A stretch of 23,744 nt of DNA from Paraphysomonas bandaiensis (taxonomy: Eukaryota; Protista; Chrysophyceae), in assembly GCA_965644295.1 (NCBI GenBank), contig CBFFRP010000299.1:1-23744 (forward strand), written 5' to 3'. The notes under the pieces were generated by a model that was not told the DNA's origin, ran no database searches, and saw only the letters and a list, made by a program, of their open reading frames with translations. Below are positions 1 to 23,744 of the stretch, piece by piece; the first letter of the stretch is position 1; every line of letters starts with the position of its first letter. The translations under genes were made by a program, and so were the position numbers.

Positions 1-51
1 ACCCTAACCCTAACCCTAACCCTAACCCTAACCCTAACCCTAACCCTAACC
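1..51. repeat. Telomeric repeat tract (CCCTAA)n / TTAGGG, chromosome left end
   Basis: Eight perfect CCCTAA units at 2-49, C-rich strand at the 5' end of the window, as expected for a left telomere. Confidence 0.97.
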
Positions 52-90
52 ACACCTCAAATGGGTAAGGAGCGATCGGGGGACAGCGTA

Positions 91-117
91 TAACCCTAAC
101 CCTAACCCTAACCCTAA
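91..117. repeat. Second, internal telomeric tract TAA(CCCTAA)4
   Basis: Four perfect CCCTAA units at 94-117, separated from the terminal tract by 39 non-telomeric nt. Confidence 0.95.
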
Positions 118-330
118 TCGAATAGTTTACGTTGGGGATATATATTATTACTTTTTGTTATTCATGATAATGTAATATAGAAGCCAATATAGCGCCAAAC
201 ATCGGTATACATAATATATATAGTGATACGAAACAACATCATCACAATACATGATATCCACATGATATTAGTTTTAACTAATATTTCAATAATTGAAACG
301 AAAATATTGGAATTACTTGTATTGTAGTAT

Positions 331-3300
331 CTACAATTCAGTGGTACGTGCACATTTTACAGTGACGGTTTCACTGTAAAATTTTAACAGCAGGCCCTTT
401 CCTTTAAAGGCAGCAATTCCGATTCTCCCGCAGACACCAGCAGCCACCAGCACAAGAGGGTAAACTAAACTGTCTTTAAAGCCCACTTCATCACCAGAAA
501 TATTAAACACCATCATTCCGTGGAAAAGCAATGATATAAATGCCACTACAAACACGCACTCCCTAGGTACACGCCACACGCCACTACAGCGCCTCTCCAG
601 TGAACGCCTATTCGTCGTGCACTGAGTAACAACAAAGCTATCTCCTGAGTTAAAAGCCAAAAGACATCGCCTATGTTGTACTTCTAGATATCTTGCTACC
701 ATAATGCGCCAAAACATTGATTTAGCGGAAATAGCAAACCCTACAAGTACCCCCAGAGGAGGATAGCACCTGCACATAGACATTAAACAAGGAGTAGGTT
801 CAATAATATATACAGAGTTTCATGATCCTAATTGACCTCGTATGCGTCACTTACAAGCCGAAAGTACATAGAACAGCAAGGTTGCTGAATAACACCGCGA
901 GTAGGTGTTCTGGCTTCAAGATATTACTGTTTGTGGGCCTCACTTCCAGCGGCCACACTACCCAGGGCATACGCTTTCTTACCCATACAGGTATGACAGC
1001 AGGGTCAACCTGAGACAGAAGGATATACATGATAGGCCCAACAATAGTAACGTATCCATAAGTATAGAGCAGCACGGGTACGAAGTTTTTAAGTACAGCA
1101 GCGCCGCACATGTAGTTGTATATGACAGGTGGGGCGTAGAGTGAAGAATATGACACAGTGGTGTATATCTCACACCGCAATGACACAAATGATATCCGCT
1201 GACAGTACGTAACATCATAAGATGAAGATATCTCCGATGTGCCAAAAAAGGCGTCGTACATGCACTCCTTGTCTGATACCAGGGTCGCCAGACAAGGAGC
1301 AACCACCGAGTTGAACACAGTTATCACGAGAAGAACCCTCGTCTTCTGAGTGCTAGTGTAGCTCCCTCCAAGATAGCTCATGGTGTGAATTAGACGCGGC
1401 ACCACAAGTTTACTGTAGGATATGCGGAAAAATGCCATGCAAACCTGAGCGAATAGCTGCTGGGTGCTCGACGAGTTGTCTAAGAAGATAATAACGTACA
1501 GTGAGTTCACTGCAATCACAACAGCTGCATTGAGGAGAATCGTCCCATACATTGAAAGATAAGAGACCACCACTGAATATAAGCCATCAACTTTTTCACT
1601 CCTCGAATGTATGTTCTCTGCAGCACTGCTATTGTTGGTATTCGAGGACGTTTTGGCTTGTTGTTTGAGAACAGTGTGTAGAAGTATAACTCTCACAGAA
1701 AGAAAGAAAGCTGCACACAATGCCAGACAAGTATAAAGTACCGCAGGTAATGTTCCTGTCAAAAATGATGAACTTGGAAACCAGGAGTATTGGTGCTGAT
1801 GAGTGCTGAACTGAGACCAACCCTGATCCCGACGTCCAAACAGTTTTAACGAGAGAAATAGACATAAGGAGACAGTACATATCCATAATACAAGAAGTGC
1901 AGCAATATTCTGGATGCCTTCAAGCACCTTCAGAAACATCCGCACCTCAGAATACTGCTGGTGATGTAATAGACTTTTCACATGCATAGGCGGTAACTCG
2001 CCGAGAGATGGGGCCGATGAAGGTGTTGTGGATGTAATACTAGCGGAGTTACTATCGTCTCTTAACCACACGGTTCCTCTGTTGATACTGATATCACTGC
2101 TGTCTCTAGTTTCAGTACAGATTGAGGATGCGGTTTTATGTATGCTCCCCCTCCGGTATATAGGATCGATAGGTTCAGCTCCCGACTTCACCCTTTCCCG
2201 GTATGTCAGTATCACATCACCACTCTCTTCTGGCTCAACAAGTAGCTTCAGCTGTGAAGCTAAGTAGCTCGTCCTTCTTATGCTGCTCGTACGTTGAGGC
2301 ACGGACGACTTCTCGGAACTATTCTCACAGCTTTCACCAAAAACTCGCATCTCCACCCCCTCCGTCTTCTCGTGGATAGGATTATTCGACATAACAGGAA
2401 TCTCTTCGGAAGCTGGTGATATGAAAACCTTGCTAAACAGTCTACTGAAGAGCGACTCGTTACTGGAATTATCACCAGCTCCATTCATGTTGTCATCATT
2501 GGACTCATTCCCCTGTACCACCATGCCTTCTTCCGCTTCAGTAAAATATTCATCGAATTCTCGCCCACTGCGAAATATCTCTTCTACCTCTAACCACAAC
2601 AACACATTTCCCACAAATACTCTCACATTCTGTCTCTCGTGCTTCCCGGCTCCCCAAGATACATAAACCCACCCGCCCACTGCGAGACACAAAGCACAAC
2701 CCAGCATCACACCAGAGGCCATGATAGCATCGTTCAATTGACTAGACGCACAAGCCACTTTGTTCGCTGAGGGATCGCGGGATGGTTTCGGGTGATTGCT
2801 ATCGCAGTTGAACAGATTTCCCTCTAGAACTTCTATTTTGGCTGCTCCATTATTATCATTGATGATTAGCATTGCATGGATATCACTTGCGATGAGAACA
2901 TACCTCTGGCATCTACTTTGTCCAAATGCAACGGCAGCATTCCGGAGAGCCTGTTCACATGCAGCTTTAAGCTGCTATTAATGTGAAAATCGTCCTCTTC
3001 CCATCCGCCGTTGAGCCTGTTGTATGATAGATCCAGGTCACTAAATCGGCTATTGCTGATGATTCCGGCTGGAATAGTTCCAGAAAGCCTGAAGTCATCA
3101 GCTCATCAGTTCGCGTTTTATATAGGAGATATATAGGATACCTATTGTGCGCCAACTCCAGTTCAGTAACAGGTGAGCCTGCTGATAGCGAGGGCGCCAG
3201 GCCCCCACTTAATCCATTGCCGCTCATTTGTACCACCCTCAGGGATGGCAAACGCTTTGTGTCGAACAAACAGGACGGCACACTTCCCTCCATGTAATCG

Positions 3301-5435
3301 AACAGCCGGATGCCCCACCAGTCGCCACTCTTACACCTGTAGGACATATTACATGAAATACCATTACATCTACACATTATTCTCCAGCTGTAGTCATATA
3401 TGCACAGCATATCCACCAGTACTACATGACACTCACTGCTTATTAGTATTTAGGCCGTTCAGAATAAGGGACTCGAGCGTACTCGCTGCACATATACTTT
3501 CCGGTATTCGGCCACGCAAGCAGTTATCGCTACCTACCACCGCTTCAAGTGCAAGACTGCTTGTAAACATCTCATGAGGTAACGGTCCCGTGAAAGTGTT
3601 CCTCGAGAAATCAAGAACCTGTAGCCTCGATGTATTTCTGTTGTTGAAGAGGGCGTGTAGTGTACCATGGAGGTTGTTGTTGTGCAAGAGCACTGTGGTG
3701 AGAGAGGTGAGGGATCCCAGAGAAGTGGGGAGGGTACCAGTAAAGTAGTTGTCGTTCAAGAGAAGCAGATTAAGACCATAGACATCACCATCACGGATAA
3801 CGAGAGATGTTCCCTACGCAACCGGGCTACGTCAGTATGGTAAAAGATAATGTTAGCACATCCCTTACCTCCCTGTCAGTCAGGAGCCCAATCGACTGTG
3901 GAATGGTTCCTGTGAAATGGTTACTAGCTAGGTCTATGGATATGAAAGAGTCATTCGCAGTAAATACGTCAGGGAAGGAGCCCGTCATCATGTTATTCGA
4001 CAGGGATAGCGCCTGAAGAAAGCGGTGCCCTAAAAGTGCTGGGGGAATAGTCCCTACACGCACGAAGTTATACCACCGAACATGCACAAAGTAAAGTATA
4101 AGATACCTGATACGAAGTTCGTAGAGGTGTCAAGCGCAGTTAGTAGGGGTAATTGTACAAGTGATGATGGAAGAGAACCGGAAATCAGGTTACCCCCAAT
4201 ATATAGGTCAGAGAGTTGAACACTGGAAAAGTCGGGCAAGGTGCAGCTCAGGTAATTGTCAGAAAGATAGAAGTTCACCAAGCGTGGTAGTGACACATAG
4301 GAGGAGGGGATGCACCCGGTGAGTCTGTTTGACACTGCACAACATAGTACACGTTACTGAAGGTGTTTAATATAGGCCACATATGAGTGCAAAAGTAAAC
4401 ACACTCATTGTAATGCACAAAAATACTGTGGTTAAAATATCTACTCGTATACACTTTTAATAGATATTCGTCATGGTTCTTACTGAGCACAAGAATCTGG
4501 AGGTTTATTAGATTTCCTATTTCCGGCGGGAGTGATCCTGACAGGCTATTACTGGAGCAGGATAGCGACGACAGGTTCTTCATGTCCCCCAGGGAAGAAG
4601 GAATGATCCCATGCAGTTGGTTAGAGTCGACCCTCAAAATCGTGATATTGGGAAGTGAAGTAGATATGTTACTTGGTATAGTGCCTGTGAACGCATTGCT
4701 ATCCAATGAGAGGCCGCGCAACAGGGGGTATACTCCTGTTGGTAGTTGCCCTGAGAACCTATTATCAGTAAGTATGAGTCGGGTGAGAGTTGAAGGGAAA
4801 TCAGGGAGGGTCCCTGATAAGTGATTGCCCCTCATATTTACGGTAACTGATACTGGTGGCAACGACAACAAACTGCCAGTGAGGTACAGCTCTCGTAGCC
4901 TCAGCTTTGTCAGGAGTAACATGCTGCTCATACATGTGGGAACGGAGCCAGAGTGCATCGTGAACGAAATATCAAGTGCACGAAGAGCAGACAACGAGCA
5001 CAAAGTGGACGGCAAGGTGCCAGTCATTGCCACACGATTTATTTCAAGTCCCTGTAGTCGTGTAAGTGACCCTACTGAGAAAGGCAATGTTCCATGAAGA
5101 TCCTCACTGAGAGATAAGAGAAAAGTTGTAAGAGAAGTGAGATTGCCTATCGCATCGGGTAGAGTGCCGTGCATATCTAAATCAAGTAAGGCCAAGCCGG
5201 AGATAGTGGATCTGTCTAGTTCACATTCCACACCATACCAGTTATCAACGCAAGGGTCAGAAGGGGAATCGAAGTTCCACGGGTTTCCATTACCAAAAAG
5301 AGGGTAATCCCATGTACTTCCGCCAGTGGAATCATATAATGACTTGAGTACGTTTCTATCTTCGACGGATACAGCCGCTCGGCAGTGATACACATATGCA
5401 AAACATAATGACCATACTAAATACAATGAACTCAT
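331..5435 (-). CDS. Cell-surface LRR receptor-like protein with multi-pass (~11 TM) C-terminal domain, ~1515 aa, 8 exons
   Basis: Exons (minus) 5435-4484, 4334-4107, 4053-3869, 3813-3437, 3336-3142, 3088-2904, 2841-855, 769-331 total 4548 nt, with all introns GT..AG. N-terminal signal peptide (MSSLYLVWSLCFAYVYHCRA), LRRNT cap (DRNVLKSLYDSTGG..W..W..DPC..WYGVEC), many plant-type 24-aa LRRs (LxxLxLxxNxLxGxIP), GNLFNC cap, one TM, a long Ser/Glu-rich loop, then about ten hydrophobic segments. Confidence 0.88.
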
Positions 5436-5840
5436 CCCACTCTGAAATACTGACTAATACTGACGCCTATATCTATCTTTCTATTCCCTCCACTTGCATC
5501 AAAAGACAACTTCCAGATCCATGATGAGGCTGATGCTAGTCGGCACAAGTCTATCTTGCAAATACACGCACACTTCTCCTCAAATGAGAATACAGCACAG
5601 TATACCTACTGGTATACTTTTTTGTTGAAGTCCTGGAGTGGAGTGCAGAGTGGTGACGAGATGGAATGAGAAGCCCAACGTCACGACATCCAGACACACA
5701 CAAGACGTACGGAGTGAAAACACCTGCAACTTCATCACAACAATCAACGGCGGCAGCTAACTCACAAGTGTGACCAATTCCCTGTCCTGGTTTTCTCTGT
5801 ACCTGCGGTAGAAGGTAACTTGAATTGTAATATTGTAACA

Positions 5841-7149
5841 ATGGGTAAGGGCGGTGAACGAGAAGTTGATCTCGATAAAAAATTGGAGGTCAGCATACGA
5901 TCAGTGCATTGAATTTGTTTATTGTTCACGCTCTTTCTTTCAGGTTCTTATTGATGGTCGTTACTATGACGTAACGAATTTGAAGCACCCTGGTGGATCA
6001 GTAATTAAGTTTTATGCTGGAAAGGGCATTGATGCATCTGAAGCTTTTGCAAACTTTCATGTACGGTCAAAAAAAGCCCAAAAGTACATGGCTGCGTTAC
6101 CCTCTAGAGAGGCTAACATGAAAGAAGAAAGGGCTAAACATCTTCCAGGCCAAGAGGCTTTGCTGAAAGACTTTGCCAAATTGACGAATGATCTCAAGGC
6201 GGAGGGTTTTTTTGACCCCAATCCTATGCATGCTTTGTACCGCGTTTTTGAAATCGTGGCCATGCATGCCATTGGCGCATACCTGTTACTCAATGGACAT
6301 TACTATGTGGGTGTCACAGTTCTCGGTATAGTGTCTGGTCGGTGTGGTTGGCTGATGCATGAGTGTGGTCACTATTCGTTAACTGGAAATATCCCACTCG
6401 ACAGGCAATTACAGGTGTGGCTCTACGGTGTCGGTTGCGGTATGAGCGCATCTTGGTGGAGGTCCCAGCATAATAAGCACCATTCCATGCCACAAAAAAT
6501 TTCCCATGATGTGGACCTGAACACTCTTCCATTGGTAGCATTTACTGACAAAGTGGTAAAGAAAGCAGGGAAAGCGATGAAGTCGTGGTTGTCATTGCAA
6601 GCCACTGCTTTCCCCCTCATCACCTGCCTGCTGGTAGCCCTGGGTTGGCAGCTATATTTACACCCAAGACATATCGTTCGTACCCGACAGGTCTCTGAAG
6701 GTCTTGCGTTACTTACGAGGGCTGGAATATTCTGGGGTCTTGTTGTTCCATATTTTGGCATCTGGGGTGGTGTCAAGCTTTATCTGCTATACAACTGGAT
6801 AGCCGCTGATTATATTTTCATTAACTTCGCAGTGAGTCATACTCATCTTCCAACGGTTCCGAAGGAAGACACTCAGGTAGATTGGGTCAGGTACGCCGCC
6901 GTTCATACGATGAATGTAGCTTCCGGACCGCTTGGGTGGGTGGACTGGTGGATGTCCTACCTCAACTTTCAGATAGAACATCACCTTTTCCCATCAATGC
7001 CACAGTACAGACACCCTATTATCAGTCCCAGAGTGAGAGCTCTGTTTGAAAAGCATGGTCTCGTCTATGACCAGCGCTCGTACACAGAGGCTATGATGGT
7101 CACATTTAAAAATCTCCACAAAGTGGGCTCTGACGTGTTCTACGGATAG
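5841..7149 (+). CDS. Front-end fatty-acid desaturase with cytochrome b5 fusion (Delta5/Delta6-like), 417 aa, 2 exons
   Basis: Exons 5841-5888 and 5944-7149 (55-nt GT..AG intron) give MGKGGEREVDLDKKLE|VLIDGRYYDVTNLKHPGG. HPGG heme motif and His boxes HECGH, HNKHH and QIEHH are present; Q in the third box marks the front-end class. Confidence 0.95.
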
Positions 7150-7544
7150 TGTAGGGACAGCCTAGGGGACACTGCGGTGGCTATACGAGAAGTAAAACTC
7201 TTATTGTTATCTTTCACTTGCACTTAGTTAAATTTAAGTTTATACTTCTCAGCTATGTTTGGAGACTGTCTTGTTCATGTGCAGTGCGGCTACCTTCGTG
7301 TGATATTAGATATTAGTAATGAATTATAAATCTCTTGATTTTATGTCGTTTACCAGGCTCGCACAACACTTAATTGGGTTACAAATTAAATTAATAGGCT
7401 TCAAACGTGATGATTTCAATTATTACTATATTATTATTATTTTCTTCTAAAGTAGCTCTCAATATATTGTAATCAATGTTATAATAGTCATATAAGAAAA
7501 GGTTCTCAACTGTAGGGTGCAAAATGGATATAAATAACCGGGAA

Positions 7545-7700
7545 TTTTTTTGGTATTATTTTCTATATTTTATGTATCGCCAGCTCAAACAGTACTCTAC
7601 ACAACATGTATGTACAGTCTCTAAGTATAACATAATATATATTCATACTGATAAAAAATAAGATGAATGCATACAAGAGTAGAGACATTTACCGCTTTTG
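7545..7700 (+). repeat. Dispersed repeat family A, copy 1
   Basis: ATTTTCTATATTTTATGTATCGCCAGCTCA...AACATAATAT...AGATGAATGCATACAAGAGTAGAGACATTTACCGCT aligns collinearly with 9270-9460. Confidence 0.7.
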
Positions 7701-7865
7701 AATATGAAGGCGAAACAAACAAGACCTGAGAAAGTTTGAAGGAGTTTCCAAGCTGCTTCAAACAGGAGGATCAAGTCAAGTGAATCTTTATGAATGCCGG
7801 AACATTTTTGATGCCTTTTTGATGGACTTCGGGGCAAGGTAACCCTATAGTGCTATCTATAATAA

Positions 7866-8199
7866 TTACAAGCGATAATCAACGGAACTTCTGGTACGTT
7901 TACCAGTAATAATAGAAGCAGAATAAACTGGACCTGCGTCTACCCACTCCTTAGTGGGTTCCTGAATATAACTCCACCCCGAAATATTGTCTCTTTTACT
8001 GGAGGGGATATTATGAGACTTATTCTGGTGGGCAACATTCAATATTAGGCACAGTACACAAACAAGCATATATATAAAGTATACCAGATGCAAGCGAAAA
8101 GTATTTGGAGCTCACTGAGACTTACCACATCTCTTCTTGCTTTTGTAAACAAGATGATAGGTTCCATCATCATTGACAGCATGGATAATACCACGCATC
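7866..8199 (-). pseudogene. Possible pseudogene fragment with a Tudor/Agenet-like exon
   Basis: 74-nt segment 8199-8126, bounded by TAG acceptor and GTAAGT donor, encodes RGIIHAVNDDGTYHLVY (Tudor-like VNxDGTYxxxY). Downstream ORF ends KRTRSSVDYRL. The frames do not join cleanly. Confidence 0.35.
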
Positions 8200-8413
8200 C
8201 TAGTGACAGTAACCCTAATCGACTATAGTTATTTTAATAACTATGATGCCTACTATTAAACGCACCGAAATCTGCTTGTGCGTCACCACAAGCACCAAGG
8301 TGCAACCACTTTTGCTATATCGCTCAAAGAAAACGCAGTGAGCAAACAGAATATTGATATACCTGATATCTGATGACTTCAGGATTTTGAGTCCTTAAGG
8401 TGAAGCCCAGATG

Positions 8414-8678
8414 CTTGACATCAGCAGCAGGCAGCCCAATACCCTAAATGCTCTTGCGGTCTTGAGGTGGGCTCATTCCCGGATGTTTGACTTTATTAGC
8501 AGACAGCCCAAAGACGTCTACATATGTATGTGACACTAATTAGTGCCCCTTGTACCACACAAGCATGAGTGGGTAGAAAAATATCTGCTGTCAATATATT
8601 CGGCTCACGTTTGTTTCCCGGAGTGATATCTCCGGTACTTATTCCCGAGAGCACTACGAAAATGTGTGAGTCCGACTT
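8414..8678 (+). repeat. Dispersed repeat family B, copy 1 (decayed, probably once coding)
   Basis: Aligns along its length with the reverse complement of 13974-14227 and with 13839-13978. One frame reads HEWVEKYLLSIYSAHVCFPE*YLRYLFP. Confidence 0.85.
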
Positions 8679-9099
8679 TGTTAAAAGAAGATGATGACAG
8701 TGAGAGTCTACTTCAGGCTGATAACCCAGCGCAGTGTTTGATTGATGGTAAGGTGGTAGCAGACAGCAGAAGTCTTAACAAGCAAACTTCATACATCAAA
8801 TGTTAGCAGCTATATACGTACGTAGATTAGTATTGATTAATTGGGACAGCAAGTAATAATTGCAAATAAAATTGACTTCAACCTTCGTCAATTAATTGAC
8901 TATTCATTTATTCGCAACACTGATACAGGGGCAAAGTACATCTAGAACAGCACATGATAATCATATTATAATCAAGAACTCTCTAGAACAGTTTGGTAGC
9001 TGGATATGTCGTATGAAATGACAGTGCACGATAACGTCATTATTTGAACGCATCTGCAATACAGAATACAAAACTATACAAAAATATGCTATGGGGACA

Positions 9100-9197
9100 C
9101 TACCGACATTGATGCAATCATTACTCATTACATACATATCCGCTAACTACCGACATTGATGCAATATCAATCATTACTCATTACATACATACGCTAA
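9100..9197 (+). repeat. Tandem duplication, two ~47-51 bp units
   Basis: CTACCGACATTGATGCAAT(ATCAAT)CATTACTCATTACATACATA(TC)CGCTAA at 9100-9146 and 9147-9197. Confidence 0.9.
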
Positions 9198-9269
9198 GGT
9201 TGTACAGCAAAATATAAGCCCATCTACTGTATGTACTGTAAATATAGTAAAAACGAAGGAAAGTCGTTT

Positions 9270-9460
9270 TTTTTATGATACCATTTTCTATTTTTATGTA
9301 TTGCTCGCTCATCCTTCTTATAAGATTTCCTTTTTTAATATTGGAGGTTTGTCTGACTAGTACTGTTGTACAGGTTACTCCCGTCCCTCAACATAATATC
9401 CAGATATATCACACTGCCTGATAGATGAATGTATACAAAAGTAGAGGTATTTACAGCTAC
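9270..9460 (+). repeat. Dispersed repeat family A, copy 2
   Basis: ATTTTCTATTTTTATGTATTGCTCGCTCA...AACATAATAT...AGATGAATGTATACAAAAGTAGAGGTATTTACAGCT matches 7545-7700. Confidence 0.7.
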
Positions 9461-9674
9461 ATTAGCAGTCCGGTTTAGGCTGAATCAAGCAAGCACGAGC
9501 CCAAGGTCTGTGGACGCAGGCGACTGCTGTCGCTGAACTCATCGGGTAGCAAGTGTTTCACGAAAAATTCAATTATTATAATCAGCCCTTTGACTCTCCC
9601 ACATATATACTGAGAGAACTCAATTGACTACCTACTACGTGCGGACTACACATATGCGACCAAACGTGTTTCTG

Positions 9675-10289
9675 CTAAAGAGTGACTCCCATGCCGCGGG
9701 ATAACTCCTGGAGGGCAGTCAGTTGAATAAAGGCTTCGGCTTTCTCCTCAGGTACATTGGTGGACGCAAATGCCTTAGAAGCTGCCGCGAATTCTTTTTT
9801 CATAGCGTCCACATCAAAGTCATCAATAGGGAAAGCCTCTGGGCAGGCAACATCCTGCAAAGCAATTATTAGATATAACAACGCACAGAAAACAGCAAAA
9901 TCGGTACTACAATGCAAAAAGTATACAAAATCTTCACAGCAATACCGTGGTAGAGTCTTCGCGGGAAAAAGCAAACCCTCCGGAGACGAAAAACTTTTCC
10001 TGTTCCCCCTATGAAATAAATAACCGCTGAGAAAACACACAAAAATAAAATTACTTACACCAACGTGATATATTGTGACAGTACCCGCCTTAAGCTGCCC
10101 AATAACAGGGGTTTTGTTAGCTAATACGCCATAGTACCCGTCTTCACCGGGTAAGCTGATACCAGATACAACTTTATCCGTATAGATAGGGTTGTGGGGG
10201 GTGCCGAATGTCAAACGCAGTTCCGGAGCTCCCGCAGCAGCTGCTGTGGCAAAATTACGTCTTCCAATATTAAGGGCGGTGCGAATCAT
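9675..10289 (-). CDS. ATP16: Mitochondrial F1 ATP synthase subunit delta (bacterial epsilon homologue), 157 aa, 3 exons
   Basis: Exons 10289-10059, 10008-9946, 9854-9675 (introns 50 and 91 nt). Presequence MIRTALNIGRRNFATAAAA, then LRLTFGTPH..LPGEDGYYGVLAN.TPVIGQLKAG..EKFFVSGGFAF..EAFPIDDFD..EKAEAFIQL. Confidence 0.93.
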   Translation of the reverse strand: MIRTALNIGRRNFATAAAAGAPELRLTFGTPHNPIYTDKVVSGISLPGEDGYYGVLANKTPVIGQLKAGTVTIYHVGVSNFIFVCFLSGYLFHRGNRKSFSSPEGLLFPAKTLPRYCCEDFVYFLHCSTDFAVFCALLYLIIALQDVACPEAFPIDDFDVDAMKKEFAAASKAFASTNVPEEKAEAFIQLTALQELSRGMGVTL

Positions 10290-10682
10290 TATAGATATAA
10301 AAATACACTGGTCCAATGGCGTAAAGCAAGGTGATATTCTCGTCAACCAGCAAGCTCTTCTATCCACAGTTTGCGTCAATGTATTACGTATGTGTACAGC
10401 AGTGTGTACACAGTACAAAATAGCTAATAAAATTGGTGTGGGCTATTCTGGAATTTGTCGTTTTTGATGTAGAAAAACGAGTAAAATGCCGTAAAAACTG
10501 GAATTGGGTCTACCTGACAAGTCCGAGATAAAGGGAGAACTGAAAATAAATCACCTCCTGAAGATACGATTAACCACACTAAAATGGAAGTGTGTGATTT
10601 GTGCTGCAGCAATCTCTCCACTGAGCTCCTGATGCTTCACAGCTGCATGCCAACTATCGCCATACAGTCAGTACTAGCAACT
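10290..10682. promoter_or_regulatory. Putative bidirectional promoter shared by the ATP synthase delta and beta genes
   Basis: 393 bp between divergent ATGs. Contains TGTGTACA twice (10391-10398, 10403-10410), the second within the palindrome TGTGTACACA. Confidence 0.6.
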
Positions 10683-12377
<1,695 letters not shown>

Positions 12378-13838
12378 TTGCCCTGGATGTCTTATATGAT
12401 GCATAGTTGCTGCTACTTGCCTTACAACCTTCTTTAGTTAGTCTGAGCCTACTGTTTGTAGCTGCGTGTTCGCTTTTTGTGTGTTGACAAGCGTCACAGG
12501 CAGTCATTCAAGTAACAGATTAATTTGTCACACTTAAAAGTATCATAAGTGAGTCACTATAGACTACAGGAAATTCACAGGAATATAGGGAACAATATAT
12601 TGCAATACTATTGTTAGATGACGTTCCGTCAATAGTATTAATGGAGTTCTTAAACCGGCCCAACAGTACTATGCGCATTGCAATATATTAGTATCATTAA
12701 TCAGTAAGTAAATAGTAAACCCCTCCGTTGATTCCATTATTATTATCGTAGTACATTAGTAATTAGTACTAGTCATTAATTTCAGATCACATGATAATCA
12801 AACCCACCACTGCTTATACACATCCTCTGAGACATTATCGGTGACGTCAACATCACCATATATATGGCATATTCCATATTCATTCCTAAGTATTACAAAT
12901 TACAAATATGCTTGCAACCAAATATGCTTGTCGATTAGCTTTTTGACTAACAACAGCATATTAATAAGCTTGCATACAGTTTAGTAATACATTAGCGCAA
13001 TGCTGATATAATAAGTTTAGCTGCGCTGAACATATGTATTGAAATTACATACTACATGCTACATGACTCGTGCACCTGTACATAGATATTTAACTTTTCA
13101 TTTCTTAATTTCATGCTGACTGAAGACAATTTTCCGCCTAGCCAACCTCAGCTTCACCAGCCTTTGTATTGTTTCAACCACTGTCTGAACGGAGATATAT
13201 TCTAACAGCACCTTTATCAGACCTTGTCATCTCAAATTCTTCGCCTGCTTGAATTTATGCAATTCCATTCTTATATAAATAAATATACAACATGGACTTA
13301 TATTTTTCACCCCCTACAGTTGAGAAGCTGTCTGTATATTGTGATTATCAAAATACTGATTGCAATACATTGTGAGCTATACGTTGAGTTCTGTAGTATG
13401 ATGCGATAAATATGGTGCGATATATATGGTGCAATTGAATTGAGTTAACAGAGTGCAATAGCTGAAATCAACTCATAGGTGTAAAGAAGAGAGAATCAAA
13501 AAGAAGTAAATTCCATTACTGATGTGTGACTATTATGTAAGATGTAGGAGTGAACATATATGCTATGATGTTGCTAAGAACAGATGTTCACTAAATGTTA
13601 CATGAATATGTTGTAAAGTGATGAGGTTAATAATTAGAATTATTACTTGAAAGTGCAATGTTGTTTTCAACAAAAAGCAAGCTTAAGGTGTAATTGTAGA
13701 GCAAGATTATTAATTTCGGTGAAGTGTCTAGCTCTAACATATAAACGAAACCACAAAATGATTTATATAGTAAATATGTCTGCGGTCTGATCATCGTAAA
13801 TTATATACCAACGTGTGATAGAATATCGCAGTACTGAA

Positions 13839-14094
13839 TGTACCACATAAGCATTTGCCTATGAGTGGGCAGAACAATATCTGCTGACTATATATGCGGC
13901 TCACGTTAGTTTCCAGGAGTAATATCTCTGGTATTTATTCCCCACACCAGAACACCACGAAGAGTTGCGAGTCCGACTCTTGTGGTGTTCTGGGAAATAA
14001 GTACCAGAGATATTACTCCTGGAAACTAACGTGAGCCGCATATATAGTCAGCAGATATTGTTCTGCCCACTCATAGGCATGCTTTTGTGGTACA
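13839..14094. repeat. Long fold-back inverted repeat (hairpin) made from repeat family B
   Basis: 13856-13933 is the exact reverse complement of 14002-14079 (78 bp). Imperfect pairing extends out to 13839/14094 and in to a ~6-nt loop (CGAGTC, ~13968-13973). Confidence 0.97.
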
Positions 14095-14227
14095 AGGGAC
14101 ACTAATTAGTGTCACATGTGTAGATGTCTCTTTTGACCTTGACAAATAAACAGGCATCCGGGAACTGGCCCACCTCTTAAGACCTCAAGGGCATCCGGGG
14201 TATTGGGATGCCTGCTAAGAAGTCAAG
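13974..14227 (-). repeat. Dispersed repeat family B, copy 2
   Basis: Reverse complement aligns with 8414-8670 and includes the 16-bp palindrome GACACTAATTAGTGTC at 14098-14113. Confidence 0.85.
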
Positions 14228-14239
14228 TAGACCCACATG

Positions 14240-14610
14240 CAGCGTTCCAGGTGTTGTATAAGAAGGAAAGGAATCCGGTTCAGTGTCACCAGTTTGATGT
14301 ACGCATCTTTACGGACGCGGATTGGGCAGGATATTGTGTTTGCTCCGGGTGGGCCACTCACCTAAAAGTAAATGTAATTTATTATGCAAACGTGGGATTT
14401 TTTTTTCCACGTTTAATACTACTAGAGTATTTACACTATATACTAGTATAAGTCGTACTATGACAGCAGAACTCAACATACTACTCTACTATAGATTAGT
14501 AAGAGTTCGACTCCATCAATACAGAGAGTGAGTATCAAGCCACGCATGATGGAATGCAGGAATTGGCTGATTAAGTAGTTCGGGGGGTGTTAGCCGAACT
14601 AGGTTTTCGA
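14240..14610 (+). mobile_element. Degenerate Ty1/copia LTR-retrotransposon RNase H fragment
   Basis: FTDADWAG at 14308-14331, then frameshifted GGPLT*K (copia GGPISWKS), then ESEYQATHDGMQELAD*VVRGVLAELGF from 14524 (copia EAEYxAxxxxxxExxWLRxLLxELG). The motifs occur in the expected order. Confidence 0.85.
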
Positions 14611-15173
14611 CTGTGCAATGCAAATCCACTCCTTTTTTCCTGGATAGCTTTAAAGGTGCTCGTGACTTTGAGGTAAATCAGGTATATTCTAAAAATGCTT
14701 TAAACATATTGAGATCAAATGTCACTGACGATGATTATTTCTCCTGTGGTACTAAATGTTTTTCGGCGCTCCAAGAAACTAAAGCGTAACTAACTTACCA
14801 GCTAAGCAGTTTACTGCTTCAGAAGTGACAATCTGTAACAGCCTACAAAGAGAGAAAATAAGCAACTGAAAAGAATGACGATGTAATTGCGTGGCTCACA
14901 GCTACACAGTTACTATATCCAAAAATTTCGAGAAGGAGTGACGATGTACAGTATATTGCGAATGAATAATATATAAGTTAATACGCCACATTTCATATAA
15001 TTACAGCAAGAAAAAGCAGTATCATGTACTACACACATAGTTACACATGCAAAAATATCAACAATTATTCCACGCTAGTAGAACTCTGTATTGTATACTG
15101 AGCCACATCAACTACCAGTTATACGATAGCACCAGTAAAATAAAGCTACAAATATAGAATGATAACAATAAAG

Positions 15174-18100
15174 TTATCTGCTCCCACTTCTGCTACTTCT
15201 TTCCGCAATTGGTTCGGGAATACTGAGAGATCGACTCGTAGTGTTGTTCACTCTCGAACTGATCATGGTGTCTTCTGTGTAGTGATAGGTTGGCGAATTT
15301 GCTGCAAGCATCCATGTTGGCACTCCTGTTAACCTGAACACCCGTATGTGGTGATGAAGTTCACGCGCCTTGGCAATATGGCGCACGCCAAGCTGCTGCA
15401 ACTCTGTTGGTGTATCACAGTGGAGAAGTGTCAGCCCTGTGACCTCCATTCGCTCCATCTCCTCACAATAGATTCTCATGTGCAGAGATTTGAGCACACA
15501 CAACACATCATCTACCCCAAGGCTTTCCAGTTTAGTTACACCCTCACATGCGCCAGCAGGTGCAATATAAGGACCACTACTGTGCATTATACCCTCGTTT
15601 CCACTAGCTGCAGCTTTCACAGGCTCAATGATACGACTGAAGAGGCATGAGTGAACCTGCGATAGCATTGATAGCATTTCTGAGCCTGGTGGTGGGAAAG
15701 GAATTGCAGCAACAGGCTCCTCTTCTTCGGCAGCCTCCAGTCGTTCTTCCCCATCCGTAACAACAATAGGTTGATCATTAGTCGACGTCGTACCTACCCG
15801 TTTGCTACGCTCTCTGTCCCTTTGATCCTTGGTCCGACGCTTAGCCTCTTTGGCTTCCCTCTTTTGTCTGCGCCTAGCTGCTTGTTCAGCAGCTCGCCGT
15901 TCCTTCACAGTAAGTGTCTCTAGGTCCCTCTTCGCAGCTTCCAAAGAGCTCCTGGTTACAACCAATCGACTTTCCGGATCCTGTACTGCCAGAATATTCC
16001 CAATCGGCCCTAACCAACCCGCTTTCTCCCTTTGCTTCCGTCTCGCTTCCTTTTCTTCTTCCTCCCTCGCCCCATCATCCTCATCCATATCTCCGACGTT
16101 CTCTGTCGGGGGAGTGACATCAAGTGGTTGTCTACAAACTTCTTTCCATCCAGCGGCTACCTCCTCGTCGATGACAACCGGAATTACCCGAGTAACCGCC
16201 TTCCGTCTCCTTGCATAGGACCACTGCAGCACACACGTGTCCTCGCCAGCATTGTTTACCATATCAAGGTATCCCTTGGACACTACAGGGACAAACAAAG
16301 AAGAGTGATCTATACCGGCTAGCATCTGTTTGTTAATGCCGGTCTTCCTTTTTGTATCACACCACACCACCAGACCCCTCCCCTCGAGATACTCTTTGAT
16401 AGCTTCCACCACAGCGATATCACCCGTTGGTCCTCCGCAGCAGGTATGAGAGAGAAACACATCAAATCGCTCTGAAAGACCAACTGATATCGGTGTTATA
16501 CTGTCGATTGCGCTGCGTAATAAAGTCGCATGGGGGTTCGTTCCTCGCACCCCCTGCATACCACACCATTACTACCCGTATCATATCACACGAGCACATA
16601 CAGTACCTTGAAGAGTTGTCTAAAGACTTGGTCACTGACACTCATATTCGGCGCATGCATGCGCTCTGCAACTTCCTTTCCCACCCATACCTTTCTGGCT
16701 TCTGCCGTTTCTGCTTTTTGAAAATGTATAGCCTCTGCTTGTCGCACTGCATCCACCATACCACTCATATCAAATAGCCCTACCCAAGAGACAGTAGGAG
16801 CAAACTCTTGAGATATAATGGCTGTTGAGGGCGTGCGAGAAACTTTAGTTGCCACAAATGGACTGGAAGAATGATCAGATGCGTAAGCAGGATTCGAAAT
16901 ATCTTGAGGCGGGCAGCACTCTACCCCAAGCACCTCCAGAGTGTTCAGTAATATCTCCGAGACCCTTTTATTTATCCCAGGTAAAGTGCTCCTGTCGTCT
17001 CTAGGAACAAAGGGTAACGTACAGTGAGGCATGCCCTCCCATTGCCTGGTGGGCTTTTCTGGGGGAGTCAATGCCATTACTCTACTTCCATCCCCATATG
17101 CAAGCCATATAGTGTGGACCTCTACCAAATTTGATGGGATGTTGCATCCAAATAGAAGTATATCAGGAATGCAGAGCTCTAACTGTCTCTCCAAGTCGAT
17201 GAACTCATCTACTTCCTCTGGGTATGCCGCTGCTCTCAAGGCCGCCTGTCATAATCAGTAGTTTAATGAGACAATCTTAAAGCTATACATTCATCTGTAC
17301 CTGCTCAAGTCGCTCCAGCGATTGTGGTAAAATATTTCTGTAGTCTACCCACTCCTCGTCCTTGCGTCTTCTCTTTCGCTCACCTTCAATCAGAACCTGT
17401 TTTTTCTTCTTTTTCTTCAGCAGCTCGACTACTGGCAATACACCTACATCGAGGGGTAATGAATGACTCCCGCTATGTCGGGATGTGCCGCTCTCTCTAG
17501 CAGCATGCATCGCAAGCATTTCATCATGAATTAAGCGCGTTTTGTGGTCCCTATGTTTGTCGTCACCTTCTTCGTTATCTGTAGGAGCAAATAAAAATGC
17601 CAGGCCTCTCAATGGCACCGCCACATCTTCATTATCTCCCTCATAAAAGATATATGCATTGCTGTCCCTCTTCAGCTTGCGCTCTATGAGCTTCCTTGAA
17701 GCCAGCGGTTCACTATTATAAAAGACACGTATATCTTTAAACTCTAGTCCCTTGTACTGATCATTGCGCAGAGCCACTAGACTTCTAAGTGCCACAGATC
17801 GGGCTGCTGTTGTATCTCCCCCAGCGTAAATGTCGATACTGTTAATGGACGGCTGCGCCCGTACGATTGCATATGACTGGGATATTGTTCGCTCACTGGC
17901 GCGACAGAACGACTCCAACTGTAGAGCACACCCGTACTTCCAAGCTCCCCCAAGAGTGGCCAAAGCAGAAAGCCGCACCTGTACACAGAGTAAAACTATG
18001 TACCCAAAAGCCTAACAGTTATATCATGACAATTATTACTAAGGTGTACACCTGTAGCTTGGGAAGCATGGCGACTGGGAGGTATTCGAATTCAATCCTG

Positions 18101-20722
18101 ATGCTTGCCTGCACCCGGGTACTAACTGGGAAGAAGAGATCCCTTAGTTCTTGTTCGCTGGGCATATGTCCGCCTCCAAGCGGCTCTTCTGGAAGCATAG
18201 CTGGCACAATGCTTGCCTCAAGAGGTGTCCCATGGGAGTCATACAGGGGGTATGCTAACCTATAGTCATGAAACATCTGTAGAAATTGCGGCCTCAGAGA
18301 TGCATCATAGTCTTTCCATATCACATCGATCTCATCATGCCTCAGAAGTCCGAGCTTACCGTCTCCCATCTTATAGACCACTTCTGCCTTATAGGTAATC
18401 GCACATGCCATCACCTGTAGACGATTTCCATTTTGAGGAAAATATTCATGGAACTACATACACCAACCGTACCTGCGCTAGTTTCTGGGGCTCTAGAATG
18501 ATGTCGCCCTCTGGAAGAATGTGAACCGCTCCCCAATCGTGAAAGAGCTGTGTCGCTACCCCTACACCTTCCTCCTCCACACCGTGTACATCCACTGCAT
18601 ATCGCACCATCTCATTAGGAGTTAGCGAAAACCTTCCATGCTTTACAAGATCCCTAAGTCCAAGCTCGAGCTTTTTGTATGCCCTTGGAATACGTTGCAC
18701 AACATAAGGAAGATCTAGAGCAACTCTGACAAGGTCCCGCTTGAGCTCTTGTACTCCCAATCCGTTATGGCTATCTATGTGATGGTAACAGGCAATAGGA
18801 CCGAATCCCGCCTTTCGACCAAACCTCTGCTCGAATGAGTCTATCGTTCCGTCCGCCATTCTGCTAGTGTCCCTAGCATGAGTTGATACTAGTATGATGG
18901 GACTATCGGGGGCACAATTTCTGACCGTGTGAAAGTATACATACAGCATGGCCTCACTCTCGTGCTGCCTCGGGTTCCAGACAACCATAAATACAGTTCT
19001 GGAGCTGAAGAACAGTGAGTGGGTATTCATATAAACACCCTGTCCGGAAAAGTCCCATAAACTAAGACGCAAGTCATCAACCATCCAGTCACTCATACTG
19101 ACACCATCTGTCATGCCAAATCCCCCCTCAAACTTTCCTTCCATGAGCCTGTGTACAAGTGTCGTCTTTCCAGCTTCGCCTGGACCAACCAGTATTACCT
19201 TTACTCTCTTTACTGTTACCACCCCCCCATCATCATCCTTACTTCCAGGAGCGGCAGCAGCCATGAACATTTCCCGAATGTAAGAGAGCACTACTTGCAC
19301 ATCTTTGCCCTTCAGCTCAGGGGGAAGGTCTAACAAATTCACCAAGTCGAGGTCCAATACTTTGAGGCGGGTAAGCTTGCGAAGGATCTCATAGCCTGTA
19401 CCAAGATGAGGAGTGGAATGTAGACAACGCCACAAGCTACAATATGAGCACGAGTATGAGTTACTCAAGTACCTGCGAGCCTGTTACCTCCCAGGTAGAG
19501 ATGGTCAATAAGTTTGCAGCAGGCTAGTCCCTCGGCAATCATCCCTGACCAGAAGACAGTTAGATTGCCCGACCAGTGTGAACAAAGGGTTCATAGGTAC
19601 AATGTAAACTGCACTTGATGGGATAAAGCTCACCTGATATGTTGTTCCCACTGAGATTGAGTCTTCTAAGGTTTACGCATTTACTGATACCCTCAGGGAA
19701 AAATCCCGACAGCTCGTTGTTAGCGATGCTAAGTTGCCTAAGATTCACACACTTCTCAATGGAATTCGGTAGTGGGCCTACCACAGATATAAGTATTGCA
19801 GCACTATATCAGCACCACACAAAACCATCCCCACGCCCAGCAATGTGCATCTATGGCGTACCATTTATTTGGTTGTCGTCAAGTAGCAACTTCTGCAAGT
19901 TCTTCCACTTTTCTACACACTCCGGCAGCTGCCCCGACAAACGGTTGTCGGATAGACTCAATGTTGTAAGATTACTGCATCTGCCGAGAGTTTCTGGTAT
20001 ACGGCCTGCCATAGTATGCTGATCATGCTACAGCTATATCGAACCGCAACAAAGACATACCGGTAAGTTTGTTATGGCCCATCGATACTTCTCGCAGGTT
20101 TGGGCACCTTCCAAGACTCTCAGGAATGTGATCTGCATAATATTAGAAATTACTACGTTTGATGAAGCCATATCTTTACCCATCAATCTATTGTTCGACA
20201 GCCCAATATACTCTAAGCAGGAGCAGCGACCAAGAGTGTCTGGAATACTTCCTGTCTTATAATTATCAGAATACAGGCATGTGTCGCACAGCCTGTCCAC
20301 CTGTGAGCAAATTGCGTGATAGACCAAGGTCTTTAAGGCTTGTCATACGCCCTATACTCTCCGGTAGCGGTCCTGAAGCACGTATAACTTAGACACTATA
20401 TATGCACGATGTACAAACGCACCAGTGAGCTTATTGCCTCGGAGGTTGAGTCTCTTCAGGCTCGAGCATAAGGTGACGACCTCAGGAAAGCTCCCCTCAA
20501 GGTTATTATTCTCTAAATTAAGCTCCACTAATAATTCCTGCTCATTCACAGTCACCCCAAACCATGAGTTCAAGGGGGCATTGGAGTTCCAGTTATCATC
20601 CCTGATCCTAAAAAGAACACGTATGTGCTTAACAACTGCACCACAGAGGAATCTCAATACAAATACCATTCAGGCCCGTTGAGACCAGTGTATATCTCCA
20701 GCAATATTTGTCTGGTATTCAT
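15174..20722 (-). CDS. Roco protein LRR-Roc-COR-(linker)-TIR-SAM, ~1599 aa, 13 exons
   Basis: Exons 20722-20667, 20607-20423, 20372-20301, 20251-20180, 20132-20061, 20005-19862, 19777-19634, 19544-19473, 19395-18473, 18414-18052, 17978-17301, 17245-16607, 16553-15174 total 4800 nt, all GT..AG. Roc motifs KVILVGPGEAGKTT, WDFSGQ, THSLFFSSRTVFMVVW, STHA. COR motifs IPRAY..LFHDWGAV..IILEPQKLAQVMACAI, IVPAMLP. TIR FDVFLSH..VWCD..GIDHS. C-terminal SAM. The start codon is the least certain part. Confidence 0.88.
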
Positions 20723-21264
20723 ATAGAGACTGACCACACAGGTACTACAAGCTATGGATAACTAGTACAATAATCACCATTCCAATAGCATAAACTTCAC
20801 TGAATAATGACCACTAAACCAATGCCAGTTAGGAAGAGATGCAGCAAAATGACAACAATCGTGCTTAAAGATGGATTAGACTTGTTGGTGTCTGTATATA
20901 CAAGTGTTAGGTGACAGCATGCATCTCCATCCTGTGATTTCAGTGAAACAACAGACGACATACAGAGATGCACTGTATGCTGTATGTCTAGATGATATGT
21001 AACGGTATAGTCCGTATACTATCTACGACACTCCACACTCCTCCAGAAAAAAGAGAAAAATTCTTACTCATCATCACCACTCACTATTCAAGGATAGCAC
21101 AGCATTCTATGAAAAGGGTAGTAATTTATTGCATACGGTTTACCCCAATAATAGAGCGCTATCTGTGCTGTGGAAGAGATAACAGACATGACATACACAT
21201 TAAAAGATAGCAACGATACGTTCTGTTATGTGTGTATGTGTGTAGATCTGACTGTTGACTGTTC

Positions 21265-21513
21265 ACTACATGCATCGAAGTGAACAGGAATAGGAGTTCA
21301 GTAATCATACGAAGTCTGGAAGTATGCAATCTTATGACGATGTGCATGAAACAGTAGATCAGCCCTGACACTGCTTATCAATGGATTCGAAAATATCTTC
21401 TCAGTATAGAGTATGTAGGTGTGTCGAATAGTGAGGCATTATTCGACGCGACCTATGAATATTTTGCTTCGCAAGATGCACCGATAATTATAAGCGGGGA
21501 GAGTGAGAAGTAA
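21265..21513 (+). pseudogene. Decayed ORF, possibly a distant relative of repeat family B
   Basis: 82-codon frame with one internal TAG (21355). Contains AYQWIRKYLLSI, resembling AYEWAEQYLLTI / HEWVEKYLLSI in family B. Confidence 0.3.
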
Positions 21514-22132
21514 TCATCAAGAAGAGAAGAAACATGGGAGGCAAAGATAAGGTATTACATCAGGAATCGCCTATACTCCTAGAATGCTACCTTTTAGAAG
21601 TAGATATTGTCCAAAAGGCCATCCAGCAGGTATTTCAAGCCCTGTCTACTCCTGAGAAGCGTCTGCATCCTGACTCGCATATGATACTGCTCCTGAGAGC
21701 TAACCGATGCCTAATGAGGCTATTGATGGTGGAATACAAAATGCAATATGAAGATACATATGAGGACGGATGTGGGTTTCTATTATTATTAACGTGCAGA
21801 AGCTAAGATATGCAGCGTAGTGAGCGTACTATATAATATTTCTTATACTACAATACAATTGATTTCTTATTATTTTGCATTCAGTAGCCGCTATTTATTA
21901 ACTACAGGTTCACCATAGTATTGTCAGTATATACGCATATACTGTCGACTGTTAGGAGAACTTGCAACAATGTGTGCCTCATATCATACACTCATCATTC
22001 GAATCAGGTGCATTAGGAGAGGTTAAGCATGTTATATATTAAGGTAATGATGATGCTAATTAAGGAAATAATAACGACTACAACTCTTCGCATTCATCAT
22101 CACACAAATTTACAAATTTCAAAATCTCGTAG

Positions 22133-22833
22133 TTGCTATTCCCTCAGTATCCCTCTGTGGTAGGAGTACATTTGTTGTAGCTATTATATAGAAATTTGGC
22201 GTTTTATTGCTTGTTTTGAGTTGATCTAGAATACAGTACACATACCACTTACCATTGAATAGAAGCAATATTTTGATTCTTATTTGCTTTCTTAATTTAA
22301 ATCAGGGAGCACTATATCCTTTAACAGCGAGCAGGCTACAACTGGCTATACATTCTAGATATATTAGGTCTTCGACATCACGAGGATAAGCTTCAATTTA
22401 CCTTGGTGACAAGAAATTGCAGTCAAACAAGGCTTCTTGTTGTCATTAATATTATTGTCTAATTTTCTGTACATCACGCTTAACTCCTGCTAGTGCAACT
22501 AATTTGAAAGTTCTGACAAACACGATGTGACCCAAACCCTGAAAGGACTGGGTGCCATTGAAAAAAGTGCTTTGACAATATTATATCTGATGTTGAAGGT
22601 GATTCGTATCATTGGCACCTTTTCCTTCTTATCAGGATTGTGTGAGTCTTAACATACACACATATATACAGCATACAACCTAGTTGCAATTGAACTGTCG
22701 ATAAATGTGATGATGACGCCAATGACAACAAGAAGCCTCGTGCCACCACGACTTTTCATATTTATCATCACGGTTTGCTATTCCCTTATGTGGTAGACAT
22801 TAGACATACATTTGTCATTGCTGTAGCTATTAT
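22133..22833 (+). repeat. Degenerate direct repeat pair (~22133-22186 and ~22775-22833)
   Basis: Shared collinear blocks TTGCTATTCCCT..TGTGGTAG..TACATTTGT..TGTAGCTATTAT, each preceded by TCATCAC. Confidence 0.7.
22430..22738. repeat. Perfect 18-bp inverted repeat flanking 273 bp (MITE-like)
   Basis: AGGCTTCTTGTTGTCATT (22430-22447) and AATGACAACAAGAAGCCT (22721-22738); no clear target-site duplication. Confidence 0.55.
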
Positions 22834-23744
22834 TGATATCCGGGGGTATATTGGAATGAGTTTATCCAGTCCAAATGTCATTCTCTTCGTACGTGTCATT
22901 GATTTGAAACAGTTTATCTACTTCCTCTTACAGCAAGCATGAACATTATGAAGAAACTACAATTTAACCTAGAGATAAGGAGTATTGTCCCTTGTCAAAA
23001 TTTTAAGACTCAGGCATTTCAATTTTGAGCGCGGGACGACATAGCCTCATTATTACCTGTGGTTATATATAACTATTCTTATCCCTGGTGCATAGTGTGT
23101 ATTTTTGAGAGAACCTACTTCTAATAAATCAACAACAACTACTCGCAAAAGTGGCGTACACTCAGTTTAAAAAATCAAATTGTTAGCCTTTACAAAATGT
23201 TGGATTACTGATGACGTTTCCTCTAATCTCGTTTTCTGTACGCAGGTTTACGTATACAAAGCCGGGCTTAAACAACATAACTGTCATTACAACTCTACGA
23301 CAACGGTTAACATTCACAACGTATACACTTATATAGAGTTAACAAACGCATGGACACATCGAATGTCACACTAGCTCCATTGATGGCATCATCAAAATAC
23401 AGAATTGTATTAGCCGAAGCAATGCGTAGATGAAATCTTCACGACGAACAGCAGCACCAGCAAGATAATATGCTGTTGTGCAAATACGAAGTAATATTCA
23501 ACTACACTTTTACAGTCTTCAAAACAAGTCACTGGGATGGAAGGACTGGCCTCTTGTTTAATAGGACTATCTGTGATAACACGGAGCAAATATATCGAAG
23601 CTCTTGGCAAAGCAGTGTCTCCAGTGTTGAAGTTGATACAGTAATCTGGTGATGGTGAGTACTAATGTTACATATATACTTGACGAAAAAAAACTCACAG
23701 AAAAACCTACCGAAAAAATCTACCTCACAGTTTTTTTTGGGTGT

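Follow-up and report, generated by a model that had tools for sequence, protein, structure and literature searches.

The window analysed is a 23,744-nucleotide stretch of a contig (CBFFRP010000299.1) of Paraphysomonas bandaiensis, a marine flagellate of the golden algae. A gene occupies positions 331..5435 of its minus strand, as do all the protein features described below, and reads from an ATG at 5435 to a TAG stop at 333-331. Its structure was established from sequence reading, splice sites, transcript joints and an identical peptide, and comprises eight exons (5435-4484, 4334-4107, 4053-3869, 3813-3437, 3336-3142, 3088-2904, 2841-855 and 769-331, the last including the TAG stop) with a coding sequence of 4548 nt and a product of 1515 amino acids. 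All seven introns have GT..AG boundaries, and all seven were seen as joints in transcript contigs from runs X1, X4, X5 and X6, which represent two cultures and two marine metatranscriptomes. Introns 1-6 are covered by a single 4231-nt transcript contig, and peptide P0001 of the MMETSP1103 Paraphysomonas transcriptome, which covers junctions 1-6, is 100% identical to the product. Intron 7 (770..854; 85 nt, GTAAGT..CAG) is covered by other contigs, its joint at 767/853 (cut +2) being present in all four runs; it interrupts the TM7-TM8 hairpin motif LLTFG/LxxPxL at the position of the slash. Telomere-type hexamer repeats, read directly from the sequence at 2-49 and 94-117 (within 2..117, no strand assigned), lie ~ 215 bp from the stop codon, and the gene is therefore subtelomeric. 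The gene is intact and transcribed, and it encodes a surface protein in one chain.

The chain opens with a signal peptide of ~ 21 amino acids (5373..5435), a hydrophobic core followed by Ala-Ala that was read directly without a predictor; a hydrophobic leader also opens the homologues P0003 and P0006. The LRR ectodomain (2729..5372, spliced from exons 1-6 and the start of exon 7) was delineated by Pfam searches of each exon and by motif counting, and consists of an LRRNT_2-type cap and ~ 25 plant-type repeats of 24 residues. It meets the criteria for plant-type LRRs, namely an LRRNT cap containing a pair of Cys, and 24-residue repeats of the form LxxLxLxxNxLxGxIP in tandem. The strict motif has 15 matches in P0001, and exon 1 adds more repeats. 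The same plant-specific 24-residue LRR and LRRNT_2 cap are found in the plant LRR receptors GSO1, FLS2, PEPR1, MIK2 and TDR (5e-92 to 1e-76), and the closest solved ectodomains are those of the plant receptor kinases GSO1 (5e-92), FLS2 (1e-88) and PEPR1. In contrast to these receptors, the protein has neither a kinase nor a short cytoplasmic tail and carries instead a predicted 11-TM domain with the TCS fold, the fold of the TMEM16, OSCA/TMEM63 and TMC proteins. The only Pfam families matched on the exons were LRR_1, LRR_8, LRR_14 and LRR_4 together with the LRRNT_2 cap; no protein kinase family was matched in any exon, and a receptor kinase was rejected.

A juxtamembrane cap, (I/V)LxGNxFxC ... 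DP ... xC(G/A)S (2741..2839), adjoins TM0 on the outside. Of 121 family representatives, 105 have this cap, and in 104 a strongly hydrophobic TM0 then follows. TM0 itself (residues 746-768; 2660..2728) was assigned by hydropathy. Because the signal peptide and LRRs place the N-terminus outside, and the Cys-rich TM5-TM6 loop is also external, an N-out topology is inferred, in which TM0 passes the chain from the outside to the cytosol as the TM0 of OSCA/TMEM63 does. The cytosolic linker that follows (1961..2659) is 233 amino acids long, contains 15.5% Ser and 11.2% Glu with a net charge of -12, has no Pfam match and is likely to be disordered. Its length is hypervariable across the family (13-287 amino acids, median 63).

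In confident AlphaFold models the linker is followed by ten helices. The first part of the membrane domain extends from a pre-TM1 helix to TM7 (855..1960; model m8dc47476cd6c; family profile E 1e-98), with TM1 at 1838-1951, TM2 at 1634-1753, TM3 at 1481-1585, TM4 at 1367-1468, TM5 at 1274-1354, TM6 at 1010-1108 and TM7 at 860-913. The second part (334..769; family profile positions 387-508, E 6e-20) supplies TM8, a cytosolic loop, TM9 and TM10, and corresponds in alignment to the C-terminal ends of P0005, P0006 and P0007. A preliminary description, made from the sequence alone, had proposed a signal peptide, an LRR ectodomain, TM0, a Ser/Glu-rich loop of roughly 250 amino acids and about ten further helices with no kinase, and this architecture held, the loop measuring 233 residues. 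Its reading of an external N-terminus, TM0 and ten TMs as the 11-TM topology of OSCA/TMEM63 likewise held, as a deduction. The three segments that it had singled out are real and correspond in the models to the end of TM4 with TM5, to TM6 and to the TM7-TM8 hairpin; the third crosses intron 7 (854-770) and had been joined correctly.

The complete membrane domain was modelled on a paralog of the same genome (L002:1444-2955), in which the domain lies in one open frame and which is 27% identical to the protein encoded in the window. The AlphaFold model of this domain has a pLDDT of 89.5 and a pTM of 0.88, and that of the exon-7 part of the window protein (TM1-TM7) has a pLDDT of 89.4. Both were calculated without templates from a 91-sequence alignment, and exons 7 and 8 of the window were not folded jointly. 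Comparison of the paralog model with 48,161 PDB representatives placed TCS proteins in all of the top 13 positions (TMEM63A/B, OSCA1.2/2.3/3.1, afTMEM16, TMEM16F/A/K, TMC-1/-2 and Ist2), with Z of 24.2-14.2 and 315-390 residues aligned. The best match, TMEM63A, has a Z of 24.2 over 385 residues, and the next unrelated chain reaches 9.4, a gap of 15 Z units between the best match and unrelated folds. The top 50 Foldseek matches of the same model are all TMEM16, OSCA or TMEM63 entries (best E 1.5e-3, TM 0.38-0.47), TMEM16 accounting for most of them. When the exon-7 part was compared by VIA-align, the same families filled the top 11 positions (Z 14.9-9.3), including TMEM63A (14.9, 304 residues aligned), afTMEM16 (13.6), TMC-2 (13.6) and OSCA1.2 (13.2). 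By protein-language-model features, the named families that came closest were anoctamin clusters (0.86; 180 of 256 features). A GPCR or other polytopic fold was rejected, as none appears among the structural matches.

Sequence comparison alone did not detect this relationship. Pfam gave no match to the membrane domain at E<=10 for window exons 7 and 8 and ten family members, RSN1_7TM, RSN1_TM, PHM7_cyt, Anoctamin and TMC all being unmatched in that scan. Profile searches of PDB chains with the 5- and 91-sequence alignments returned 0 matches at E<=10. Canonical OSCA genes occur elsewhere in this genome, and hhalign of the family against four of them gave a probability of 0.2% and an E of 0.29; the sole stretch aligned was the TM7-TM8 motif, which is not significant and is no evidence of homology. 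The TMEM16/OSCA/TMC-type fold claimed in the preliminary description is thus supported by the AlphaFold models and by the PDB and Foldseek comparisons, the structure comparison that it had proposed beforehand having been run with a positive outcome and no competing GPCR or other fold. In contrast, the motif parallels that it had drawn by eye are without statistical support in the hhalign comparison, although the single stretch that did align is the TM7-TM8 motif that it had singled out.

It may be objected that the gene model or the fold is an artefact, in that two genes have been merged or that AlphaFold has imposed a familiar fold. The structural evidence is indeed all predicted, the complete-domain model comes from a paralog of 27% identity, and exons 7 and 8 were not folded together. 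Against this, the 4231-nt contig runs over introns 1-6 and others run over intron 7, the same layout is found elsewhere in one open frame, and the models are template-free, with pLDDT values of 89.5 and 89.4 and matches 15 Z units above unrelated folds. This objection is largely refuted, and an artefact is very improbable. There is little doubt about the architecture, an LRR ectodomain joined to an 11-TM domain of the TCS fold, with the reservation that the fold is predicted by a model and the topology deduced.

The domain has its own pattern of conservation. A long extracellular β-hairpin lies between TM5 and TM6 (1136..1231; model strands 244-256 and 263-275), and four near-invariant Cys surround it (codons within 1256-1273, 1199-1210, 1169-1180 and 1097-1117), each conserved in 94-100% of 91 sequences. 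Conservation in the family peaks at the TM5 motif FN(S)xxAP (1295..1315; N 96-98%, P 92%). Conserved polar residues include two Asn in TM3, the FN..AP of TM5, a Ser in TM6 and TFG...P at the TM7-TM8 turn. In the middle of TM4 a motif F-(K/R/D)-x-x-W-N (1415..1438) has Arg at its variable position in the window protein; over 91 sequences this column holds K in 51, R in 5 and D in 20, and is thus charged in 76, with W at 89% and N at 62%. A near-invariant FDxxGD-type motif (487-507) has its Asp residues conserved at 97% and 93%. At a conservation threshold of >=70%, acidic residues are confined to two Asp close to the turn between TM9 and TM10. The Ca2+ site of TMEM16 is built from Asn, Glu and Asp residues of TM6, TM7 and TM8; since these helices have no conserved acidic residue here, there is no site of that type, and Ca2+-activated gating of the TMEM16 type was rejected. 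The TM2-TM3 loop is only ~ 30 amino acids long in the window protein, and the OSCA cytosolic domain is absent.

The closest likeness is to OSCA and TMEM63 (Z of 24.2 for TMEM63A, 21.8 for OSCA1.2, 20.6 for OSCA2.3 and 19.4 for OSCA3.1), which are mechanosensitive cation channels described by the Pfam families RSN1_TM, PHM7_cyt and RSN1_7TM. The common features are 11 TMs, an extracellular N-terminus, a TM0 preceding the 10-TM core and the lack of a Ca2+ site in TM6-8. In contrast to OSCA, there is no detectable sequence homology and no PHM7_cyt domain between TM2 and TM3, whereas the TM5-TM6 β-hairpin is long and disulfide-bearing and an LRR ectodomain of ~ 745 amino acids takes the place of the few residues that precede TM0 in OSCA. 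The TMEM16 or anoctamin proteins, Ca2+-activated channels and scramblases that include the fungal nhTMEM16 and afTMEM16 and the yeast Ist2, share the same 10-TM fold (afTMEM16 21.1, TMEM16F 20.1, TMEM16A 18.3, TMEM16K 17.2 and Ist2 16.6). The window protein differs from them in lacking the Ca2+ site, the cytosolic N-terminal ferredoxin-like domain and any Pfam Anoctamin match, and in having its N-terminus outside by virtue of TM0. The mechanotransduction channels TMC-1 and TMC-2 also have this fold (Z of 18.5 each; with the exon-7 part, 13.6 for TMC-2 and 13.5 for TMC-1, although no Pfam TMC match was obtained), and they offer a parallel in concept, a TCS fold with an extracellular input apparatus, which in TMC is formed by separate subunits and here would belong to the same chain; the pore and the input of the window protein are both inferred. 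TCS proteins assemble as homodimers (TMEM16, OSCA, TMC) or monomers (TMEM63). A two-copy complex prediction scored 0.00, which neither supports nor opposes dimerization.

Clustering at 50% identity divides the family into no fewer than 2885 clusters, and homologues from other organisms show the same layout in a single open frame. All 88 representatives that have at least 400 amino acids N-terminal to the domain contain at least five LRR motifs, and on this basis, together with the cap and TM0 in 105 of 121, the fusion of LRRs to the TCS-fold domain is considered obligatory in the family. This genome encodes ~ 15 paralogs, including a tandem cluster and a subtelomeric copy, features that by analogy resemble the dynamics of receptor families. 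The clusters looked up are named only as 'hypothetical protein', 'LRR protein' or after Ochromonas/Chlorochromonas danica. A word-indexed protein search with the 91-sequence alignment yielded only 2 matches, and searches by ESM-Atlas shape and 'unnamed' features found only one short cluster with a diatom label, which matches residues 141-332. The full-text literature searched contains no account of an LRR-TCS fusion, but its coverage is incomplete and this absence is no proof.

The function that we favor, with moderate confidence and by inference without functional data, is that of an LRR-controlled conduction unit. The conduction pathway would be lined by TM3-TM7, where the conserved polar residues of the family reside; these helices line the pathway in all characterized TCS proteins. 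The LRR ectodomain would control this pathway on being engaged by a peptide- or protein-like ligand, or on being pulled by prey, scales, matrix or another surface to which it is bound. Engagement may be passed to the gate through TM0 and through the rigid β-hairpin with its four conserved Cys, which would directly join TM5 to TM6, the gating helix in TMEM16 and OSCA. Opening of the gate would yield a cation-permeable pore and so translate recognition at the surface into a flow of ions with no kinase involved, and the variable Ser-rich linker would be a likely site of cytosolic regulation. In TCS proteins the gate is formed by TM4 and TM6 and is opened when charged residues are introduced into TM4 (PMC11534332). 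By analogy, a sensing role is supported by the ectodomain, which most resembles the ectodomains of plant peptide receptors. The pore reading does not draw on model coordinates, and the geometry of the pore, the direction in which the TM4 charge points and any contact between LRRs and hairpin are conjectural. Coupling through TM0 is speculative, because TM0 is peripheral in OSCA.

The fold cannot separate ion from lipid permeation, and the domain may instead be mainly a phospholipid scramblase. LRR engagement would then open a membrane-exposed hydrophilic TM4-TM6 groove for local lipid scrambling, with possible roles in exposure of an engulfment signal or in membrane remodelling at contact sites during phagocytosis. 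TMEM16 proteins are mostly scramblases, and single Lys substitutions in TM4 turn TMEM16A, OSCA1.2 and TMEM63A into scramblases (PMC11534332); the middle of TM4 is naturally charged in this family, beside the conserved Trp and Asn, and the Z values of afTMEM16 and TMEM16F are nearly as high as those of OSCA/TMEM63. Several points speak against this. Without coordinates, an orientation of the TM4 charge towards TM6 or the groove is conjectural; OSCA and TMEM63, whose wild-type forms are channels, provide the best matches and share the TM0 topology; and the Ca2+-site residues are absent. Scrambling as the main activity is considered unlikely.

Some TCS-fold proteins, for example Ist2, may not conduct, and it is also conceivable that the domain no longer transports anything and acts as a polytopic anchor or scaffold that holds an LRR devoted to adhesion or recognition, with any signalling mediated by partners bound to the cytosolic linker. 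This view draws on the divergence of the sequence from all characterized TCS families, the loss of the Ca2+ site as well as of the OSCA cytosolic domain, the length and variability of the linker, and the presence among the structural matches of Ist2, which tethers membranes and contains a domain homologous to TMEM16. It is nevertheless improbable, as conservation of the 10-helix core is strong over at least 2885 clusters and includes near-invariant polar residues in TM3-TM7 and the extracellular hairpin. Such constraint exceeds the need of an anchor, for which one TM is enough, as in plant receptor-like proteins.

We therefore retain the LRR-controlled conduction unit as the working interpretation, while noting that the ligand gating, ion flux and scrambling raised in the preliminary description remain inferences with no functional data. 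What is established at present is the architecture and the fold only. A bolder reading, which as a joint claim we hold to be rather less probable than its alternative, is that the protein is the founding example of widespread single-chain 'pattern-recognition channels' of protists, in which ligand binding to, or tether force on, a plant-type LRR ectodomain directly gates a pore of the TMEM16/OSCA/TMC fold, the signal passing by way of TM0 and the disulfide-braced TM5-TM6 hairpin.

In the characterized TMEM16, OSCA/TMEM63 and TMC proteins, gating comes from internal Ca2+, from the membrane or from accessory tethers, and none of these proteins is known to carry an extracellular recognition domain of its own. 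Similarly, to our knowledge no characterized LRR surface receptor has its own ion pathway; kinases, partners or adaptors signal instead. Among the TCS proteins the family would represent a further, deeply diverged branch and so help to define what is essential to the fold, and the gating of a TCS pore by an external ligand becomes a directly testable question. If the bolder reading is correct, this would be a fourth, receptor-coupled TCS branch and a new architecture for a ligand-gated ion channel or scramblase. The hosts are phagotrophic and photosynthetic stramenopiles, in which the sensing of prey, pathogens and mates is poorly understood, and the proteins would allow them to couple recognition at the surface to a flux of ions or lipids without a kinase, in a large and conserved family that is expressed in the sea.

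The LRR-TCS gene (TCS denotes the fold superfamily of the TMEM16, OSCA/TMEM63 and TMC channels and scramblases) comprises eight exons on the minus strand, running from window position 5435 to 331, with a coding sequence of 4548 nt (1515 codons). Its introns, all canonical GT..AG, measure 149, 53, 55, 100, 53, 62 and 85 nt. With exon 7 as query, a word-indexed search of proteins identified a transcriptome peptide, P0001 (MMETSP1103; taxon 36769, the chrysophyte genus Paraphysomonas), that is 100% identical to the window protein, and the sequence-derived junctions of introns 1–6 match this peptide exactly. Public contigs covering the range 300–5500 come from two cultures and from two marine metatranscriptomes (poly(A)/cDNA). 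They contain the joints of 7/7 introns, read as CT..AC on the plus strand, with the one at 770–854 among them; a single 4231-nt contig crosses six. Because transcript contigs join all seven introns, the gene is real and intact, and it is transcribed in the sea as well as in culture. Contigs from a culture run (X1) and a marine metatranscriptome run (X5) both lack 3 nt at 1599, which keeps the frame and lies in the variable TM2-TM3 loop. They also differ from the window by several substitutions, among 14 single-base sites between 637 and 2614. These changes probably reflect strain or allele differences rather than editing.

Telomere-type hexamers at 2–49 and 94–117, ~215 bp past the stop codon, place the LRR-TCS gene last before the chromosome end, and such a subtelomeric place is consistent with a fast-evolving receptor family. 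On the other side lies a divergently oriented gene (5854–7146, plus strand) whose 431-aa frame encodes a front-end-type desaturase, a fusion of a cytochrome b5 domain (Pfam Cyt-b5, 5e-7) with a fatty-acid desaturase (FA_desaturase, 5e-33). ATP-synthase-type genes occupy 9678–12374: an ATP-synt_DE_N domain on the minus strand (9678–10418), and ATP-synt_ab_N, ATP-synt_ab and ATP-synt_VA_C domains in two adjacent plus-strand frames (10955–12374) that are likely to be one spliced gene. Neighbouring minus-strand frames at 15177–19468 contain TIR_2 (6e-10) and Roc/Ras (6e-19) domains.

Pfam assigns to exons 1–6 only LRR_1, LRR_8, LRR_14 and LRR_4 repeats with an LRRNT_2 cap; a kinase is absent from the Pfam results for the exons of the gene, and exons 7–8 have no Pfam match at all. 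The ectodomain is of the plant-specific LRR type, its closest solved relatives being the ectodomains of GSO1 (5e-92), FLS2 (1e-88), PEPR1, MIK2 and TDR. At the start of exon 7 is a juxtamembrane motif capped by Cys, followed by TM0 (protein residues 746–768) and a 233-aa linker that is 15.5% Ser and 11.2% Glu with a net charge of -12. The subsequent hydrophobic domain runs through intron 7 into exon 8. A family profile matches exon 7 at positions 14–394 (E 1e-98) and exon 8 at positions 387–508 (E 6e-20); exon 8 thus completes the membrane domain. The architecture is established, and the gene and layout given in the preliminary description, an LRR ectodomain followed by TM0, a loop and about ten more hydrophobic helices, held in every particular.

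A word search found seven homologues of the same layout; P0006 (1511 aa) and P0007 (1623 aa, Ochromonas danica) are full-length, and P0005 has the entire membrane domain within one open frame. A profile built from five membrane domains and searched against 1.84 billion cluster representatives matched 2885 proteins at E<=1e-3, of which 1008 reach E<=1e-30. LRRs are the sole Pfam domains of the members sampled, and the source names ('hypothetical' or 'LRR protein') are uninformative. Among the best 149 representatives, at least five LRR motifs occur in all 88 members whose domain is preceded by 400 residues or more. In 121 representatives with an adequate N-terminus, the juxtamembrane cap is found in 105, and in 104 of those 105 it is accompanied by a hydrophobic TM0. 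The linker from TM0 to the domain varies from 13 to 287 aa (median 63). Named members belong to the chrysophytes Paraphysomonas and Ochromonas/Chlorochromonas danica; a single cluster of fragments in the Atlas bears a diatom label.

The genome of 62.6 Mb that contains the window has ~15 family loci. Three lie in tandem on contig C371 (~178–180, 197–199 and 207–209 kb; two plus, one minus), each with its membrane domain split over at least two exons. On contig C17 (98087–99728 and 104941–106311) a paralog lies ~5 kb from a canonical anoctamin locus (PF04547, 4e-75), the sole place where the two were seen as neighbours and probably a coincidence. A further member, P0032 (1939 aa), is a single uninterrupted frame in another, very large public assembly (GCA_013573075.1, JACCEA012375264.1, 2001–7820), flanked by a nucleoside-diphosphate kinase gene.

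Two structures were predicted, each with a 91-sequence alignment. Model (a) is the complete domain of a same-genome paralog (locus L002, 1444–2955; 504 aa in one open frame; 27% identical to the window's domain) and model (b) is the window's own exon-7 part (368 aa, TM1–TM7). The window's exons 7 and 8 were never joined for modelling or searches, and the complete domain is that of the paralog, not of the window protein. Confidence is high for both: model (a) has pLDDT 89.5 and pTM 0.88, model (b) 89.4 and 0.83. The E-values of a Foldseek search of the PDB were weak (best 1.5e-3, TM 0.38–0.47), yet the top 50/50 rows were TMEM16, OSCA or TMEM63. Model (a) was also aligned to all 48,161 structures by a Foldseek-independent method, with 315–390 residues aligned to TCS entries: TMEM63A (Z 24.2, 385 aligned, rmsd 4.6), OSCA1.2 (21.8), afTMEM16 (21.1), OSCA2.3 (20.6), TMEM16F (20.1), OSCA3.1 (19.4), TMC-2 and TMC-1 (18.5 each), TMEM16A (18.3), TMEM63B and TMEM16K (17.2 each) and two Ist2 entries (16.6 and 14.2). 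The next chain, an unrelated helical hairpin, scored 9.4. This alignment is decisive and shows that the predicted structure of model (a) has the TCS fold. For model (b) the TCS families again occupied ranks 1–11 (Z 14.9 to 9.3; 304 residues aligned to TMEM63A). As an independent, weaker lead, the nearest named families by protein-language-model features are anoctamin clusters (0.86, 180/256 features). The fold conjectured from sequence alone therefore held, the outcome that would have refuted it, another fold or no similarity, not being met. That gene or fold is an artefact is very unlikely.

Sequence-level membership of every characterised TCS family fails. The membrane domains of ten family members have no Pfam match at E<=10, the domain has no PDB sequence or profile match, and hhalign of the family against four canonical OSCA genes of the same genome gave 0.2% probability. 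The sole stretch aligned, not significantly, was the TM7-TM8 hairpin (family 'LLTFG...P.LA', OSCA 'MTY..I.P.LL'), the same stretch paralleled by eye with OSCA in the preliminary description, but that parallel lacks statistical support. Because canonical OSCA (at least seven loci) and anoctamin (at least ten loci) genes coexist elsewhere in the genome, the LRR-TCS family is an additional, separate branch. In contrast to TMEM16, it lacks the Ca2+ site, as no acidic residue is conserved in TM6–TM8; in contrast to OSCA, it has only a short variable loop (~30 aa in the window protein) from TM2 to TM3 in place of the cytosolic domain. A two-copy complex prediction returned no verdict on monomer versus dimer. 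The full-text literature searched contained no account of an LRR joined to a TCS-fold domain, but its coverage is incomplete and the result is only a lack of evidence. LRR-TCS is classed as a new family of a known superfamily, undetectable by sequence, that combines its domains in a new way.

Deduced from the signal peptide, the topology has the LRR outside, TM0 running inward, a cytosolic linker and TM1 running from inside to outside. As the helices alternate from TM1, the TM5-TM6 loop is deduced to be outside. It is predicted to form a long two-stranded β-hairpin (13–15 residues per strand) that directly joins TM5 to TM6, with four near-invariant Cys around it (94–100% conserved). TM6 is the gating helix of TMEM16 and OSCA proteins. 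Conserved elements include two Asn in TM3, F-(K/R/D)-x-x-W-N in mid-TM4, FN..AP in TM5, a Ser in TM6 and TFG...P at the TM7-TM8 turn; the helices bearing the conserved polar residues (TM3–TM7) line the pathway in all TCS proteins. A non-conducting scaffold remains possible, given the divergence from characterised TCS families and the Ist2 precedent; however, the strong conservation within TM3–TM7 speaks against it. Of 91 sequences, 76 have a charged residue at the mid-TM4 position; in the window protein it is Arg. This is of interest since TMEM16F, TMEM16A, OSCA1.2 and TMEM63A become permeable to ions and lipids when single residues at the TM4/TM6 interface are replaced by Lys (PMC11534332), although the mid-TM4 residue has not been shown to face the groove. 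This charge favours lipid scrambling as another possible output. On balance, by inference and with no functional data, a slight preference goes to an ectodomain-controlled, OSCA/TMEM63-like cation-permeable channel. The input to such a channel would be a chemical ligand or a mechanical pull on a bound surface, and TM0 and the TM5-TM6 hairpin may carry the signal from the LRR ectodomain to the gate.
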